From positions 3,076-67,075 of the forward strand of contig CACYCT010000081.1 in NCBI GenBank assembly GCA_902772965.1: 64,000 nucleotides of DNA, in the 5' to 3' direction. Under the pieces are notes generated by a model. The model had not been told where the DNA came from. It worked only from the letters and a program-made list of their open reading frames with translations, and ran no database searches. Positions 1-64,000 of the stretch are shown here, piece after piece (within the stretch, counting starts at the first letter, position 1; each line of letters starts with the position of its first letter). The translations under genes and the position numbers were made by a program. Source of the DNA: an uncultured Bacteroidales bacterium (GTDB lineage: Bacteria > Bacteroidota > Bacteroidia > Bacteroidales > Muribaculaceae).

Positions 1-1007
1 CCTATTTGCCTGAATTGGAGAGTCTCAATTGCGCCCAAACCGGCCTTGAGACGCTTGAGCCGAGTTTGTGTCCCGACCTGACCACGCTTAACTGCGCCGG
101 CAATGGTATTTCGCGTCTCAACCTGAGCGCCAACACGAAACTCACACGCGTGATCGCCAATGGTAACCGAATTGCCGGAGAGCACTACGACTATCTGTTC
201 GACAAATTGCCCGAGCGCACCGGCAGCTGCTATCTCGACTTTTTCACCACCGCCACAGGTGAGACCAACGAGCAGCTCAGCTTCAAGCAGGCAGGCCTGC
301 TGAAAGAGAAAGGCTGGACAGCGCGCTACCAGACAGCCGGTTCGTCAGCGTGGCGTGAAGTGGCCGACTATGTGGCCATTAACTCCAACACCTTCCCCGA
401 CGCCAATTTCCGCAACTTCATGCTTGAGCAGTCGTATGGCACCGATGCCAGACTCTATTGGAGCGAGGTTAAGACAATCACCTCCCTCGGCGCGTGGCAG
501 CGGCAGATTACCTCCCTGGCGGGTGTCGAGTACCTGACGGAACTGGAAAGTCTTTACTGCCAAGAGAATCAGATCACCGAGTTGGATTTGAGCCAAAACC
601 TCCGCATAAGCAAGGTTTACTGCCACCTCAACAACATCTCCGCCGAAGCTCTCGACCGCCTCATCGCCAACCTCCCAGCGGCTGAGGACGGAATCATTAT
701 GTTCAAGAATGGCGACAGCGACCAGAACGTCATGCCCACCTCGGCCCAAGCCAGAAACGCGGCCGGAAAGAACTGGACTTTGCGCTACTGGAAAGGCAGC
801 ACTTGGGTCGATGTGCCCACATCATCCTTGTTGGGCGACATCAACCTCGACGGACGTGTCGACATCACCGACCTCAACCTCGTTGTCAACGCCGTGCTCT
901 CGAATCCCGGCTTGTCGGAATCCGGAGGAAACCCTGACCTTAACGGCGACAACAGAGTTGATGTGACCGACCTGAATATGATTATCAGTATCATTCTGAA
1001 CAACTGA
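1..1007 (+). CDS. Leucine-rich-repeat surface protein, 5'-truncated by the window edge, with a C-terminal dockerin-like module
   Basis: The frame is open back to nt 3 and the track start at 6 is TTG. It has LRR-like LxxLxCxxNxI units and an NSNTFPDANFRNFML module (nt 387-413) shared with the next gene. The last ~55 aa read DINLDGRVDITDLNLVVNAVL...DLNGDNRVDVTDLNMIISIIL, two DxNxDGxxDxxD segments typical of dockerins. Confidence 0.75.
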   Translation, partial: YLPELESLNCAQTGLETLEPSLCPDLTTLNCAGNGISRLNLSANTKLTRVIANGNRIAGEHYDYLFDKLPERTGSCYLDFFTTATGETNEQLSFKQAGLLKEKGWTARYQTAGSSAWREVADYVAINSNTFPDANFRNFMLEQSYGTDARLYWSEVKTITSLGAWQRQITSLAGVEYLTELESLYCQENQITELDLSQNLRISKVYCHLNNISAEALDRLIANLPAAEDGIIMFKNGDSDQNVMPTSAQARNAAGKNWTLRYWKGSTWVDVPTSSLLGDINLDGRVDITDLNLVVNAVLSNPGLSESGGNPDLNGDNRVDVTDLNMIISIILNN

Positions 1008-1034
1008 TCGGCAATTCAAACATTCCGGCACATT

Positions 1035-1085
1035 GTCACCCCCGCTTTCACATTCGTGCAATAATGGGGGTGACACTTGTTTCCG
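1035..1085 (+). terminator. Putative intrinsic terminator after the first LRR gene
   Basis: A 9-bp perfect stem, GTCACCCCC (1035-1043) / GGGGGTGAC (1066-1074), lies 28 nt after the stop. The loop is long and the T tract weak (acttgtttcc). Confidence 0.4.
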
Positions 1086-1108
1086 GCGGACGGATACCCA
1101 TATGATGA

Positions 1109-1282
1109 CACCCTCCGTGGTCGTGCCGCGGAGGGTGTTGTTTTGGATTAGGGAGATTTGCGTTACTTGACGATGAACTTGCGTCCGTTTTGGATGTAGA
1201 TTCCGGTGGGGAGTTTGTCGGTTGTCATCTTGCGTCCGAGCAGGTCGTAGATGGTGTTGTCGCCGGTTGTCGCGGTCTTGAC
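1109..1282. repeat. Copy A of a 174-bp direct repeat (terminator hairpin plus T9SS C-terminal-domain coding tail)
   Basis: Hand alignment to 7662-7835 gives 174 nt with no indels and 5 mismatches. It includes the hairpin CACCCTCCG...CGGAGGGTG (1109-1137). Confidence 0.9.
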
Positions 1283-1351
1283 TGATCGGTGAGTGATGAG
1301 ATCCAGAGGCGCTTGACGGGGCAAGTGGCGTTGGCTTTCTGGTAGACCCAC
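1163..1351 (-). pseudogene. Remnant of a T9SS cargo gene; only the C-terminal sorting tail is conserved
   Basis: The 62-aa ORF ends ...VKTATTGDNTIYDLLGRKMTTDKLPTGIYIQNGRKFIVK, nearly identical to the C-terminus of the 816-aa protein at 7716-10166. No credible upstream body exists; another frame (1225-1500) continues, suggesting a frameshifted or decayed gene. Confidence 0.6.
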
Positions 1352-1583
1352 CGCTGGATGAGTTCCCCTTCCTGGCCGGCGTCACCGCAGTTGATGATTT
1401 CCGCCGCGTTTGCCACGATCAACAAGTTAAAACAATCAATACCGACAGGTGTCTCAATCTTCACGTCTTCTGTCTTCCACCCGACACGTACAATTAACAC
1501 AACCTACCTAAAACAATATAAAATTTTAGTTTTCTTAATTGTTTTTCACAAAATAACAGAAAGAGAGATTGAACTATTTATAT

Positions 1584-1591
1584 TAATTTTG
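1584..1591 (+). promoter_or_regulatory. Bacteroidota-type -7 box (TAATTTTG) upstream of the giant LRR gene
   Basis: Matches TAnnTTTG, 41 nt upstream of the ATG at 1632, in an AT-rich leader. No clear -33 TTTG. Confidence 0.4.
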
Positions 1592-1631
1592 CGCTCAAAT
1601 TTCATTATAAAAAAATTAAACCGATTTAGCA

Positions 1632-4600
1632 ATGAAACGTGTTTTCTTCAACACTGTACTTGCGCTACTTGCGGCAATGCTGTCTGTATTGCCGCTGCGA
1701 GCCCAGGTGGTGTTCAACACCACCAACTTCCCCGATGCCAATTTCCGGCAGTACCTGATGGACAACTTCCCCGACAAAGGCTTTACAGCCCTTGACGACA
1801 CCATCAGTTCTGACAACATCAACACAATTACATCTATCAATTGTCAGTCGAAAAATATCTCGAATTTAAAGGGAATCGAGTATTTCACGAATCTGAACTA
1901 TCTTAACTGCTCCCGCAATCGTCTCTCTTCACTGAACTTGAGCGGCTGCACCGCACTCAAAAATCTATATTGTAATAACAACTCTCTCTCAACACTGAAT
2001 GTGAGCAATTGCGCAGCGCTTACAACATTGCACTGTTATAGCAACTATCTGAATTCGTTAGACGTCAGCAATCTCACCTCGCTGACATCCTTGTACTGCT
2101 ATAGTAACCAGCTGACCTCGTTAGACGTCAGCAATCTTTCCAAACTGAACTACTTATACTGCAATAACAACCAACTGACTTCTTTAGACGTCAGCAGGAA
2201 TAGTAGTCTGTTATCCCTGTATTGTTACCAAAACAAGTTAGAGACGCTCTCAACAGGTCCCAACGAGAAAATACAGGACCTTTTCTGCTACAACAATCAA
2301 CTAACTTCGCTTGATCTGTCGCTGTATCTCGTACTCCGAAGAGTCAACTGTTCGAATAACAAGCTTAAGGCATTGAGTGTTGACTATAACGGTCAATTGA
2401 CCGAGTTGAATTGCTCGAATAATCAGTTGACCGTACTGTATTTGACACACAACAGTAGTTTGCAAAATCTTAATTGTTCCACCAATCAGTTGAGTACATT
2501 AGATATTAGCCCAAACACAAACCTCAAGAATTTCGATTGCTCCAACAACCAACTGACCGATTTGTCTTTAGCAAGCAATCGACTATTGACCAGCTTGACA
2601 TGTTCGGGCAACCAATTAACCACCCTTGACGTCAGTAAAAACACGTCGCTAAATTCTTTAACTTGTTCAAACAATCAGATCTCCTTACTTGATTTGAGCA
2701 GCAACACTTTGCTGAATAGCCTTGACTGCTCAAACAACCTATTAGAAACAATAGCGGCCAAAACAGTGACCACTCTGAATTGTTCGGGCAACAAGATTAC
2801 TGAGGTTGACTTTAGCGGCAACACCACAATCAACACCATCGACATATCCAACAATAGGATTTCACCCACACAAATGCAGCTTTTGGTTGAATCTTTAAGG
2901 ACTAACACATCAACCAATTCGGTCTTCAGGGTTATGAGCAACACCACGGAATTGAATGTGATGACTACCAGCCAGGTCGAGCTTGCGCAGAGCAAGGGGT
3001 GGACTCCTTTATGCGGCAACAACAACACCTGGACGGCTTATCTGGGCAGCGATGAGGCTCTTCCCATCAATGAGACAAACTTTCCTGACCCTGCATTCCG
3101 TGAATACCTCAAGTCGCTCACCGTAACCCTTGCCGACGGCACAACCATAACGCCCGGTTCTGACTCGATGCTGAATGCCACGGAGTTATACAGCATTACA
3201 ACCATCAACGTTCCGAATAATGCCTCGAATCTGAATGGCATTCATCTGCTGAGCCATGTCAACACAATTAATTGCGTAGGCAGTTCGCTGGAAGCACTTG
3301 AACTCCAATCCCTTTACAATTTCAAAAAATTAAACACCAGCGATTGCGACAACTTGAGCACTGTTAAGCTCACCGGTACGCAACTTGAGCGTGTCAGCCT
3401 TAACAATTGCCCTGCATTGGAAGAAATCGTATTCGGGAAAAGCGTCAGCCAGGTTATCATCAACGATTGCGAGTCTCTGGAAACGCTGAGCATTAGTGAT
3501 AAAGGAGTCACTTCGTTGCAAGTGTCAGCTTGTCCATCGCTGTTGACCATTGATTGTTCCAAAAACAAACTTACCGCCCTCGACATAACCGATCACACAT
3601 CTCTGATTACATTAAACTGTTCACAAAATCAGATTGAAAGTCTCAATGTCGGCTCAAACAGAAACTTGCAAACCCTCAATTGCAGTGGCAATCTGTTGAC
3701 GACCTTAGATGTAGCTCAAAACAGCTTGCTTCGCCAATTGAATTGCTCTCAAAACAACTTAGAGACGCTGGATGTCGGTAGCAATCCGTTACTGACAGAG
3801 TTAAAATGCAATAATAATCGTCTGAGCACTATCGATGTGACAAAACTGGCGAAATTAGCCTATTTTGATTTCAGCTACAACATTTTAACATCGGTAGATC
3901 TGAGCCAAAACGTGGCATTGACTGACTTGATTTGTGAGTTAAACCAATTGACAGTCCTCGACCTAACCCGGAACACTGAGCTTGTGCGCATTATTTGCAG
4001 GAATAATGCTTCTTTGACCTCCATCGTCGGTCTTCCAAAAAATGTGTCAGTCCTAACCGTCAATGGTTGCTCATCACTTGCCTCTCTGGATTGCTCAAAC
4101 CGAAAACTCAGGGCTCTCAATTTGAGTAACTGTTCATCGCTTGTGAATGTGAACTGCGCCAACAACCAGATTTCCACGCTGATTCTGGAAAACTGTTCGG
4201 CTCTGAAAGTACTCGATTGTCATGGAAACGCCCTATCATCCATAACAAATATAGCCGGGTTGGAGCTGGACTACTTAGACTGTTCGGCTAATGGAATTTC
4301 CGGCTTACCCAGAATGAGTGTTAAAGTATTGAAATGCTCAACACAATCAAATTCATTCTCTGTGTATTCAATCAATAACAACATAGACAAAAATAGACTT
4401 GAAGAATTAGATGTTTCGAACAACGTATTTGGCGGATCAGGAAATGTAGTTACGATTGAAGGATTTCCGAAATTGTCGCGTTTCGAGATTAGAGGTTGCC
4501 GATTTTTATCCTCAATCAGATGCAACTCAGAAAGGTTGAGCTATCTCGACATCAGCGACAATTATGCTATAAAATCTTTATCAATCCAAGGGAGCAACTT

Positions 4601-7340
4601 TTCAACTCTCGGTATAGATACCCTGATCAATTTACTACCCGAAGTCCCTTCAGCCCAACTATATGTTGACGACAACGTTAAAATGACCTCAAGTCAAGTG
4701 CTCGCAGCCAAAAACAAGGGGTGGACTGTAAATAGTGTCTATGGAGATGAATTCCAAGACGTTGACACAGGCATAGCCATTAATGAGGCAAACTTCCCTG
4801 ATGTCAAGTTCCGTACTTATTTGCTCAATCAGCCATATGGGCAGGATGCCTTGCTTCAAAATTCTGAAATCAGAGCAACTACCTCGTTAAACCTATCAAA
4901 TCAGGATATCACAAACCTGAAAGGTCTTGAGTATTTCAAAAACCTCAGAAATTTGGACTGCAGCGGCAATGACCGCTTGGAAACGATAGACTGTAGCAAC
5001 TTCGCACTGACAGAACTCAACATAGAAGGCTGCGCTTCGCTGAAAGCGCTTAGCACTTACGGAAACAAGTTGAGTGAAACCGCCATGAACAGCATCATCT
5101 CACAATTGCCTACAGTTGACACAGGAGAATATCTTGTTTGCCGTGATGGCAATACGGTTCTTGTTACCGCACAAGCCGACGTTGTTAGAGCTAAAGGTTG
5201 GACTCCAAAGTATTATGACAACCAGACCGGGCAATGGCTACCCTATGATGGTGTCGAAGATGCCGCACTTGAGATTAACGAAAGTAATTTCCCCGACGAG
5301 GCTTTCCGCAACTACCTGCTTGCTCAAGATTACGGTCAAGACGGTATCATCTCAGCGTTTGAGCGATTCAACCTTAAATATCTCAACGTTAGATCGAAAG
5401 GCATTTCTTCTCTATCCGGTATCGAACACTTCACTGAACTTGAATATTTAGTTTGCTTAAACAACAAACTGTCGAGCTTAGACCTGTCGGCACACAGCAA
5501 GTTGTTGCATCTGGATATTGGGTATAATCAATTCTCTTCATTAGATAACATTGCCGTTCTGAATCAGTTGCAATCTTTGCGCAATTTACGCTGCAACAAC
5601 AATCAGTTGACAGCCATCGATATCAGTCAATTGGCAGCTTTGGACACCCTTTATTGTCCTTACAACCAATTAACTACCCTTGCGCTTCAAAGCAATTCGT
5701 TGAAAGATTTGCGATGTGGCTATAACTTAATGACATCCTTAGACATTAGCCAGCTCACCGCCCTGGAGGTTCTGTATTGCCGAAATATCAACTTAACAAC
5801 TTTCGCACCTCAAAACAACACCTTAAAATATTTGGACTGCCAATATAACAAAATGACCTCCTTAGACATTAGCCAGCTCACCGCCCTGGAGAATCTATAT
5901 TGCAATAATAACAATTTAGCAACTTTCGCACCTCAAAACAACACCTTAAAATATTTGGACTGCAGTACTAATGGAATGAGCCAATTGGATGCCAGCAAGT
6001 GCCCTAAATTAGAAACTTTGCAATTTTACTCTGGTAACCCGAGTTTAGAACGTTTGAATGTCACGGGATGCACCGAACTGAAATACTTATTCTGTAGCCA
6101 TAACTCGAAATATCAAGCCGGAACAGTCACTACTGGAACCAGCGGAAAACTGGAACGGTTGGATCTTTCCACCAATGTGAAACTAATTGAGGTTGACTGC
6201 AGTGGGCACTTATTGAGTGAGTTGGATGTTCGAAACTGCAAAGACCTCAAAGTCCTGTGGTGCAATGCCAATAGACTGAAGAAATTGCGGGTAGACAACT
6301 GCACTAACCTGTCGGTACTTTTTGCTTGGGTTAATGAACTGGAAAGAGTGGATTTGAGTGGTTGCACCAACCTTGAGGTCTTAGACTTCTCGAATAATAA
6401 CTTCCAAACGATCGATTTGAGCAAAAACAAGGAATTGAGATACATCATCATCCACAACAATAGGTTGCCCAAGCTGGACGTTACCAACAACCCGAAGCTG
6501 ATGAATGTGAATTGTTCAAACAATCGCCTCAACTCGATTGACCTGTCTAAAAATTCCATCGATAGAACCCGACAGGTTTGGGCTTACGGTTCATTCCACC
6601 TGCCGGGCACCTCGCATGGCTTCAGCTGGGCTCCAAACGGCCGTACCATCAAAGCCGAGTGTGCGTTATTGCCCAAGGTTGTTAATGGTGAATATGTTTT
6701 AGACGAAAACGGTTGCGTCGTCTATGAGTCGTTATACTACCTGCGCCTGGACGACAACGTCAACACTGACGAGAGGAGTCTCTTGGGTCGAATGCTGGAG
6801 ACGGATGAGTCCGACTTCGATATAACTAAAGTTGACGAAAGTTCTTGGACAGGTGGTACTGTCTTCACCGGCACACGCGCTAAACGGATTTTAGGAGCTA
6901 ACAACCTGAAAGAAAAAGATGTTATCGGCAAAATATTGGTGCTAAACCCTGCTGCCGGCTCGGAGGAAAGCGGGACAGCAAGCGGCAGGGTGACATACAG
7001 ATATGTCACAGGCCATAACACTCCCGAACATTGGGCCAATTATGCCGCCGCTAATAACATCGACCTCAGTTCACCGGAGGGGCAACAAGCAATGGCTTGG
7101 ATAGACGATTCACCTACAGCCGAGGCTGTAAGTTGTTACATCAACTGGACTGCCGAAGTGGGTGTTATTACAGCTGTTGAGGACTTATATGAAGACAGAC
7201 CTCTTAAAGAAAAAGAGGTTGATTGCATCAAGTACTTCAACCTTTCGGGCCATTCCAGCAACCGTCCATTCAGCGGTCTCAACATTGTTGTGATTTATTA
7301 CAAAGACGGTTCGACCAGCGCCAGCAAGGTCTTCAAATAA
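1632..7340 (+). CDS. Giant (1902 aa) secreted leucine-rich-repeat protein, probable T9SS cargo
   Basis: Signal peptide MKRVFFNTVLALLAAMLSVLPLRAQ. Dozens of ~22-aa LxxLxCxxNxLxxLDxSxNxx repeats. Four NFPDxxFRxYL module heads and KGWT module ends. The C-terminus IKYFNLSGHSSNRPFSGLNIVVIYYKDGSTSASKVFK resembles a T9SS sorting domain. Confidence 0.9.
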   Translation: MKRVFFNTVLALLAAMLSVLPLRAQVVFNTTNFPDANFRQYLMDNFPDKGFTALDDTISSDNINTITSINCQSKNISNLKGIEYFTNLNYLNCSRNRLSSLNLSGCTALKNLYCNNNSLSTLNVSNCAALTTLHCYSNYLNSLDVSNLTSLTSLYCYSNQLTSLDVSNLSKLNYLYCNNNQLTSLDVSRNSSLLSLYCYQNKLETLSTGPNEKIQDLFCYNNQLTSLDLSLYLVLRRVNCSNNKLKALSVDYNGQLTELNCSNNQLTVLYLTHNSSLQNLNCSTNQLSTLDISPNTNLKNFDCSNNQLTDLSLASNRLLTSLTCSGNQLTTLDVSKNTSLNSLTCSNNQISLLDLSSNTLLNSLDCSNNLLETIAAKTVTTLNCSGNKITEVDFSGNTTINTIDISNNRISPTQMQLLVESLRTNTSTNSVFRVMSNTTELNVMTTSQVELAQSKGWTPLCGNNNTWTAYLGSDEALPINETNFPDPAFREYLKSLTVTLADGTTITPGSDSMLNATELYSITTINVPNNASNLNGIHLLSHVNTINCVGSSLEALELQSLYNFKKLNTSDCDNLSTVKLTGTQLERVSLNNCPALEEIVFGKSVSQVIINDCESLETLSISDKGVTSLQVSACPSLLTIDCSKNKLTALDITDHTSLITLNCSQNQIESLNVGSNRNLQTLNCSGNLLTTLDVAQNSLLRQLNCSQNNLETLDVGSNPLLTELKCNNNRLSTIDVTKLAKLAYFDFSYNILTSVDLSQNVALTDLICELNQLTVLDLTRNTELVRIICRNNASLTSIVGLPKNVSVLTVNGCSSLASLDCSNRKLRALNLSNCSSLVNVNCANNQISTLILENCSALKVLDCHGNALSSITNIAGLELDYLDCSANGISGLPRMSVKVLKCSTQSNSFSVYSINNNIDKNRLEELDVSNNVFGGSGNVVTIEGFPKLSRFEIRGCRFLSSIRCNSERLSYLDISDNYAIKSLSIQGSNFSTLGIDTLINLLPEVPSAQLYVDDNVKMTSSQVLAAKNKGWTVNSVYGDEFQDVDTGIAINEANFPDVKFRTYLLNQPYGQDALLQNSEIRATTSLNLSNQDITNLKGLEYFKNLRNLDCSGNDRLETIDCSNFALTELNIEGCASLKALSTYGNKLSETAMNSIISQLPTVDTGEYLVCRDGNTVLVTAQADVVRAKGWTPKYYDNQTGQWLPYDGVEDAALEINESNFPDEAFRNYLLAQDYGQDGIISAFERFNLKYLNVRSKGISSLSGIEHFTELEYLVCLNNKLSSLDLSAHSKLLHLDIGYNQFSSLDNIAVLNQLQSLRNLRCNNNQLTAIDISQLAALDTLYCPYNQLTTLALQSNSLKDLRCGYNLMTSLDISQLTALEVLYCRNINLTTFAPQNNTLKYLDCQYNKMTSLDISQLTALENLYCNNNNLATFAPQNNTLKYLDCSTNGMSQLDASKCPKLETLQFYSGNPSLERLNVTGCTELKYLFCSHNSKYQAGTVTTGTSGKLERLDLSTNVKLIEVDCSGHLLSELDVRNCKDLKVLWCNANRLKKLRVDNCTNLSVLFAWVNELERVDLSGCTNLEVLDFSNNNFQTIDLSKNKELRYIIIHNNRLPKLDVTNNPKLMNVNCSNNRLNSIDLSKNSIDRTRQVWAYGSFHLPGTSHGFSWAPNGRTIKAECALLPKVVNGEYVLDENGCVVYESLYYLRLDDNVNTDERSLLGRMLETDESDFDITKVDESSWTGGTVFTGTRAKRILGANNLKEKDVIGKILVLNPAAGSEESGTASGRVTYRYVTGHNTPEHWANYAAANNIDLSSPEGQQAMAWIDDSPTAEAVSCYINWTAEVGVITAVEDLYEDRPLKEKEVDCIKYFNLSGHSSNRPFSGLNIVVIYYKDGSTSASKVFK
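5730..5975 (+). repeat. Tandem 123-bp (41-codon) duplication inside the LRR gene
   Basis: 5730-5852 and 5853-5975 encode MTSLDISQLTALEVLYCRNINLTTFAPQNNTLKYLDCQYNK and MTSLDISQLTALENLYCNNNNLATFAPQNNTLKYLDCSTNG. Two long stretches are identical at the nucleotide level. Confidence 0.85.
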
Positions 7341-7361
7341 GGTTCTTTAATAAATTCTCTG

Positions 7362-7401
7362 AAGAGGATATGTCATCTAAACAATGGCATATCCTCTTTT
7401 G
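7362..7401 (+). terminator. Intrinsic terminator of the giant LRR gene
   Basis: Perfect 11-bp stem AAGAGGATATG (7362-7372) / CATATCCTCTT (7388-7398), followed by a short T run extending the stem's own terminal Ts (ctctttt), 22 nt after the stop. Confidence 0.7.
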
Positions 7402-7661
7402 TGGTAGTCCGTGGATTCAAGCGAATTTCAATCGTCAGAAAGATAATATCAGAAAAGAACCGTATCGTCGATGGTTACACCCGATGGACGCTATTAACTG
7501 AATATCGCTAATTATATCAGTGGCTGTTTACATTGTCAATCGTAACATAGTTTATGTGTCGTAAGATAGGTAATCCTCGGCACTAACAGATTCTGAAAGA
7601 TTGGAATATAATGCTCTCTGATGCTCGATTTGCGATTCCTGTTTGTGGCCAGCAAAAAGCA

Positions 7662-7690
7662 CACCCTCCGTGGGCGTGCCGCGGAGGGTG
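7662..7690 (-). terminator. Intrinsic terminator of the amidase-like gene; forms part of repeat copy B
   Basis: Stem CACCCTCCG / CGGAGGGTG. On the minus strand it is followed by GCTTTTTGCT, 26 nt after the stop at 7716. Confidence 0.6.
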
Positions 7691-7835
7691 TTGTTGTGGA
7701 TTGGGGAGATTTGAGTTACTTGACGATGAACTTGCGTCCGTTTTGGATGTAGATTCCGGCGGGGAGTTTGTCGGTTGTCATCTTGCGTCCGAGCAGGTCG
7801 TAGATGGTGTTGTCGCCGGTTGTCGCGGTCTTGAC
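7662..7835. repeat. Copy B of the 174-bp direct repeat (functional gene tail plus terminator)
   Basis: See copy A. It covers the terminator and the last 39 codons plus stop of the 816-aa gene. Confidence 0.9.
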
Positions 7836-10166
7836 GGTTTCAACGGCGGTGAGGTCGTCGATGTCGTCAAGTGAGGCTGTTTGGGTTTCGTCGCCGTAGT
7901 GTACGTATTGGAGTTGGTCAAAGTAGATGTCGCCTTCCCATCCCATCTGGTCGTAGTCGAAGTCCTCATATTCCGAGACGTATCCGCGCCAGATCCAGAA
8001 GGCGTCGTATTTCCAGATGGATTCCACTAAGGTGACTGATCCGGAAACGGGGATGCATTCTTCATTGTTGACGTCCCAGGCGACTACTTCCCATCCGCGG
8101 TGGACGGGTTGCTTGGCGAATCGCTTCACGCCGTCGACTTGAGCGCGGATGCCGTGGCCGACATACATGTTGTCGATACCGTCGCCGTAGACGTATGCCT
8201 GAAGCACGGCGCCTTTCGAGTCAGTTAGATAGGGTCCGTTCTGGTCGGTTTTGCGGCAGTAGTTGCGCAATCCCCAGTAAGCGTCGGCGGTTTCGGGGTC
8301 AAACACGTAGTGGATGTGGTAACTTGAGGGTTGTGCCGGGTCGTGGACGAAGGTGGATTTCTCCATCAACTGGTCTTCCATAGTCGTGAAGCCTTTCGAT
8401 GATCCTGAGCCGCCGGGCGTGAACCATTCGGAGGAGTTGTATTCGCCGATGATGGGTTTGGCGCTTACCACGGTGCGGTATTCGGAGAGGAACTTGAAGG
8501 TTTTGGGTTCGGAAACGTTGCCGGCGAGGTCGGCGAATCCGCCTTTAACCTTGACTCTGAAGCACATGTCGCGTGGGAGGTCGGCGTTGAGGTAGTAGTG
8601 CAGCACGGACGCGTCGCGGACCACTGTGTGTGTCAGGCGGCCATCGTAGCGTTTTCCGTCTTTGTCTTCCAAGATGATGGCGTCAACGGCCTCGTCTTCG
8701 TTCCAGGCGAGTTCTTCGTTGTACTCAATGCGGATGATGGGCCGTTGTGTGTACATTTCGGTGGTGTTCTCAACGGGGGTTGTGCTTGTGATGTAGGGTG
8801 GTTCCACGTCGGCGGGGATGGTGGTGAAGGAGAACTGGTAGTTTCCGCCTTCCGTTCCGTCGTTGTCGCCGTCAAGGAATTGGTTGGTTTGGCTGTTCTT
8901 GGCGATGGAGCCGTCGATGGTGATGGTGTAGTCCATGTCTTCGAGCAGGTTTGCCACGTTGATTCGCAGGGTGTAGTCGTTGTCCCACGAGAGGGAAACT
9001 TTTCCGGCGTTGTTGATCGAGAATGCGTTTTCGACCGAGGTCTTGTCCATGTTGCGCGAGAAGACGATGATGATGTCGTTGCGCGTGTTCACTGCGTCGG
9101 GGTTGGTGACGTTGATCGATGACACGACGGCGGGAGCGTTACTTGTCAAGGCGATGTTGGCCCAAGTGACGTTGTCGCCCGAGAGGCCTTGCGGGTCGGT
9201 CTTCATCGTGATGGTTTGCGTTGCGGAGCCGAATCCCGGGCAGGAGTAGGTTACTTCGTATTGTTGTCCGGGCACGAGGTCTTCAAAGAGGAAGAAACCG
9301 TTGTGAACGAGGTCTTTCGCGCGCACGTATTTGCTGAACAGCGACTCGTATGTGTCGGTTACGATGGTGCGTCCGTTAACGGTGATGGAAGCGCCGTTGA
9401 GGGCTTGTCCGTTCTCGCTGTTGGTGACCACGCCTGCGAGCATCACCTTGTCGGGGCGTTCCAGACCGAGGTATTCCATTATGGAGCGGAACGTTCCGAA
9501 GGCCTCAAGGCGTTTGTAACTCTCGTTCATGTTGAGTGCCTGTTGCACGGGGTGGGTGTGGAATCCGCCCTCGGAGAGCAGCGAGGCCATGTTGGTGCGG
9601 CGGTTGACCGAGAGATAGGGGTAATGGTTGTCGTGGTTGTACACGTCGCCGTTGTAGAACACGCGGTCGTAGTAATTGCCGCGGGTTCCGGTGTTGTACA
9701 TCACGCCGGTGAGGTTGGGGCAGAGGATGTCGCCATAGCGTTTACCGCCGTTTGGCGTTTTCTCCACGTATTGTCCGTTGGCTTTCCAGCCGCCGAAGAG
9801 TGTGACGGTGGTGTTGGCGCCGTTGCCGGCGTCGGAGTGGATGGAGTAGAAGAAGTCGGCGCCCCAGGCGTTGGCCATGTCGGAGCGTTCTTCGAGCGAG
9901 ACGTTGTCGGTGTCGTCGTCACGCGTCATTTGAATGTTGGCTTCGGTTGCTGTGGTGAAGTCGAAGAGAAACTGGCGTGTGGCAAGTCCGACGCGGAGCA
10001 CCTTCTCGGCCTCGGTGTAGCCGTACATACCTGTGTTCTCGCGCATAGAGTGACCCGGGTCAATCCAGAGCTTGAAGTCACCCCATTCTTGCTTTTGCTG
10101 GGCCACTGCGCTCAGGGAAAGGGAGCATACGGCGGCCGCGATGATAAGTTTGCTGAGATTTTTCAT
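7716..10166 (-). CDS. Secreted N-acetylmuramoyl-L-alanine amidase-like multidomain protein with a T9SS C-terminal sorting domain
   Basis: Signal peptide MKNLSKLIIAAAVCSLSLSAVAQQ. N-terminal Amidase_3-like motifs (WIDPGHS...GYTEAEKVL...FYSIHSDAG). Central Ig-like/beta-sandwich region. Ends with a typical T9SS tail, DNTIYDLLGRKM...GIYIQNGRKFIVK. Confidence 0.85.
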   Translation of the reverse strand: MKNLSKLIIAAAVCSLSLSAVAQQKQEWGDFKLWIDPGHSMRENTGMYGYTEAEKVLRVGLATRQFLFDFTTATEANIQMTRDDDTDNVSLEERSDMANAWGADFFYSIHSDAGNGANTTVTLFGGWKANGQYVEKTPNGGKRYGDILCPNLTGVMYNTGTRGNYYDRVFYNGDVYNHDNHYPYLSVNRRTNMASLLSEGGFHTHPVQQALNMNESYKRLEAFGTFRSIMEYLGLERPDKVMLAGVVTNSENGQALNGASITVNGRTIVTDTYESLFSKYVRAKDLVHNGFFLFEDLVPGQQYEVTYSCPGFGSATQTITMKTDPQGLSGDNVTWANIALTSNAPAVVSSINVTNPDAVNTRNDIIIVFSRNMDKTSVENAFSINNAGKVSLSWDNDYTLRINVANLLEDMDYTITIDGSIAKNSQTNQFLDGDNDGTEGGNYQFSFTTIPADVEPPYITSTTPVENTTEMYTQRPIIRIEYNEELAWNEDEAVDAIILEDKDGKRYDGRLTHTVVRDASVLHYYLNADLPRDMCFRVKVKGGFADLAGNVSEPKTFKFLSEYRTVVSAKPIIGEYNSSEWFTPGGSGSSKGFTTMEDQLMEKSTFVHDPAQPSSYHIHYVFDPETADAYWGLRNYCRKTDQNGPYLTDSKGAVLQAYVYGDGIDNMYVGHGIRAQVDGVKRFAKQPVHRGWEVVAWDVNNEECIPVSGSVTLVESIWKYDAFWIWRGYVSEYEDFDYDQMGWEGDIYFDQLQYVHYGDETQTASLDDIDDLTAVETVKTATTGDNTIYDLLGRKMTTDKLPAGIYIQNGRKFIVK

Positions 10167-10178
10167 GACTGCTCGGTT

Positions 10179-11030
10179 TTATTTTAGGTCAATAACATAG
10201 ATACATCCGTCGACGTCGTTGTCGAAGGCGAGTTTACTTCCGTCGGGTGAGACGGCGATGGTGATGGGAATCGCGTCGGTTGAGGGGGTGATGCAGGTGG
10301 CCTCGCCGGAGGCGATGTTCAGGCAGAAGATGTCGCTCCGGGTGAACACGTCGCCGTTGTCCTCAATGCGGGTGATCATCAGGTTCTGTCCGTCGGGCAT
10401 CCATGTGGGGTGGGAGCCGCGACCGAGTGATTTCAGGCCTGTTCCGTCGGTATTGCACACAAACAGTCCTTTACCGACGATTTGGAACGCGATTCGGCTT
10501 CCGTCGGGCGAGAGGGCGGGGTTGAGCACCATCCGGCCGGCGTACTCGTTCAGGCCGGCGATGAGCGTTGTCGCTTTGTCCGGCTGGTCAAGCATGGTGT
10601 TCAGTGTGTTTGAACTGCGAGAGAGCACGCGCGAAGGTTTGTGGTCGCGCACTTCCGGCTCAACCGACTGTACTTTTCCCGTGCGGGCGTCGATGCGCTC
10701 AACGCGGGTCATGCGGCGGTTATGCAGCATGGAGTAAGGGGTGGAGATGAGTTGTCTGCTGCCCGACCAACTCATACGGAATCCCGCGCCGGTGGCGTCA
10801 GACACTTTCTTCAACTCGGAACCGTCGGCATTTGCCACGTAGATTCCCACGAAGTTGTCGCCCGTGACGGCAATCATCTGTCCGTCGGGCGACCACACAG
10901 GAGCCATCAGGCCCGTGTCGGTGGCCTTGATCAGCAAGCGGGGCTGACTGAACGAACTTGGCTGCGCAATCGCGCTTCCACACGTCAGCAGCAGCGCTGC
11001 GGCAAGTAGTAGTTTACTTTTCATGCTCAT
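10179..11030 (-). CDS. TolB-like beta-propeller (PD40 repeat) periplasmic protein
   Basis: Signal peptide, plus repeated SPDGxxIA/LAF motifs (SPDGQMIAV, SPDGSRIAF, SPDGSKLAF) typical of WD40-like PD40 repeats. Confidence 0.7.
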   Translation of the reverse strand: MSMKSKLLLAAALLLTCGSAIAQPSSFSQPRLLIKATDTGLMAPVWSPDGQMIAVTGDNFVGIYVANADGSELKKVSDATGAGFRMSWSGSRQLISTPYSMLHNRRMTRVERIDARTGKVQSVEPEVRDHKPSRVLSRSSNTLNTMLDQPDKATTLIAGLNEYAGRMVLNPALSPDGSRIAFQIVGKGLFVCNTDGTGLKSLGRGSHPTWMPDGQNLMITRIEDNGDVFTRSDIFCLNIASGEATCITPSTDAIPITIAVSPDGSKLAFDNDVDGCIYVIDLK

Positions 11031-11196
11031 GTAGAATTAATGAATAATAGAGGTTAATATTTGAATTATGGTTTACAATCTAAAATTTTCGTAAAATAAC
11101 AAATATTTTTCCGTTCATGCAAGTGATTTTGCATTTTTTAAAACAAGTTTTGTTTTTGCCGCCGAATCGGGTAGAGGCGATGTCGGGAAAAAGTTG

Positions 11197-11204
11197 TAAT
11201 TTTG
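11197..11204 (+). promoter_or_regulatory. -7 box TAATTTTG upstream of the HU gene
   Basis: Matches TAnnTTTG, 27 nt upstream of the ATG at 11231. Confidence 0.4.
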
Positions 11205-11230
11205 TGGCGACAATAATTTCACTCAGCATA

Positions 11231-11506
11231 ATGGATAACAAGAAACTGACCGAACACCTCAGTCGCCGGCTGAAGCGTAGCCGCACGGATATAAACAAAC
11301 TGATGGAAGCCTTCACCGGTGTCGTGGCCACCCGCTGCGGCGAGATGGACTCGATAGCGATTCCGAGTTTCGGCACTTTTGAGCCGCGCAAGCGCAACGA
11401 GCGTGTGATGACCAACCCCGCCACGGGGAAACGCATGCTTGTTCCGCCTAAAATCACCCTCTCTTTCAAGGTGAGTAACGTGCTGAAAAACAAGTTTAAG
11501 TCCTAA
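11231..11506 (+). CDS. hup: HU-family DNA-binding protein
   Basis: 91 aa: MDNKKLTEHLSRRL...IPSFGTFEPRKRNERVMTNPATGKRMLVPPKITLSFK, the classic HU/IHF arm motif. Start moved to the internal ATG at 11231, since the upstream extension in the track is non-homologous. Confidence 0.9.
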   Translation: MDNKKLTEHLSRRLKRSRTDINKLMEAFTGVVATRCGEMDSIAIPSFGTFEPRKRNERVMTNPATGKRMLVPPKITLSFKVSNVLKNKFKS

Positions 11507-11604
11507 CCGCCGTTTGCCCCCACAAGCGGGGAGTAGAAGCTTTTCGCGCATTCGAACCATCGCGCTTTCGAATAATCGAACACTCGAAAAATCAAAAAAT
11601 CACC

Positions 11605-12774
11605 CTAATACGTCAATCCGAACGCCCATAGGGGGACTATGTTGCCGGAACCATACTCGATGTCGTCTTTCACGAGGTAACTGTCGGTTTCTCCCGCGAT
11701 TTGTTTCTGCCCTTTTTTCTTTCCTCCCACCTCAAAGGTGATACCATTGATTTCGAAATCACTGTGGCGCGAACTGATGACATCGGTGGTGACGCGCATT
11801 TGGTTGTAGAAAAATGTTTCGCGGATGTTTCCTATTTCCGTAGCCTCCGCTCCAAGTATATAAGCCAAAACGGGGTTGTCAAGATATACTTTCTCCACTT
11901 TTCCCACTCCACGAATGCCACCGGTGTCATCTCGCAACTGACCGATCATTCCCGCCTGCTCCATATAGAGAAAATAGTCGGGCAAGACATTGCGGCTCAC
12001 ACCAACCACGGTCGCCAACGAGTCCATTACAGGCTTGAACGGCACACTGCGGGCAATCACCGCCAAGAGCTTTTTCAGTTTTCGGCCAGTCGATGCGTTC
12101 ATACCGGCATAAAGCGGAATGTCCGCTTCCATCGTCTGATTTATGATTTGCCGCAGACGCAACTCAAAATCGCTCTCACCGGAAAAAGGATAATACCCGC
12201 GTTTGAGATAGTCGCGGAATAGCGGAAGCGGGTGGTCAACCGGAATTGTTGCCCGATGCTCGAGGATATCACCAAGCGTATAAAGCGGTGTTTCTATTTG
12301 GTGAAACATCATCAGATATTCTCTGAACGAAAGTCCCTGCATCATAAACACCGGCGCACGGCGGCTGAGGTCTGCCTGACCTTTATATATGTCAAGAACC
12401 GACGAACCGGTGAAAACCACCTTCACATCGGGGTGGGTGTCGTAAATCTGCTTCAATTCGCGCGACCAGTTCTCATACTTATGAATCTCATCGATAAATA
12501 TATGACTGCCGCCTTCTTTGGCATAATCATCGACCAATTCTATCAACGTATGCGAGGAAAAATAGATGTGATCGGCTGAAACGTAAAACATCCGTTCGGC
12601 TTCACGATGCTCTTTGATGTATTGGAGTATCATGGTTGACTTGCCGACGCCACGCGGCCCGACGAGACCAATCATTCGCGAGTGCCAACTGATTTTGTCG
12701 TACATATAACGGTGGAAGGTCGACACGGTTTGTCGCAGTTGCCCATCCATATAAGATGTAAGTGTGAAGTCCAT
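11605..12774 (-). CDS. AAA+ ATPase of the AAA_14/DUF4143 type
   Basis: Walker A GPRGVGKST and Walker B HIFIDEIH. Overall pattern matches the widespread Bacteroidales ATP-binding proteins with a DUF4143 C-terminal part. Start set at MDFTLTSYMDG (12774), downstream of the predicted -7 box. Confidence 0.8.
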   Translation of the reverse strand: MDFTLTSYMDGQLRQTVSTFHRYMYDKISWHSRMIGLVGPRGVGKSTMILQYIKEHREAERMFYVSADHIYFSSHTLIELVDDYAKEGGSHIFIDEIHKYENWSRELKQIYDTHPDVKVVFTGSSVLDIYKGQADLSRRAPVFMMQGLSFREYLMMFHQIETPLYTLGDILEHRATIPVDHPLPLFRDYLKRGYYPFSGESDFELRLRQIINQTMEADIPLYAGMNASTGRKLKKLLAVIARSVPFKPVMDSLATVVGVSRNVLPDYFLYMEQAGMIGQLRDDTGGIRGVGKVEKVYLDNPVLAYILGAEATEIGNIRETFFYNQMRVTTDVISSRHSDFEINGITFEVGGKKKGQKQIAGETDSYLVKDDIEYGSGNIVPLWAFGLTY

Positions 12775-12800
12775 AACTTTTGTGTTTTGCTTTGTGGGTG

Positions 12801-12865
12801 CAAAGATACACATTTTGCACTATAATAGTGCAAAAATCGGCAAAAATTGCACTATTATAGTGCAA
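12801..12865 (-). promoter_or_regulatory. Promoter (-7 TATCTTTG, -33 TTTG) overlapped by two perfect 19-bp palindromes (putative operators)
   Basis: On the minus strand, TATCTTTG lies at 12808-12801. Palindrome 1 is TTGCACTATAATAGTGCAA (12815-12833) and fills the -33/-7 spacer. Palindrome 2 is TTGCACTATTATAGTGCAA (12847-12865). Centres are 32 bp apart. Confidence 0.55.
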
Positions 12866-12877
12866 TTTCCCAAAGTC

Positions 12878-12912
12878 AATCGCCTCGATTCCGGGTGGGG
12901 AAGCGAGGCGAT
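12878..12912 (-). terminator. Putative terminator hairpin after the PPIase gene
   Basis: Perfect 10-bp stem AATCGCCTCG (12878-12887) / CGAGGCGATT (12903-12912), 30 nt after the stop at 12942. The T tract on the minus strand is weak. Confidence 0.45.
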
Positions 12913-12941
12913 TGTGGTGGAATATTCAGGAAGTGAGGCGG

Positions 12942-14900
12942 TTACTTGTTGCGTTTCACATTCTTGAGTACTTTCTTGTCGATGGTGACGGGGTATTTCT
13001 TTTCGAGGCTTTCCACCCAACGGCGCTCGAGCACGTCCTGGTAGTCGGAGGTGACTTGTCCGCGTACGTCGGCAAGTTCCTCGGGTTGGGGAATCAGTCC
13101 ACCCTCAAGTATCATCCCCACGGGATAGTTTCCTTGGGGCGCGGGGGCATTGAAGAGGAGGTGGTCAACCATCGGGTTCTCGCCTTTTGCCATGAGCATG
13201 CGTTCCATCTTGATTTCGGAGGTGTGTTTTTTGTGCAGTCGTGATGTGATGGTGTCGAGTGGCAGGGCTTCGGCGCGGAGTTGGGCGAGTTCGGTGTTGA
13301 CGATGTTCATCACGCTGTCGGATTTTGCGCTGAGGATGATGCCTTTGAATCGGGGAGCGTCCCAGGTATATTTGGAACGGTTGGCTTCGAAGTAGGTTTC
13401 AAGTCCGGTGGTGTCGGTCGAGGCGCCCTCCCAGACTTTACGGTTGCTGATTTCGAACAGGAGCATGCCGTCGCGGTACTCGTTGAGCAGGTTGCGGAAG
13501 TCCTTGTTGTCGCGGAAGAGGTTGTCTTTGTAGTAGTCCATGATTCTGGTGTCGGCATAGGGGTCTACTACCGATTCGATATAACCCACAGCCGATTCGT
13601 TGTTGAGTTTGGCTTTGGGGTTGATTCTCTTGGCGATTTCTTTGAGGGTGATGGTTTGTTTTTTGTCGAAGGTTGCGATGGGGAAGTCGCTTTTTGCAAC
13701 GACATCGGCCACGAATGCGGAATCGTATTGTCCGTGTTTGGCCAGTTCTTTGCTCAGGTATTCGCGAAGGGCTTGGGTGTTGGGTGTGTAGTTATAGAAC
13801 TCTTTGACTTGTTTGACTCGTTCGGTACGCGGCATTTGCGAGCGTTTATCGCTTCTGATTTTGGCTTCGATGGATTTTTTTGCGGTTTCGAAGTCGGGTG
13901 CCGAGCGCTCGTCAACTTTCTTGATGATGTGGTAACCGAAAGCGGTTTCGAAAGGTTCTGAGATTTCTCCTACGGGCAGGCTGAAGGCTACCTTTTCGAA
14001 GGGTTTCACCATTCGTCCGGCTCCGAACCAGTTGAGGTCGCCGCCGTTTCGTGCCGAGCCTGGGTCTTGGGATTCGCTTTTGGCGAGTTCGGCGAAGTCT
14101 TTTCCGTTTTTGAGTTCGGCGTAAACTTTGTCGATACGTTCGCGTGCCACGGCTTTCATGCTGTCGGTGACTTCGCCGGGCGTGCGCGGGTTTTCTTTAA
14201 AGGTTTTCAGGATATGGAGCACGTGCACTTCTTTGGCGGGTTGCTCGCCGTTGACGCGAATCATGTGGATTCCGTAGTCGGTGCGGAAGGGTTTGCTCAC
14301 CTGTCCGACGGGTGTGTTCCACACTTCCTGCTCAAATTCGTAGGGGAACACTCCGGCGCGGATAAATCCGTAGTGACCGCTGTTTTGGCGCACGGATTGG
14401 TCGATGGAGTATTTGATTGCGATGCTGTCCCAACTTTCTCCGACGAGGATGCGGTTGCGAAGGCTGTCGACGAATTGCATTTGTTTTTGGTTGTCTTGAT
14501 AGTCGGTGCCGATATTCCACATGAAGTGGTCGATGTCGACATCGCGTTTCATGCGGTCGTATGCTTCGGCAACGAGGCGCGCTTTAACGGTGGTGTCCTC
14601 AAGGAAGGGTTTGATGATGTCGTCGCGATAGGTTTCGAGTTCGTTCTGGAATGATTTCAGCGTGTCGATTCCGGCGGCTTCGGCATCGGCCACTTTGCGC
14701 TTGTAGGTGATGAAACGCTCAACGTACTGGTCAAGTGTTTCGGGCTCGACCTGTTGCTGACGGTTTTTGTTGTACAGATACTCAAACTCGGAGAGTTTGA
14801 TTTCTTTTCCGTTAATCTTCATCAATACGGGGTCTTTGGCGGCGATGGCGGCCAAGACGGTTCCCAAAAGGAGAGAAGCGATTAAGAGTTTGCTTTTCAT
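12942..14900 (-). CDS. Periplasmic peptidyl-prolyl cis-trans isomerase (parvulin/SurA-PpiD-like)
   Basis: Signal peptide. Two parvulin-type segments (e.g. [39 protein letters not shown] and [17 protein letters not shown]...[13 protein letters not shown]). Confidence 0.85.
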
Positions 14901-14990
14901 TATTGTAGAAAGTTACGTAAATTTCTGTGGTTAATCACATTTATTATTAACGTAGCAAGTTTCGATTTATTATTCCGGCGGCGCGTTTTT

Positions 14991-16463
14991 TTAGTTGCGG
15001 CTGTAGTTTGGCGCTTCGCTGGTGATGGTTACGTCGTGCGGGTGGCTTTCGGCGACACCGGCGTTGGTGATGCGCACGAATTGCGCCTTGTGGAGGTCAG
15101 CAATCGTGGCTGCTCCGCAGTAGCCCATGCCGGCGCGCAGTCCGCCAAGCATTTGGTATACGACTTCATAGAGGTTGCCTTTGTAGGGCACGCGCGCGGC
15201 GATGCCTTCGGGAACAAGTTTCTTTGCGTCGGTGACAGTGCCTTGGAAATAGCGGTCTTTGGAGCCTTTCTCCATGGCTTCGAGTGAGCCCATGCCGCGG
15301 TAGGTTTTGAATTTACGTCCGGAGAATATGATGGTTTCGCCGGGTGATTCCTCTACACCTGCGAACATTCCTCCGAGCATGACCGACCACGCGCCGGCTG
15401 CGAGCGCTTTGACGATGTCGCCTGAGTAGCGTATTCCGCCGTCGGCGATGAGGGGCACGTCGGTGTCGGCGAGTGCTTTGGCCACGTCGTAGACGGCCGA
15501 GAGTTGCGGCACACCGATGCCGGCGATGATGCGGGTGGTGCAGATGGATCCCGGTCCGATGCCCACTTTTACGGCGTCGGCGCCATTGTCGACGAGGAAG
15601 CGGGCGGCCTCACCGGTGGCGATGTTGCCGACAACGACATCGATTTGCGAGAACGATTGCTTGACTTGCCGGAGGGTTTCGGCCACGCCTTTCGAGTGCC
15701 CGTGGGCGGTGTCGATCACGATGGCGTCTACTCCGGCTTCGACGAGCGCCTCGGCGCGTTTGAGGCTGTCGCCTGTGACGCCGATTCCGGCGGCCACGCG
15801 GAGGCGTCCGAGGTGGTCTTTGCAGGCGTAGGGCTTGTCCTTGGCCTTGGTGATGTCTTTATAGGTGACCAGGCCGATGAGTTTCCCGTCGCGGTCCACA
15901 ACGGGGAGTTTCTCGATTTTGTGTGTCTGGAGGATTTTAGCGGCCTCTTCGAGGTTGGTCGACTGTGATGTGGTGATGAGGTGGTCGGCGGTCATCACCT
16001 CGTCGATGCGGCGGTTGAGGTCGCTTTCGAAACGCAGGTCGCGGTTGGTGACGATGCCAACGAGTATTCCTTCGGCGTCGACTACGGGAATGCCGCCGAT
16101 GTGGTACTCGCTCATCAGTGCGAGGGCGTCGCTCACACGCGAACCGCGCCGGATGCTCACGGGGTTGTAAATCATACCGTTTTCAGCGCGCTTTACGGCA
16201 TGCACCTGCCGCGCTTGCTCTTCAATCGACATGTTTTTGTGAATCACACCGATTCCTCCTTCGCGGGCGATGGCGATGGCGAGTTGTGATTCGGTGACGG
16301 TGTCCATCGCGGCCGAAATCAGCGGCACGTTGAGCGTGATGTTGCGCGAGAAGCGCGTGGCGAGGTTGACGTCTTTGGGCAACACCTCGGAGTAACCCGG
16401 AATCAGCAGTACGTCGTCAAAGGTGATTCCATCCATCTTGACGCGGTCGGCAATAAAAGACAT
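14991..16463 (-). CDS. guaB: IMP dehydrogenase
   Basis: 490 aa with [15 protein letters not shown], a CBS pair, [11 protein letters not shown] (catalytic Cys loop), and [17 protein letters not shown]. Confidence 0.97.
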
Positions 16464-16484
16464 AGGCTAAAATTTTATTGCCTG

Positions 16485-16515
16485 CAAAGGTACGCATTTT
16501 CTTGCAGGCAGCAAA
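16485..16515 (-). promoter_or_regulatory. Canonical Bacteroidota promoter for guaB (-33 TTTG, 19-nt spacer, -7 TACCTTTG)
   Basis: The minus strand reads TTTTG-ctgcctgcaagaaaatgcg-TACCTTTG. The -7 box ends 21 nt upstream of the ATG at 16463. Confidence 0.6.
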
Positions 16516-16606
16516 ATCACATCACGTATTTTATTTGAAAAATTCACCGGCCATTTCCCAAACCGGGGATTTTGATTACTTTTGTGTCTGGAAATTCACC
16601 ATCGGT

Positions 16607-17740
16607 ATGCAAACACCCTATTATATAGTCTACGAAACGCGCCTTCGGGCCAACCTCGACTTGATAACCTCGATCGCGCGCCGCGCGGGCGTGGAGTTTA
16701 TCATGGCTTTCAAGGCCAATGCGCTGTGGCGCACGTTCCCGATTTTCAGGCAGTACGGCATTCACTCCACCGCCAGTTCCATCAACGAAATGCTCCTTGC
16801 CAACGAGGAACTCCACTGTCTGGCCCACACCTACTGTCCGGCTTATACCGAAGCCACCATCGACCGCTTCATTGCAGGAAGCAGTCACATAACGTTCAAC
16901 TCCGTGGAGCAATACCTCCGCTTCCGTGGGCGAATCGAGGCGCATAACGCTACCGGTGACCACCGGGTGAGTTGTGGGCTGAGAATCAACCCGATGTGCT
17001 CCGTGATTGAAACCGACATCTACAATCCCTGCAGCCCGGGGTCGCGCTTCGGTATCACCGCCGAACGCCTGCCTGAACTCCCCGACGGCATCGAGGGGCT
17101 GCATTTTCACGCCTTGTGCGAGTCCACGTCGTTCGATCTTGAGCAGGTGCTCAACGCTGTCGAGAGACAGTTCGGCCACTTGTTGCCGGCGGTGAAGTGG
17201 ATCAATATGGGTGGCGGACACCTTGTTACCCGGGCCGGATACGACACGGAACACCTCATTGGCCTGCTCACCGACTTCCGCTCGCGTCACCCCAATCTGC
17301 GGGTGATTCTGGAACCCGGCAGCGCGTTCTGCTGGCAGACGGGTGACCTCGAGGCTACCGTGGTTGACGTGGTGGAAAACAGCGGGATACGCACGGCGAT
17401 TGTCGATGTGTCGTTCGCCTGCCACATGCCCGACTGCCTTGAGATGCCCTACAAGCCGCGAATCAGCCAGGCCCTGCCCGAAGTTGACCCATCGCGACCC
17501 ACTTACCGTATCGGCGGCAACTCCTGCCTGAGCGGCGACTACGTGGGCGACTGGAGTTTCGCCGAGCCGCTTCGCGCCGGTGATCGCCTCACTTTTGAGG
17601 ATATGAACCACTACACGACCGTGAAGACCAACATGTTCAACGGCATTGACCATCCCGCCATCGTGCTTGAGCGTGCTGACGGAACCCGTCAAATCCTGCG
17701 CGAGTTCAGTTACGAAGACTATAAAAGCCGGATGAGTTAA
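16607..17740 (+). CDS. nspC: Carboxynorspermidine/carboxyspermidine decarboxylase
   Basis: 377 aa starting MQTPYYIVYETRLRANLDLI. Fold-III PLP decarboxylase-like pattern typical of NspC (FKANALW..., GGGH, EPGSAF, IGGNSCLSGD). The upstream TTG-start extension in the track is rejected. Confidence 0.9.
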   Translation: MQTPYYIVYETRLRANLDLITSIARRAGVEFIMAFKANALWRTFPIFRQYGIHSTASSINEMLLANEELHCLAHTYCPAYTEATIDRFIAGSSHITFNSVEQYLRFRGRIEAHNATGDHRVSCGLRINPMCSVIETDIYNPCSPGSRFGITAERLPELPDGIEGLHFHALCESTSFDLEQVLNAVERQFGHLLPAVKWINMGGGHLVTRAGYDTEHLIGLLTDFRSRHPNLRVILEPGSAFCWQTGDLEATVVDVVENSGIRTAIVDVSFACHMPDCLEMPYKPRISQALPEVDPSRPTYRIGGNSCLSGDYVGDWSFAEPLRAGDRLTFEDMNHYTTVKTNMFNGIDHPAIVLERADGTRQILREFSYEDYKSRMS

Positions 17741-17754
17741 AACATGATTCGCAG

Positions 17755-19326
17755 TCAATCTCCGCTCTCCAACCACGCCGCGAGGGCTTCGGCGCAACGC
17801 TCGCCATCAATCGCGCTCGAGACGATTCCTCCGGCGTAACCCGCTCCCTCACCGCAGGGATACAGACCGGCAACGCCGATGTGGCACAGGTTTTCGCCAT
17901 CTCGCGGAATGCGCACGGGGGAGGAAGTGCGCGTTTCCACACCTATGACAATCGCGTCGTTTGTAAGGAATCCGCGCGCGCGGGAGCCAAACTGTCGGAA
18001 TCCGCCTTGCAGCCGGCGGCCAATCATCGGCGGTAGCCATTGGTCGAGCCGTGAGGGCTGCACTCCGGCAGCGAACGACGATGGCGGAATCAGTCGCGAC
18101 GGCCTGCCGTCGACAAAGTCCTTCATCCGCTGCGCGCCGGCCACCTGACTTCGGCCGGCCTGCATCCAGCACTCGCGTTCCAACTCGGCCTGAAAGCGCA
18201 TCATCGCCAATGGCCCGGCGGAGGTGAATTTTTCGGGTAAGTCATTTACCCGCAATTCAACCACCATACCCGAGTTTGCCCAGTGGGAGTTTCGCCCGCT
18301 GGCCGACATTCCGTTGACCACCAACTGTTCCGCTCCGCTCGCGGCGGGCACAATCACGCCGCCCGGGCACATGCAGAACGAGTACACGCCGCGCCCGTCT
18401 ACCTGCGTGACGAAGTTGTATTCCGCCGCGGGGAGGTATTGTCCGCGTCCGTCAGGCGAGTGATACTGGATCTGGTCAATCAAATGTTGCGGATGCTCCA
18501 GCCGGACTCCCACGGCAAGGTCTTTCGATTCGATGGCGACCGACTGCTCATGAAGCATTTGGTAAACGTCGCGCGCCGAATGGCCGGTGGCCAGAATCAC
18601 CGCGCCTTCCACCACCTCATCTTCGGCGGTGACCACGCCGGTAACCGTGCCGTCTTGAATCATCAGCCGGGTGACGCGCGTCTCAAACCGCACCTCGCCG
18701 CCACGGTCGACAATCGTTTGCCGCATCGAGCGAATTACCGCCGGCAACTTGTCGCTGCCGATGTGCGGATGCGCGTCTACGAGGATATTCTCGTTCGCTC
18801 CGTGTTGGACAAAGATACCCAAAATCCGCTCCACCGAACCGCGCTTCTTGCTCCGTGTGTAGAGTTTTCCGTCGCTGAACGCTCCCGCGCCGCCCTCGCC
18901 GAAGCAGTAGTTGCTTTCGGGGTCAACGATACCCTCGCGTGAGATACGCGCCACGTCGACACGCCTGCGGTCTACGGGCTTTCCGCGTTCAAGCACCACC
19001 GGCCGCAGTCCCAACTCAATCAGCCGCAAGGCGGCGAACAGTCCGCCCGGTCCGGCCCCGACCACCACCACCTGCCTTCCCGAAGCCACGTTGGGGTAGG
19101 GTATAGGCGGCACGAGGTAGTCGCGGGTCATCGGCTCGTCGACATACGCGCGAACGGTTAGATTCACGGCCACACGCCGCTTTCGCGCGTCGATGGAACG
19201 TTTGAGAATTCTAACCCCCTGAATGCGGGAGGCATCCACGTCGAGCGTTTTTGCGACATGCGCCGAAAGACGGGCGTCATCGTATGCGATATGCGGCGGA
19301 AGACGGAGTTGAGTTTCGCGAATCAT
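17755..19326 (-). CDS. NAD(P)/FAD-dependent oxidoreductase (COG2509-type)
   Basis: Dinucleotide fold VVVVGAGPGGLFAAL and FGEGGAGAFSDGKL. The N-terminal RLPPHIAYDDARL...ILKRSIDARK is typical of this family. Confidence 0.85.
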   Translation of the reverse strand: MIRETQLRLPPHIAYDDARLSAHVAKTLDVDASRIQGVRILKRSIDARKRRVAVNLTVRAYVDEPMTRDYLVPPIPYPNVASGRQVVVVGAGPGGLFAALRLIELGLRPVVLERGKPVDRRRVDVARISREGIVDPESNYCFGEGGAGAFSDGKLYTRSKKRGSVERILGIFVQHGANENILVDAHPHIGSDKLPAVIRSMRQTIVDRGGEVRFETRVTRLMIQDGTVTGVVTAEDEVVEGAVILATGHSARDVYQMLHEQSVAIESKDLAVGVRLEHPQHLIDQIQYHSPDGRGQYLPAAEYNFVTQVDGRGVYSFCMCPGGVIVPAASGAEQLVVNGMSASGRNSHWANSGMVVELRVNDLPEKFTSAGPLAMMRFQAELERECWMQAGRSQVAGAQRMKDFVDGRPSRLIPPSSFAAGVQPSRLDQWLPPMIGRRLQGGFRQFGSRARGFLTNDAIVIGVETRTSSPVRIPRDGENLCHIGVAGLYPCGEGAGYAGGIVSSAIDGERCAEALAAWLESGD

Positions 19327-19345
19327 ACAGTAGGTATTTAAAATG

Positions 19346-19353
19346 CAAATTTA
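19346..19353 (-). promoter_or_regulatory. -7 box TAAATTTG upstream of the oxidoreductase gene
   Basis: Matches TAnnTTTG on the minus strand, 20 nt upstream of the ATG at 19326. Confidence 0.4.
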
Positions 19354-19450
19354 CAACAATTTTTTTAATTCCCGGTCAGCGTAATGCAAGACGAAGTCTC
19401 GTGCGAAATCAATCTGTATTTCGGAACGAAGTCATTTCCCGATAACAGAA

Positions 19451-19479
19451 AACCGGAGCCCGTGTTGTGGGTTCCGGTT
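19451..19479 (-). terminator. Hairpin immediately downstream of the tRNA
   Basis: AACCGGAGCCC...GGGTTCCGGTT, a 10/11-bp stem starting 2 nt after the tRNA 3' end. Confidence 0.5.
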
Positions 19480-19480
19480 G

Positions 19481-19554
19481 TAGCGGGACTGAGATTTGAA
19501 CTCAGGACCTCCGGGTTATGAATCCGACGCTCTAACCACCTGAGCTATCCCGCC
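19481..19554 (-). tRNA. tRNA with CAU anticodon (elongator Met, or Ile2 if lysidinylated); CCA not encoded
   Basis: Minus strand: GGCGGGATAGCTCAGGTGGTTAGAGCGTCGGATTCATAACCCGGAGGTCCTGAGTTCAAATCTCAGTCCCGCTA. It folds by hand into a cloverleaf: D stem GCTC/GAGC, T arm CTGAG-TTCAAAT-CTCAG, anticodon loop TTCATAA. Confidence 0.9.
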
Positions 19555-19583
19555 ATCATGGCTTCCTTTCGGAATTGCGACTG

Positions 19584-19614
19584 CAAAGGTACAACTTTTT
19601 TCCGGTCCGGCAAA
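19584..19614 (-). promoter_or_regulatory. Canonical Bacteroidota promoter for the tRNA (-33 TTTG, 19-nt spacer, -7 TACCTTTG)
   Basis: The minus strand reads TTTTG-ccggaccggaaaaaagttg-TACCTTTG. The -7 box ends 29 nt upstream of the mature tRNA 5' end. Confidence 0.6.
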
Positions 19615-19676
19615 ATTTTCGGCGTTTTTTTCGAAAAAAAGTTGTCTGACGGTGGAAGAGGGGGCGCGAATGTGCT

Positions 19677-22001
19677 TTAAGAGACCCGCAGTGGCGTGGC
19701 GACTGTGAGTTTTCCGTCGGGGTCGAGGGTGAGTTTGGCCGGGCCGCCTTGCTTGAGCGGGCCGAAGAGGATCTGTCGCACGAGGAGTGACTTGATTTCT
19801 CGGTGAATCACACGGTCCATTTCGCGCGCGCCGTATTCGGCCGAGAATCCGAGGTCGAGCAGGCGTTCGAGGGCATCGGACTCGATGGTGAGGGTGACGG
19901 CCTTGGAGGAGAGTTTGTCGGTGAGTTGGCGCAGTTTTTTCTTGAGCACGAGTGACGCCATGTGGCGGTCCATGTCGTTGAAGACAACGATGGAACTGAG
20001 GCGGTTGATGAACTCGGGTTTGAAGATTTTCTTGACTTGGGTGAGCATGGCATCGCCGGTGGAAACGTTTGAGGCGAAGCCGACGGATGCTTGCCGGGCA
20101 TACTGCGCGCCGGCGTTGCTGGTCATGATCAGGACGACGTTCTGGAAGTGTGCCTTGCGTCCTTTGTTGTCGGTGAGCACGCCGTAGTCCATCACTTGGA
20201 GGAGGATGTCGAACACGTCGGGGTGGGCTTTTTCGATTTCGTCGAGCAGGAGCACGCAGTCGGGGTGCCGGCGGACGGCGTCGGTGAGTTGTCCGCCGTC
20301 GTCGTAGCCAATGTATCCCGCGGGCGAGCCGATGAATTTGGCCACGGAGTGTTTTTCGGCGAACTCGCTCATGTCGAAGCGGACGAGTTCCACGCCGAGT
20401 TCGTTTGCGAGCGTGCGCGCGACTTCGGTTTTGCCCACGCCGGTCGGGCCAACGAAGAGGAGCGACGCGAGTGGTTTTCCGTCTTCCGTGAGTCCGGCTT
20501 TGGCCATTTGTACGGCTTCGACAACGGTCTGTACGGCAGTGTCCTGTCCGTACACAACGGCTTGGATACGCTCGGCGAGCGATTCGAGTCGCTGGTCGGC
20601 GTCCTTGTCGAGTGTGAGCGCGTCAACTTTGGCGATTCGAGCAAGTTCTTTGGCCATAAGTTCGAGCGTGACAACGGTTTGGGTGTGCTCTTTCTGTGCG
20701 TGGAGGAATGCTCCGGCTTCGTCAATCAGGTCGATGGCTTTGTCGGGCAGGCAACGGTCGGTGATGTGCTTTGCGGTCATTCGCACGGCGTATTCTACGG
20801 TTCCGTCGGCATAGGTCACGCCGTGGAACTGTTCGTATGCGGGTTTGAGCGCGTTGATGATGCGTACGGTTTCATCGATGGAGGGCTCGTCGACTTCGAT
20901 GGTCTGGAAGCGCCGCATGATTCCCCGGCTTCGCTGGATGTATCGGTTGTACTCTTCGTGAGTTGTCGCCCCGATGAATCGCAGGGTTCCCGATTCGAGG
21001 TAAGGTTTGAGCAGGTTGGACGCGTCCATGGAGCCGTCGGAGGTTTGTCCTGCGCCCATGATGGTGTGAATCTCGTCGATGTAGATGATGGCGTTTTTTT
21101 CTTGTGCCGCTCCGTCGAGCACGGATTTGAAGCGTTTCTCGAAGTCGCCCCGGTATTGTGTGCCGGCGAGCATGGTTCCCATGTCGATCATGTAGATTCG
21201 GCTTCCGGTGAGCCCTTCGGGCACCTCGCCGTTGTCGATCATGGCTGCCAGACCGTAGATGAGTGCGGTTTTTCCCACACCGGGTTCTCCGAGGTGCAAG
21301 GGGTTGTTTTTGTCTTTCCGGCAGAGCACGCGGATGGTTCGGGCGAGTTCTTCAGTCCGCCCGATGAGGGGGTTGTGTGCTTTATAGGTGTCGGAGATGG
21401 AGGTTACCCACTGTTTCCATTCGGGCTGTTCTTCTTTGGCGGCCGGTAAGTCTTTGTCTGTGTTGTTGTTATGGGGTTGATTGTGGTCTTCGTCCAAGGG
21501 GTCGGTTGGCGGGTCGAATGTGTTCGGAGTGTAAATGTCGGGTTTTCCTTCGTCGAAGTCTTCGAGGATGTAGTTCATGAAATCGCAGGCGTTTTCACCG
21601 AGGCAGCTGTTGAGCAAGTAGGCAGCCCATGAATGTCTGAGGTTCTGAATGGCCATGATCAGGAAAGGCACATCAATCCATGCCTCGGATGCTACGGCCG
21701 ATTCATGGGCTTCGTTGATGGCTTCAGTGAGTTCGTGAGATGGCAGTGTGTCGGATTTGATGCCGAATTGGTTGTCGGTTGCCGCGGGTTGTTCTTTGAT
21801 TTTTTTGATGATTTGCTCTGTGATGCTTTTGATGTCGGCCAACGGCTCGGCCTCCAGAATCGCGTCCCGGAATTTTTTCTGGTGCAGCAGGCAAAGAAGG
21901 ACGATTTCGGGTGTGATAAATTCGCGTTCGAGTTCAATGGCTTTCAGTTTGGCCATTTTGAGGAGTTCTTTGGTGAGAGGGCTGAAAAAGTTGTCTTCCA
22001 T
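19677..22001 (-). CDS. clpA: ATP-dependent Clp protease ATP-binding subunit ClpA
   Basis: 774 aa with a Clp_N-like N-terminus and two AAA modules (GEPGVGKTA...IIYIDEIH and GPTGVGKTE...VLLLDEIEKAH). Directly downstream of clpS. Confidence 0.95.
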   Translation of the reverse strand: MEDNFFSPLTKELLKMAKLKAIELEREFITPEIVLLCLLHQKKFRDAILEAEPLADIKSITEQIIKKIKEQPAATDNQFGIKSDTLPSHELTEAINEAHESAVASEAWIDVPFLIMAIQNLRHSWAAYLLNSCLGENACDFMNYILEDFDEGKPDIYTPNTFDPPTDPLDEDHNQPHNNNTDKDLPAAKEEQPEWKQWVTSISDTYKAHNPLIGRTEELARTIRVLCRKDKNNPLHLGEPGVGKTALIYGLAAMIDNGEVPEGLTGSRIYMIDMGTMLAGTQYRGDFEKRFKSVLDGAAQEKNAIIYIDEIHTIMGAGQTSDGSMDASNLLKPYLESGTLRFIGATTHEEYNRYIQRSRGIMRRFQTIEVDEPSIDETVRIINALKPAYEQFHGVTYADGTVEYAVRMTAKHITDRCLPDKAIDLIDEAGAFLHAQKEHTQTVVTLELMAKELARIAKVDALTLDKDADQRLESLAERIQAVVYGQDTAVQTVVEAVQMAKAGLTEDGKPLASLLFVGPTGVGKTEVARTLANELGVELVRFDMSEFAEKHSVAKFIGSPAGYIGYDDGGQLTDAVRRHPDCVLLLDEIEKAHPDVFDILLQVMDYGVLTDNKGRKAHFQNVVLIMTSNAGAQYARQASVGFASNVSTGDAMLTQVKKIFKPEFINRLSSIVVFNDMDRHMASLVLKKKLRQLTDKLSSKAVTLTIESDALERLLDLGFSAEYGAREMDRVIHREIKSLLVRQILFGPLKQGGPAKLTLDPDGKLTVATPLRVS

Positions 22002-22035
22002 ATGTTTGAATGATTTAAGGTTGTGTGTGTTGATG

Positions 22036-22350
22036 CTATGCTTCCTGGCAGGAGAACCGGAGCGGGTATTTGTTATCGCGCGCGAGCGTTGTGGCTTTGT
22101 CGATTTTGCTCATGGCGATGTCGTAGGAGTAACTTCCGGCAACGGCTTTCCCGGTCCGGTGCACTTTGAGCATGAGCGAGGTGGCCTCGTCCTGGGGCTT
22201 GTTGAACACGAGCATGAGCACGAGCACGACGAAGTCCATCGGCGTGAAGTTGTCGTTGTGAATCACGACGTTGAACTGCTTAGGTTCGTTGAGGTCGATG
22301 TGGTCTTTCTGCTTGACATTTGTGCCGGAGTTGTTTTTCTGTTCGGCCAT
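22036..22350 (-). CDS. clpS: ATP-dependent Clp protease adaptor ClpS
   Basis: 104 aa; FNVVIHNDNFTPMDFVVLVLMLVFNKPQDEATSLMLKVHRTGKAVAG is the conserved ClpS core. Confidence 0.95.
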   Translation of the reverse strand: MAEQKNNSGTNVKQKDHIDLNEPKQFNVVIHNDNFTPMDFVVLVLMLVFNKPQDEATSLMLKVHRTGKAVAGSYSYDIAMSKIDKATTLARDNKYPLRFSCQEA

Positions 22351-22390
22351 GGCGGAGTAGGTTTTTGGATTTCACGTGCGGTTGGGACTG

Positions 22391-22398
22391 CAAAGTTA
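22391..22398 (-). promoter_or_regulatory. -7 box TAACTTTG upstream of clpS
   Basis: Matches TAnnTTTG on the minus strand, 41 nt upstream of the ATG at 22350. No good -33 box. Confidence 0.35.
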
Positions 22399-22662
22399 AT
22401 GGAAAATTATGATATATCCATAACTGTGCAGCGATTGTGCGGCCATAAAGGATATGGCAAAAACCGTGCCGCGGGAGAGTGCGGTGAAGGCTTCTTTCTC
22501 GAGCCGTGACGGGAAACCGCTCACCATGCCCGCCCCGTCTTCGCCATTTCTGTAGCCCAGTCGAGCGCGGGCAGCACTGCCAGGGGCGATACATGGCTCG
22601 GCACGAGAAACGCCATCATCTTCAGCAAAGCACTATTTCCCCTGTATTCGACTATCATGGCA

Positions 22663-22716
22663 TTAGTCGTTATTCAGTTCGTCACCCATGCGATACTTGA
22701 TGTCGTAGTTATTCAT
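22663..22716 (-). pseudogene. Orphan 17-codon gene tail (MNNYDIKYRMGDELNND*), a duplicate of the tail of the 217-aa ORF
   Basis: Hand translation of the minus strand. 12 of 17 residues match IINYDIKYHMGDELNIK* (23734-23787), with the same distance to the stop. A 17-nt identical core TACTTGATGTCGTAGTT occurs at 22694-22710 and 23765-23781. It overlaps the rhuM stop codon. Confidence 0.5.
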
Positions 22717-23725
22717 CTTTTTCGTGGTTGTCTTTGTCTCCATTTGTCTTTTTTCCTCTTTTACTCAGTTGTTTGATTGTCTCAAAATAGGCCTGTTCAA
22801 CAGGCGAGAGATTGTGTTGCCGCCAAATGTCATATTCTTTCTTGGCTTTGAGCAATGCATCGGCATGGCTAATAGAACCGGCATCGGTCAGCAATTCCTG
22901 ACCGGTAGATGTAAGGATAGTGTCGAGTTGGTGGATATAGTCAGCCATATACATTGGTTGGCGTCGCATGGCTTGAATCTCTGCGAAATCAAAGTATCCT
23001 GAGACAAGGTTGTTAAGGATTTTGAGTTCGTTGTCGGTAAGATAATTTTTTGCAACACGTGTATCTTGCAGTGTGGGCCAGTCACCTTTGAAAGTGGTCA
23101 GTCCCATAAACGGCTTGGTGCTGTCGGCACGGTTATAAATCACCTCTGCAGCTGTACTTCCGTGAGCGGCATAGTGCAGTTTGTTTTGCACAATTTTAAA
23201 GAATGTTATCGATAAGTCACTATGTGGGTCATAGTCGACAGATGTGGCATAAAGGTCAAGCACTTGGCGATATAGCACACGTTCAGATGAACGTATATCA
23301 CGAATGCGGTCAAGGAGTTCTTTCCAATATCCGCCGCCACCCAGCTGTTTAAGACGCTCGTCGTCCATAGTGAACCCCTTGATGATGTACTCCTTAAGAC
23401 GTTCCGTAGCCCAACGTCGGAAGTGAGTTGCGATGAGCGACCTCACCCTGTAACCCAACGAGATGATCATGTCAAGGTTATAGTGACTCACCTGATAAGA
23501 TTTTCCATCAGCGGCAGTTGTTCGGAATTTCCGAACAACTGAGTTCCGCTTAAGTTCGCCTTCTTCAAAGATATGCTTAATGTGCTCACTAATATTTGAT
23601 TTGCTTGTTTTATATAACTCACAGAGTTGGCTTTGCGTGAGCCAAACGGTTTCAAGTTCAACACGCACCTCAATATGAGTTTTGCCGTCCTCGCTTTGAT
23701 AGATAATAATATCGTTATTTTCCAT
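22709..23725 (-). CDS. rhuM: RhuM-family protein
   Basis: 338 aa. The N-terminus IIIYQSEDGKTHIEVRVELETVWLTQSQLCELYKTSKSNISEHIKHIFEEGEL and YNLDMIISLGYRVRS..ATHFRRWATERLKEYIIKGF are recognised from memory as the RhuM family pattern. Confidence 0.8.
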   Translation of the reverse strand: MENNDIIIYQSEDGKTHIEVRVELETVWLTQSQLCELYKTSKSNISEHIKHIFEEGELKRNSVVRKFRTTAADGKSYQVSHYNLDMIISLGYRVRSLIATHFRRWATERLKEYIIKGFTMDDERLKQLGGGGYWKELLDRIRDIRSSERVLYRQVLDLYATSVDYDPHSDLSITFFKIVQNKLHYAAHGSTAAEVIYNRADSTKPFMGLTTFKGDWPTLQDTRVAKNYLTDNELKILNNLVSGYFDFAEIQAMRRQPMYMADYIHQLDTILTSTGQELLTDAGSISHADALLKAKKEYDIWRQHNLSPVEQAYFETIKQLSKRGKKTNGDKDNHEKDE

Positions 23726-23733
23726 AATTGTTT

Positions 23734-24387
23734 TTATTTGATGTTTAACTCATCGCCCATGTGGTACTTGATGTCGTAGTTGATGATCAAATCAAGTTCC
23801 TCCTCAGATAGTGAGAATAGATTAGCAATAATCGAATCAAGTTTATCAATTATAACTTTTGATTTCTTAGGATAGTACTCGTAATAGGTTGCGTTTCTAC
23901 CAGTCGATTTGTAAAAAGTATCTTTCCGAAATTTTTTGTTTTCATAATCATCAAATAGAGAATGACCTGCAGCAATTAAATCTTTGTCTTTTGCAAGCGA
24001 GGTGGAAAGTTGTCGAAGGACAAATTCATCTTTGGCAGTTGGAATTCCGATCTGTAGTTGTTTGCGGAATGCTATGGCCATTTTGACTTTCTGCTTGCGG
24101 ACAAAGTCACTATCGGGTAATGGATCGTCGGAACTATAAAGCATCTTTAACAATTCTTCCTTGGCTTGTTGCATACCAACCAGAAGCCGACATGTTCGTA
24201 ATTTACGGTCCCCATTTTCATCGACATATGCCCCAGCGAGATTTTCAATTTCGTTGAAAATCATACCCCAACCACGCAAATTGAAGTAGCCAACGCAGAA
24301 ATCAGCGCGTGTTGCACTATGACTTGAAAGATAACCTTTCAAACCGTCAGTGAATTTGCTGTTGATATTGTCGTAAAGTTTAGCCAT
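23734..24387 (-). CDS. 217-aa ORF: N-terminal fragment of a PLD-domain/helicase-type protein joined to a short C-terminal tail (internally deleted or fused remnant)
   Basis: aa 1-135 (MAKLYDNINSKFTDGLKGYL...RADFCVGYFNLRGW...RTCRLLVGM...) match, from memory, the N-terminus of ~1000-aa PLD-like SNF2-type helicases. The HKD motif and the whole helicase core are absent. The ORF ends with ...LSEEELDLIINYDIKYHMGDELNIK. Confidence 0.6.
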   Translation of the reverse strand: MAKLYDNINSKFTDGLKGYLSSHSATRADFCVGYFNLRGWGMIFNEIENLAGAYVDENGDRKLRTCRLLVGMQQAKEELLKMLYSSDDPLPDSDFVRKQKVKMAIAFRKQLQIGIPTAKDEFVLRQLSTSLAKDKDLIAAGHSLFDDYENKKFRKDTFYKSTGRNATYYEYYPKKSKVIIDKLDSIIANLFSLSEEELDLIINYDIKYHMGDELNIK

Positions 24388-24604
24388 ATCTTATTAATAG
24401 TGAACAGAGTTAAGGCTTATGCTTTTGATTTGACTGATTTTTCCTGAATGAGGTAAATAGTGTTAATCAAAATGATTGACAAAAGTAAGGATTTTCCCTG
24501 ATTCCTGCAAGTTTTTGGGGGTGATGAGGTAAAAAACACCTGATCAAGCCTGATTAAGTGGGTGGCGGGTTACGGTTCGCGTTCGGCGGTGGTTCTATTT
24601 CAGG

Positions 24605-25519
24605 TTATGGTTTTTCTTTCCGGTTACGCGGGTGGAACTGGAGTATTTGCTGGCGGAGGCGGGTGCGGTCGATGTGGACGTAGATTTCTGTGGTTGAGAT
24701 GTTCTCGTGCCCGAGCATTTGCTGGATGGCCCGGAGGTTGGCTCCGCCTTCGAGCAGGTGGGTGGCAAAGGAGTGGCGGAGTGTGTGGGGGCTGACGTTT
24801 TTGGTGATTCCGGCGAGTTCGCAGAGGCGTTTGATTATGATGAAAATCATTTGTCGGGTGAGCCGCCCTCCGCGCCGGTTGAGGAAGATGGTGTTTGCGG
24901 CTTCGGGTTTTGCGATGATGTTGGCCCGGACTTGTGTGAGGTAGTTGTCAATCAGCAGTAGTGCCTGGTCGCTGATGGGTACGATGCGTTGCTTGTCTCC
25001 TTTTCCCTGAACGCGGATGTAGTTTTCTTGCCTTTGAATGTCACCGAGTTGCAGGTTGACGAGTTCGCTCACCCGCAGTCCGCATGAGTAGATGGTTTCG
25101 ATGATGGCCTGGTTGCGAATGCCTTCCGGTGTTGTGGTGTCGATGGCGTTGATGATGTCGTCGATCTGGCGCACGGAGAGCACCTCGGGCAGGTGTCGTC
25201 CCTGTTGCGGCGGTTCGATGAGCAGTGTGGGGTTTTCGTGTGTGACTCCTTCGATGGTAAGGAACTTGTAGAATGCCTTGATTCCGGAGATGATTCGCGC
25301 CTGTGAGCGGGGGCTGATTCCGAGGTCCCGGATGTCGCCGAGGAATTGCTCGATTTGTTCTGTGGTGGCGTTTTCGACCGGTGTGTCGCCGAGGTAGTCG
25401 GTGAGTTTGTCGATGTCCTGCCGGTAGGCGAGGGCGGTGTTTGGCGCGAGTGCTTTTTCGACGCGGAGGTAGATGTCGAACTGCTGTTTAATGTCGTTGA
25501 TGTTGTGTTGGGCCGGCAT
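24605..25519 (-). CDS. xerD: Tyrosine recombinase XerD-like
   Basis: 304 aa with an N-terminal SAM-like core-binding domain (YLRVEKALAPNTALAYRQDIDKL). C-terminal catalytic residues ...GLRVSEL..., HTLRHSFATHLLEGGANLRAIQQMLGHENISTTEIYVH. Confidence 0.85.
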   Translation of the reverse strand: MPAQHNINDIKQQFDIYLRVEKALAPNTALAYRQDIDKLTDYLGDTPVENATTEQIEQFLGDIRDLGISPRSQARIISGIKAFYKFLTIEGVTHENPTLLIEPPQQGRHLPEVLSVRQIDDIINAIDTTTPEGIRNQAIIETIYSCGLRVSELVNLQLGDIQRQENYIRVQGKGDKQRIVPISDQALLLIDNYLTQVRANIIAKPEAANTIFLNRRGGRLTRQMIFIIIKRLCELAGITKNVSPHTLRHSFATHLLEGGANLRAIQQMLGHENISTTEIYVHIDRTRLRQQILQFHPRNRKEKP

Positions 25520-27045
25520 TATTGGCTGACGATGGCGCAGGTGACAGTTTGCGGTTTGTTGCGGTTGAAGTTGTTGGTGAAGGTGGCTGTTTGCGCTTGT
25601 GTGTCGATGACTATGTCGGTTGCGCTGATCCAGTTGACATATTGCAGTTGGATGTGCAGTTTGGTTGGGGTTGTCCAGGCGTAGGTGGCCGCGGTGGCGA
25701 AGTTGTGCTTCAGTCCGGAGAAACGGTTTCTGGCGGTGATGACGTAGGGTGGGGTGGTTGTGGTGAGCGCGCCGTAGGCCCAGCGGTTGTATGCCACGGG
25801 AATGGTTTCGTCGCGTGTGTCGGTGTAGTAGATGCGGAGTTGGTTTTGTCCGTTTTCGGTGTAGAATTTGATCAGGTCGATGTTGTGGTCGTTTTTGGCG
25901 AGTTTGAAGTCGGCGTGGGTGAACGCGTTGGAGGTGGGTTTTCCTTTGGGCATGGGCAGGGCCGCTTTGGCGGCAACCTGTTCAAGGGTTTTGAGTTGGT
26001 TCTTGTTTTCCGGTATGGGCGAGTCTATTCCGGGGTAGAGGTAGGCGGGAATGCATGCGAGTTCGTCGGCTGTCTTGTCGGAACTTCCGAGGATTACGAC
26101 AACGGTTTCGGTTGCGGGGTCGATGACGACAAATTGTCCGTATGCACCGTCAAGCCGGTATGCGCCGGGTTTGAGGCAGCGCCAGAGTTGGTAGCCGTAT
26201 CCCTGGTTTTTCTCTGTTGGCTTTTGCAGTGCGGCGCCGTCGTAATTGATGTATGGCTTGGTGCATTCGTCAATCCATGCCTCGGAGATGAGTTGGCGTC
26301 CTTCCCATTGTCCCCGTTGGAGCATGAGGATTCCGATTTTGGCGAGCGATTCGGCCTGCATTCTCAGTCCCCATCCTCCGGTGCAGATGCCGTCGGGGCT
26401 GAGTTCCCATTCTGCCTCATAGATGTGCATGGGGCCGAAGAGGTGCTGGTTGAGTAGTTGGAGCACGGTTTTTCCGGTGGCTTTCTGTACGATGGCGGAG
26501 AGCATGAAGGTGCACATCGAGTCGTATTGGAATCGTGTTCCGGGTTTTGATGTGACGGGTTTTGCGAGCCATTCCCTGATCCAGTCGTCGCCGAAGGAGC
26601 GCATTTCCCAGTCGGGTTTGATTCCGGAAGCCATGATGAGCAGGTCTTTTACTGTGATGGACGCGAGTTCAGGTGTGACTTTTTCGGGTAGTTTGGCGGG
26701 GAAGAATGTGACTATCCGGTCGGAGGTGGAGAGTCGGTTCTGGCTTATTGCGATTCCGACGGCGAGTGCTGTGAGTGTCTTGCTTGCTGAGAAGAGGGTG
26801 TGGCTGTCGGTTGCCCGGTAGGGGGCCGGGTGGCATTCCGCGACGACGCGTCCGTTCCGGACAACCATGAGGTGGTGTATCTCGGTTGCCGGCAGTGCCT
26901 GGATGGATTCGAAGAAACGCTGGATGGCTCTGGAACTGATCCGTTCGGCCTCGGGTGTGCTGCGCGGCAGGTCGCCCACTTGTGCGTGGGTGGCGGAAGT
27001 GGAGAGGAGGCAGATGAGTGCGAGCAGGGACAGTAGGCGTTTCAT
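25519..27045 (-). CDS. Secreted serine hydrolase (beta-lactamase/PBP4-like family)
   Basis: Signal peptide MKRLLSLLALICLLSTSATHAQ. SxxK motif FSASKTLTA. Length and pattern match class C beta-lactamase-related hydrolases. Confidence 0.8.
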   Translation of the reverse strand: MKRLLSLLALICLLSTSATHAQVGDLPRSTPEAERISSRAIQRFFESIQALPATEIHHLMVVRNGRVVAECHPAPYRATDSHTLFSASKTLTALAVGIAISQNRLSTSDRIVTFFPAKLPEKVTPELASITVKDLLIMASGIKPDWEMRSFGDDWIREWLAKPVTSKPGTRFQYDSMCTFMLSAIVQKATGKTVLQLLNQHLFGPMHIYEAEWELSPDGICTGGWGLRMQAESLAKIGILMLQRGQWEGRQLISEAWIDECTKPYINYDGAALQKPTEKNQGYGYQLWRCLKPGAYRLDGAYGQFVVIDPATETVVVILGSSDKTADELACIPAYLYPGIDSPIPENKNQLKTLEQVAAKAALPMPKGKPTSNAFTHADFKLAKNDHNIDLIKFYTENGQNQLRIYYTDTRDETIPVAYNRWAYGALTTTTPPYVITARNRFSGLKHNFATAATYAWTTPTKLHIQLQYVNWISATDIVIDTQAQTATFTNNFNRNKPQTVTCAIVSQ

Positions 27046-27057
27046 GCGGGTATTGTT

Positions 27058-30000
27058 TTATTTGGCGAGGCTCAAGTTGAGTGAGATGCCGTAGTTGGAG
27101 TTGGTTGTCGGGTATGCGGTGGAGGACACGAGCGGGGTGTTGACCTGATGGTCGAAGTAGGCGCCGAGTGTGATGCGCTTGCTCATGACGTAGTTTGCTT
27201 TGAAGTTGATGCCGAATGTTCGTGTTCCGCTGGTGGCCTGTGCGGTGTTGTTCTCGATTTTTCGGATCAGTGCGGTGTTGTTGTTGAGCGAGAGGTCGAA
27301 GTTGAGCGTAAGGTCGTTGCTCACGCCGGTTTGTTTACCTTTGATTTTGAGAACCTTATTGAAGTTGGCGATTTTGTATCCCGCTCCGACAACGAACGAG
27401 CGTTGGAGTGTCTCAACGAGTTGTCCGGCTGCGGAGTTGAGTGTGAGCGTGCGGCTGTCGCGGTACTCAACGTTGAATGTCATACCGGAGTTTGTTGCCG
27501 CATTGAGTCCGATCAGAGGAGCGAATTTCTCGGTGAGGGTGACGGAGGAGATGTTGTAGGGAGATGACGGGATAGCCTGACCTGTGAGCGCGTCACGGGT
27601 GAAGCCGAGGTTGTCTCCGATAGAGACCCAGTCGGTGAAGGAATTGAACGATCCCACCTGGTAGGTGCATTGGTAGGCGTGGGTAAGGGTGAAGGTTTTG
27701 AACAACTTCTTGATGGCTGGGATTTTTACAAGTCCGTCGTAAGTGACGCGCCAGTTGGGCAGGATTGCCCGAATGCTCGGGAAGGGGTTGAGGTTGACTT
27801 TGCGTGGGTCTTTACCGGTGTATGCGGCCAGGAAAGCCGGAATAAGCACGTCGGAGGAGTTGGGGTTGACGGTTCCGTTTTCGGGATTGAACTCGTGTCC
27901 GGCGATTGCTGTTCCGCGGATGAATCCGCGTTCGGGATAGACGAGGCCGTGGTAGCGCGCCTCGAGACGTTTCTGTATCACGTCGATGTTGGCGAGGAAG
28001 TTGTCGAAGGTGCTGCTTCGGTATCCGTTGTTTCCGCTTACACCTCTGAGCGCGGATTTGATTGCCATCGTGGTCATGGTGAACGAGCCGGAGTAGAGCG
28101 TGGTCGGGTCGTCGTACATGAAGTGTATCTGGCTGGTTCTGTTGTCGGTCCGGTTACCGGTGAGTGTGATTTTGAGTCCCCGGATGGGTTCGAGTTGCAC
28201 TTCGGCTGAGAACTCTTGTGTTTTTGCGAACAGTGCGGGTGATGTTTGGGTTTGGTCGCCGAGCAGCCATCCGTGTCGTCTGGCGCGGTCGATGTATCCC
28301 TCACCGACGAGTCCGAAGGCGAAGTCAAGTCCGGGCGACATGACGTCGTACTTGGTTGTTTGTCCGAAGATGTCCCCGATGTCGGGCACGAACTGCGGCA
28401 GGTTGAGTTGGCGTGTGTTGCGGAACTTGACGCTGACACTTCTCACGCTCATCGCGGCGCGCGCGGCGTATTGCCCGAATTCGTACCAGAATCCGTTGTG
28501 CTCCTTTATCACTTCGGTGATGGTGAATTTGAGGTTGTCGGTGCCGCGGGTGAGGATTTCCACCTTGTTGTTGTCTTTGACCTCGTATTTGATCGGGAAG
28601 GGTTTGTCTTCGGTTGTAGTGGCTGTGACGCGCACTTTCTTGACGTTGAGTTTGTGCTCGATCACGAGGTTGGAGTCGGCGGCGAGTTTGAAAGTCCGGT
28701 TAAACTTTTTGGGTTTGACTTTCTGCTTCTTGTTGGTGTTGTTTCCGGAGTTGGAGAAGCGTTGGTTTACCGCTTTGAGGTAGGGTATCTTGTTGTAGAG
28801 TTGCTCGAGTGCGAGACGTCCGTCGATGCTGAGCGATGATTGGTTTGCGATGGTGTTTCCGCTTGCGATGCCTTCGATTTGTGTGCCGCGGTCCCAGTTG
28901 TATGTGGCGTTGTAGGAGGCCGACGCTGTGATGAAACTGAGGATGGGTATGGCGCTGAACGGGGCTTTGTAACTGGCGGTGAACGATTGCCTGTAGGCCC
29001 AGGGCGTGCCGAGGTCTTTGATTGAGCGCCACACGGAGTCGCGCCAGTCGCGGTACTCATCGGGGAAGAGACGCCGGTTGACTTGTCCGACGGGTTCGAG
29101 GATGTGCGCGGTGGTGTTGCTGTTGAACGAGGCGGAGAGGGATTTGGTGAAGTTCCACGAGATGGAGAACTGGCGGTCCCAGAGGAAGTTCTTACTCACG
29201 GCCACGGGCAGTTCGATGTTGATGCCGGTTTCGTTCCTTGACTGCTGCTCATAGTAGTAGCGCGAGATGTTGGTGTTGAAGGCGATGTTTGCCGGCAGCC
29301 ACCGGATCTCGTATTCGTGCAGGAACTTGAGGCTCTTGTTTTTGGAGTCAACCATACGTGCGAAGGGTTTGAGCGGTTTCACGTAGGGAGTCCAGGAGTA
29401 TTGGAAGGAGCCCCGGTAGTCGTTGGTGTTCTCGTAGACGTTGTTGGGGTCGTTGAGGTGTTGCTTTTTGAAGGAGTAGCTGAACGTGAAGTTGGCCGGG
29501 TCCCAAGGCATTGGGTTCTTGCTCTTGACGTCGAATTTGAGATTCGAGATGGAGAACGACTTGGTTGTGCGTAGGGTTACGGCATAGTTGTTGATGGAGT
29601 CGCGCTGTTGCTTTGTGTCGCACGCGTCAACCGCGTCTTTAAGCAGGATGTCTTGGTCGAGGGGGTTGTATTTGGGTGTTGTTTTCTCGTTGGTGTAGGA
29701 GAAGTAGACGGGTGCTTTGAGTTTGACTTTTTCGGGCAGGAAGCGTCCGGCGTCGGCTTGGATGGCGACGTTGTACTGGTTATAGTCGTCAAGCCGGCGT
29801 TGCGAGAGCGACTGGTTGACGGCGCCGAAGCCGTAGGTTTCGCGGTGGAATCCGGCGTTGATGGTTGCGATGTCGCTCATGTTGAGGTTGACGCTTGCTT
29901 TGGCTGCCCATCCGCCGTTGTTCTCAAAGTCGGTCACACGAAGTTCGTCGGCCCATACGACGCAGTCTTTGGTGGAGTTGGCGTTGTTGCGAACACCGAT

Positions 30001-33000
30001 CATCATCACGCGCACGTCGCTCAGCGAGGGGTTACCTTGAACGGTGATGCGGTGGTTGGGGTGGTCGGGGTCTTGCTCGGTGTAACGTTGGTTGTAACTC
30101 ACTCCGGTTTCACCTGCCATCCGGGCGGCGTTCCGGTTCTTCTTGACGTTTGTCAGGTGGCTCAGTTCGAGGTCGAGCATATTGTTCTCGGGCCACACTT
30201 TAAGGCGGTCGGCCGAGGAGTTGGTGCTGTAATGTCCGGGGGCGGTGAGGTCAAGAGGGATTTCGTATTCGTAGTAGTTGTTCTTGATGTCAGAGCCAAG
30301 GCGGATAAAGGCCGACACGTCGCCGTTGCGCAAGTTTGTGGCGTCGTCGACAGAGGCTTCGGCGTGGAGGAACATTTGCAGCCGTTTGTAGATACGCAGG
30401 TCGAGTGTGGTGTTTCGGTACACGCCGCGTGCGTCACTGGGTTGGAGTCCGTTGACGGTCATCTGCATCGACTGCTCGTTGAGTTGGGTGATTTGCGATT
30501 GACCGGAGTCGACGATACGGCTCACACCCGGCGGCAGCACGTAGTTGACCGGTTCGCGTGAGGCGTTTTCCTCGATGTTGACGGTGTTGACGTTGATTGA
30601 GCCGGTTGCGGGCGTGTCACCGCGCATATTGAGGTTATAGTCGTAGTTACGCCATTCTCCGCGCATGAGTTCGAGGGTGGCGAATCGGAGGTGGGTGGTT
30701 TCTTTGAACCCGGTGAGGAACATGCGCATGAAGCGTATGGTGCTGAAGTCGGTGATGTTGCCTACTTTGCGTTCGAAACTGCGCAGGGGGATATTGAACT
30801 GATACCAGGTCACGTCCTGTGTTTGTCCGTTGCGGGTGTGAACTCGTGCCACCTGCTTGTCGGTGATGTAGTTCATGCCCACCTGCAGCGAGTCGGGGTG
30901 TATGGCGACGCGGTATTGGAAGTACCGCTCGTATTCGTTGAGGGTGTTGTCCTGGTTGATGTCTTCCACATCGGGCACGGAGCGTGCGCTCTGGTAGAGT
31001 GCGTCGGAGGCGTCTTCGACGGAGAGTGAGTTGCCTTCGGTTCCGTTGTAGCGTTTGTACCGCTCGAGGATGTTCAGTCGTTGCTCGTCGTAGTCATATC
31101 CGCGGTAGAAATGGTAGTTGTCTGACGCGGGGTCGTTTAATGGAGAGTACGGGTCTTCTTCCATTCGTGCGATGGCTTCGGGCGAGAGGCGCTGCCGGAG
31201 ACGTGTGGTGAAGTCGCGGTAGGTTTCGAATTCTTTCTCCTCGTTGGTGGTGAGGCCGTTCAGACCTACGTCTTGCTGCACGCGTGTTCCTTGCGCATTG
31301 TCGAAGGCGTAATTGAGCGATGTTTGTGTGCTCACTTTTCCCCAGGTGGTGGTTTTCAGATAAGTCGAGTCGATGTTCGCTCCCATTCCGTTCTCATAAC
31401 TCTTGAGCCCGTCTTTGAGGATGTCTTCGCTAATCTCACCGAGGTTGAAGTACAGATACCCGCCGTCGCGGTTCTGCAGTTTCTCGTCGAGGAAGGGGTC
31501 CATGAGCCAGAATTGGATGTACTCGATATTGGATTGCTCGAAGTTGGTGTTGTCGAGTTTCCGCATGATACCACCCCAACGGCTTTCCGGGTTGAGCAGG
31601 TATCCGTCGGCATCGATGTTTTCGGCGTCGAGGTTGTACGGGCCGCGTTCTTTGGGGTAGAACGACAGGTTGAGTGTTTGCACTGTGGAAGCCTCGCCGT
31701 AGTTGAGTTCCCGTCCGGGGAAGACTTCGCTGTATGGCACTTCCCTGATGTAGGGGTAAGACAACTGGTCGAGGTCGTTTTTTATGTATCCCGGCACGTA
31801 GGAGGAGTTTCGTTGGGTGAAGAGCCGGTCGATGTAGTTCCACGCGAGCAGGGATCGGTTTTTGCCGTAGTTGACGTTGTTGCTCAGTGATGCTTCGGGG
31901 AATAGTGCGCTCTGGCTGGCGTCGTAGGGTGTTGAGGCGAGGAACCATGAGTATGGCGAGCGCAGGTCGATACCCGACTGAGTTGTCTCAAAGTCGTCGA
32001 TGTAGCTGGAGCCTTTGTTGGAGCCGGTTTTGGCCCGGTGCGGCAGAAGTTGCGCGAACTCGCCGGTGAATTTGATGGTCGACGGTGCGGTGGCGTTGAC
32101 TGTGGGGATTTTGTTGAGCAGGTTGGTCAGCCACATGAACTTGGTGCTGTAGTTCACGTTGAAGCCGTATATGGTGTTGTTGACCAGCTCATCTCCGATG
32201 GCGACTTTCTCGGTGATGGCTTTCTCACCGTAGTGCATAATGGTTCCGCCGATGTTGAAGTTTTTGTTGAAGGCGTAGTTCAGGTCAAGTCCGAGCAGTG
32301 TCTTCCGCTGCATGGAGAAGGTTGACTGGTTTTCGAGCTGCACGCTGATGTTTGTACCGGCATCGATAATCGACTGGTTGGTGATCGTGACGGTACCCAT
32401 GGTGTAGTCGACTGTGTAGTCGGCGTTTTCGGTGAGCGGCGTTCCTCCGGCGGTGACCACGACCGAGCCGCGCGGCACGTTCATGGCGTTGAGCCGGATG
32501 ACGTTGCCTGCCGAGGCCTGATACTCACCCTCAAGCACGAATTTGTTCTTGTCTTGGAATTGCCGGGCGACGGTGAGCGTGGAGTCGTAGAGTTCCTCGT
32601 AGACGTATTTGTCGGCGACCGCGTCGTTGCCGAACGCTTTTCTGAGGTGTTTTCCGAAAGGCTCCACCACCGGGAAGATGACTTTTCCGCTGGAACTGTT
32701 GACGGTGTAGTTTTCGATGTAGTCGAACCGTCCGTCGATGTTGGGTTCCTGGTTGGCGTCGAGTCGGTCGAGGTTCATCACTTGCAGGAGCGGTTTTCCG
32801 TTGATGGCTCCGTCGGGGATGTAGATCAGTTCAGTACCGGTTGTGTCGGAGAGGTATTTGATGTTGAGTTTAAAGTTCTGTTTCGAGACGGTGTATGCTC
32901 CGAGTGAGTAGATGTTTTTCATCATCAGGTCCCAGTTGGGCATATGGGGTGAGGCCGTGGTGCCTTTGAGCATTTTCACGTAGAGCGACTGGTCGGTGCT

Positions 33001-34524
33001 GGCCACGTCGCCGGAAAATTCGCCCACTTGGTAGGTTTGTCCGCGATAGGTGTACTGGAAAGCGACGGCGAGAACTTCGTCGGCGTTCAGGGCGGTTTTG
33101 AGTTGGATGTATCCGAGTGCGGAGTTGAGCGTGTACTCTGATGATGACAGCAGGCGTGCCGATTCGATTTTCTCATAGTCTTGTCCACCCTCAAATCCAT
33201 AGGCTTGCAGCGGCGCGAGCGCGGTTGCGGCTTGGCTGATATATCGGGCTTCGGGGTAGTTGGTCTTGATCTCCTCGAACATGTTGTTCACGTCGTTCGA
33301 CGGATTCTCTACTCCGGTCGAGATCCAATGGCTGCAGGCGAGGTGGTTGCTTTCGCCGGCATCCATAAAGGCCATGATGTTCCGGCTCTCGTTGAAGTTT
33401 CCGCGCTTGTTGGTGATCCACACTTCCACGCGTGTGATGCTGATTCCGCTGGAAACCAGAGGCAGTCGGGAGCACCAGTTGTCGTAGTTGTCACGGAAGA
33501 AGTGGCTGAGGAAGAAGTTCCGGTTTTGGTCGTATTTGTCGGCGGTGATGTAGAATGGTGTGGTTTGCGAGCCGCCTTTGGAGTTGACGGTTTGGGACTC
33601 GCTGTTTTGTTGCGACACGAGTGCAGTTGCTGTGAGTTTGCCGAACTGCAGTTTGGTTTTCACACCGAACAGTGCCGCGCTACCGCGTATGAGCGACGAC
33701 CCTGTGGTCATGCTCACGTTACCGGCTTCGATGTTTTTGATGATTTCGTCTTCCTTGCCGTCGTAGGCGAGTTTTAGGTTCTTGTTGTCGAAGTCGAAGG
33801 TGGCGTCGGTGTTGTACGACATGTTGAACTTCATCTTGTCTCCGACCGATGCCGAGATGGTGGCTTGTATTTTCTGGTCGAAGTCGAAGTAGGTTTTCCG
33901 CCGCGCGCTGAGGTTGAGCGCCGGGTTGTCGGTTTTGTTGCTTTTTACACCCATGTTTATCGTAACCGAGCCTTGTGTTTTGAGCTGCACACCGCCGGGG
34001 CCGAAGATGTTCTCGAGCGGTCCGAGGCCGAACTGCATGTCCAGGAAGTTGAAGGGGTCTTTTTCTTTCTTCTCGTTGGTTTCGGTGTATTTTTGGCGGT
34101 AGTATTCCATCATGGACTGCCGCAGGGCGATGTTGTTGTACTCGTCGGCCGAGAGGATGAACGGCGTGACGATGTCGTTGTCACCGAGGCGTGTGTGGAT
34201 TACGTAGCAGCCTGTTGTCGGGTCATAGACAGCCTCGGTTGTGATGTTGGAGGGTGTTTTGAGGTCGAGTGAGTACTCTTTCTGCTCCCCGAGGTCGTTG
34301 TACGATCCGGGTACAGTCGGGCGCACGTTGAACTGCAGGTTCAGCGTGTCGAGCGGGTTGCGTTTGGTTGTTTGCGGTTGAGGCGTCTGCTGGGTTGGCG
34401 GTGGTGGCGGCGGTGCGAGTGTCGAGGTAACGTATTGTGCGAAAGCCGAGCCGTTGCCTGCGAGCCAGCAAAAGAGCAGGCCCACAACGATAAGTAATGC
34501 TATTTTGAGTCGGTTTATCGTCAT
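27058..34524 (-). CDS. sprA: T9SS outer-membrane translocon SprA (Sov)
   Basis: 2488 aa with a signal peptide, a Pro/Gln-rich linker, then a giant beta-rich protein. It directly abuts the ruvA stop with 0-nt spacing, and ruvA-sprA synteny is typical of Bacteroidota. Confidence 0.9.
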   Translation of the reverse strand: MTINRLKIALLIVVGLLFCWLAGNGSAFAQYVTSTLAPPPPPPTQQTPQPQTTKRNPLDTLNLQFNVRPTVPGSYNDLGEQKEYSLDLKTPSNITTEAVYDPTTGCYVIHTRLGDNDIVTPFILSADEYNNIALRQSMMEYYRQKYTETNEKKEKDPFNFLDMQFGLGPLENIFGPGGVQLKTQGSVTINMGVKSNKTDNPALNLSARRKTYFDFDQKIQATISASVGDKMKFNMSYNTDATFDFDNKNLKLAYDGKEDEIIKNIEAGNVSMTTGSSLIRGSAALFGVKTKLQFGKLTATALVSQQNSESQTVNSKGGSQTTPFYITADKYDQNRNFFLSHFFRDNYDNWCSRLPLVSSGISITRVEVWITNKRGNFNESRNIMAFMDAGESNHLACSHWISTGVENPSNDVNNMFEEIKTNYPEARYISQAATALAPLQAYGFEGGQDYEKIESARLLSSSEYTLNSALGYIQLKTALNADEVLAVAFQYTYRGQTYQVGEFSGDVASTDQSLYVKMLKGTTASPHMPNWDLMMKNIYSLGAYTVSKQNFKLNIKYLSDTTGTELIYIPDGAINGKPLLQVMNLDRLDANQEPNIDGRFDYIENYTVNSSSGKVIFPVVEPFGKHLRKAFGNDAVADKYVYEELYDSTLTVARQFQDKNKFVLEGEYQASAGNVIRLNAMNVPRGSVVVTAGGTPLTENADYTVDYTMGTVTITNQSIIDAGTNISVQLENQSTFSMQRKTLLGLDLNYAFNKNFNIGGTIMHYGEKAITEKVAIGDELVNNTIYGFNVNYSTKFMWLTNLLNKIPTVNATAPSTIKFTGEFAQLLPHRAKTGSNKGSSYIDDFETTQSGIDLRSPYSWFLASTPYDASQSALFPEASLSNNVNYGKNRSLLAWNYIDRLFTQRNSSYVPGYIKNDLDQLSYPYIREVPYSEVFPGRELNYGEASTVQTLNLSFYPKERGPYNLDAENIDADGYLLNPESRWGGIMRKLDNTNFEQSNIEYIQFWLMDPFLDEKLQNRDGGYLYFNLGEISEDILKDGLKSYENGMGANIDSTYLKTTTWGKVSTQTSLNYAFDNAQGTRVQQDVGLNGLTTNEEKEFETYRDFTTRLRQRLSPEAIARMEEDPYSPLNDPASDNYHFYRGYDYDEQRLNILERYKRYNGTEGNSLSVEDASDALYQSARSVPDVEDINQDNTLNEYERYFQYRVAIHPDSLQVGMNYITDKQVARVHTRNGQTQDVTWYQFNIPLRSFERKVGNITDFSTIRFMRMFLTGFKETTHLRFATLELMRGEWRNYDYNLNMRGDTPATGSINVNTVNIEENASREPVNYVLPPGVSRIVDSGQSQITQLNEQSMQMTVNGLQPSDARGVYRNTTLDLRIYKRLQMFLHAEASVDDATNLRNGDVSAFIRLGSDIKNNYYEYEIPLDLTAPGHYSTNSSADRLKVWPENNMLDLELSHLTNVKKNRNAARMAGETGVSYNQRYTEQDPDHPNHRITVQGNPSLSDVRVMMIGVRNNANSTKDCVVWADELRVTDFENNGGWAAKASVNLNMSDIATINAGFHRETYGFGAVNQSLSQRRLDDYNQYNVAIQADAGRFLPEKVKLKAPVYFSYTNEKTTPKYNPLDQDILLKDAVDACDTKQQRDSINNYAVTLRTTKSFSISNLKFDVKSKNPMPWDPANFTFSYSFKKQHLNDPNNVYENTNDYRGSFQYSWTPYVKPLKPFARMVDSKNKSLKFLHEYEIRWLPANIAFNTNISRYYYEQQSRNETGINIELPVAVSKNFLWDRQFSISWNFTKSLSASFNSNTTAHILEPVGQVNRRLFPDEYRDWRDSVWRSIKDLGTPWAYRQSFTASYKAPFSAIPILSFITASASYNATYNWDRGTQIEGIASGNTIANQSSLSIDGRLALEQLYNKIPYLKAVNQRFSNSGNNTNKKQKVKPKKFNRTFKLAADSNLVIEHKLNVKKVRVTATTTEDKPFPIKYEVKDNNKVEILTRGTDNLKFTITEVIKEHNGFWYEFGQYAARAAMSVRSVSVKFRNTRQLNLPQFVPDIGDIFGQTTKYDVMSPGLDFAFGLVGEGYIDRARRHGWLLGDQTQTSPALFAKTQEFSAEVQLEPIRGLKITLTGNRTDNRTSQIHFMYDDPTTLYSGSFTMTTMAIKSALRGVSGNNGYRSSTFDNFLANIDVIQKRLEARYHGLVYPERGFIRGTAIAGHEFNPENGTVNPNSSDVLIPAFLAAYTGKDPRKVNLNPFPSIRAILPNWRVTYDGLVKIPAIKKLFKTFTLTHAYQCTYQVGSFNSFTDWVSIGDNLGFTRDALTGQAIPSSPYNISSVTLTEKFAPLIGLNAATNSGMTFNVEYRDSRTLTLNSAAGQLVETLQRSFVVGAGYKIANFNKVLKIKGKQTGVSNDLTLNFDLSLNNNTALIRKIENNTAQATSGTRTFGINFKANYVMSKRITLGAYFDHQVNTPLVSSTAYPTTNSNYGISLNLSLAK

Positions 34525-35115
34525 TTACATCATTTTTAGAGCCTGCTTGATGGCTTGCTCCACGGTGCAGCCGGGTTGTTGCTTAAAGAGTTTGGTCAAC
34601 GCTTTTTGCGACATTTGCTGCGTGTATCCGAGCATAACAAGCGCGGCAAGCGCCTCGTCGAAGGTTTCGGTGGAGGCTTGGCCTATTTCTTGTAATAACG
34701 TAGGGTCGGATAGTTTTATTTTATCTTTCAGGTCAACTATTATTCTTTGCGCCGTTTTCGCTCCGACGCCTTTAACGGCTTTTAGCGTGGCGACGTTGCC
34801 CGAGGAGATGGCCTGCTCAAGTTCGGCTGTTGGGGCGGCCGAGAGAATCATGCGTGCTGTGTTCGGTCCCACTCCGCTCACGCTGATAAGAGCCAGAAAG
34901 AGTTCGCGCTCGCGTTTCTCGGCGAATCCGAAGAGTTGGTGCGCGTCCTCACGGATGGCTTCGTAAACATAGAGTTTGGCGGGCGTTTTCGGGTTGCGGT
35001 TGAGGGTGTCGTAGGTGGTGAGAGAGATGTTGAGCAGGTATCCGATGCCGTTGTTGTCGAGCACGGTATACGCGGGGTTAAGTTCGGCGATCTCGCCGCG
35101 GATATAGTCAATCAT
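34525..35115 (-). CDS. ruvA: Holliday junction branch migration protein RuvA
   Basis: 196 aa: MIDYIRGEI...GIGYLLNISL...FGF..ERELFLALISVSGVGPNTARMILS...LKAVKGVGAKTAQRIIVDLKDK. Confidence 0.95.
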   Translation of the reverse strand: MIDYIRGEIAELNPAYTVLDNNGIGYLLNISLTTYDTLNRNPKTPAKLYVYEAIREDAHQLFGFAEKRERELFLALISVSGVGPNTARMILSAAPTAELEQAISSGNVATLKAVKGVGAKTAQRIIVDLKDKIKLSDPTLLQEIGQASTETFDEALAALVMLGYTQQMSQKALTKLFKQQPGCTVEQAIKQALKMM

Positions 35116-35119
35116 TGGG

Positions 35120-37177
35120 TTACTCTATCTTTAATAATGCGTTGATGAACAGGTTGATATCGGCGGTGTCTGTGTGGCCGTCACGGTTGAGGTCGGTGTT
35201 CCAACCCACTGAGCCGGGTCGCAGTATGTGGGTGATGATGATATTGAGGTCGGCTATGTCGACTGTGCCGTCGCGGTTGATGTCGAGGAGGTTGAAGTTG
35301 TTCAGCACGTAATTGATACCTGCAAGCGCGTTGATTTTTCCCCGTCCCCATTGCCGGCTGTCACCTGAGTTGACGAAGTCGTCGCGTGTGGCGGTGTGGT
35401 CGAAGATGTCGCGGATGTCGTTTGCGGTGAGTTCGGGCGCGGCTTGCAGCCAAAGGGCTATGGTGCCAGTCACCATAGGCGCCGACATGGACGTGCCCTG
35501 GTTCACGGCATAGGGATATGACTCTCCGTCATGTTCCTGATAGAAAGAGAAATATCCTTTTGTCATGGGGGATACGGTGTCGTATCGGCTGTTTGACGAA
35601 AGCACCACCATTCCCGGGGCTACGATGTCGGGGCGGGCAATGCCCCGGGCATCGGGTCCCCAAGCGGAGAAGTAACTCATTCCGTAAAGGGGTGATGTGC
35701 GGGAGAAAGTGACCTCACCCGAGGGTGTCGGTGCGACCGAGCGCGAGATGTACGCTCCGACAGAGATGGCGTTTTCTCCGCATGCAAGGTCGCTGATGGT
35801 TCCGGCTTTTGTTCCGGCGGTTTGCCCGCTGATTCGCGACTGGAACTGTAATCCACCTTCAATCCAAACGTTGAAATTGGGGTCTTTGTCATCGCTCACC
35901 ACTTTAAGACCGAGCCGGGTGGAGGTGATGTTTTTCGGCGTGGCGTTGAGCAGAAGGATGGAATATGTCCTGTCGCCTTCCATCACGGCCTGCGCGAAAC
36001 TGATCTCACCGGTAAAGAGGTCGCTCCATTGCGGAAGCGAGTCCATCTTCAGGGTGTACAGCGAATCAGGATCCAGGTCGCTGTAGAAAGGCGTGCAGAG
36101 CAGTTCTTTTTTGGTGGTGATGTCTATTGCCGTGATGGCGAACTTGTGGTGGTGTCCGGGCGAGGACCACAGGCTGGGGTATCCGATGAAAGATGTTGCG
36201 TAGCGATTGATGGTTGAGTGGAGCGTGTCGGGATTGGCCGCGAAGTTGCGTTGTATGTGCATTGCGTAGCAGCCTGTGTTATGCGCCGATACGACACAGA
36301 TGCGTCCCGGGGCGGAGAGTTGGTCAATCACTTGCGAGAGGAACGACGTGCCGTCGTGTGGCCCGTCGGCGGTGGCGAGGCTCATATTGACAACCGCTGG
36401 CATGTCGTATTGGTCGGCGATGTGGAAGATGTAGGCGATGGAGTTGGCGATATCTGTGTCGTAGAGGTGTTTAAGTCCGCACAGCACGAGTTTTGCCTCT
36501 GGGGCGACACCATGCAAGCCATTGGCCGTAAACGAGCCCGCGGCGGTTCCGGCGGTGTGTGTGCCGTGGCCGTTTTCGGTGTTGTCGGTTGTGAGCGCGG
36601 CGATTTGTTGCGGCGTGGTGTAGTGGCTTCCGCGAAGTGTGTCGCCGTTGACGATGGGTGACACTCCGGTGGAGTCTTCCGAGAGGTATGCTGCGAGAAT
36701 GCGCGAGCGCCCGAGGCTGTCGCGGAAGTTGATGTGGTTGAAGTCGAAACCGGTGTCGATCACGCCCACGATTACTCCTTTTCCTGTGAAGGCCCTCGGC
36801 AGGTCAATGGATTGGTGAATGGCGTTGACGGATGTCTGGTTGCGTGCCGAGTCGTTGCACAGTTGCACGCTTTGGCTGAGCGCGACGTTGGTCACGCCTC
36901 GCACGCGCAACACAGCCGGCAGGTGTTCCGATTTGAATCTCGCGGTGACGAATCCGTTGAACCGTTGGCTGATACGGCAGCCGTTGCGCCGGAGTTCGTC
37001 AATGGCCTGCTCGTTTTCAACGCGAATGAAGGCCTGCATCTCGGTTCGCGCTGCCGGAGCGTGCCTGGCCGAGTTGGCTTTCGACAGTTGAAACAGCGAA
37101 CGCGGTGACAGTGTGGCTTGTGCTGTGGCGGCAAGAGCGGCCAGAATCAGCAAGAGAGAGAGGATGATCCGTTTCAT
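35120..37177 (-). CDS. S8-family (subtilisin-like) serine peptidase with a C-terminal dockerin-like module
   Basis: Catalytic triad motifs VGVIDTGFD, HGTHTAGTAAG and GTSMSAPMVTGTIAL. Signal peptide MKRIILSLLLILAALAATAQA, with the start set at 37177. The C-terminus reads DINRDGTVDIADLNIIITHIL...DLNRDGHTDTADINLFINALL. Confidence 0.9.
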   Translation of the reverse strand: MKRIILSLLLILAALAATAQATLSPRSLFQLSKANSARHAPAARTEMQAFIRVENEQAIDELRRNGCRISQRFNGFVTARFKSEHLPAVLRVRGVTNVALSQSVQLCNDSARNQTSVNAIHQSIDLPRAFTGKGVIVGVIDTGFDFNHINFRDSLGRSRILAAYLSEDSTGVSPIVNGDTLRGSHYTTPQQIAALTTDNTENGHGTHTAGTAAGSFTANGLHGVAPEAKLVLCGLKHLYDTDIANSIAYIFHIADQYDMPAVVNMSLATADGPHDGTSFLSQVIDQLSAPGRICVVSAHNTGCYAMHIQRNFAANPDTLHSTINRYATSFIGYPSLWSSPGHHHKFAITAIDITTKKELLCTPFYSDLDPDSLYTLKMDSLPQWSDLFTGEISFAQAVMEGDRTYSILLLNATPKNITSTRLGLKVVSDDKDPNFNVWIEGGLQFQSRISGQTAGTKAGTISDLACGENAISVGAYISRSVAPTPSGEVTFSRTSPLYGMSYFSAWGPDARGIARPDIVAPGMVVLSSNSRYDTVSPMTKGYFSFYQEHDGESYPYAVNQGTSMSAPMVTGTIALWLQAAPELTANDIRDIFDHTATRDDFVNSGDSRQWGRGKINALAGINYVLNNFNLLDINRDGTVDIADLNIIITHILRPGSVGWNTDLNRDGHTDTADINLFINALLKIE

Positions 37178-37178
37178 A

Positions 37179-37412
37179 TCAGTTGCGTCGGGTGAAGTAG
37201 TAATCTGATCCTTTGATTTGCCGGTAGCAGCGGAAAAGGCCATATGCGGCCAAAATGGCAGCCATGCCGTAGCGCACACAGTTCCAGAAGAGTGTCGCGT
37301 TCCAGTCGAAGAAATTGATAATCAGCAGATAGGCCATACCGAAGTAGATCACTATCATGAATATGCCGAAAAACATTCGTAACAGTCGTGTGGTAGTGGA
37401 AAGTCCGCTCAT
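37179..37412 (-). CDS. Small (77 aa) predicted two-TM membrane protein
   Basis: Two hydrophobic stretches (FFGIFMIVIYFGMAYLLIINFF and YGMAAILAAYGLF). It is tightly packed between cinA and the S8 peptidase gene. No homology recognised. Confidence 0.5.
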   Translation of the reverse strand: MSGLSTTTRLLRMFFGIFMIVIYFGMAYLLIINFFDWNATLFWNCVRYGMAAILAAYGLFRCYRQIKGSDYYFTRRN

Positions 37413-37414
37413 GG

Positions 37415-38665
37415 TTATGAATCGTTATGGGTTAAAAGGTTAAGCAAGAGGAGTAGGGCGTCGTTTGTGGCCCGGGCGATAACGCGCTCGCGATGTCCCG
37501 GAATGTGGCGGCATTGGGTGATGGTGCGGTTGCCTACGCGTGCGGCGATCCACACGGTTCCGACCGGGATGTCGGGCGTTCCGCCTGAAGGACCTGCCAC
37601 ACCGGTGGTTGCCACGGCGCAGTCGGTGTTCAGGTATTTGGCCACGCCTTCGGCCATCAATCGGGCAACGGGTTCACTGACAACGTTTTCCCGGTCGATT
37701 ATCTCTGCGGGAACGCCGAGCACCGATTCTTTGACCCGCCGGTTGTAACTCACCACCGAGCCGATGAAATAGTCGCTGCTTCCGGCAATTCGTGTGATTT
37801 CGCGGGCTATGTTTCCTCCGGTGCAACTCTCTGCTGTTGCGAGGGTCAGGTTGCGTCGGCGAAGAATCTCGCCCACCACGGCAGACAGCGTCAGGTCATT
37901 GTCGGCTACAATCAAGTCGCCGAGCAGGTCGTGGAGCACATCGTTGAGGTGGGTCATCTCGGCGTCAAGCGCGGTGGCATCGGGATGATTGCCGGTCAGG
38001 CGCAACTTGATCCACCCGGGTTGGGGCAAATAGGCCAGGTGAATGTGCTCCGGCAGGTTACGCTCAAACTCGTCGAGGCGCATAGCGAGCGCGCTCTCGA
38101 TTATGCCTACAACTACACAGTGGCGAAACGCGATCGCCATATCGCGATGGAAGTGCCGGATCAGTCGGGGAAGCACTTCGGCGGTGAACATGGTTTCGGC
38201 CTCGTAGGGCACTCCGGGCATGCTCACCACTACTTTCCCGTCCCGCTCAAACCACATTATCGGGGCTGTTCCGCAACGGTTCTGAATCACGCGGCACGAT
38301 GTGGGCACCATCGCCTGCGAGAGGGTGTACTCGTTGAGTTTCAGTCCCCGTCCAGCCACGATGGCTCTGACGTTGGCTTCTGTTTCTGGGTCGTGGCGCA
38401 ACGTGCCGCCGAAGAAGTGGCAGAGCGTGTTTTTTGTGATGTCGTCTTTGGTGGGGCCGAGGCCTCCGGTGATGAGCACAACCGGAGTTTGTTCGAGTGC
38501 CTGATTGAGCGCCTGCTCAATTTGTCGGGCGTTATCGGCCACGGTGATTACCTGCCGTGCCTGCCATCCGTAAGGGGCAAGATGACGGGCGAAGAAGCCG
38601 GAGTTGGTGTCGGCCACTTGCCCGATCAGCAGTTCGTCGCCGATGACTATGGTGGTGAAAGTCAT
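37415..38665 (-). CDS. cinA: CinA-family competence/damage-inducible protein (MoCF-binding plus nicotinamide-nucleotide amidase domains)
   Basis: 416 aa: IVIGDELLIGQVADTNS...ITGGLGPTKDDITK... with a C-terminal PncC-like part, ATAESCTGGNIA...VATTGVAGPSGG. Confidence 0.9.
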   Translation of the reverse strand: MTFTTIVIGDELLIGQVADTNSGFFARHLAPYGWQARQVITVADNARQIEQALNQALEQTPVVLITGGLGPTKDDITKNTLCHFFGGTLRHDPETEANVRAIVAGRGLKLNEYTLSQAMVPTSCRVIQNRCGTAPIMWFERDGKVVVSMPGVPYEAETMFTAEVLPRLIRHFHRDMAIAFRHCVVVGIIESALAMRLDEFERNLPEHIHLAYLPQPGWIKLRLTGNHPDATALDAEMTHLNDVLHDLLGDLIVADNDLTLSAVVGEILRRRNLTLATAESCTGGNIAREITRIAGSSDYFIGSVVSYNRRVKESVLGVPAEIIDRENVVSEPVARLMAEGVAKYLNTDCAVATTGVAGPSGGTPDIPVGTVWIAARVGNRTITQCRHIPGHRERVIARATNDALLLLLNLLTHNDS

Positions 38666-38671
38666 ATTGTG

Positions 38672-39685
38672 TCAGATGGTTACGCGAGCGAAAGGCGGAG
38701 CGGTGATGTCGCAGAACTCGCGGTTGATGAATTTGAAATAACCGGCTACGGCAATCATGGCGGCGTTGTCGGTGGTGAAAGTTCGTTGGGGAATAAATGC
38801 GGTCAGGTGGTGTTGGCGGGCATAGTCCGCAACGGCTTGACGTACGCCCGAGTTGGCCGACACGCCACCAGCGATGGCGATGGTTCGGATACCGGTGTCC
38901 TTGATGGCGCGCGTGAACTTGTCCATCAGGATGTCGATGATGGTTGCCTGTAACGAGGCGGCCAGGTGCGCGCGGTTGTTCTCAATGAAGTCGCGGTCAA
39001 GCGCGAGGTTGTCGCGCAGGGTGTAGAGGAACGACGTCTTCAGTCCGCTGAAACTGTAGTCGTAACCGGGGATGTGCGGTTTTGCGAATCTGAATTTTTT
39101 GGGGTCACCTTCGGCCGCGAGCCGGTCGATGACAGGCCCGCCGGGGTAGGGAAGTCCCATTTGTTTCGCGCACTTGTCGAATGCCTCACCGGCGGCGTCG
39201 TCAATGGTTTGACCGAGGATGGTCATTTTGTCGGGTGCGTCCACTTGAATGATTTGCGAGTTTCCGCCGGAAATGAGCAGGCACAGGAAAGGAAACTCGG
39301 GAACGGTCTGGTCGGGTGTCTGCTGAATGAAATGGGCTAAAACGTGTCCGTGCAGGTGGTTGACGTCGATTAGCGGAACGTTGAGCGCGAGGGCGAGTCC
39401 CTTGGCGAACGAGGTTCCCACATGCAGCGATCCGGGCAGCCCCGGCCCGCGGGTGAAGGCTATGGCGTTGATGTCGGATTTTCCGATTCCGGCTTGTTTG
39501 ATTGCCTGGTCCACGACGGGGACGATGTTTTGCAGATGTGCACGCGAGGCCAGTTCGGGCACAACGCCGCCATATTCCTGATGAACTTTTTGCGAGGCGA
39601 TTACGTTGCTCAGCAGGAGCGTGTCGCGAACGATGGCGGCTGATGTGTCGTCGCAGGAGGATTCGATTCCGAGAATGATACTCAT
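38672..39685 (-). CDS. tsaD: tRNA N6-adenosine threonylcarbamoyltransferase TsaD
   Basis: Start set at MSIILGIESSCDDTSAAIV. HLxGH motif (NHLHGHVLAHF). GGVSAN near the C-terminus. Confidence 0.95.
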   Translation of the reverse strand: MSIILGIESSCDDTSAAIVRDTLLLSNVIASQKVHQEYGGVVPELASRAHLQNIVPVVDQAIKQAGIGKSDINAIAFTRGPGLPGSLHVGTSFAKGLALALNVPLIDVNHLHGHVLAHFIQQTPDQTVPEFPFLCLLISGGNSQIIQVDAPDKMTILGQTIDDAAGEAFDKCAKQMGLPYPGGPVIDRLAAEGDPKKFRFAKPHIPGYDYSFSGLKTSFLYTLRDNLALDRDFIENNRAHLAASLQATIIDILMDKFTRAIKDTGIRTIAIAGGVSANSGVRQAVADYARQHHLTAFIPQRTFTTDNAAMIAVAGYFKFINREFCDITAPPFARVTI

Positions 39686-39699
39686 TAGAATTATCTGTA

Positions 39700-42600
39700 C
39701 TAAGGCTTTTTGGGAACTATGGTGTCGGTAGCGGCAGAGTCGGCTTGTTGCTTGTTGTTCGGGCGATAGCGGTGGAAGGGGTTGTCGAACTCGTGTTTCC
39801 ACACGATACCCACACCCTGGGTTGTCAGCGCGTTACGCACATAATAGTTCTGGTCGTTGAAGTGGTTGTATGCTTTCAGGCGGATGTTACCTCGGCTGTT
39901 GAGCAGATACTCGATGTCGAAGTCTCCGATGAAGTTGCTGTATCGGGTGTTGTAGGTATTGTCCCGGTATCCGAAGTTTCCGTTCAGCAAAAGCCGGTTG
40001 TTGAGCAGTTGGCTCGAGAGCGCGAGGTCGACTTCCATGTCGGAGAAGTCACCCCGGTCGGACCGGAAGTTTGGCGTGATGGTCCAGTTCTCGCTCATTT
40101 TGCCGAGCATGGAGGAAAGTTGGCTTGAGATGGTGGAACTGGCCACGGATGTCCACTCGTTGTTTCTCGCGGTGGAGTTCATGTAATCGGGCGTGTAGAA
40201 TCGGTTGAGCGCGAGCAGGTAGATGATCTGTCGGTTCATCTGGTCATCGGTGTTGATGATGGATCGCACTTTGTGGTAGGCGTCGGAGGTGAGCGTGGGG
40301 AACTCGATGTCGAACGATATGTCTGGCTGGTTCATGGGCCCTTTCGCGCGTAGCAGCGCGTGCACCGGCACATTGGTCCGGTTGATTTCCTTGTCGGAGG
40401 CGAAACTTTCGTCAAGGTCGCGCAGGTTGGCGTTGAGCGAGTATACGGCTTCGATGTCGAGGTTGGCGGCGTAGGGGTTGCCCTGGAAACTGATTGAGGA
40501 GCCGTCTTTGATGGTGAAGTCCTTGTGGATAATGTCTTGGAGGGTGAAGTTGTAGTTGCCTTTTTCGAGAGTGTATTTACCGAACATGGTTAGTTCCCCC
40601 GCGTCGTTGTACGTCATGCGCATGTTGCCACTGCCTGTAGCGCGGATTTGGTCGCCACCCACGGGGTCCATCACCAGAAACAGTTGCGCGTCGGGGGTGA
40701 TGTCGCCTTGCAGGTCGATGTTGTAGTGCGTGGGGAGGGATTCCTGCTGCTGTTGCACTTGCGACTGTAGTTCTCTGACCGATAGCGGAATGGTGTCGGC
40801 AGTGGTGTTGTCGGCGGTTGTGTTCTTCTCATCACGGTCGTGGAAGGTGATGAAGTCGAACTCAGAGGCCTGTTCACTGTCGGAGAGCACAAAGGTGAAT
40901 CGGCTTCTCGGGGCGGTTTCCATGTTCACTTTGATGTCGACCACGCCCGGCTCACCGGTGACAAACGCGGAACCGTTGCCGTAAATGGTTCCGTACCATA
41001 CGGGGTTGTCGCGTTCGCTTGTGTCGTAGCATAGCAGGTCGCGGGCGTCAGTGATACTGAAGTTGAACACCGGATTGTGGAAACTGTCGTGTTTGAGCCA
41101 CCCGTCAAGGCGTGCCTGATGGTTGTCGCGGTCGTGGATGGTGACGTTGGAGAATCTGATGTAGTCGGGCACGATGTGGACTGAGTCGCCTGCGGCTGTG
41201 TAGTAGACGTTGGTGTAGTCGAGTTTGAACAGCAAACTGTCGGCCAGCACATCGCCCTCGAGGTTGATTGTGCTGAATTTGCCGAACAGCACGGCATGTC
41301 CCGAAACTTGTCCCTGCACATCGCTCGTGAAAGCGGCCATGAAAGGCTTCATGAAAGCGATGTTCGTCCGGTCGGCATCAAAAACGAGGTAAAGCGAATC
41401 GTCGGCGATGAAGATGCCTCCGTCAATCAGGGCGTGTCCGCCGTTGCTCTGCGCCACGTCAGCTTTCAGACTTACGGCTTTCCGGTCGTTGATCCAACTG
41501 CTTTCAATGTCGGCGTCGCCCATCACGGCGTCGTTGTAGGAAAGCCCGTCGACGTGTAGATTGGGCGTGAAGATCCGTGGTGTTTTCGTGAACAACTCGC
41601 CGGCGTAGAATTTGCCTGTGGCGCGTCCGCCGAAGTCAACGTTGCTGATGTTGAGAGTTTCAAACACGTAGTCGAGGCTCACATCGTTCAGGTCGAGACA
41701 GAGTTGGTCTTCGGGGTCGTTCGATGCCCGGCCGTTGATTCTGACGAATTGCTTGTCGCATTGTCCGGCAAGGTTGTACACCGAGACTGCGCCATCGGAG
41801 TAGTCAATCGTCCCTTGCTGGACGACCCATGCCGTGTCGTTGAACACCAGTTCCGTCGGATTGATGTCGGTGTGAACCGCAAGTGTTCCGGCTGGGGTGC
41901 GGTTGAAGGAGGCTTTAAGATTGAGGTCTCCGTGAAAATCACGTTCCCGGTCGACGCGCCATCCCAGATTCGCCCCCACGAGGTTGTTTTGCGCGTGGGA
42001 GTCAAGGTTGATGTGTATTTTCCCTTTCTTGTTCGGCCAGATGGTGGAGGCTTGGAGTGTGAGGTCATCACCGATGGAATCGCGCGCGGCGTTGAGGCGT
42101 GTCCGTTCGATGATGTTGTTCCGCCCCTGCAGCAGGTAGGGCGCGTCGATGTCGAGCGCGAGTTGTCCTGTGGATTCGTGGATGGTGCCGTTGATGGTGG
42201 CCGTGTGCAGGAGTTTCACGGGCAGATTGGCCAAGGCGTCCCATTGTTCCGAGGGATTGAGTGTGAGGTGGAAGTCAAGGTCGTTGGGATTGCCGGTGGG
42301 TGCGGGCGAGTCGGTTACCAGTTCCGGAAGCAGGTCCGCTGCAATCCGTTTGGCTGTGGCGGGAAGGGTGGTGGGGTTGAAGGTTCCGGTAAGTGTCCCG
42401 GATAGGGGCTCGGAGTCGATTTGCAGCAATTTGCGGTGGTCGGCATCGGAATTGATGTTGATTTGGTTGATAACCAGTGATTTCTCACCATTGTCGAGAC
42501 GGATGTCGGAAAGATTGATGTTGCCCACGGCGTTGCTCAGGCTGTTACCGCTGATGTCGGCGTCGGCTTGCAGCGAGAGGTCATAGCCGGCCCATTGTCC

Positions 42601-44223
42601 TTTGGCTCCGAGGCGTTGGAGGCTCACGTCATTGGCCGCGAGCGATATGTTGAATTTCGAGGCCGGCCCGTTCAGGTGCGCGTCGCCGTTGAGACGGATC
42701 CGTCCGGCCGGGTCGTTGATTGTCAGTTCGCCTGTCAAGTCGCGTCCTTTGAGGTCGATGTCGGTTCTGATGTCGTGGTATCGGTTTCCGTTGAGGTCGA
42801 TGTGGCTGATGGCCCCGTCTACTGTGGCGTTGATGTTTTTCCCGTTTACAGTGGCGTCGATATGCGTGTCAAGGGCCACTTCGCCCAGAAGAGGGGCTTT
42901 GTCAAGCAGGTTTCCGAGTTGGAATCCGGTGGAGGAGATGATTCCTTTATAGGTGTTTGTAGTGTTGTTCTGCTTGCTCAGCACACCGCTGAGGTCAACC
43001 GTTCCGAGCGATGTTGCCAATCTGCCGTTGAGATTGAGGTCGTTCCTGTCGCCTGTGATCGAGGATTTCAAGTCAACGTTTCCGCATCGTGCGAGCATAT
43101 GTCGCGTGGATTCCGGAACCTTGAAGGCCGTCGTGATTTGTTGAATGGCGTTTTTGTCGGCTTTCACCGAAACGGCCGGAATGTCGAACGAGATTCGGGC
43201 CGGGTCGTCAAGGTGGTTGATTTGCCCGGCTGTCGCAATCGCCAGCGAGCGGGAGGGATTGTTCACGCTGAGCGCTCGCAGGTCAAGGTGCGCGGTGTTT
43301 CCTGTGGCCGAGACGGTTAAGTCAAGCGGTTCGTCAAATGCTTTCAACTCGGGGACAAATGCTCTCAGGTCGGCCGGGGTGATTCGCGCGTGGGTGAGGT
43401 TGAACTCGTGCGACATGCGCGGCAGTTCCGTGGCGAGGCTGTCGAGACAGGTGTAGTGCAGGGCGATGTTGTCGGGGTTGATTTGAGAGTTTGGCAGTGC
43501 GATCTCGAGGTCGTTGACGTTGAGGTCGGTGTCGTTGACGGTGACGTTGGCGGCGAGGTTTTTCAGCACGAATCCGCTTCGCTCGGCAAAGGAAAGGCGC
43601 TTGAGTTGGATATCGAAGTCGTTGTTTTTCAGTCGTGGCAGCGCGAGGTCGGCGCGCAGGTTGAGCAGGCCGACGTGATTGGGGTTGAACCGGTCGGGTG
43701 TCTCAGGTTCGTTGAGCACATCGTACCTGAGGTTGGTCTTCCGGATAACGACGTTGAACACCTGCACGTCGAACGGCTTCGGCCCAGAGTCGTCTTTGGG
43801 TTTGAAGGCGTCGATGAGGAATTGGGCGTTGGTCGGACTTTGCTTGTCGGGCCGGGTGATGTGCCCGTTCAAACCGATGATTTCGGCATAGGTGACCACA
43901 ACACGTTGGTCGGTAACCAGTTGTGGCAGGCTGATTCCCGCGCCGAGTTTTTCCACGGTGATAAGCGAGTCTCCGTTTTGGTCGGGGATCGCGACGTTTT
44001 CGAGGGTGAGGCGGTCGAAGGGTTGAATGGTTACGCGTCCGATACTGACGTTGGTGTGAAGGTATTCCGACAGAGCCGATTCGGCTTTGAGGCGGATCTT
44101 ATTTTGCACCGCGGGTAGTGACAGGAGCAGATAACTCAGCGCGAACACGGCGACGATGGTCACGAGTGTGGTCACGAGCAGTGTTCGCAGAATGTTATAG
44201 AGATGTCTGACGGTGCGGTTCAT
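39700..44223 (-). CDS. tamB: Translocation and assembly module protein TamB (DUF490 family)
   Basis: 1507 aa with an N-terminal TM anchor (LLVTTLVTIVAVFALSYLLL), a long beta-rich body, and a conserved C-terminal DUF490-like end. The position next to tsaD is typical for Bacteroidales. Confidence 0.85.
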   Translation of the reverse strand: MNRTVRHLYNILRTLLVTTLVTIVAVFALSYLLLSLPAVQNKIRLKAESALSEYLHTNVSIGRVTIQPFDRLTLENVAIPDQNGDSLITVEKLGAGISLPQLVTDQRVVVTYAEIIGLNGHITRPDKQSPTNAQFLIDAFKPKDDSGPKPFDVQVFNVVIRKTNLRYDVLNEPETPDRFNPNHVGLLNLRADLALPRLKNNDFDIQLKRLSFAERSGFVLKNLAANVTVNDTDLNVNDLEIALPNSQINPDNIALHYTCLDSLATELPRMSHEFNLTHARITPADLRAFVPELKAFDEPLDLTVSATGNTAHLDLRALSVNNPSRSLAIATAGQINHLDDPARISFDIPAVSVKADKNAIQQITTAFKVPESTRHMLARCGNVDLKSSITGDRNDLNLNGRLATSLGTVDLSGVLSKQNNTTNTYKGIISSTGFQLGNLLDKAPLLGEVALDTHIDATVNGKNINATVDGAISHIDLNGNRYHDIRTDIDLKGRDLTGELTINDPAGRIRLNGDAHLNGPASKFNISLAANDVSLQRLGAKGQWAGYDLSLQADADISGNSLSNAVGNINLSDIRLDNGEKSLVINQININSDADHRKLLQIDSEPLSGTLTGTFNPTTLPATAKRIAADLLPELVTDSPAPTGNPNDLDFHLTLNPSEQWDALANLPVKLLHTATINGTIHESTGQLALDIDAPYLLQGRNNIIERTRLNAARDSIGDDLTLQASTIWPNKKGKIHINLDSHAQNNLVGANLGWRVDRERDFHGDLNLKASFNRTPAGTLAVHTDINPTELVFNDTAWVVQQGTIDYSDGAVSVYNLAGQCDKQFVRINGRASNDPEDQLCLDLNDVSLDYVFETLNISNVDFGGRATGKFYAGELFTKTPRIFTPNLHVDGLSYNDAVMGDADIESSWINDRKAVSLKADVAQSNGGHALIDGGIFIADDSLYLVFDADRTNIAFMKPFMAAFTSDVQGQVSGHAVLFGKFSTINLEGDVLADSLLFKLDYTNVYYTAAGDSVHIVPDYIRFSNVTIHDRDNHQARLDGWLKHDSFHNPVFNFSITDARDLLCYDTSERDNPVWYGTIYGNGSAFVTGEPGVVDIKVNMETAPRSRFTFVLSDSEQASEFDFITFHDRDEKNTTADNTTADTIPLSVRELQSQVQQQQESLPTHYNIDLQGDITPDAQLFLVMDPVGGDQIRATGSGNMRMTYNDAGELTMFGKYTLEKGNYNFTLQDIIHKDFTIKDGSSISFQGNPYAANLDIEAVYSLNANLRDLDESFASDKEINRTNVPVHALLRAKGPMNQPDISFDIEFPTLTSDAYHKVRSIINTDDQMNRQIIYLLALNRFYTPDYMNSTARNNEWTSVASSTISSQLSSMLGKMSENWTITPNFRSDRGDFSDMEVDLALSSQLLNNRLLLNGNFGYRDNTYNTRYSNFIGDFDIEYLLNSRGNIRLKAYNHFNDQNYYVRNALTTQGVGIVWKHEFDNPFHRYRPNNKQQADSAATDTIVPKKP

Positions 44224-44234
44224 CTGTGTGTGGT

Positions 44235-46217
44235 TTATTCGTTGTCTTCGTCAAGTTCGGCGCATTGTTTCATCCACAGTGCGGCCGAGGCGTCGCTTGG
44301 CATGCGCCAGTCGCCGCGGGGCGAGAGTGAGACGCTACCCACTTTGGGACCGTCGGGCACGCAAGAGCGCTTGAACTGTTGCTGGAAGAAACGTTTGCAG
44401 AACACCGTCAACCAGTGTTTAATGGTTTTGCTGTCGTACGTGTTTCTGAAGGCGTTCCGGGCGAGGAAATGAATCTTCCGGGGGCTGAATCCGTAGCGGA
44501 GCATGTGGTAGAGGAAGAAGTCGTGCAGGATGTATGGCCCGATGATGTCCTCGGTTTTCTGCTTGATTTGTCCCTGGTTGTCGGCGGGAGTGAGTTCGGG
44601 GCTGATGGGCGTGTGTAGTACGTCAAGCAGGGTCTCGTGGATGGTGAGGTTGGTGGGGTTCTCGGGGTTGCAGTGAACCGCGAACCATTCGATCAGACTT
44701 TTGGCCAGTGTTTTGGGCACGCTGCAGTTGACGTTGTACATCGACATATGGTCGCCGTTATAGGTGCACCATCCGAGAGCCGATTCCGAGAGGTCGCCTG
44801 TCCCGAGGACAAGGCCGCCGGTTTTGTTGGCGTAGTCCATGAGGATTTGCGTTCTTTCGCGTGCTTGGGCGTTTTCGTAGGTAGTGTCTTGCGCGTCAAG
44901 CGGGTGGTCGATGTCGTTCAGGTGTTGCTCGACTGCCTTGGCGATGGAGATCTCGCGGGTAGTGATTCCGAGCACGTTCATCAGTTGGAGGGCGTTGTTG
45001 AGCGTTCGGCTTGTGGTTCCGAATCCGGGCATGGTGATTCCGATGATACCTTTCCGGTCGTAGCCGAGTCGGTCGAATGCCCGCACGGCAATCATAAGCG
45101 CGAGGGTGGAGTCGAGTCCGCCGCTGATACCCACCACCACGGTTCTTATTCCGGTTGCGTTGAGACGTCGCATCAATCCGGTGGTTTGAATGTTGACGAT
45201 TTCCTCGCAACGCTGTCCGAGGCGGTCTTCGTTGTCGGGCACGAAGGGGAGCGGCCTGATGTTCCGCAGGAGTGTGTCGGGCGAGAGTTGCAATGGAGAG
45301 ACTGTGAGTTCGATCAAGTTGAATTTACCGGGATTGGCGGCGGAGCAGTCGGAGAAAGAGGAGTTTAGCCGTCGCTCGTTGTTGAGTGCGTCGACATCGA
45401 TGTCGGCGATGAGCAGTTGCGGTTCTGTGGAAAAACGCTCGGCTTGCGCCAGAATGTTGCCGTTCTCAGCGATCATCGCGGTTCCTGAGAAGACAAGGTC
45501 GGTGGTGGACTCTCCCCATCCTGAGGAGGCGTAGACGTAAGCGGCGATGCAGTGGTTGCTTTGGTGCCGGATGAGTTGTGTGAGATAGTCGTGTTTTCCC
45601 ACGAGTTCGTTGCTTGCCGAGAGGTTGAGCAGCACGTTTGCGCCGTTGAGCGCGGCGCGGGTGCTTGGCGGCAGCGGCACCCAGAGGTCTTCACAAACCT
45701 CAACGCCGATAATTGCTTTATTAACCTTGAAGAGCACGTTGCGTCCGAAGGGGATTTCGTGTTTTCCCGCTTTGATGGTGCCTTCGGCGAGCGGATGGCG
45801 TCCGGAGGTGAACCAGCGTTTCTCGTAAAATTCCTTGTAGTTGGGCAGGTAGGTTTTCGGGACAACGTATCGGTCACATCCACATATGATTACGGCACAG
45901 TTGAACAGCATGTCCCCTTTCCGGAGCGGTGCTCCGACGGCAATCATCATCTGGCGTGGAATGGTGAGTTCGCAGATGATTTCAATGGCGTGTTCCACTT
46001 TGTCGAGCAGCAGGTCGTTGCCCAACAGGTCGGCGCATGTGTATCCGGTGAGTGCGAGTTCGGGGAAGACAAGCACTTGAACGGCGGCTTCCGCCGCACG
46101 GTTTATTTCTTGGATGATGGCATGGGTGTTGAATTCCACGTCACCAACACTCAGTTGGGGCACGGCGGCTGCCACGCGGAGCATACCGTAGTCTTTGTGG
46201 TGATTATCTGATGTCAT
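44235..46217 (-). CDS. nadE: Glutamine-dependent NAD+ synthetase
   Basis: N-terminal CN-hydrolase domain (FPELALTGY...CEDLW) plus a C-terminal PP-loop domain (GISGGLDSTLAL). Start set at 46217 because the upstream ATG at 46250 lies inside the predicted -7 box. Confidence 0.92.
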   Translation of the reverse strand: MTSDNHHKDYGMLRVAAAVPQLSVGDVEFNTHAIIQEINRAAEAAVQVLVFPELALTGYTCADLLGNDLLLDKVEHAIEIICELTIPRQMMIAVGAPLRKGDMLFNCAVIICGCDRYVVPKTYLPNYKEFYEKRWFTSGRHPLAEGTIKAGKHEIPFGRNVLFKVNKAIIGVEVCEDLWVPLPPSTRAALNGANVLLNLSASNELVGKHDYLTQLIRHQSNHCIAAYVYASSGWGESTTDLVFSGTAMIAENGNILAQAERFSTEPQLLIADIDVDALNNERRLNSSFSDCSAANPGKFNLIELTVSPLQLSPDTLLRNIRPLPFVPDNEDRLGQRCEEIVNIQTTGLMRRLNATGIRTVVVGISGGLDSTLALMIAVRAFDRLGYDRKGIIGITMPGFGTTSRTLNNALQLMNVLGITTREISIAKAVEQHLNDIDHPLDAQDTTYENAQARERTQILMDYANKTGGLVLGTGDLSESALGWCTYNGDHMSMYNVNCSVPKTLAKSLIEWFAVHCNPENPTNLTIHETLLDVLHTPISPELTPADNQGQIKQKTEDIIGPYILHDFFLYHMLRYGFSPRKIHFLARNAFRNTYDSKTIKHWLTVFCKRFFQQQFKRSCVPDGPKVGSVSLSPRGDWRMPSDASAALWMKQCAELDEDNE

Positions 46218-46247
46218 GGTGTAGTGTTCGGTTTTTGAAATAACCTG

Positions 46248-46255
46248 CAAAGGTA
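46248..46255 (-). promoter_or_regulatory. -7 box TACCTTTG upstream of nadE
   Basis: Matches TAnnTTTG on the minus strand, 31 nt upstream of the ATG at 46217. No -33 box seen. Confidence 0.4.
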
Positions 46256-46280
46256 CATTTTTTTGTTGAACTTCGGGTTA

Positions 46281-47546
46281 TCAGTTTCGTTTTTCAAGTG
46301 CGTCGAGTTTGGCGCCGAGACCGAGTTTGTAGTAGATATTTCTCAGGGCGTTCCGCACGTCGTCGTTGGTCGGGTCGAGTTGCAGTGATTGCTCGAGGTG
46401 CGGCATGGCTTGCCGGTAGAGCGGGTCGACGCGTTTCGAGAGCGCGCGTCCCCGAAGGTTGGGATTCTGTTCGATCACGTTCGCGGCCTGGTTGTAGTAG
46501 TATCGCCCGACGTTGTAAAGCCCTTGGGGGTTGTTCGGGTTGAGTTCGATGCAGCGTTTGAAGTGGGGCAGGGCGTCGTCGAGGCCGGACTGCTGCTCAA
46601 CGACAAGCCCTTTGAGGTTATGGAGTTCGTCGTCGTTGTCGCTTTGTTGCAAAGCCTTGTCGAGCAGTATATTGGCATCGTTGAAGTTTTTGTTGTCGAT
46701 ATAGTTGTTGATCAGTATGCGGATGTATTGCGGGTCGGCAGTTCCGAATCTGTTGTATGCTTCTTTTGCAATGGCTACGATACCGGCCTCGTCTTTAAGG
46801 CTTGATAGACAGATGAGTGCGTAGTCGTAGGCTTCTTTGTGATGGTAGCCCATTGTTCTCGCCTGTTGGAATCTTTCGGCCGCGAGGCGGTTGTTTCCGG
46901 CTTGCCATGAAGCGATTCCCTGATAGTAGCGCGCTTTAGCGAGCATGGAGTCGGGCACGAGCGTGTGCTTGTGCTTTTTAGCCACCGGAGCGAGTTGGCA
47001 GAAGATGTCCCACGCCCGGGTCGCCCCGTCCCAGTTTTTGACGTTGTACAGTTGGCTTCCCGACTGGTTGTAGTCGTTCAGGTGCGCGGCCATGCGGGAG
47101 ATGATGTCGTCGGAGTATTTGGTTTTGAATTTGGGTTTGCCTGTTTTCCGGTCGATTTTGGCGATTCCGTCTTTGTCGCGCTCGATGATGGTGTCGATCC
47201 GGAGCGCGTGGCGGAAGTAGTCGTATCCGGCGATGAGGGCGTTTCCCAGGGCTGTGGGGTCAACTTTCTGTCCTGTCGAGCGCGCCGAGATCAGTTTGTC
47301 GTAGATGGCGTATTGGATTTTTCCGGCGACGTACCACGTTTCGGCATTGTCTTTTGTCTCGTCGTTTGTCAGTGCGGGTTTGAGTTTATTGGCCTCGTTT
47401 TGCAGGTTTTTTGCCGAGAGGGTGAGTGCGCCGATATTCTTCTTCACCTCTGCCACAAGGCGTTGCTGTGCCGCGCCGATGTTGGCGGCGGCGAGGCAGA
47501 GCGCGAGGCAGAGTGCTTTTACGGTGATGTGTGGGGCGTGGTTCAT
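46281..47546 (-). CDS. Secreted tetratricopeptide-repeat (TPR) protein
   Basis: Signal peptide. Repeated TPR-like helical hairpins (e.g. ALPHFKRCIELNPNNPQGLYNVGRYYYNQA, YRQAMPHLEQSLQLDPTNDDVRNAL). The start overlaps the upstream gene stop (ATGA). Confidence 0.75.
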   Translation of the reverse strand: MNHAPHITVKALCLALCLAAANIGAAQQRLVAEVKKNIGALTLSAKNLQNEANKLKPALTNDETKDNAETWYVAGKIQYAIYDKLISARSTGQKVDPTALGNALIAGYDYFRHALRIDTIIERDKDGIAKIDRKTGKPKFKTKYSDDIISRMAAHLNDYNQSGSQLYNVKNWDGATRAWDIFCQLAPVAKKHKHTLVPDSMLAKARYYQGIASWQAGNNRLAAERFQQARTMGYHHKEAYDYALICLSSLKDEAGIVAIAKEAYNRFGTADPQYIRILINNYIDNKNFNDANILLDKALQQSDNDDELHNLKGLVVEQQSGLDDALPHFKRCIELNPNNPQGLYNVGRYYYNQAANVIEQNPNLRGRALSKRVDPLYRQAMPHLEQSLQLDPTNDDVRNALRNIYYKLGLGAKLDALEKRN

Positions 47547-48181
47547 AGATAGGGATTTTCTCGCGCTTCGGCCGCGATGGTTGTTGCCGGTCCGTGTCCG
47601 CTGTGAACGACGGTGTCGGCTGGTAGTGTGAGCAGTTCGTCGGTGATGGCGTGAATCAGTGTGGCGTAGTCGCCTCCGGGCAGGTCGGTTCGTCCGATGG
47701 AGCCGCTGAATAGGGTGTCGCCCGTGATGACAAAGCCGCTTTGCGGGGCGTACAGCGCGATGGAGCCCGGCGAATGACCGGGCACGGAGATCACTTGCAG
47801 CGGTTCTCCGCCAACGGTGAGGGTGTCGCCGTGGTTAAGCGCTTTTCCGAGGGTGAACGGCTCGGGTTGGATATTGAGGCGGAAGCGTTGGATTTGTAAC
47901 GGCAGGGTGTCGATCAGGAATTGGTCGTCGGGGTTTCCTTCAACGGGCAGACCGTATCGCTCGGCGGTGGCTTTCGCGGAGGCGATGTGGTCGATGTGTC
48001 CGTGGGTGAGCACGATATGGGTCACTGTGAGGCTGTGCCGGTCGACAAACTCGAATACTCTGTCGCGTTCTTCCGTACTCATCATACCCGGGTCAACGAT
48101 GATGGCCTCTCCGCCATCGGTGTTCCATAAGAGGAAGATATTGGTTCCGAACAGTCGGGTTTCGAAGTTGGTAATTCTCAT
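47543..48181 (-). CDS. MBL-fold metallo-hydrolase (glyoxalase II-like)
   Basis: The motif THGHIDH, later HSPGS, and a C-terminal HGP. The start at 48181 overlaps the rsmG stop (ATGA). Confidence 0.85.
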   Translation of the reverse strand: MRITNFETRLFGTNIFLLWNTDGGEAIIVDPGMMSTEERDRVFEFVDRHSLTVTHIVLTHGHIDHIASAKATAERYGLPVEGNPDDQFLIDTLPLQIQRFRLNIQPEPFTLGKALNHGDTLTVGGEPLQVISVPGHSPGSIALYAPQSGFVITGDTLFSGSIGRTDLPGGDYATLIHAITDELLTLPADTVVHSGHGPATTIAAEARENPYL

Positions 48182-48798
48182 AGAGCTGTATAGACGATTT
48201 TCTTGGTTTCGAAATAGGGTAGGGGGGAGTATTGGCTGAGGGGTTCCACGAGGCACTCCCGGTGTGTGGCCGCGATTTCGGCGTCGAGGTTTCCGCCTTT
48301 GAGGCAGATTAGGCCGTTGGGCAGGGCGTTTTGCTGCTGCTTGTCGATTAGACGCTTGATTAGCGGAATGGTTTCGTCTAATGGCATCACGGCTCGGCTG
48401 ACAACAAAGTGGAACGTGCCCTTGACTTCGGCCACATCACCGTGCTGGATGGTGACGTTGGTGAGGCCGGTTTGTGTGGCGATGTCATTTGCCACACGCA
48501 GTTTTTTCCCTATTCGGTCTACGAGGTGGAAGTTCACATTGGGGAACATCACCGCCAGCGGCAACGCGGGGAATCCGCCGCCGGTTCCGAGGTCGAGCAC
48601 ACGGGTGCCCGGTGTGAATTGTATGAATTTGGCGATGAGCAGCGAGTGGAGAATGTGGTGAATTTCCAGGTTGTCGATGTCCTGTCGCGAGATGACGTTG
48701 ATTACCGCGTTCCACTTCGGGTAGAGGTTGAGCATGGTCTGGAATTGCTCAATCTGTTGCTGGGAAAGTCGGGGGAAGGCTTGTTGGATTTGTTGCAT
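48178..48798 (-). CDS. rsmG: 16S rRNA (guanine527-N7)-methyltransferase RsmG
   Basis: 206 aa with the SAM motif VLDLGTGGGFPALPLAVMFP and family-typical flanks. Confidence 0.9.
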   Translation of the reverse strand: MQQIQQAFPRLSQQQIEQFQTMLNLYPKWNAVINVISRQDIDNLEIHHILHSLLIAKFIQFTPGTRVLDLGTGGGFPALPLAVMFPNVNFHLVDRIGKKLRVANDIATQTGLTNVTIQHGDVAEVKGTFHFVVSRAVMPLDETIPLIKRLIDKQQQNALPNGLICLKGGNLDAEIAATHRECLVEPLSQYSPLPYFETKKIVYTAL

Positions 48799-48808
48799 AT
48801 CGCGGAGG

Positions 48809-49654
48809 TTATTGCAGTTGTTTGATGATGGGGGTCAGCCCGTCAAGTCGGGCGAGTTGTTCGAAGGTGAGGCTGATGGTTGGTTCCCCAACGGCATCGA
48901 TGGCAAGTTCGCCGGGGAGGAAACTCCATGTGATGCCTTCCGGAGTGGGGTAGAAGTTGGCGGTAGGGATGAGGTTGTCCACGTTGAAGTATCCGAGCGT
49001 GTTGAGTTGCGTGTCGGAGGTGGCGTTGTTCTGCTTGAGCAGTTGGGTGCGGAGCAGTTGGGTGAGTTCGCCGATGTGCTCGTCAGCGATGAGTTCGTGT
49101 GCGGTCAGTCGTTCGAGTGTGTTCAGGTCGAAGTTGTAATACCGGTGGGCCACCCAAGTGGTGATGTCGTTTTTCCTGATGGTGTCGACCCGGCAGAAAG
49201 TGGCCACCCCGTTGGTGTTGTACATGAGTGTGACGGCGGTTGAGGTGACGTATCGCAGCACGGGGTCGGAGTTGTCTTCCTCCTCTTCGATGACTTCGCT
49301 TGGTTCGGCGATATTGTCGAACTGGTGCATCGAGTTCGCCACGCATGCTTTAAGCGCGTCGTTGAAGTCGATTGAATCGGGAGCGTGAAGGATATGCTTT
49401 GCGTAAAGTGCGAGCAGATGTTTTAGTTTTGCTGTGTCGGCAGTGTTTTCAGGCACTTCGAAGCGTGCTGAGGAGGTGATCAGGCACGATTGTCCGTCAC
49501 GTTTGGTGAAAGATGTGGTGTCGGCCAGGGTGACTGTTTTCACGGTCAGACTATCGGCTGATTTTCCGGTGTTTTGGCTTGATTTGTCACAGCCCATCAT
49601 CGTGACGCAGAGTGCGATGATGAGCAAGGGGAGTATGTATCTCATGGTTTTCAT
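48809..49654 (-). CDS. Lipoprotein of unknown function (possibly DUF3298/DUF4163-like)
   Basis: Lipobox MKTMRYILPLLIIALCVTMMGC. The start was moved downstream of the predicted -7 box. The C-terminal part (GITWSFLPGELAIDAVGEPTISL) vaguely recalls DUF3298. Confidence 0.65.
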   Translation of the reverse strand: MKTMRYILPLLIIALCVTMMGCDKSSQNTGKSADSLTVKTVTLADTTSFTKRDGQSCLITSSARFEVPENTADTAKLKHLLALYAKHILHAPDSIDFNDALKACVANSMHQFDNIAEPSEVIEEEEDNSDPVLRYVTSTAVTLMYNTNGVATFCRVDTIRKNDITTWVAHRYYNFDLNTLERLTAHELIADEHIGELTQLLRTQLLKQNNATSDTQLNTLGYFNVDNLIPTANFYPTPEGITWSFLPGELAIDAVGEPTISLTFEQLARLDGLTPIIKQLQ

Positions 49655-49713
49655 TGTTGGGCAAGGCCAGCTGTTTAAAGCCCTTGCCACTTGGCAAGCG
49701 CGTATTGGCATTG

Positions 49714-49721
49714 CAAAGTTA
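49714..49721 (-). promoter_or_regulatory. -7 box TAACTTTG upstream of the lipoprotein-rsmG gene string
   Basis: Matches TAnnTTTG on the minus strand, 60 nt upstream of the ATG at 49654. Confidence 0.4.
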
Positions 49722-49801
49722 CACAATTTATTTGGAATGGCGAAGGCGGGGTAAACAAAATAGTTTTTCCCGCGTTTGCCGCCCATTCTTTTTTTTTTCG
49801 C

Positions 49802-49809
49802 TAATTTTG
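49802..49809 (+). promoter_or_regulatory. -7 box TAATTTTG upstream of the TonB-dependent receptor gene
   Basis: Matches TAnnTTTG, 23 nt upstream of the ATG at 49832. A TTTG lies 23 nt upstream of the box. Confidence 0.45.
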
Positions 49810-49831
49810 CACTCGATTAACATGCGCTCTG

Positions 49832-52027
49832 ATGTTTACTTTCCGAACATATACCCTGAGTACCCTTGTTGTAGCCTCATTGACGGCTTTGGGACAAAAC
49901 GTGCCGCCCGACACAACCGCCATGCAAACCACGCTCTCGGAAGTGGTGGTCGAAGGTGCCTCGCGCGGGCTTAGCGTGAGTTCTGTCGCGCTCGAGAAAC
50001 GTGAAATCATCAACTCCATCGGGCTGCGCAAAATGGCCTGTTGCACGCTTGCCGAGTCGTTTGAGAACTCGGCCGGCGTGAGCGTGGACTATTCCGATGC
50101 CATCAGTGGGGCGCGGCAAATCAAACTGCTCGGCCTCGCGGGGGCCTACACGCAATTCCTCGACGAGAGCAGGCCGTTTATGGGCGGGTTGGTTTCGCCT
50201 TACGCGCTGGATTTCACGCCGGGCGACTGGCTGCGCTCGATTCAGGTGTCGAAGGGAGTCGGCAGCGTCACGGCCGGACATGAGGCCATCGCAGGACAAA
50301 TCAACCTCGACTTCCGGAAACCTACCGACGACGAACGGCTTCATGTGAATTTCTATCTCGACGACATGCTCCGCCCCGAGGTGAATCTGAGTTCAGCCAT
50401 CTCCCTGAACAAAGACAGAACCCTGTCGACCATTGTGATGGCCCACGGATCTATCGACACCGACTGGCGCGAGATGAAAGCGATGGACCGTGACGGCGAC
50501 AATTTCCGCGACCTTCCCTCGCGGAGGCAAATCAGCGTCGCCAACCGATGGGCATGGATTACTCCAAGTGGAATCCAACTCCGGTGGGGAGCCAAGTTCA
50601 CCACCGAGCGCCGAAATGGCGGACAAATCCATGACAGTTACAAACGCGGCGACTGGCGCGATTTCTTTCAGAATCTTATCGCACGAGAGTATTTTCAGGA
50701 AACCGACCTGTATCGTTACCGTTCGCGCATCCGCAACCGTGATGTCGGAGCCTACGTGAAACTTGCCGTGCCGCTGAACCACGTTGTAGCCGATTCCTCC
50801 GGAAACGACTTGCAGGACAACATCGCCCTTATCGCCGACTGGAACAACTTCAACACCCGCTCCTCTTTCGGTCTGAATCAGTACAACGCACGGGAAAACA
50901 CCTTCTCCCTCGCCATCCGGATGGACCACTATTTCTCCCGAGCCCATTCGCTCGCCGTCGGATTGCAGGGCAAACTGAGCGCGCAGCGCGGCAGAACAAC
51001 CAAAGCAGGCATCTTTGAGCGATTGACTTATGCCGGCGGTATCGGTTATTCCTTCTGGTATCAGCAACTGACCGACTCCATCAACGAGCGCGAGGCCGGC
51101 CTATACGCCGAGTGGACCTTCAAGCGCGAAGACCGGTTCACCCTTGTCGCCGGCCTGAGGGCGGATTACAACGATATGGTTAAGAAGGTGTACCTCACTC
51201 CGCGCATGCATCTGAAATGGAACATCACCCCGAAAACCATTCTCCGCGCCAGTGCCGGAACAGGCTACCGAACGCCCCGCGTTTTAATTGAGCACCTCGG
51301 CGTTTTCGCCAACGGATACCCATTCTATGAATTCATTCCAACCGGCCCGATAGACAGCCGGGTACGTCTTGAGCACGCCCTGACCGCAGGCGGAAGCCTG
51401 ACGCAGCGCTTCAAACTCGGCTCAGACCGCAACGCCTCCATCAGTCTGGATTATTTCCACACCCATTTCTTCCGCTCCATCTTTATCCTACAAGAGCCAT
51501 ACGGATATACAAATAACATTTTCAGTGAGCGCGACGCCGTGTTTTCCAACACGTGGCAACTCGACTTCAACTGGACACCCTTCACACGCTTCGAAATCTT
51601 CGCCACCGCGCGCTACACACAGTCGAAGTTACGCATACCATTACTTGACGGTGGCAGTTACACCATCTCGCGACCGCTCACAAGCCGGTTCAAGGGCGTG
51701 CTCAACCTGAGTTACGCCACCCGATTCCGGGTGTGGGTGTTCGACTTCACCGCGCAACTCAACGGCCCCGCGCGCGTGTCCGGGCAAGGCAAAAACGGAT
51801 TGGGCAGTTACAACTCGCCCACCTATGCCCAACTCTTCGCCCAAGTGACCCGCAAAATAAATAAGGCTGAGGTCTACCTCGGATGTGAGAACATCACCGA
51901 CTATCGGCAAAAGCACGCCATCATCGGCGCTGACGCTCCATTCCATGACACGTTTAACGCCACCAACGTTTGGGGACCGCTGATGGGACGCAAGTTCTAT
52001 ATCGGGGTCCGGTGGAATCTTTATTAA
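49832..52027 (+). CDS. TonB-dependent outer-membrane receptor
   Basis: Signal peptide. Plug-like N-terminus (...VVVEG...INSIGLRKMACCTLAESFENSAGVSVDY...). A long beta-barrel ending in the aromatic terminal motif ...FYIGVRWNLY. Confidence 0.85.
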   Translation: MFTFRTYTLSTLVVASLTALGQNVPPDTTAMQTTLSEVVVEGASRGLSVSSVALEKREIINSIGLRKMACCTLAESFENSAGVSVDYSDAISGARQIKLLGLAGAYTQFLDESRPFMGGLVSPYALDFTPGDWLRSIQVSKGVGSVTAGHEAIAGQINLDFRKPTDDERLHVNFYLDDMLRPEVNLSSAISLNKDRTLSTIVMAHGSIDTDWREMKAMDRDGDNFRDLPSRRQISVANRWAWITPSGIQLRWGAKFTTERRNGGQIHDSYKRGDWRDFFQNLIAREYFQETDLYRYRSRIRNRDVGAYVKLAVPLNHVVADSSGNDLQDNIALIADWNNFNTRSSFGLNQYNARENTFSLAIRMDHYFSRAHSLAVGLQGKLSAQRGRTTKAGIFERLTYAGGIGYSFWYQQLTDSINEREAGLYAEWTFKREDRFTLVAGLRADYNDMVKKVYLTPRMHLKWNITPKTILRASAGTGYRTPRVLIEHLGVFANGYPFYEFIPTGPIDSRVRLEHALTAGGSLTQRFKLGSDRNASISLDYFHTHFFRSIFILQEPYGYTNNIFSERDAVFSNTWQLDFNWTPFTRFEIFATARYTQSKLRIPLLDGGSYTISRPLTSRFKGVLNLSYATRFRVWVFDFTAQLNGPARVSGQGKNGLGSYNSPTYAQLFAQVTRKINKAEVYLGCENITDYRQKHAIIGADAPFHDTFNATNVWGPLMGRKFYIGVRWNLY

Positions 52028-52043
52028 TATAACAAAATCAAAT

Positions 52044-52391
52044 ATGAAATCAATCGCATTCATTCTGTTGACACTCACGCTGATATGTCTCAACCCCGCC
52101 TGGGCGGGCGACAAAAAGAGCGAACCTGTCCATACTACAGTCTTTCAAACCGATATCCGCTGCGAGAACTGTTCGATTAAGATAATGAACAACGTGCCCG
52201 CGCTCGGAAAGGGTATCAAAGATGTCGTGGTCAACCTCGACAACAAGACCGTTGCCGTGACCTATGACAACCGTAAAACCGATGACCAGAAGATCATCAA
52301 AGGTTTCAAGTCGATTCGGGTCAACGCCGAGGTCATGACGCCCGAGTGTGATGTTGACTCCGTTTCCTGTCGCAGTTCCAAAGACGAGTAA
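52044..52391 (+). CDS. Secreted heavy-metal-associated (HMA) domain protein
   Basis: Signal peptide, then a ferredoxin-like HMA pattern with the CxxC motif (DIRCENCSIKIMNNV...GIKDVVVNLDNKTVAVTYD). Starts 17 nt after the receptor gene. Confidence 0.8.
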   Translation: MKSIAFILLTLTLICLNPAWAGDKKSEPVHTTVFQTDIRCENCSIKIMNNVPALGKGIKDVVVNLDNKTVAVTYDNRKTDDQKIIKGFKSIRVNAEVMTPECDVDSVSCRSSKDE

Positions 52392-52404
52392 CTGAAGCGG
52401 CCGT

Positions 52405-55233
52405 TTACTGTCCTGACGGCTTAAAATCTTTGCTTACCTGCACCACATCGACGCAACCGACGTATTTCAGTTTGTGGAAGAACTCTTGGAGTTGCAGTGC
52501 GGTTATGCTGTCGATGATGGCTTCGCGGTTGGTGGTGAGGTCGTAGCCGAGCGCGTTCTCGTGCATGGCGTTGAGCCAGTAGGTGTTCTGTTGCTGCTTG
52601 GCTTTGAGCATATTCTTGATGAAGATTCTCACTTCCTCGATGTTGGCAGCCACTCTGGCGAGTTCGATATCGGCAAGGGAATAGTCACGAATGAAGTTGA
52701 CGGTTTGGTATAGGGAGTCGAGGTGGTTGATATCGGCGAAGGTGTCGAATTGGATGGTTGTGAGATATTGTCCCGACGGAAAGAGGGTTGCGTTCGCGTC
52801 AACGCCATAAGTGGCCTGCATTTCCTCGCGCAGAACGTGATTGAGTTCGGCCGAGAGGAAGTTGTCGTAAAACTCCATCATCACGTGGTTGGTTTGATTG
52901 AAGGGCAGGTTTCCGTAGGTTGTGGAGGACATTCGCAATTTTCCTTCGGGCAGTGTGGTCACGGCGTAGTAGAGCGAATCTTGCGTGGTGGTGCACATGG
53001 GGTATTCAACCGGAATCGGTTGGCCGATGTCGGGTGTCGGCAGCGAGGCGATGTAGGTTTCAATCAACGGGCGGATTGAGTCTACGTTAAAACTTCCCAC
53101 GAAAGAGAACACATAGTCCTGCGGTCTGGCGATGAGTGTTTTGTAAAGGCTCAGCACTTGCTCAAAGTCGGTGTCGAATATTTCGTCGTGTTTTGGCCGG
53201 CGCATAAAAGGCGAGTTGTCGTAGAGTTGCTCGAAGATTATGTCGGTCAACTGTGTTTCGGGTTTGGCGTCGGCGACGAATCGGTTGTTGATCAGTTCGA
53301 TTTTATGTTTTTGATACGCGGCGGTGTCGGGGGCGATATCGGTGAAATAGAGGTGGCAGAGCTGGAACAGGGTTTCGAGTTCGGAGTTCCCCGTTCCGCC
53401 TTGAATGTTCCGGGAGTCCTCATTGACGGAGAACAGCGTCGAGGCCTGGTGCAGCCTGAGGTATTTGCCCACTTGAAGCGCGGTGTTTCCCCCGATTCGG
53501 CTATTTTCCACCACGTCGCTCATCAGTTGGAGCGCGACGGCTTGGGTGGTGTCGAAAGAGCAGAATCCTCCGGGTGCGGTTATGTCGACGAGTATCTCGT
53601 TGTCTTTCAGTGTGGTAGGCTTCAGGTGTACTTTAATTCCGTTGCTGAGGGTGAGTGTTGTGATTCCGCGTTGGTTGTCGGTTGTGGTTTTTGTGATTTT
53701 TCCGGGAGTGGGGAGGCTGGTGAGCAGTTGTTGCGGAACCGGCTGGTCGATGTACGGCTGAAGCGGCAGCGCTGAGATGGTGTCGATGCAAAGCAGGATG
53801 CTGTCGGTGGGCAGTTCGGGTTCGTCGGGAATGGTGATACGGGTGATGAAGAGGTTTTCGGGTTTGATTGACTTGGACAGCATCGCGTTCACTTCGCCGA
53901 GCGAGATCTGGTCGGTGAGTTGGAGGTCTGTTTCGCATTCCTTCACCACGCCCGGGATGTAACCTCCGTCCATGAAATGCCGGAAGTATTCGTCGGTGTA
54001 ATCTTTGGTGTCGTGTTTCTCCACCTCAGCGCTGTAGTTGTTGATGTTGCTCCGGTAAATTTGCTTGGCGTATTCGAGTTCCGAGGGGGTGAGTCCGTGT
54101 TTTTTCAGGCGGAACAGTTCGGCTGTGATGGATTGTGTGGTGTATTTTGCGAAAGTCGGATAGATTTCGGTGGCGATGTTGATCACGTCTTGTGTTCTTG
54201 ACGGCGCGAATTGTTCGGCGATGGCTTCAATGTTCAGTATCGGGCATTCAGGGCTTTCGATGATGTCGTTCAGGCGGGTGTCGACAGCGATGGCGAGCAG
54301 GTTTTTAACGGTTTCGTAGCGCACGAAATCCATGGTGTTGCGCTCGGCTTTGCTGAACTGATAGGGGAGTTTGATGCAGAAATTAAGGTGGGTTGAGTTC
54401 ACTTCGGGGTCGGAGAAATGAAACACTTCGGGTTTGTCCTGCCGTGGCAGTTGCAGCAGTGACTCGTTGAAGATTTCGGCCTTGCCGTGGTCGGGTTTGA
54501 GTTTCCCGAAAATCCTGATGATATTCTGTTCGATGATTTCCGGGTCGAAGTCACCGACGGCGATAACGGCGAGATTCTGCGGTTGGAACCAGCGTTGGTA
54601 GTACGCGCGGAGTTTTTCGGGTGTCGCCGCGGTGACCACCTCTTTAAGTCCGATGGGCGACCGCGTGGCGAATCGCGTGCCTCGGAAGGCTTGCCCGATT
54701 TGCTGATTGGCCAGTCGCTGATACGCGTAGTTGGAGTTGATTCGCTCCTGCTCAACGATGAGTTTCTGTTTTTCGACAGCGGCTTTGTCGATGCTCAGGT
54801 TGCAGGCCACATCCTGGAGGAAAAGCAGCACCGAGTCGAGCATGGCTTGGCGTTGCGTGGGGATGTTGGACACTTGTATCCTGATGTGGTCGTATCCGGT
54901 TTGGGCGTTGAAGAAGGCGCCGGAGTTGAGCCCGTTGTTCTGCAGGTAGTCTTCAAAGGCCGATTCGGGGAAGTTGCGTGTTCCGGCGAAGAAGATGTGT
55001 TCGAGCAGGTGCGCCAGTCCGCGTTCGTCTTCGTGCTCATTGACCGACCCTGCTCGGCACACGAGGTAGAAGTCGGCGCTTTGAGCCGGATTGATGGCGC
55101 GGCGGGCGTAGTATGTCATTCCGTTTTTCAGGGTTCCGTGGCGCAGTTCGGGGTCGATGGAGATTTGCTGCGCGGAGCAGGTGAGTGCCAGTGCCAAGAG
55201 CGCGAGCGTCGGCAGGATAGAGAGTGATTTCAT
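52405..55233 (-). CDS. M16-family (pitrilysin/insulinase-like) zinc metallopeptidase
   Basis: Signal peptide. Inverted zinc motif HxxEH (GLAHLLEHIFFAG). 942 aa, consistent with a tandem M16 active/inactive domain architecture. Confidence 0.9.
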   Translation of the reverse strand: MKSLSILPTLALLALALTCSAQQISIDPELRHGTLKNGMTYYARRAINPAQSADFYLVCRAGSVNEHEDERGLAHLLEHIFFAGTRNFPESAFEDYLQNNGLNSGAFFNAQTGYDHIRIQVSNIPTQRQAMLDSVLLFLQDVACNLSIDKAAVEKQKLIVEQERINSNYAYQRLANQQIGQAFRGTRFATRSPIGLKEVVTAATPEKLRAYYQRWFQPQNLAVIAVGDFDPEIIEQNIIRIFGKLKPDHGKAEIFNESLLQLPRQDKPEVFHFSDPEVNSTHLNFCIKLPYQFSKAERNTMDFVRYETVKNLLAIAVDTRLNDIIESPECPILNIEAIAEQFAPSRTQDVINIATEIYPTFAKYTTQSITAELFRLKKHGLTPSELEYAKQIYRSNINNYSAEVEKHDTKDYTDEYFRHFMDGGYIPGVVKECETDLQLTDQISLGEVNAMLSKSIKPENLFITRITIPDEPELPTDSILLCIDTISALPLQPYIDQPVPQQLLTSLPTPGKITKTTTDNQRGITTLTLSNGIKVHLKPTTLKDNEILVDITAPGGFCSFDTTQAVALQLMSDVVENSRIGGNTALQVGKYLRLHQASTLFSVNEDSRNIQGGTGNSELETLFQLCHLYFTDIAPDTAAYQKHKIELINNRFVADAKPETQLTDIIFEQLYDNSPFMRRPKHDEIFDTDFEQVLSLYKTLIARPQDYVFSFVGSFNVDSIRPLIETYIASLPTPDIGQPIPVEYPMCTTTQDSLYYAVTTLPEGKLRMSSTTYGNLPFNQTNHVMMEFYDNFLSAELNHVLREEMQATYGVDANATLFPSGQYLTTIQFDTFADINHLDSLYQTVNFIRDYSLADIELARVAANIEEVRIFIKNMLKAKQQQNTYWLNAMHENALGYDLTTNREAIIDSITALQLQEFFHKLKYVGCVDVVQVSKDFKPSGQ

Positions 55234-55261
55234 GGTTGTTTGTGAGTTATAGTAGTGGGAT

Positions 55262-55810
55262 TTAAGGGGTTACGATTCCGTTCATCATCGCATAGAATGT
55301 GAGGCCGGAAACCGATCTGATGCCGAGTTTGGCGGTGATGTTTTTGCGGTGGGTGAGAACGGTGTTGATACTGATGTTGAGTGTTTCGGCGATTTGTTTG
55401 TTGATGTGGCCGGAGGCGATGAGTCGCAACACGTCGATTTCCCGTCCGGAGAGTTGCGGCTTGGTTTGGTTTCCGTCGTTGTCGGCGTTGAGCAGGAGCG
55501 TGAGTTGTCTGGTGATTTTCGTCAGGGGCTGTGCGGTGTTGACGATGTTGAGTGAGTGGTCGGTGTTTTCGGGGGTGATGTGGTCGCAGACGATGGTCCG
55601 GTTCCGCCGTGGGAAAAAGTAGGCTTGTTGGGCGAGGTAAGTGTTGATGTCTGTGATCAGGAAAGCGAGGTGGCGGTCGGCGGCGGGGTGTTGGAGTTCG
55701 CTGATGTGCCCAATCAAGTGGCAAGTGATGTTGAGTTGCCGCTCGAGCAGTGATTTCAGCCCGAGTGCGGCAAGCGTGTTGTTCATCAGGATACCGACTT
55801 GCTGGTTCAT
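55262..55810 (-). CDS. LuxR/FixJ-type HTH transcriptional regulator with an atypical receiver-like N-terminal domain
   Basis: C-terminal LSGREIDVLRLIASGHINKQIAETLNISINTVLTHRKNITAKLG is a GerE/LuxR HTH. The N-terminus resembles a receiver but has NN where the acidic pair is expected. Confidence 0.8.
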   Translation of the reverse strand: MNQQVGILMNNTLAALGLKSLLERQLNITCHLIGHISELQHPAADRHLAFLITDINTYLAQQAYFFPRRNRTIVCDHITPENTDHSLNIVNTAQPLTKITRQLTLLLNADNDGNQTKPQLSGREIDVLRLIASGHINKQIAETLNISINTVLTHRKNITAKLGIRSVSGLTFYAMMNGIVTP

Positions 55811-55811
55811 C

Positions 55812-56504
55812 TCATGCGGGTTTATTGTTTAGCGCGTCGCGCATGGGTCGCAGGATACGGTTGCGGATACGGTTGTTCTGGCTGATGTCGTTTTTGAGGC
55901 TCACGATGGAGAGCAGTACGGCGAGTGCGAGGTTCTGGTCGTAGTCGCCTTGCAGATGGATCACGAACATGCTGATCAGGTCGTTGAGTTTGTCCTCAAC
56001 GCTGTCCTCGTCGGGTTCGTTGTGGTCGATGCGTGTGTCGGCCTGTATGGTGGTTTGCGCTTGGGCGGCAAGGAGTTCGGGGAAAAGGTTCTGACGGTCG
56101 TCTTCGATGCGTTGCAGCAGTTGCTGCTTCACTTCCTGAAAGAAGCGGTGCATCATGGCGAGGTTGTTGTTCGTTGACGGGCTTTTGGAGATGAGAAAGC
56201 CGAAGTGCCGTTCGATGTTGGGTAGTTGCAGGTGTTGGTAGTACTGGTTTGTCTTTTCGAGGTAGTCGACGATGGTCTGGGCGGAGAAGTTGGGCTGGAT
56301 GTGCGTGGGGAAATAGTCTTCGTTTAGAAATGCGTTGAGGATGGTGGCGAAGAAGTCGGGGTCGATGTTTTGGCGTTGGCTTGCCGTGGCAACGGTGAGG
56401 TCTCCCACGCCGAGGCGGATGCCGAACCGGTTGAGCACGGTCACCGAGGTCGGCGCGTGCTTGACGATGTCGGACAGGCGTGTGTTCTGGTTGATGATGT
56501 TCAT
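55812..56504 (-). CDS. Hypothetical protein, possibly ScdA-N/hemerythrin-like
   Basis: 230 aa. The N-terminus LSDIVKHAPTSVTVLNRFGIRLGVGDLTV resembles the DUF1858/ScdA N-terminal domain without cysteines. His/Glu-rich helices follow (QHLQLPNIERHF, MHRFFQEV, FVIHLQGDYD). Its stop lies 1 nt from the LuxR gene start. Confidence 0.6.
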   Translation of the reverse strand: MNIINQNTRLSDIVKHAPTSVTVLNRFGIRLGVGDLTVATASQRQNIDPDFFATILNAFLNEDYFPTHIQPNFSAQTIVDYLEKTNQYYQHLQLPNIERHFGFLISKSPSTNNNLAMMHRFFQEVKQQLLQRIEDDRQNLFPELLAAQAQTTIQADTRIDHNEPDEDSVEDKLNDLISMFVIHLQGDYDQNLALAVLLSIVSLKNDISQNNRIRNRILRPMRDALNNKPA

Positions 56505-56520
56505 ATGTCGGTGTGTGTGG

Positions 56521-57075
56521 TTATGTGCGCGAGAAGGTGGATTCCGGCGCTACGACCCGGTCGAGAGCGATGTCGTGCGGCTCGGTGGGCACGCGGTCCA
56601 CGATTTGGCAGTCGAGTGCCACTCCGATTTTGAGCGAAGACTGGCATCGGGCAAGCAGGTGGTCGTAAAATCCGCGTCCGCGTCCGAGGCGGTTGCAGCG
56701 GTTGTCGAATGCCACACCGGGCACGATGATGATGTCGGGCAGCCGGTCGTCGGCCTCGCCCACCGGTTCTTCCACTCCGAAGGCGTTGTCGCTGCTCAAG
56801 CGTCCGTCATAAGCCACAATCTCCAGGTCGTTTCCCGTCATTCGGGGCAGGAAGACTGTTTTCCCCTGTTTGTGCCACCGGTCAACGACTTCGTGCGTGG
56901 GCAGTTCGTCGGGCAGGGAGTAGTAGAGCAGGACGGATTGCGCGCGCTCAAACTCGGGCATGGATTCTATGGTTCGGAAAACGCGGGCGGCTTGCTCGTG
57001 TTTCTGGCCGTCGGTCAGTGCCGCTTTTTCCTGGCGCATACGGCGTCGCAGGGCTTTCTTTTCTTCGGTGTTCAT
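56521..57075 (-). CDS. 5-formyltetrahydrofolate cyclo-ligase
   Basis: Start set at MNTEEKKALRRRMRQEK, which overlaps the S41 gene stop (ATGA). C-terminal motif VPGVAFDNRCNRLGRGRGFYD. Confidence 0.85.
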   Translation of the reverse strand: MNTEEKKALRRRMRQEKAALTDGQKHEQAARVFRTIESMPEFERAQSVLLYYSLPDELPTHEVVDRWHKQGKTVFLPRMTGNDLEIVAYDGRLSSDNAFGVEEPVGEADDRLPDIIIVPGVAFDNRCNRLGRGRGFYDHLLARCQSSLKIGVALDCQIVDRVPTEPHDIALDRVVAPESTFSRT

Positions 57076-58700
57076 TTTGTGATCGGGAATGCGGCCTTGT
57101 GGCGGTTGAGCGCTTTCAGTGCCGTCTGGATTTCCTTGTCGTTCCGGTTGTAGATGGGGTAAAACGCCTTGTTGCCGAACAGGTCGCGGGCCACGAGGGC
57201 CTTGATGTTGGTCAGCAACAGGTCGCGCGAGCGGTTGATGTAGTACCACCGCGGCGTCACTCCCTGCGACGCGGCGTAGTCGACGAAACTCTGCAGCAGC
57301 CGGTCGTCGGGCGGCAGGGTGCGGAGGTATTGCTTGTAGTCTTTGAGTTTTCCCAGTCCGGAGCGGTTTCTGTCAACGTAGGTGAAAGCGTATTTCTGCA
57401 GCAGTCCGGCGTTGGCCACATCGATGTAGTAGGATGTGATGTCGGCGGTGTCGCGCGGAACGAAGATGTCGGGCACGATTCCGCCGCCGCCGTATACCGT
57501 ACGTCCGGTGATGCAGGTTTTATAGATTTTCGTCTGGTCGAGTTTCATACTGTCGCGGCTGTAGATCTCTCCGCTGAGGTATCTGTCGTAGAGTTCCTTC
57601 TCGTAACTGTACACCCCGTCGCGGTAGTCTTTCTGGATGCACCGGCCTGAGGGTGTGTAGTATCGGGCGATGGTGAGCCGGATCGCGCTGCTGTCGGGAA
57701 GCATGAACTCGTTTTGCACCAGTCCTTTGCCAAACGAGCGGCAGCCCACAATCAGTCCGCGGTCGTTGTCCTGAATCGCTCCGGCGAAAATCTCACTCGC
57801 GCTGGCCGAGAACTCGTCAATGAGCACGACCAACTCGTCGTTCATGAACTGCCCGTTGCCGTCGCTCCAGAATTGGGAGTCATCGCGCTTGTACTGTCCT
57901 TTTGTGAACACGATCAGTTGGTTGTCGGGCAGGAACTCGTTGGCCATCAGAATGGCCATTTCCATGTATCCGCCGCCGTTGCCGCGCAGGTCAATCACGT
58001 ATCGGCGCGCGCCGTCGTCGCGGAGTTGCGCCATGGAGGTGATGAACTCGTCGTAGGTAGTGCGGCCGAATTGGTTCACCTTGACGTAGCCGGTGGTCTT
58101 GTCGAGCATATATGCCGCGTCGATGGAGTTGACGGGTATATCGCCGCGCGTGATGGTGAACGGGAGCAGTTTCGGGGAGTTGGTGCGTTTGATTCCGAGG
58201 CGCACTTTGGTGTTTTTCTCGCCGCGAAGGCGCCGCATCACTTCATTGTTGGTCACCTTTGGGCCTACAAAGTCGGAATCGTTGATCTGCACAATCCGGT
58301 CGCCGGGCATGATTCCCACCTTCTCCGACGGTCCGCCGGAAATGACCTCGATCACGTTGACGGTGTCGTTGTTGATCATGAACGATATTCCGATTCCGCT
58401 GAACGAGCCGCTGAGTTCCTCCCGGGCGGCTTTGAGGTCGGCGGCGGTGAAATAGGTGGAGTGCGGATCCAGGTTGCCGAGCACTTCGGGAATCGACATC
58501 TCGATCAGGCTGTCGAGGTTCACCTTGTCGACATATTCGTTTGCCACAAGGTTGAGGATGTTGTTCAGTTTGCGGTCGTTGTCGGCGGCGTAGCGGCGAC
58601 TGGTGAAACGGTTGCCCATGAAAATTCCTATTACCACTGAAATGGCAATCGCCAGTGGTAACCACAGGTAGGGAGCGCGGTTGGTGGGCTTTTGGGTCAT
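57072..58700 (-). CDS. S41-family C-terminal processing peptidase
   Basis: N-terminal TM anchor, a PDZ-like part (GIMPGDRIVQIND), and a catalytic region (VVLIDEFSASASEIFAGA...FGKG). Confidence 0.9.
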   Translation of the reverse strand: MTQKPTNRAPYLWLPLAIAISVVIGIFMGNRFTSRRYAADNDRKLNNILNLVANEYVDKVNLDSLIEMSIPEVLGNLDPHSTYFTAADLKAAREELSGSFSGIGISFMINNDTVNVIEVISGGPSEKVGIMPGDRIVQINDSDFVGPKVTNNEVMRRLRGEKNTKVRLGIKRTNSPKLLPFTITRGDIPVNSIDAAYMLDKTTGYVKVNQFGRTTYDEFITSMAQLRDDGARRYVIDLRGNGGGYMEMAILMANEFLPDNQLIVFTKGQYKRDDSQFWSDGNGQFMNDELVVLIDEFSASASEIFAGAIQDNDRGLIVGCRSFGKGLVQNEFMLPDSSAIRLTIARYYTPSGRCIQKDYRDGVYSYEKELYDRYLSGEIYSRDSMKLDQTKIYKTCITGRTVYGGGGIVPDIFVPRDTADITSYYIDVANAGLLQKYAFTYVDRNRSGLGKLKDYKQYLRTLPPDDRLLQSFVDYAASQGVTPRWYYINRSRDLLLTNIKALVARDLFGNKAFYPIYNRNDKEIQTALKALNRHKAAFPITK

Positions 58701-58747
58701 CGGGGTGTGATGGAAGGAGAAAACAGGGTAGTGGGATATGTTGTGTT

Positions 58748-59203
58748 TTAAATCTCGGGTGCCTCAACGTGGGTTCCGTTAAGCGTTAACTGGATGCATT
58801 CAATACCGGCGCGCCGCAGCAGGTCAACACCGTCGGTGATGCGGTACAACTCTCCGAAAACCACACGCCTGATTCCCGACTGGATAATCAGTTTGGCGCA
58901 CTCGATGCAGGGCGATGTGGTCACGTACAACGTGGCGCCGCTGCTGCTGTTGTTGCTCTGCGCCACTTTTGTGATGGCGTTGGCCTCGGCATGAAGCACG
59001 TAGGCCTTGGTGTGGTCGTTGTCGTCTTCGCACACGTTCTCAAACCCTACCGGCGTGCCGTTGTACCCGTCGGAGATAATCATCTTGTCTTTCACTATCA
59101 GCGCACCCACTTTGCGGCGGATGCAGTAGGAGTTTTCAGCCCAGATTTGCGCCATTCGCAGGTAGCGCGAATCGAGAAGGATTTGCTTAGACGTGGCGTC
59201 CAT
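58748..59203 (-). CDS. dCMP deaminase (ComEB-like)
   Basis: Zinc motifs HAEANAI and PCIECAKLI. Start set at MDATSKQ (59203), downstream of the predicted -7 box. Confidence 0.9.
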   Translation of the reverse strand: MDATSKQILLDSRYLRMAQIWAENSYCIRRKVGALIVKDKMIISDGYNGTPVGFENVCEDDNDHTKAYVLHAEANAITKVAQSNNSSSGATLYVTTSPCIECAKLIIQSGIRRVVFGELYRITDGVDLLRRAGIECIQLTLNGTHVEAPEI

Positions 59204-59268
59204 TTGTTTAAGTTCTGAATAACAATTATTTACGACCGCACCCGGAGGCACTGTCGCTTTTGGGAGTA

Positions 59269-59276
59269 CAAAGGTA
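59269..59276 (-). promoter_or_regulatory. -7 box TACCTTTG upstream of the dCMP deaminase gene
   Basis: Matches TAnnTTTG on the minus strand, 66 nt upstream of the ATG at 59203. Confidence 0.45.
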
Positions 59277-59378
59277 GTGCAAAAAATCGTAACAACCTTA
59301 ACCCCGGCAGAAAAAAACTGCTCTGAAATGTTTTGTGTGGGTAAGCCTGCAATATTTTCTGCGAATCAGCGCCGGAGA

Positions 59379-59464
59379 GTTCCACGTGTTCCATCTGTTC
59401 CAACGTTCCATCTGTTCCAACGTTCCATGTGTTCCACTTGTTCCATGTGTTCCGCTTGTTCCGG
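59379..59464 (+). repeat. Array 1: 10 tandem 8-9-bp units with a GTTCC core
   Basis: Units: gttccacgt gttccatct gttccaac gttccatct gttccaac gttccatgt gttccactt gttccatgt gttccgctt gttccgg. Spacings are 9,9,8,9,8,9,9,9,9. Confidence 0.95.
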
Positions 59465-59578
59465 ACTACGATTTCATCTGTGAGATACTATCAATTTACA
59501 GTTAATGCCGGAATGGCACCTCTACCCGCCGTATCATGCGATGATTCCATATTCCCGTGACCTGAGGGCGACATCTTT

Positions 59579-59638
59579 GGAACATCCGGAACACGCGGAA
59601 CAAGTGGAACAACGGAACAGCGGAACAGGCGGAACACG
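59579..59638 (-). repeat. Array 2: 7 tandem units, inverted relative to array 1 (GGAAC on the plus strand)
   Basis: Units: ggaacatcc ggaacacgc ggaacaagt ggaacaac ggaacagc ggaacaggc ggaacacgc. A 114-bp spacer separates it from array 1. An isolated GTTCC lies at 59694-59698. Confidence 0.95.
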
Positions 59639-59767
59639 CATGGGGTGTGATTTGTAACCGACTGGTATTCAAATGCGTGTGACGCGTCTGCGTGTTCCGC
59701 CCGCTTTGTGACACACCTGTGTGTACCCGACTTTAAATTGATATGGACAGGCATCGGTCCACCGACG

Positions 59768-59775
59768 TAATTTTG
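59768..59775 (+). promoter_or_regulatory. -7 box TAATTTTG upstream of the cassette ATPase gene
   Basis: Matches TAnnTTTG, 58 nt upstream of the ATG at 59833 and 130 nt downstream of array 2. Confidence 0.45.
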
Positions 59776-59832
59776 CAGCGTCGAGACACACACGCCTTGA
59801 CTTTCGTTAACCTTAACCTTTAATCCAATCAC

Positions 59833-60828
59833 ATGATGAACAACCAACAAAATCAAGCCCTTGCCTCAGCAGGGACTCAGGGCGGCGGCATTTCAGCAGC
59901 CGACTACCTCGCCCGCATGAAACAGAAAGAGATCCACACCTCAGGCTCGATGATCATGACGGTGAACGACACGCTTCGCGTCGCACGTCGCAAACCGCAG
60001 GCCGAAGACCTCTGGAACGGTATGGTGTTTGAGCGAGAGTGCACCGTGATCTTCAGCGACTCGAACGTGGGTAAGTCCATCTTGGCCGTTCAAATCGGTG
60101 TGAGCATCGCCAAAAGCGGGCGTAACGTGCTCTACATGGACTACGAGATGAGCGACCTCCAGTTCGCGGCACGATACACCAACCCCTACAACAAGCAGTT
60201 CTACCACTTCCCCGACAACTTCTTCCGTGCCGAGCAGCATGCCGATGCCCTGCAGGTTGACCCTATCGAGAACATCAAGGAATGTATCGGAGCGGTGGCG
60301 GCCGATGTCGTGATTATCGACAACATCACCTGGCTGGCCAACGAAACCGAGAGCGGAGACGTTGCCGGACGACTGATGATGGAACTGATCCAACTCAAGC
60401 GCAAGGCCGGACTGACCCTGATCATCATCGCCCACACGCCTAAACGCCCACTCGGGCAGATTCTCACGCAGAACGACCTCGGCGGATCCAAGAAAATCAT
60501 GAACTTTGTCGACTGCGCCATAGGGCTGGCCAAGTGCGTGTTCAAACCCGAGATGCGGTACCTCAAAAACATCAAGAACCGTTCGGCATCAATCGTCTAC
60601 GGTAGCAACCACGTCTGGCTTTGCGAACTGGTCACTACCGAGAACTTCTGCCACTTCGCATTCACCGGTACGGCCGACGAGTTGCAGGTGCTCAAACCGT
60701 ATGACGCCAAGCGCGAGCAACTTGAGGCCGATGTCAAGCGTATGCACAATCAGGGACACACGCAACGTTTCATAGCGCAGCAGCTCGGCGTCGGACTCGC
60801 GACCGTAAACCGCATTCTGAACGGATAA
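59833..60828 (+). CDS. RecA/DnaB-like (AAA_25/RepA-type) P-loop ATPase with a C-terminal helix-turn-helix
   Basis: Walker A FSDSNVGKS and Walker B VVIIDNITW. The pattern LTLIIIAHTPK is typical of RepA/AAA_25 proteins (from memory). The last ~30 aa, GHTQRFIAQQLGVGLATVNRILNG, look like a resolvase/sigma-region-4-type HTH. Confidence 0.8.
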   Translation: MMNNQQNQALASAGTQGGGISAADYLARMKQKEIHTSGSMIMTVNDTLRVARRKPQAEDLWNGMVFERECTVIFSDSNVGKSILAVQIGVSIAKSGRNVLYMDYEMSDLQFAARYTNPYNKQFYHFPDNFFRAEQHADALQVDPIENIKECIGAVAADVVIIDNITWLANETESGDVAGRLMMELIQLKRKAGLTLIIIAHTPKRPLGQILTQNDLGGSKKIMNFVDCAIGLAKCVFKPEMRYLKNIKNRSASIVYGSNHVWLCELVTTENFCHFAFTGTADELQVLKPYDAKREQLEADVKRMHNQGHTQRFIAQQLGVGLATVNRILNG

Positions 60829-60834
60829 CCGCCT

Positions 60835-60918
60835 GTTCCGCTGTTCCAATGTTCAGTCTGTTCCGGGTGTTCCGCGTGTTCCAAAGTTCCGCGTGTTCCA
60901 TCTTTCCGGGGTTGGAAC
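60835..60918 (+). repeat. Array 3: 8 GTTCC-core units (one degenerate) plus one inverted unit, filling the ORF1-ORF2 intergenic gap
   Basis: Units: gttccgct gttccaat gttcagtct gttccgggt gttccgcgt gttccaaa gttccgcgt gttccatct, then tttcc and an inverted ggaac (60914-60918). It starts 6 nt after the ORF1 stop and ends 38 nt before the ORF2 ATG. Confidence 0.9.
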
Positions 60919-60955
60919 ACGCCGAACGCCCGGAAACCATAAAACACCAATAACC

Positions 60956-61633
60956 ATGAAATACAATTTTCCCACCGACGACGATTTCTACAACGACTTC
61001 GCCGCCATAAAAACCTGCCACGGCAACACCGCCGAAATCATAGCGCTTTACCGGCAATCGTCAGCCACCGACACCGACCTGTTCGGACAATCCCTGATCG
61101 ACCGCTTCCCGGAACGCACCATCGCCGTCGTGGCCAATCCCCAAACCGCGCTTCTGGCCGCTCTGGAACGGCCCAGATACAGAAATGAGGAAATCCTCTG
61201 GGTCGCCACCTGCAACGAAATGCTCACCGAAGACCACCTCGCTCCGCTGTTGCACCGCAAGATTGACTTCTGGCCCACCGCCCGACAATTCAACCAATGG
61301 GAGCATCTGGTCTACCTCATCGACACCAATTACCTGAGTTTCTTCAAATACACATATGTGTGCGACGTATTCGTAACCTTCCAAGCGTATGCCGACCGGT
61401 TCGCTCCGCAATTCGCACGCTTGGCCAAGCCTGACGCCGACATAAGTACGGTATTGTCGCTACCGGACTTGTTGAGACAGTTGTTTTTCAGCACCATCTT
61501 CTCGTGTCTGCGCACTCACTTTCTGAGTTGCACCTGTCGAATGACTTGGTTTGAGCGGTTAATGCTCATGTCGGAAGCCCAAATAGCCTATGAGCAATTC
61601 CGTCTCGAAGCGCTGGTGCCTTTCACCGATTAA
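60956..61633 (+). CDS. Hypothetical 225-aa protein (orphan; faint degenerate Toprim-like pattern)
   Basis: Start set at MKYNFPTDDDF, since the upstream extension in the track reads through the repeat array. No confident family. ERTIAVVANPQTALLAA...ILWVAT...KIDFWPTARQFNQW faintly recalls Toprim-like domains next to AAA_25 genes in Bacteroidales, but lacks the acidic catalytic residues. Confidence 0.6.
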   Translation: MKYNFPTDDDFYNDFAAIKTCHGNTAEIIALYRQSSATDTDLFGQSLIDRFPERTIAVVANPQTALLAALERPRYRNEEILWVATCNEMLTEDHLAPLLHRKIDFWPTARQFNQWEHLVYLIDTNYLSFFKYTYVCDVFVTFQAYADRFAPQFARLAKPDADISTVLSLPDLLRQLFFSTIFSCLRTHFLSCTCRMTWFERLMLMSEAQIAYEQFRLEALVPFTD

Positions 61634-61740
61634 CAACCGGCTCCCGAACCTAAGCCCGAGCCGAAACCCGCGAGGAAGTATCTCCCTCGCCGGAAAGCCG
61701 TTTTGCCCGATGGCACCACTCCGGTCGGAAGGTGACACGT

Positions 61741-61826
61741 GGAACAGCGGAACAAGTGGAACACACGGAACAGCGGAACAAGTGGAACACACGGAATAGC
61801 GGAACAAGTGGAACACACGGAACATC
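61741..61826 (-). repeat. Array 4: 10 tandem units (GGAAC on the plus strand) with a 26-bp higher-order repeat x3
   Basis: (ggaacagc ggaacaagt ggaacacac) x3, with one GGAAT variant, plus ggaacatc. It is inverted relative to arrays 1 and 3 and ends 23 nt before the aguB stop codon. Confidence 0.95.
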
Positions 61827-61849
61827 AACCTCAATCGAGGCGGGCCTGT

Positions 61850-62728
61850 CTAATCTATGAACCGGCGGGTGAGGAATGCGTAATGGTCGATGCGGCGGTC
61901 GCGCAGGAAGGGCCACCAGCGGCGCACGTTCTCACACCGGCGCAGGTCGAGGTCGACAATCTGCTCGGCCTCGGTGTCGGTGGGGGCTTGGTAGAGCAGT
62001 TCGCCCTGCGAGCCGGCGACGAAACTGCTTCCCCAGAATTGTATTCCGCGCGTCTGGGCGGAGGGGTCGGGTTCGTGTCCGACGCGGTTGACGGCCACAA
62101 CGGGCAGTCCGTTGGCCACCGCATGGCCGCGCTGCACGGTAATCCACGCCTCACGCTGCCGCAGTTGTTCGGCCGGGGTGTCGCTCGATTCAAATCCGAT
62201 GGCGGTGGGGTAGATGAGTATCTCGGCTCCGGCGAGTGCCATCAGCCGCGCGGCTTCGGGATACCACTGGTCCCAGCACACCATCACGCCGAGGTGTCCC
62301 ACGGAGGTGTCGATGGGTTGGAAGCCGAGGTCTCCGGGTGTGAAGTAGAATTTCTCGTAATAGGCCGGGTCGTCGGGGATGTGCATTTTGCGGTATTTTC
62401 CGGCGATTGTGCCATCGGTTTCGAAGACTACGGCGGTGTTGTGGTACAGTCCGGCGGCGCGGCGCTCGAAAAGTGAGCTGACCAGCACAATGCCGCACTC
62501 GCGGGCGATGCGGGCGTAGTACTCTGTGGCCGGCCCGTCGGGGATGGGTTCGGCGAGGTTGAAGTTGTCGATCGATTCCACCTGGCAGAAGTAGAGCGAG
62601 TCGTGGAGTTCCTGCAAGACAATCAGTTGCGCTCCGTTTGCGGCGAGCGTGCGGATTTTTTGTTCGAGGCGGGCGCGGTTGTCTTGGATTGAGTCGGTGT
62701 TATGTTGCTGGATGAGTCCGATTTTCAT
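61850..62728 (-). CDS. aguB: N-carbamoylputrescine amidase
   Basis: 292-aa CN-hydrolase (LIVLQELH..., CWDQWYPE catalytic Cys region). Overlaps the aguA stop (ATGA). Confidence 0.9.
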   Translation of the reverse strand: MKIGLIQQHNTDSIQDNRARLEQKIRTLAANGAQLIVLQELHDSLYFCQVESIDNFNLAEPIPDGPATEYYARIARECGIVLVSSLFERRAAGLYHNTAVVFETDGTIAGKYRKMHIPDDPAYYEKFYFTPGDLGFQPIDTSVGHLGVMVCWDQWYPEAARLMALAGAEILIYPTAIGFESSDTPAEQLRQREAWITVQRGHAVANGLPVVAVNRVGHEPDPSAQTRGIQFWGSSFVAGSQGELLYQAPTDTEAEQIVDLDLRRCENVRRWWPFLRDRRIDHYAFLTRRFID

Positions 62729-63750
62729 GGGGCGAGTGTTCCTTGTGTTAGTTGCATGGTGGCGCAGTGCAGCGAACCGTGTTGTTTTATCAGTGGGAGG
62801 CAGTTGATGGAGATTGCGGGACGGCGTGCGGCTTTTTCAAGTATTTCCCGTGCCAGGCTGTCGCGCCGGGGTTGACCGTATGCGGGCACGTAGACGTGCT
62901 TGGGCGTGAGCAGGAAGTTGGCGTAGGTGGCGGGAAGTCGCTGTCCGGTTTCGTCGTATATGTTTTTGGGTGCGGGCAGTTCGAAAACGGTGTAGGGCAC
63001 GCCATCGGCATTCTTGAACGACTTGATTTGCGCGGCCATCTGCCGCATGGCGCTGGCCTCTTTCGAGTTTGGCTGTGCCGTGGTGTGGCATATCGCGTTG
63101 TCGGGCAGGAAGCGTGCGAGGGTGTCGATATGGGAGTCGGTGTCGTCGCCGGGAATGAATCCGTGGTCGAGCCAGAGGATGTTTCTGGCGTTGAGGCATT
63201 GCTTTAATTTCTGTTCGATTTCCTGTTTGCTCAGGACGTTCCGGTTGGGTGACAGTAGGCATTGCGATGTGACCATGACGGTTCCGTTTCCGTCGGATTC
63301 GATGGAGCCGCCTTCGAGCACGAAGTCGAGGTGGTTTTCCATCTGCGCGGCGAGGAGGCCTTTCCGGTGGAGGGTGGAGTTGACCTGGTTGTCGAGATTG
63401 GCGGCGAATTTCATTCCCCATGCGTTGAAGGTGAAGTTGAGCAGTCGGGGATTACCGTTTTCGAGCACGGAGATGGGACCGTAGTCGCGGATCCACGTGT
63501 CGTTGGTCGGGACTTCGATGATGGTGACGTTGTCGGCGTTGATGCCTTTTACGGCGCGCTGAACCGCTTCCCCGCTCGGGGCGACAATGATTATCCGCGG
63601 CTCGTTGGCCATGGCCTTGACGATGTCGCGGTAGCAGCGCTCAATCTCGTTGAGCATCGGCGCCCAGTCGGTGTGTCGATGCGGCCAGGCGAGCAGAATG
63701 CCGTCCTGCTTTTCCCACTCGGCGGGAAAAGACCTGTTGTTGTCTGTCAT
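62725..63750 (-). CDS. aguA: Agmatine deiminase
   Basis: Start set at MTDNNRSFPAEWEKQDGILLAWPH. WIRDYGP, HIDTLARF, and a C-terminal GSLHCATMQ (catalytic Cys) are family hallmarks. Confidence 0.92.
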   Translation of the reverse strand: MTDNNRSFPAEWEKQDGILLAWPHRHTDWAPMLNEIERCYRDIVKAMANEPRIIIVAPSGEAVQRAVKGINADNVTIIEVPTNDTWIRDYGPISVLENGNPRLLNFTFNAWGMKFAANLDNQVNSTLHRKGLLAAQMENHLDFVLEGGSIESDGNGTVMVTSQCLLSPNRNVLSKQEIEQKLKQCLNARNILWLDHGFIPGDDTDSHIDTLARFLPDNAICHTTAQPNSKEASAMRQMAAQIKSFKNADGVPYTVFELPAPKNIYDETGQRLPATYANFLLTPKHVYVPAYGQPRRDSLAREILEKAARRPAISINCLPLIKQHGSLHCATMQLTQGTLAP

Positions 63751-63764
63751 ATGCACATTGTGTT

Positions 63765-64000
63765 CTAAATATCGTTGCCGAACTCGTGATAACTGTCCCA
63801 GATGGAGTCTTGCGATTCGACGATTTCGTTGATGAAGTCGCGGTAGCCGGTTGATGAGCGGTAGCCATGTTCGCGGCACCAGCTTTTATAGTCTGCGGCC
63901 AGGTCGTCGTCGGATTGGAGCAGACGGTGAAATTCCTCATCGAGTTCAGCGGTGTTGCTGAATTGGTCGAGCAGGGTGCGAAGCAGTTCTGATATATCGG
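63765..64000 (-). CDS. Hypothetical protein, 3' end only (5' part beyond the window)
   Basis: Not in the ORF track because it has no start in the window. Hand translation of the minus strand gives an open frame ...DISELLRTLLDQFSNTAELDEEFHRLLQSDDDLAADYKSWCREHGYRSSTGYRDFINEIVESQDSIWDSYHEFGNDI*, with its stop at 63765-63767. No family recognised. Confidence 0.5.
   Translation of the reverse strand, partial: DISELLRTLLDQFSNTAELDEEFHRLLQSDDDLAADYKSWCREHGYRSSTGYRDFINEIVESQDSIWDSYHEFGNDI

Follow-up and report, generated by a model that had tools for sequence, protein, structure and literature searches.

The window analysed here, 64,000 nt of DNA from an uncultured Bacteroidales bacterium (Muribaculaceae; GCA_902772965.1, contig CACYCT010000081.1, positions 3,076-67,075 of the forward strand), contains two genes, ORF1 and ORF2, between aguB and dcd, accompanied by four arrays of short repeats within 59379-61823. 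A total of 34 perfect array cores (TGTTCC(A/G) units) were observed, or about 39 when degenerate units were included, spaced 8-9 bp apart and with the unit consensus T-G-T-T-C-C-(A/G)-c-n. The core pentamer was perfect in the 34 units and the flanking positions varied. An earlier note on this DNA had placed four GTTCC arrays exactly where we observed them, and its count of about 37 copies is refined by these figures. The pattern GTTCCNNNNGTTCC (GTTCCN4GTTCC) had 19 matches, all within the arrays, compared with an expected 0.18 +/- 0.41 from 100 dinucleotide shuffles. The background of GTTCC/GGAAC in the rest of the window was 2.5 per kb (both strands), and no other 500-bp bin was enriched, in agreement with the earlier statement that the 64 kb hold no comparable cluster. 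A CRISPR array, with repeats of 23-50 bp and unique spacers of similar length, was ruled out, as it had been before, from the abutting 8-9 bp units, which have no spacers between them.

The first array, A1 (59379-59462, plus strand), consists of 10 perfect GTTCC cores in direct units with spacings of 9/9/8/9/8/9/9/9/9, and A2 (59579-59636, minus strand) of 7 inverted units (GGAACA) convergent with A1. The spacer between these opposed arrays (59463-59578) measured 116 bp, where 114 bp had been given. Its first ~60 bp (59460-59519) were the most AT-rich of the region in the GC profile, at 38-40% GC, a modest dip from the 54% of the window, and by analogy with the layout of the SaPI ori (PMC9371898) the spacer is a candidate unwinding region. 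A solitary GTTCC unit was observed between A2 and the ORF1 promoter (59694-59698, plus strand). A3 (60835-60937, plus strand) starts 7 bp past the ORF1 stop, at the position where a repeat cluster is conserved family-wide in our survey, and contains a direct set (60835-60899) followed by an opposed set (60912-60937). Seven perfect cores and two degenerate ones (TGTTCAG at 60851, TTTCC at 60904) were assigned to the direct set, and one perfect GGAACA with degenerate CGAACG and GGAAAC to the opposed set, instead of the 8 plus-strand and 1 inverted units counted before; A3 fills most of the 127-bp gap between ORF1 and ORF2, where the whole gap had been claimed. The last array, A4 (61741-61824, minus strand), is inverted, with 9 perfect cores and one degenerate GGAAT, has a 26-bp (three-unit) super-period of 96% identity, and is separated by some 25 bp from the stop codon of aguB. 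The arrays also pair with one another, which the earlier note had missed: A2 and A3 form a 58-nt inverted repeat (84% complementarity) flanking ORF1, and A1 and A4 form an inverted repeat of 78 nt (71%).

The Bacteroidota -7 promoter consensus is TAnnTTTG, and TAATTTTG at 59768-59775 (plus strand), with CAG next to it, fits this consensus; a sigma-70 promoter scan is not applicable to Bacteroidota. The TTTGCAG element, approximately 55-70 bp upstream of the ATG, was also observed in two of three related loci (L003 and L097) and was not seen in the third (L098), whose available sequence ends before the corresponding position. A2 stops ~130 bp short of the -7 box and does not cover it. ORF1 (59833-60828, plus strand) encodes 331 aa, with a RecA-fold ring-ATPase of the AAA_25 or DnaB-gp4-RadA type at residues ~57-255 and a three-helix HTH at residues ~292-330, whose recognition helix is LATVNRILN. 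All 35 family-invariant residues were retained in the alignment (including K81, D163/N164 and H201-T-P-K-R205), and the Walker A motif is SDSNVGKS. The earlier description of ORF1 as an ATPase with an HTH was borne out by Pfam (AAA_25, 3e-15; HTH_7, 2e-4), by an AF2 model (pLDDT 85) and by Foldseek, with E-values of ~1e-12 (from 1.7e-12) to RadA, Twinkle, gp41, DnaB and gp4, and equally to KaiC. Profile matches in the PDB were T7 gp4, RadA and DnaB. From its sequence and predicted model, ORF1 is an SF4/DnaB-gp4-like ring ATPase and a putative helicase.

ORF2 (60956-61633, plus strand, 225 aa), which the earlier note left uninterpreted, matches a Zn-ribbon/DUF6371/Toprim-like partner protein over its C-terminal half, aligning solely to positions 184-336 of the 356-position partner profile. 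The Zn ribbon of this family was absent, and so were its conserved acidic residues (E and DxD), with VANPQTA in place of the family VESEKTA and WPTARQ in place of FPDxDG, and the AF2 model was weak (pLDDT 61.6). A Toprim test of the ORF2 family gave a fitting motif register, an hhalign probability of 0.04 and no significant Foldseek match. We rejected ORF2 as a Toprim/DnaG-like primase on its missing Zn ribbon, Glu and DxD motifs; these alignments mark it as a shortened and catalytically dead relative of primases, and the cassette has no evident primase. The truncated form is common to four lineages. As its own motifs (VVANxxTA, WVATG, PTARQxxQW) were kept across these lineages, which are 46-49% identical in ORF1, long purifying selection on the truncated ORF2 is indicated.

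The earlier note had proposed comparing the dcd/aguB junction in related strains. One relative (L179) was found to have no cassette, with the gene order aguA-aguB-164 bp-dcd-S41. Because the aguB-dcd distance is 164 bp at this empty site and 2643 bp in the window, the insertion extends approximately over the A1-A4 span, and we place the inserted DNA at roughly 2.45 kb with A1 as the left edge and A4 as the right edge. The flanks in the window and in L097 were intact housekeeping genes, with <200 bp of extra DNA. Neither an integrase nor an excisionase-type HTH_17 gene was present in the cassette or its flanks, and tblastn with a Tn4555-like mob protein gave no match within the window, whose sole tyrosine recombinase is an Xer-like 304-aa gene (24605-25519). 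We also looked for att repeats, for circular contigs and for a flanking direct repeat or target-site duplication around the cassette, and found none of these. Domain searches of ORF1 and ORF2 returned no transposase and no DDE, serine or tyrosine recombinase signature.

Four lineages, with the cassette in a different chromosomal site in each, make up the rare clade in which the window falls. Their mini-cassettes lack integrase and mob genes, contain a truncated, dead ORF2 and a promoter of their own, and have a second repeat cluster upstream. The other three (L003, L097, L098), relatives of 47-49% identity, carry the two-gene cassette, and their GTCCAG or GTCCC units were observed at two of the window's positions, upstream and 3' of ORF1; no counterpart of A4 was found at the right end of these three. 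Differences were also evident among close strains. A 58-bp segment of the window (61677-61734) is variable, and two sister strains (L001/L002), 99% identical elsewhere, contain 476 bp there, including a minus-strand two-TM ORF of 119 aa. This ORF adjoins A4, which has only 6 units in the sister strains compared with 10 in the window. In L097, a HepT/MNT toxin-antitoxin block with a flanking 38-bp repeat was observed exactly at the first iteron.

The ORF1 architecture was common to >2271 homologues, and the typical gene order was integrase, HTH_17, ORF1-like, then Zn-ribbon/DUF6371. The ORF1/ORF2-type pair is common in Bacteroidota and is usually located inside islands with an integrase, Tn4555-like cfxA elements among them, and the earlier opinion that the module could not be assigned to any described element does not hold, since it corresponds to the AAA-ATPase/DUF6371 pair of Bacteroides-type integrative mobilizable elements, e.g. 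Tn4555-like cfxA circles. Most of the ~80 loci surveyed had two opposed sets of ~3 short units each, 8-9 bp apart, directly 3' of the ORF1 stop. At least 5 copies of one 5-mer within 140 bp past this stop were observed in 57% of 76 genome loci, compared with 4.4% of background windows (p = 2e-21). Unit spacing across the family clusters peaked at 9 bp, followed by 8 bp, and 32 of 45 clusters had two opposed sets (one orientation switch). On a Tn4555-like cfxA circle, for example, 3 TGTCCCA units and 3 opposed units were located at the 3' end of the ORF1 homologue. The cluster at the A3 position is older than the mini-cassette clade and is also found where no promoter is needed, since the two genes overlap or abut in many loci.

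The unit motif varied with lineage and tracked the HTH recognition helix: SKSxVxR was found with TGGGACA, SKSRIQQ with CTGGACA, S(L/V)GxVNKY with TGTTCAC, SFSKVNR with CCATAGTC, and ATVNR with G(G/A)AACA. Given the ATPase domain, motif and recognition helix had a partial correlation of 0.31, and the reverse was 0.03; these pairwise statistics are inflated by shared ancestry. Judged by sequence comparison, the arrays and ORF1 resemble iterons and their initiator in the regular short repeats beside the gene and in a motif that co-varies with the DNA-binding domain. Homologues across Bacteroidota that share the 8-9 bp clusters, their position and the helix-linked motif lend strong comparative support to the suggested role as iterons or operators for the HTH of ORF1, and docking sites for the DNA-binding tail of ORF1 are the most likely identity of the arrays.

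We consider it probable that the arrays are iterons or operators of ORF1 acting as a sequence-specific, self-loading helicase-initiator, and that the cassette is a stripped-down derivative of the helicase-primase module of an integrative mobilizable element (IME). We infer binding by ORF1, origin activity and regulation as parts of this reading. ORF1 and ORF2 would descend from that module as found in IMEs of the Tn4555/NBU type in Bacteroidota, with the iterons of the window cassette amplified approximately fivefold and spread over four positions. Oligomers of ORF1 may assemble on the opposed sets of A1 and A2, and on A3. Melting and loading would take place in the more AT-rich portion of the 116-bp spacer, or else at the A3 junction. 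By occupying A1/A2, upstream of its promoter, ORF1 could regulate itself, and the extra arrays A3 and A4 may titrate or pair the initiator, like the control iterons of iteron plasmids. Priming would be supplied by the host or a co-resident element. With no integrase, att repeats or circular contigs found, an origin may have no molecule to serve besides the chromosome.

An alternative that we regard as unlikely is a domesticated regulator, in which ORF1 no longer initiates and the arrays are only operators for its repression of the promoters of ORF1, ORF2 and the adjacent cargo gene in a chromosomal regulatory or addiction-like module. All the arrays precede a transcription unit (ORF1 for A1/A2, ORF2 for A3, and for A4 the minus-strand 119-aa ORF of the sister strains), the primase partner is dead, and all mini-cassettes gained their upstream cluster near a conserved promoter. 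A plain repressor would have no need of the family-invariant ATPase residues that ORF1 keeps, and ten to seventeen sites are far beyond the needs of an operator. The distance of A2 from the -7 box, and an A3-position cluster that predates the clade and occurs where no promoter is required, also argue against this alternative.

The 119-aa ORF beside A4 and the HepT/MNT block at the first iteron of L097 lead to a different proposal, that the cassette is a free-standing, integrase-less mini-module bounded by iterons, whose arrays delimit the insert and serve insertion and cargo swapping. Alternatively, the host may keep an iteron "sink" and its initiator, which would interfere with incoming mobilizable transposons of the same specificity as an incompatibility-based immunity. 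Even taken jointly, these two proposals seem to us improbable.

We judged it less probable still that the locus is a decayed remnant of an integrative element, its arrays expanded by replication slippage and without present role. ORF1 is undamaged, 34 units have a perfect core pentamer despite variable flanks, and the truncated ORF2 is shared by four lineages with its own motifs conserved. The intact housekeeping genes close to the cassettes of the window and L097 are likewise difficult to reconcile with decay, to which the missing integrase and mob gene, the truncation of ORF2 with loss of its catalytic residues and the recent block duplication in A4 could otherwise be attributed.

A transposon-like element, with A1 and A4 as multi-site terminal inverted repeats (cf. 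Tn7, Mu), ORF1 as an IstB/TnsC-like helper and ORF2 as an unrecognised recombinase, appears very unlikely. It would explain the mutual inversion of A1 and A4 and their place at both edges of the ~2.45-kb insertion, and how related cassettes came to unrelated chromosomal sites without an integrase, and ORF1 has a weak NCBIfam match to IstB (E = 0.003). The three related cassettes without a right-end array, the homology of ORF2 to a primase-like partner, and the missing recombinase signatures and target-site duplication speak against it, and the wider family has internal repeats and moves by tyrosine integrases. The "composite terminal repeats" of the earlier note are a geometric resemblance only: the family repeats lie internally, directly 3' of ORF1, and neither a transposase nor a duplicated target was detected. 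Partition, with the arrays as a centromere and ORF1 as segregation ATPase or adaptor, as "partition-like" had implied, can practically be dismissed: the dense short direct and inverted repeats recall the omega, parH and parC centromeres and ORF1 has a weak, below-threshold Pfam match to CbiA/ParA (E = 7e-4), but its fold and sequence group with the DnaB/gp4/RadA/KaiC ring ATPases and not ParA, the conserved partner is primase-like, and a family residing in integrative elements has no need of partition.

Under the helicase-initiator reading, the "AAA ATPase + primase-like" pair, present in thousands of integrative and mobilizable elements of Bacteroidota (cfxA carriers among them), would acquire a testable role as a sequence-specific helicase-initiator with an iteron cluster of its own. 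This could explain why these elements need helicase- and primase-like genes to appear as circles. The pairs of motif and recognition helix form a natural specificity table that could predict incompatibility or cross-talk between elements and could serve in building orthogonal replication parts for gut Bacteroidales. The mini-cassettes (no integrase, dead primase, amplified iterons) form an unexplained derivative; that they persist in several lineages demands a function, perhaps regulation, interference with related elements or local over-replication.

Among known systems, the iteron plasmids P1 (incC-repA-incA) and F (ori2-repE-incC) have flanking arrays that act as origin, autoregulatory operator and titrating or handcuffing copy control, and the cassette resembles them in having an initiator gene between iteron arrays. 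Plasmid iterons are 17-22 bp, and their winged-helix Rep binders recruit a separate helicase, whereas the window has units of 8-9 bp, a putative binder fused to a helicase-like ATPase and a chromosomal location. IncQ RSF1010 distributes these functions over the RepA helicase, the iteron binder RepC and the primase RepB', and its RepA is of the same AAA_25/DnaB-like class as ORF1. In phage P4, alpha is a fused primase and SF3 helicase whose C-terminal domain binds short octamer-scale repeats in ori and crr. Two separated short-repeat clusters and the C-terminal domain of an integrative satellite's helicase-initiator are points of likeness; the folds differ, and no homology to ORF1 or ORF2 was detected.

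In the staphylococcal pathogenicity islands (SaPI), the self-loading initiator Rep is a helicase of the AAA+ (SF3/MCM-like) class, and its winged-helix C-terminal domain binds 6-12 penta- or hexanucleotide iterons directly downstream of rep, arranged in two opposed halves (PMC9371898). The SaPI/PICI Rep-ori and the ORF1 family are alike in the short iterons 3' of the helicase ORF with opposed sets around a central region, in a C-terminal sequence-specific DNA-binding domain (predicted in ORF1) whose specificity differs between islands, and in an adjacent primase gene on an integrase-bearing island. ORF1 differs in its RecA-fold, SF4-like AAA_25 domain and resolvase-type HTH (an HTH_7-like tail), and the window in its four arrays of 34-39 units, dead primase and missing integrase. 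The two proteins are not related, and the resemblance is one of analogy and not homology.

The Bacteroides mobilizable transposons (Tn4555, NBU1/NBU2, MTnBf8) have an ORF1 homologous to that of the window (38-45% identity) and share the order of ATPase followed by DUF6371, of which ORF2 covers the C-terminal half only. Excision of NBU1 reportedly requires Orf2, Orf2x, Orf3 and PrmN1. The genes of MTnBf8 include DUF3853, a P-loop/RecA AAA protein (359 aa), a Topoisomerase-primase (319 aa) and mobN1 (PMC13597742). A limited literature search found no published description of iterons or an origin for these transposons. The window differs from them in having no int, xis/HTH_17 or mob/oriT and an ORF2 without the acidic motifs, and in repeats that are amplified and duplicated upstream and downstream.

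All four arrays of short repeats were recovered at the positions described in the earlier note, with a total of 34-39 units, a core-to-core spacing of 8 or 9 bp and the unit consensus TGTTCC(A/G)c. A1 (59379-59462, plus strand) contained 10 perfect GTTCC cores, A2 (59579-59635, inverted) 7 cores, A3 (60835-60899, plus strand) 7 perfect and 2 degenerate cores with a short opposed set next to it at 60912-60937, and A4 (61741-61823, inverted) 9 perfect cores and 1 degenerate. Tandem Repeats Finder returned the same arrays, with a 26-bp, three-unit super-period in A4 (96% identity). The 19 occurrences of GTTCCNNNNGTTCC in the 64-kb window all fell within the arrays (0.18 expected from shuffles); the pentamer background in the window was 2.5 per kb, without enrichment in any other 500-bp bin, in agreement with the claim that no comparable cluster occurs elsewhere. 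The outer arrays had been described as mutually inverted, and A1 and A4 do form a 78-nt inverted repeat (71%), while A2 and A3 form one of 58 nt (84% complementary) that brackets ORF1. The A1-A2 spacer was 38-40% GC over its first 60 bp. The arrays are intergenic, not coding, and their units lack spacers, which rules out a CRISPR, as had been noted from the start. An Rfam search of 58.5-62.5 kb (E <= 1) matched no structured-RNA family, and a scan for sigma-70 promoters and terminators was uninformative because Bacteroidota promoters differ. Two other tandem repeats in the window, of 63 bp (2017-2196, 2.9 copies) and 123 bp (5721-5963, 2 copies, 90% identical), are probably repeat-protein coding sequence.

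ORF1 (59833-60828, 331 aa) matched Pfam AAA_25 (3e-15) and KaiC-type ATPase models and carries a C-terminal HTH_7-like helix-turn-helix (HTH), which bears out its initial reading as an ATPase with an HTH. A profile of 24 homologues matched the solved structures of the T7 gp4 helicase domain, RadA and DnaB. The AlphaFold model (pLDDT 85) was similar by Foldseek (E ~1e-12) to RadA, Twinkle, T4 gp41, DnaB, T7 gp4 and KaiC, and is closed by a three-helix bundle at residues 292-330. More than 2271 homologues share this architecture, and the window protein keeps 35 of 35 family-invariant residues, the Walker A lysine among them.

In the loci fetched for the family, a cluster of short repeats starts 1-20 bp past the ORF1 stop codon. 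At 57% of loci (n = 76), one 5-mer was present five or more times in the 140 bp past the stop, compared with 4.4% of background windows (p = 2e-21). Spacing between neighbours in the same orientation peaked at 9 bp, followed by 8 bp, and 32 of 45 clusters contained two opposed sets, typically 3 + 3, e.g. TGTCCCA x3, 13 bp, TGGGACA x3 in a Tn4555-like element. The motifs are lineage-specific (TGGGACA, CTGGACA, TGTTCAC, GGTAACA, TGAAACA, TGAATCA, CCATAGTC, ACACCTG and others) and change in step with the HTH recognition helix. SKSxVxR was observed with TGGGACA, SKSRIQQ with CTGGACA, S(L/V)GxVNKY with TGTTCAC, SFSKVNR with CCATAGTC, and ATVNR with G(G/A)AACA, the window having LATVNRI with GGAACA. 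Motif and recognition-helix identity remained correlated when ATPase-domain identity was controlled (partial r = 0.31; 0.03 for the reverse), although the pairwise values are non-independent and the coefficient shows direction only. Judged from sequence, the conserved position and 8-9 bp phasing, the opposed orientation and the co-varying motif are those expected if the HTH of an oligomeric protein binds these units as its cognate sites.

In the first 180 loci fetched, TGTTCC arrays were confined to sister copies of the window element. A scan of viral_contigs for TGTTCCN3TGTTCCN3TGTTCC returned more than 120 loci with this 9-bp period; 95 of 120 lay within long ORFs for collagen-like G-T/S-x repeats, and no ORF1 or ORF2 homologues were found at these loci (L185-L304); the bare TGTTCC pattern is therefore not diagnostic. 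We also observed homologues whose ORF1 frame reads through the iteron cluster, as in L099 (CP103138.1, 1005-1070) and, near the ORF1 3' end, in L046, L050, L056, L057 and L070. These include the Tn4555-like cfxA element, where the TGTCCCA/TGGGACA units are translated into a low-complexity tail, VPSVPLSQP...GTMGQDGT; such a "tail" on proteins annotated as AAA ATPases is probably an incidental consequence of the DNA sites.

ORF2 (60956-61633, 225 aa) gave only a partial DUF6371 match and has almost no close relatives. Its match to a profile built from the gene products downstream of ORF1 homologues spans only positions 184-336 of 356. Full-length partners (~350 aa) have a Zn ribbon (Pfam Zn_ribbon_16) at the N-terminus as well as DUF6371, and their C-terminal half contains the motifs VALVESEKTA, WLATGGK, FPDxDG and DIAD, whose register is that of a Toprim domain; such partner genes have been annotated by others as "topoisomerase-primase" (PMC13597742). 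The Zn ribbon is missing from the window ORF2, whose two acidic motifs read VANPQTA and WPTARQ, so that, if the partner family are primases, this ORF2 would be catalytically dead. Its AF2 model had low confidence (pLDDT 61.6), with no significant Foldseek match in the PDB, and a PDB profile search for the fold of the family was empty. An hhalign comparison with a DnaG Toprim segment (an approximate query) aligned the expected motifs at a probability of 0.04.

A DUF6371 protein was the next gene after the ORF1 homologue in most of the 80 loci fetched from named Bacteroidota genomes. The usual order was a tyrosine integrase, a hypothetical gene, one or two HTH_17 genes (excisionase-type), the ORF1 homologue, the Zn-ribbon/DUF6371 gene and cargo, e.g. 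Dnd-type defence genes. In the plasmid database the pair was observed on Tn4555-like cfxA circles that also carry mob, integrase and excisionase genes. These neighbourhoods and circles place the module in the backbone of Bacteroides-type integrative mobilizable elements, and the earlier view that it could not be assigned to any described element no longer holds. A small circular plasmid was rejected, as none of 27 whole contigs with homologues had a terminal overlap.

The cassette is an insertion between aguB and the dCMP-deaminase gene dcd. Among 80 metagenomic loci encoding dCMP-deaminase relatives (72-86% identical to that of the window), the pairing of dcd with an S41 peptidase was conserved and neither ORF1 nor ORF2 was observed near dcd. 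The earlier note had proposed comparing this junction in relatives: the cassette was present at the same site in the sister strains L001 and L002 (99% identity) and absent from the relative L179. The order in L179 is aguA, aguB, 164 bp, dcd, S41, compared with an aguB-dcd gap of 2643 bp in the window, and the extra ~2.45-2.48 kb matches the A1-to-A4 span. The insertion point is placed by size alone, the intergenic DNA of L179, a relative at 75-79% identity, being too diverged to align. Exact aguB and dcd protein look-ups returned no same-species empty site on record, and no direct repeat was found flanking the window insertion. Between ORF2 and A4, L001 (1518-1993) and L002 (2153-2628) contain a 476-bp segment of lower GC, compared with an unrelated 58 bp in the window (61677-61734); it carries a minus-strand 119-aa ORF with two predicted transmembrane stretches. 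Their A4 contains 6 units versus 10 in the window. There is no integrase near the window cassette, and the sole tyrosine recombinase in the window is an Xer-like gene (304 aa) 34 kb off. It is grouped at 22709-27045 with a RhuM-family gene, a 217-aa ORF without a Pfam match and a beta-lactamase-fold protein, with no apparent link to the cassette.

The six best ORF1 matches outside the window's own element were 46-49% identical, and we examined three of these (L003/L011, L097/L181 and L098). Each was a mini-cassette with no integrase, HTH_17 or mob gene, and each occupied a different chromosomal site: between a TonB-dependent receptor and an esterase (L003/L011), between a 168-aa gene and polA (L097/L181), and beside an AAA_14 gene (L098). 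An identical cassette in multiple contexts was rejected, L007 being the same site as L003. The short ORF2 (186-193 aa) carried the same substituted motifs in all three (VVANxxTA and PTARQxxQW), and the Bacteroidota-type promoter TAnnTTTGCAG was conserved in L003 and L097; the L098 sequence ends short of this position. Each had two convergent clusters, upstream of the promoter and in the ORF1-ORF2 gap, with 10-15 units in all (GTCCAG or GTCCC), whereas the window has 34-39 and the extra array A4. Given that the truncated ORF2 is common to them and remains ~30% identical, we regard the mini-cassette as an old, maintained lineage and not fresh decay.

Several additional features were observed around these relatives. 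Compared with L181 (3516-3553), L097 (3768-4704) contains an insertion of 899 bp with genes for a HepT toxin and a presumed MNT partner. This insertion is flanked by a 38-bp direct repeat that reaches exactly to the first iteron of the upstream cluster, and its left junction holds one inverted iteron-like GGGGACA, which suggests that array edges are sites of cargo gain. In the ORF1-ORF2 gap of L097 (6010-6130), the GTCCC iterons are followed by two more tandem arrays, (A)GTAGTA(G/A) ~7 times and CTTAACTCC-like ~4 times. In L003 a perfect 82-bp palindrome follows ORF2, with a half-copy recurring elsewhere in L011, and a ~230-bp segment with a 25-nt inverted repeat at its ends has the upstream iterons on one side and the promoter on the other. 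These features, at L003 7757-7838, 5602-5639 and ~5628-5858 and at L011 1379-1470, resemble small dispersed repeats of palindromic or MITE-like type. A PDDEXK_2 and HTH_Rpn_C gene (Rpn/YhgA-like recombination-promoting nuclease) lies 1.5 kb downstream of the L003 mini-cassette (9224-10234) and was not seen beside other cassettes.

We propose a model in which the HTH tails of ORF1 oligomers would bind the repeat units. The opposed A1 and A2 sets, facing each other around the spacer whose first 60 bp are AT-richer, and A3 would provide loading and melting sites; the upstream arrays would additionally autoregulate the ORF1 promoter, and surplus arrays may titrate or pair the initiator. Alternatively, ORF1 could be domesticated and purely regulatory, the cassette could be an inert remnant, or it could be a transposon-like element with multi-site ends; none of these explains the family-wide pattern as well as a helicase-initiator acting on iterons. 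A partition locus likewise explains it less well. The gene pair is already known as an annotation in Bacteroides mobilizable transposons, and origins that combine a helicase with iterons have been described in SaPIs, P4 and plasmids. In the literature accessible to us we found no description of the family's iteron cluster or specificity code, and no account of integrase-less mini-cassettes in which the arrays are amplified and the primase relative is putatively dead.

Phage P4 alpha with ori/crr offers one analogy to the cassette, and the P1 and F replicons another, their array-gene-array layout comprising origin iterons, autoregulation and control iterons. The closest described arrangement to ORF1 and its repeat clusters is the SaPI Rep-ori, in which a self-loading helicase-initiator reads penta- or hexanucleotide iterons via its C-terminal domain, the ori has 6-12 iterons directly downstream of rep in two oppositely pointing halves, and a primase gene is adjacent (PMC9371898). 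SaPI Rep belongs to the AAA+ SF3/MCM-like helicases and has a winged helix; ORF1 is an SF4-like ATPase of RecA fold, and its HTH is of the resolvase type. The two proteins are unrelated, and the likeness would therefore be a functional parallel only, not membership.

Follow-up and report, generated by a model that had tools for sequence, protein, structure and literature searches.

The locus between the 3' end of aguB and the dCMP deaminase gene of a Bacteroidales chromosome raises the question of how two adjacent genes, ORF1 and ORF2, came to lie there among arrays of short repeats, and why a cassette of this kind should be kept. The initial annotation placed the pair between the -7 box of the dCMP deaminase gene and the end of aguB, with the outermost arrays abutting both, and regarded the whole as an insertion of about 2.55 kb. 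This description was borne out. The -7 box (TACCTTTG, 59269-59276, minus strand) lies 103 bp from the outermost left array and the aguB stop codon (61850) lies 25 bp from the outermost right one. The array-bounded cassette (~59379-61824, ~2.5 kb) has ORF1 and ORF2 as its only gene content. In L068, the genes are ordered aguA, aguB, a gap of 160 bp, dCMP deaminase and S41 peptidase, and the cassette is absent at this site. Because aguB lies directly beside the dCMP deaminase gene in L068, the cassette represents an inserted segment of about 2.5 kb by comparison with that genome. Its GC content equals that of the host.

Gene content and repeat arrays of the cassette

No integrase, transposase or Mob gene was found in the cassette, neither ORF matches Mob families and no oriT was detected within its borders. 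A tyrosine integrase or excisionase was found neither in the cassette nor in ten large genes scanned at 35-57 kb of the window (the entire 64-kb stretch of DNA that was analysed), all of which are housekeeping genes, nor at 57-64 kb, nor in the further 4 kb on L006, where the downstream genes are housekeeping as well. The absence of a recombinase from the cassette agrees with the initial annotation. Apart from the arrays themselves, no att-like direct repeat of at least 7 bp was found at the cassette borders. A tRNA insertion site was not found either, as the sole tRNA of the window lies at 19.5 kb, 40 kb from the cassette. Rfam and tRNA scans of the cassette were negative, and no second copy of the cassette was found in the 64-kb window. 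The PADLOC search returned only a weak P-loop-level match to mad8 for ORF1 (2.6e-6, with no single stretch passing) and none for ORF2.

Four arrays were located. The outermost left array A1 (59379-59462, plus strand) consists of 10 units with a GTTCC core at a spacing of 8-9 bp and is separated by 116 bp (59463-59578) from the oppositely oriented array A2 (59579-59636, minus strand), whose 7 units read GGAAC on the plus strand. The spacer between A1 and A2 has a GC content of 0.47, compared with 0.54 in the window, and is a candidate unwinding region; the inter-array spacers are only mildly AT-rich and an unwinding element is not evident. Array A3 (60829-60935) starts 1 nt past the ORF1 stop codon, where the iterons of this family canonically lie, and contains 7 forward TGTTCC units (60829-60900) and a short degenerate inverted set (60911-60935). 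Together, A2 and A3 form a 58-nt inverted repeat (84% complementary) that brackets ORF1. The outermost right array A4 (61741-61824, minus strand) has 10 units, equal to 3.2 copies of a 26-bp higher-order repeat, and is inverted with respect to A1 (78 nt, 71% complementary); only 4.8 copies are present in a sister strain. The sequence TGTTCCNNNTGTTCC occurs 15 times in the window, always within 59387-61824, compared with 0 occurrences in shuffled sequence.

A Bacteroidetes-type -7 box (TAATTTTG, 59768-59775, plus strand) is located 58 bp ahead of the ORF1 ATG and is likely the promoter of an ORF1-ORF2 operon. No TAnnTTTG box was found between ORF1 and ORF2, in agreement with the initial annotation, which had given ORF2 no such box of its own. 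A scan for sigma-70 promoters and terminators performed no better than on shuffled sequence.

The two encoded proteins

ORF1 (59833-60828, plus strand) encodes a protein of 331 aa, an SF4-like (T7 gp4/DnaB/RepA-type) RecA-fold ATPase. The Walker A (SDSNVGKS, nt 60055-60078, plus strand) and Walker B (VVIIDNITW, nt 60307-60333, plus strand) motifs that had been recognised by eye were both located, and all family-invariant residues are kept (K81, D163, H201, K204 and R205, together with the GKS and IIDN motifs). Comparison with Pfam yielded AAA_25 (3.3e-15, 56.7 bits, cut-off 27) and a KaiC-type ATPase (5e-9), as well as a weak match to CbiA/ParA (7e-4) under the cut-off. The C-terminal end (...FIAQQLGVGLATVNRILNG) contains an HTH at about nt 60727-60825 (plus strand), where residues 299-330 match HTH_7 at 1.9e-4, a value under the HTH_7 cut-off. 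A PDB sequence search with ORF1 alone returned nothing; only the profile of the ORF1 family produced matches, namely to the T7 gp4 helicase domain (1.4e-6), KaiC, RadA and DnaB. The Walker motifs of this AAA_25 RecA-fold ATPase are intact and an HTH is present at its C-terminus, as the first assignment of ORF1 to RepA/AAA_25-type ATPases ending in an HTH had suggested.

ORF2 (60956, ATG, to 61633, plus strand; 225 aa) contains the segments quoted in the initial annotation, where it was thought to match no nameable family. This statement has to be corrected, as the protein matches Pfam DUF6371 above the cut-off (8e-8, 32.7 bits, cut-off 27.7), at positions 78-148 of the 150 profile positions only, and aligns with the C-terminal half of full-length DUF6371 proteins. 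Word-indexed searches for homologues gave one near-identical protein or 7, and an exhaustive HMMER search was needed. In the full-length relatives, DUF6371 occurs together with a Zn ribbon, which is of the Zn_ribbon_16 or the DnaG CHC2 type. The N-terminus of ORF2 lies ~30 residues ahead of the Toprim strand, the N-terminal catalytic subdomain is missing and neither Zn_ribbon_16 nor Zn_ribbon_DnaG was detected in the protein. A faint Toprim likeness with replaced acidic residues (A-N for E and P-T-A for DxD) had been noticed in the initial annotation, and the alignment supports both points. Full-length relatives read VESEKTA at the Toprim Glu and FPDxDG at the DxD, where ORF2 reads VVANPQTA and FWPTARQ (VVANP at nt 61127-61141 and PTA at nt 61274-61282, both plus strand). 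Motifs of the long forms are VESEKTA, FPDxDG and IDIA and those of the short forms are VVANPxTA, FxPTARQxxQW and DxD, with the replacements found throughout the short clade.

Structural models were used for both forms. All of the top 34 PDB matches to the AlphaFold model of a full-length relative (P0133, pLDDT 81) are DnaG-type primases, including Aquifex DnaG (6e-6), the T7 gp4 primase fragment, T4 gp61 and the E. coli DnaG core, while a PDB sequence search with the DUF6371 alignment returned nothing. The ORF2 model (pLDDT 82) displays a beta-alpha-beta-alpha-beta-alpha-beta Toprim-like core. Its best matches in BFVD are nearly all DnaG-like/TOPRIM primases, with weak E values of 0.014-0.1, and its Foldseek matches in the PDB are not significant (best E 0.058). 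The model of the full-length relative identifies DUF6371 as a primase catalytic domain of the DnaG type, and this widespread family is thereby assigned a function. Judged from the alignment, ORF2 is the C-terminal (Toprim) half of DUF6371 with the catalytic Glu and DxD lost and, as a Toprim-only remnant without these residues, it should be unable to prime.

The parent module and an integrase-less lineage

The pair is no free-standing novelty. Its homologues mostly reside in integrated elements of the ordinary kind, which encode a tyrosine integrase and excisionase-like HTH_17 genes and in many cases Mob as well. Among 80 metagenomic loci, the DUF6371 gene almost always comes next after the ATPase-HTH gene, and inverted 8-9-bp arrays are found at the junction of the two genes in most of these loci. 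The module of ATPase-HTH, iterons and DUF6371 in the cassette matches, in order and homologues, that of L009 (integrase, two HTH_17 genes, ATPase and primase), that of L172 and that of the majority of the 80 loci. A 10-kb circular Tn4555-like record (CP103138.1) contains cfxA, mob, integrase and excisionase genes, and orf7, orf8 and orf9 of MTnBf8 represent the parent-type context of the pair (PMC13597742). The pair goes back to a module that is frequent among the integrated elements of Bacteroidales (Tn4555/NBU-like). ORF1 and the ATPases of Bacteroides mobilizable transposons (CP103138.1, MTnBf8 orf7/orf8, NBU-type) share 36-45% identity and the AAA_25 plus C-terminal HTH architecture, the DUF6371 primase of these transposons is homologous in its C-terminal half to ORF2, the gene order is equal and short iteron arrays are present at the gene junction. 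In contrast to these transposons, the cassette is devoid of integrase, excisionase, Mob and cargo genes and its primase appears as a Toprim remnant without Zn ribbon and catalytic residues. It contains four arrays with ~34 units where the transposons have one inverted pair with ~6-10, and its iteron core is TGTTCC where their common form is TGTCCCA. ATPase clades without a DUF6371 partner (L139, L167) occur in other element types (resolvase, NADAR, WYL).

An xxxACA iteron core is repeated at least 3 times in 47 of 81 non-redundant loci. The similarity of the recognition helices amounts to 0.45-0.48 in pairs of loci that share an iteron core and to 0.32-0.36 in pairs that do not; the comparison was made within each band of ATPase identity and the difference holds in every band. 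Variation in the iteron core (xxxACA) thus goes along with variation in the recognition helix of the HTH, and the TGTTCC arrays and the GLATVNR helix of the cassette define a clean putative cognate pair. No description of such a helicase-iteron-primase unit, with iterons that track the helicase HTH, was found in the literature searched, which lies outside the primary NBU1 and Tn4555 papers, and a search on prmN1, DUF6371 and iterons of Bacteroides elements returned nothing relevant.

A single clade (NJ bootstrap 199/200) unites the ATPases that have a dead short Toprim as their partner, and its members are only about 40-50% identical to each other. Housekeeping surroundings and no integrase in the covered sequence were observed at 5 of 6 loci with enough flank (the window, L001, L008, L173 and L176), the absence being that within the sequence available for each locus. 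The chromosomal contexts of the clade's cassettes differ (aguB|dCMP deaminase, TonB-dependent receptor|esterase, HepT|polA and beside ackA-pta), synteny is not conserved between the cassettes of different species and a counterpart of the downstream terminal array A4 is absent from the other integrase-less cassettes. An integrase is still found near the basal clade members L115 and L098. The dead ORF2 form was found with 0 of 46 ORF1 relatives in IMG/VR. As the dead form and the PTARQxxQW motif are common to a diverged monophyletic clade, the catalytic loss is considered to be ancient and the pair to have been maintained since then. The lineage is monophyletic, old and recurs without an integrase. 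The initial annotation had considered that homologues might always be embedded in ordinary elements, with the cassette as a trivial decayed fragment of one. For the wider family, the first part of this suggestion stands; the cassette itself belongs to a distinct primase-dead lineage and, because this lineage recurs without an integrase, it is not simply such a fragment.

Comparison of the window with L007 revealed 10 synonymous and 1 non-synonymous changes in ORF1, which is under purifying selection between strains. For ORF2, the tiny counts of 2 synonymous and 4 non-synonymous changes, together with a stop-codon polymorphism, look like relaxed selection; the ratios of the housekeeping genes aguB and aguA are similar to that of ORF2 in this comparison. 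The arrays vary in copy number between strains, as does the segment that follows ORF2, and the sister strain has a variable segment between ORF2 and A4.

Proposed mechanism, related systems and alternative explanations

The explanation that best accommodates these observations, to which a probability of roughly 60% is assigned, is that the cassette is a streamlined, integrase-less and dead-primase derivative of the helicase-iteron-primase module of Tn4555/NBU-type elements, with ORF1 as a self-loading iteron helicase. By analogy, the mechanism would most likely be that of an iteron-binding, self-loading helicase like SaPI Rep/ori in a non-autonomous element. The source would be the module of Tn4555/NBU-type mobilizable and other Bacteroidales integrated elements, in which a helicase gene is followed directly by two opposed iteron sets and then by the gene for a Zn-ribbon DnaG-type primase, a layout that matches a self-loading initiator-helicase origin (SaPI Rep/ori). 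ORF1 would be a hexameric-helicase-type (SF4) ATPase whose C-terminal HTH reads the TGTTCC iterons. The primase gene of this lineage has shrunk to the Toprim subdomain with loss of the catalytic Glu and DxD, the new conserved motif PTARQxxQW has arisen and ORF2, unable to prime, would most likely have been retained to accompany or regulate the helicase in a non-catalytic role. Excision or transfer by the cassette alone should be impossible. Selection preserves ORF1, and the protein has probably kept the ability to bind the four arrays. Such binding would make the ORF1-ORF2 operon autoregulated and might, at matching iterons, fire or titrate replication.

The SaPI Rep helicase, which has a DNA-binding domain at its C-terminus, reads 6-12 iterons that are arranged as two opposed sets just downstream of rep (PMC9371898). 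The cassette resembles the Pri-Rep-ori system of SaPI/PICI in a helicase with a C-terminal HTH/DNA-binding domain (the putative iteron reader in ORF1), in opposed iteron sets directly downstream of the helicase gene (A3 and its inverted partner) and in a separate adjacent primase gene inside an integrated element. However, SaPI Rep belongs to the AAA+ SF3-clade and has a winged helix, whereas ORF1 has an SF4 RecA fold and a simple HTH. The two proteins display no sequence homology, the gene order is rep-ori-pri here and pri-rep-ori in SaPI, and the primase of the cassette appears to be dead. Because the ORF1 core is RecA/SF4-like, the likeness is one of analogy and not of membership. For T7 gp4 and DnaB-DnaG, the profile of the ORF1 family matches the gp4 helicase domain and the full-length DUF6371 model matches the primase domains of gp4, DnaG and T4 gp61. 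In the cassette, by contrast, each activity has a protein of its own and the helicase gene precedes the other, the ORF1 helicase bears a putative origin-reading HTH and ORF2 appears to comprise the Toprim subdomain only, without metal-binding acidic residues. RSF1010 (RepA/RepB'/RepC) is alike in combining a helicase, a primase and iterons, and RepA-like hexameric helicases are assigned to Pfam AAA_25, the family of ORF1. There, a third protein, RepC, reads the iterons, whereas the putative iteron-reading domain of the cassette is fused to the helicase, and the RSF1010 primase has a fold unlike the DUF6371/ORF2 primase type. The alpha protein of phage P4 unites primase and helicase and uses its C-terminal domain to bind octamer iterons (TGTTCACC), which form two distinct cis regions, ori and crr, that flank the alpha gene. 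This layout resembles the upstream A1/A2 and downstream A3/A4 arrays of the cassette, but alpha combines an SF3-type helicase with an active primase in one polypeptide and is not known to be homologous to ORF1 or ORF2.

The helicase-iteron-primase unit of Tn4555/NBU-type and related Bacteroidales elements is organised like a self-loading origin, and its iteron specificity tracks the helicase HTH. This bears on the post-excision maintenance of Tn4555/NBU-type elements, which are very common carriers of gut resistance genes. The cassette documents a lineage in which the unit has survived the loss of its integrase and of its primase activity, and domestication or else parasitism among mobile elements can conveniently be studied in it. 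NBUs were named 'non-replicating Bacteroides units', and Shoemaker and co-workers are said to have scored the equivalent NBU1 genes in 2000 as required for excision; for these reasons, the parent module may not be a replication module at all. It is a speculative and rather doubtful extension that dead-Toprim/helicase-HTH cassettes constitute an unrecognised class of integrase-less Bacteroidales element or a domesticated locus. The initiator-helicase and its expanded iteron arrays would then have been retained over tens of millions of years in a new function, such as in-situ replication or amplification of the surrounding chromosome, hitch-hiking on resident mobilizable elements or iteron-based exclusion of these elements, with the dead Toprim protein repurposed as a helicase regulator.

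Alternatively, the cassette could be a trivial decaying relic, the remainder of an ordinary NBU/Tn4555-type insertion from which integrase, excisionase, Mob and cargo genes have disappeared and which is drifting without function towards pseudogenes. The absence of integrase, Mob, oriT and att repeat, the missing Zn ribbon and primase catalytic residues of ORF2, its 2 synonymous versus 4 non-synonymous changes and polymorphic stop codon, and the strain differences in array copy number and post-ORF2 segment would all fit. Such a relic is nevertheless unlikely, as both ORFs are intact, ORF1 keeps every family-invariant residue with 10 synonymous changes to 1 non-synonymous, a dead ORF2 with PTARQxxQW is tied to a monophyletic ATPase clade of ~40-50% identity, the pair stands without an integrase in the covered sequence at four further independent loci and the cassette has the GC content of its host.

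A non-autonomous mobile element (mini-IME or satellite) that is excised, replicated and moved in trans by a resident full-length element is quite unlikely. Each cassette of the clade has a different chromosomal context, and the present one occurs in the window and is absent from the equivalent site of L068. It is bounded by inverted arrays, basal members (L115, L098) still have an integrase nearby and the variable ORF2-A4 segment of the sister strain is what a cargo slot would look like. On the other hand, no flanking direct repeat of at least 7 bp exists besides the arrays, oriT and a Mob gene are missing, other cassettes lack the downstream terminal array, the 64-kb window contains no second copy and none of the 46 ORF1 relatives in IMG/VR is accompanied by a dead ORF2.

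It is very unlikely that the cassette represents a domesticated host locus in which ORF1 and the arrays counter or compete with elements of the same iteron (incompatibility or defence) or regulate the neighbouring genes. Purifying selection on ORF1, the long persistence of the lineage without mobility genes and the end of A1 ~100 bp from the dCMP deaminase promoter point in this direction, and ~34 array units, compared with 6-10 typical of the parent elements, would suit titration. Yet PADLOC returned only the weak P-loop match (mad8, 2.6e-6), the cassettes of different species have no conserved synteny and an effector domain is missing.

Finally, a centromere-like partition module, in which the HTH-ATPase binds the arrays as a parC- or parS-like site, is suggested by a promoter region flanked by short direct-repeat arrays, as in R1 parC, and by the weak CbiA/ParA match under the Pfam cut-off (7e-4), but was rejected as highly improbable because the ATPase is RecA/DnaB-like, unlike ParA or ParM, and is consistently paired with a primase throughout the family.

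An integrase-free cassette between two housekeeping genes

The region at 59277-61849 is flanked by housekeeping genes on both sides, namely by the dCMP deaminase promoter, whose -7 box TACCTTTG lies on the minus strand at 59269-59276, and by the stop codon (61850) of aguB, which encodes an N-carbamoylputrescine amidase of the CN_hydrolase family. This is the placement proposed in the initial annotation, and every motif quoted there was found at its position. Two plus-strand reading frames, ORF1 (59833-60828, 331 aa) and ORF2 (60956-61633, 225 aa), lie in the region along with four arrays, each built from 8-9-bp units around a TGTTCC core. A1 (59379-59462) consists of 10 forward units, A2 (59579-59636) of 7 reverse units, A3 (60829-60900) of 7 forward units followed by a short degenerate reverse set (60911-60935) and A4 (61741-61824) of 10 reverse units. 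A2 and A3 form an inverted pair around ORF1, and A1 and A4 an outer inverted pair. Across the 64-kb window, the pattern TGTTCCNNNTGTTCC was counted 15 times, always within the cassette region, and 0 times in shuffled sequence. The GC content of the cassette is at genome level. The sole -7 box of the gene pair is located between A2 and ORF1, and a promoter-box scan verified the earlier claim that ORF2 lacks its own. A solitary iteron unit, GCGTGTTCCGCC (59690-59701), lies between A2 and this box and could be an operator site.

Among 80 reference-genome aguB loci, only one, from an uncultured Bacteroidales bin (L068), shares the flanking synteny of the window. It shows the order aguA, aguB, 160 bp, dCMP deaminase and S41 peptidase without the cassette, and its dCMP deaminase is 80% identical to that of the window. 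L068 is too distant to give base-level junctions, and compared with its arrangement the cassette is an insertion of approximately 2.45-2.57 kb; the 160-bp gap supports the insertion of about 2.55 kb suggested before. As also noted initially, the cassette carries no recombinase, and none was detected among the neighbouring genes scanned. A tRNA scan revealed no tRNA near the cassette, an Rfam scan of the cassette gave no match and direct repeats of at least 7 bp were not found at its borders beyond the arrays themselves.

ORF1 and its iterons

ORF1 matched Pfam AAA_25 far over threshold (3.3e-15) and also a KaiC-type ATPase family, and weaker matches to several HTH families covered its last 30 residues. 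In NCBIfam it falls with RadA, RadB, KaiC and DnaB-like proteins, all far under the cut-offs, and its PHROGs matches are DNA primase/helicase and DnaB-like helicase families. A family profile built from 15 members retrieved the T7 gp4 helicase domain first from the PDB (1.4e-6), followed by KaiC, RadA, DnaB-like helicases and Twinkle. All family-invariant residues are kept in ORF1, among them the lysine of Walker A, the aspartate of Walker B and an AHTPKR motif. Together, these matches and residues identify ORF1 as an SF4-type ATPase of the RecA fold whose C-terminus carries an HTH; the AAA_25 and T7 gp4 matches in particular bear out the RecA/DnaB-like ATPase with HTH that had been read from the sequence. 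The HTH region of the profile (ORF1 residues 288-327) additionally matched PDB entry 8vd6 chain A ('CAP REPEAT', 185 aa) in three stretches (1.6e-15) and designed DNA-binding proteins, e.g. 8tac ('DBP48'); 8vd6 is apparently an HTH protein, either designed or of repeat type, based on a similar helix-turn-helix.

Over 2,200 ORF1 homologues with 36-49% identity were identified, all of them AAA_25 proteins with a C-terminal HTH. Most of the surveyed loci contain two arrays of 8-9-bp units in opposite orientation, located either where the ATPase and primase genes meet or a short distance upstream of the former. TGTCCCA/TGGGACA is the most frequent core, and TGTTCA, TGTTCG, TGTATC, TGTCCA, TGTCCG, TGTCTC and TGCTTC are found as variants, next to TGTTCC in the window. 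Read on the opposite strand, most cores consist of a variable triplet followed by ACA, and such a core is repeated at least three times in 47 of 81 non-redundant loci. The recognition helices SKSTVQR and SKSKVGR accompany GGGACA, SLGSVNNY and SVGAVNKY accompany TGAACA, SLGKVQRA is found with GATACA, SKSRIQQL with TGGACA and the GLATVNRI helix of the window with GGAACA. Recognition-helix similarity was 0.45-0.48 for locus pairs with the same core versus 0.32-0.36 for pairs with different cores, in the same direction within each of four ATPase-domain identity bands; as locus pairs are non-independent, no p-value is attached to this comparison. The arrays are found across the family and track the HTH. 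This co-varying iteron/HTH code is a result that stands alone, and no earlier description of it was found in the literature searched.

In many full-length elements (e.g. L009, 11145-11209), the inverted arrays run into annotated coding sequence, at the 5' end for the primase or at the 3' end for the ATPase, and the start codons of such ORFs were probably misplaced by gene callers. A related layout is known from SaPI Rep, a helicase that uses its C-terminal DNA-binding domain to recognise 6-12 iterons arranged directly downstream of rep in two sets with opposing directions (PMC9371898). The array layout of the module is that of such a self-loading initiator-helicase origin, but the ATPase fold of SaPI Rep differs from that of ORF1 and the resemblance is therefore functional only.

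ORF2 and the DUF6371 proteins

ORF2, initially described as a nameless orphan, in fact matches Pfam DUF6371 over threshold, covering just the last 70 of 150 profile positions. When 1.8 billion representative proteins were searched exhaustively with HMMER, just 16 relatives of two kinds emerged. Some are small (143-210 aa); the others (335-488 aa) carry a zinc ribbon of the Zn_ribbon_16 or DnaG CHC2 type, then the first half of DUF6371 and finally the part that matches ORF2. The long proteins contain the motifs VESEKTA, FPDxDG and IDIA, i.e. the glutamate and DxD signature of Toprim domains, whereas ORF2 and its short relatives show VVANPxTA and FxPTARQxxQW aligned exactly at these catalytic positions. 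For an AlphaFold model of the long member P0133 (pLDDT 81), the top 34 PDB matches were all DnaG-type primases, among them Aquifex DnaG with its zinc-binding domain (6e-6), the DnaG cores of B. subtilis and E. coli, a T7 gp4 primase fragment and T4 gp61. The ORF2 model (pLDDT 82) displays a Toprim-type core in the order beta-alpha-beta-alpha-beta-alpha-beta. It had no significant match in the PDB, and its best BFVD matches, weak at E 0.014-0.1, were nearly all DnaG-like/TOPRIM phage primases. DUF6371 together with the zinc ribbon is concluded to be a DnaG-type primase, a second result that stands alone and of which the literature searched held no earlier description. ORF2 appears to be the Toprim subdomain alone with a helical tail, and its catalytic acidic residues are gone. 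Profile match, alignment and structure predictions agree with the initial suspicion of a Toprim domain whose acidic positions are replaced.

Origin and maintenance of the cassette lineage

Gene neighbourhoods were surveyed in 80 metagenomic loci with an ORF1-family ATPase. In nearly all of them a DUF6371 gene directly follows the ATPase gene, and its product is usually 310-434 aa long with intact catalytic motifs. ORF1-family genes are typically found in ordinary integrated elements, and integrase-bearing elements are typical for the wider family. Examples are L009 (tyrosine integrase, unknown gene, two HTH_17 genes, ATPase, primase and Dnd-type cargo) and L178 (integrase, two unknown genes, ATPase, primase, resolvase, HicAB and a tape-measure gene). 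One Tn4555-like mobilizable transposon, a 10-kb circular B. fragilis record, carries the ATPase, a DUF6371 protein and a mobilization protein together with cfxA, an integrase, a transposase and an excisionase, and the published table for MTnBf8 lists a matching trio of orf7 (AAA), orf8 (topoisomerase-primase) and orf9 (mobN1-like) (PMC13597742). In IMG/VR, 46 predicted viral contigs carry an ORF1 relative (L181-L226, several of approximately 410 kb); the active primase form is present in 30 of these 46 and the dead ORF2 form in none. ORF1 relatives with 34-41% identity also occur in the unannotated 'Bacteriophage sp.' records MT836838.1 (11.4 kb) and MT839118.1 (6.3 kb) from human faecal viromes. 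The helicase-primase module is therefore not confined to mobilizable transposons. A second integrase-less form (L011 9692-11528, L180, L113) was observed as a solo ATPase-HTH protein of 450-466 aa with a long low-complexity N-terminal extension. It is located between an aminotransferase gene and prmA, has TGTTCGG arrays on both flanks and no DUF6371 gene, and accounts for at least 12 90%-identity clusters among the top 120 ORF1 matches.

In a neighbour-joining tree of 81 ATPases (200 bootstraps), the ATPases whose partner is a short dead ORF2 group together in a single clade (199/200), comprising the window, L007, L001, L008, L092, L173, L176, L115 and the partial loci L170 and L098; within it, the window groups with L001, L008, L092 and L173 at 192/200. 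Short ORF2 forms share a new conserved motif. As these ATPases are one clade with pairwise identities of only about 40-50%, zinc ribbon and catalytic residues were lost in a single, ancient event and the pair has been maintained since. Five of six members with enough flank have housekeeping or ordinary chromosomal neighbours and no integrase within the flank covered, i.e. the window, L001 (between TonB-dependent receptor and esterase genes, 10 kb each side), L008 (HepT/polA, approximately 5-6 kb each side), L173 (approximately 9-10 kb each side) and L176 (adjoining ackA-pta, 9 kb on one side only). The exception is L115, which lies 1.6 kb from an integrase within a small element (about 6 kb) beside secDF; basal L098 has an integrase upstream.

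The cassette belongs to an old lineage that goes back to the helicase-iteron-primase module of Bacteroidales integrated elements and has lost primase activity and integrase. The original observation was confirmed and its interpretation proved largely right. The cassette is not an unknown system. Clade monophyly, recurrence with no integrase within the flanks covered, constraint on ORF1 and genome-like GC content speak against a trivial broken fragment.

Beyond the observed identities, architecture, co-variation and evolutionary pattern, a mode of action can be proposed. ORF1 would form a hexamer, read the TGTTCC units by its HTH and load at the inverted arrays. In the parent elements, the excised circle would begin to replicate upon helicase loading, and the adjacent primase would supply the primers. 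Reportedly, the NBU1 equivalents (orf3, prmN1) are necessary for excision, and NBUs carry the name 'non-replicating'; the parent module may therefore have a function linked to excision instead of replication. The cassette itself has nothing for excision and no primase activity. By binding the four arrays, ORF1 would at minimum control its own operon with ORF2, and it could act on any DNA with matching iterons. For ORF2, a retained function in helicase binding or regulation is probable.

Between the window and its sister strain (L007, 99% identical), ORF1 shows 10 synonymous changes and 1 non-synonymous change and is, on these counts, clearly constrained. For ORF2 the counts, 2 synonymous against 4 non-synonymous changes and an altered stop, are too small to judge; its TAA stop (61631-61633) is TCA in the sister strain, which adds 22 residues (247 aa). 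A4 is a 26-bp higher-order repeat (GGAACAGCGGAACAAGTGGAACACAC) with 3.2 copies at 96% identity, and these nearly perfect copies point to a recent expansion. Counted in single units, A4 has 4.8 copies in the sister strain versus 9.7 in the window, about half, and array copy number therefore varies within the species. Between ORF2 and A4, the sister strain carries a 476-bp AT-rich segment (L006 1518-1993; L007 2153-2683) in place of the 98 bp at 61677-61774. This segment encodes a 119-aa minus-strand ORF without a family match in PADLOC or Pfam. In a noisy comparison with L006 (61850-63750), aguB and aguA gave non-synonymous to synonymous ratios of 6:4 and 4:3, similar to that of ORF2; this is odd for core genes and may be due to metagenome-assembly noise or mixed strains. 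Elsewhere in the window, a 1,902-aa ORF (1632-7340) with 63-bp and 123-bp tandem repeats (2017-2196, 5721-5963) may encode a repeat-rich surface protein.
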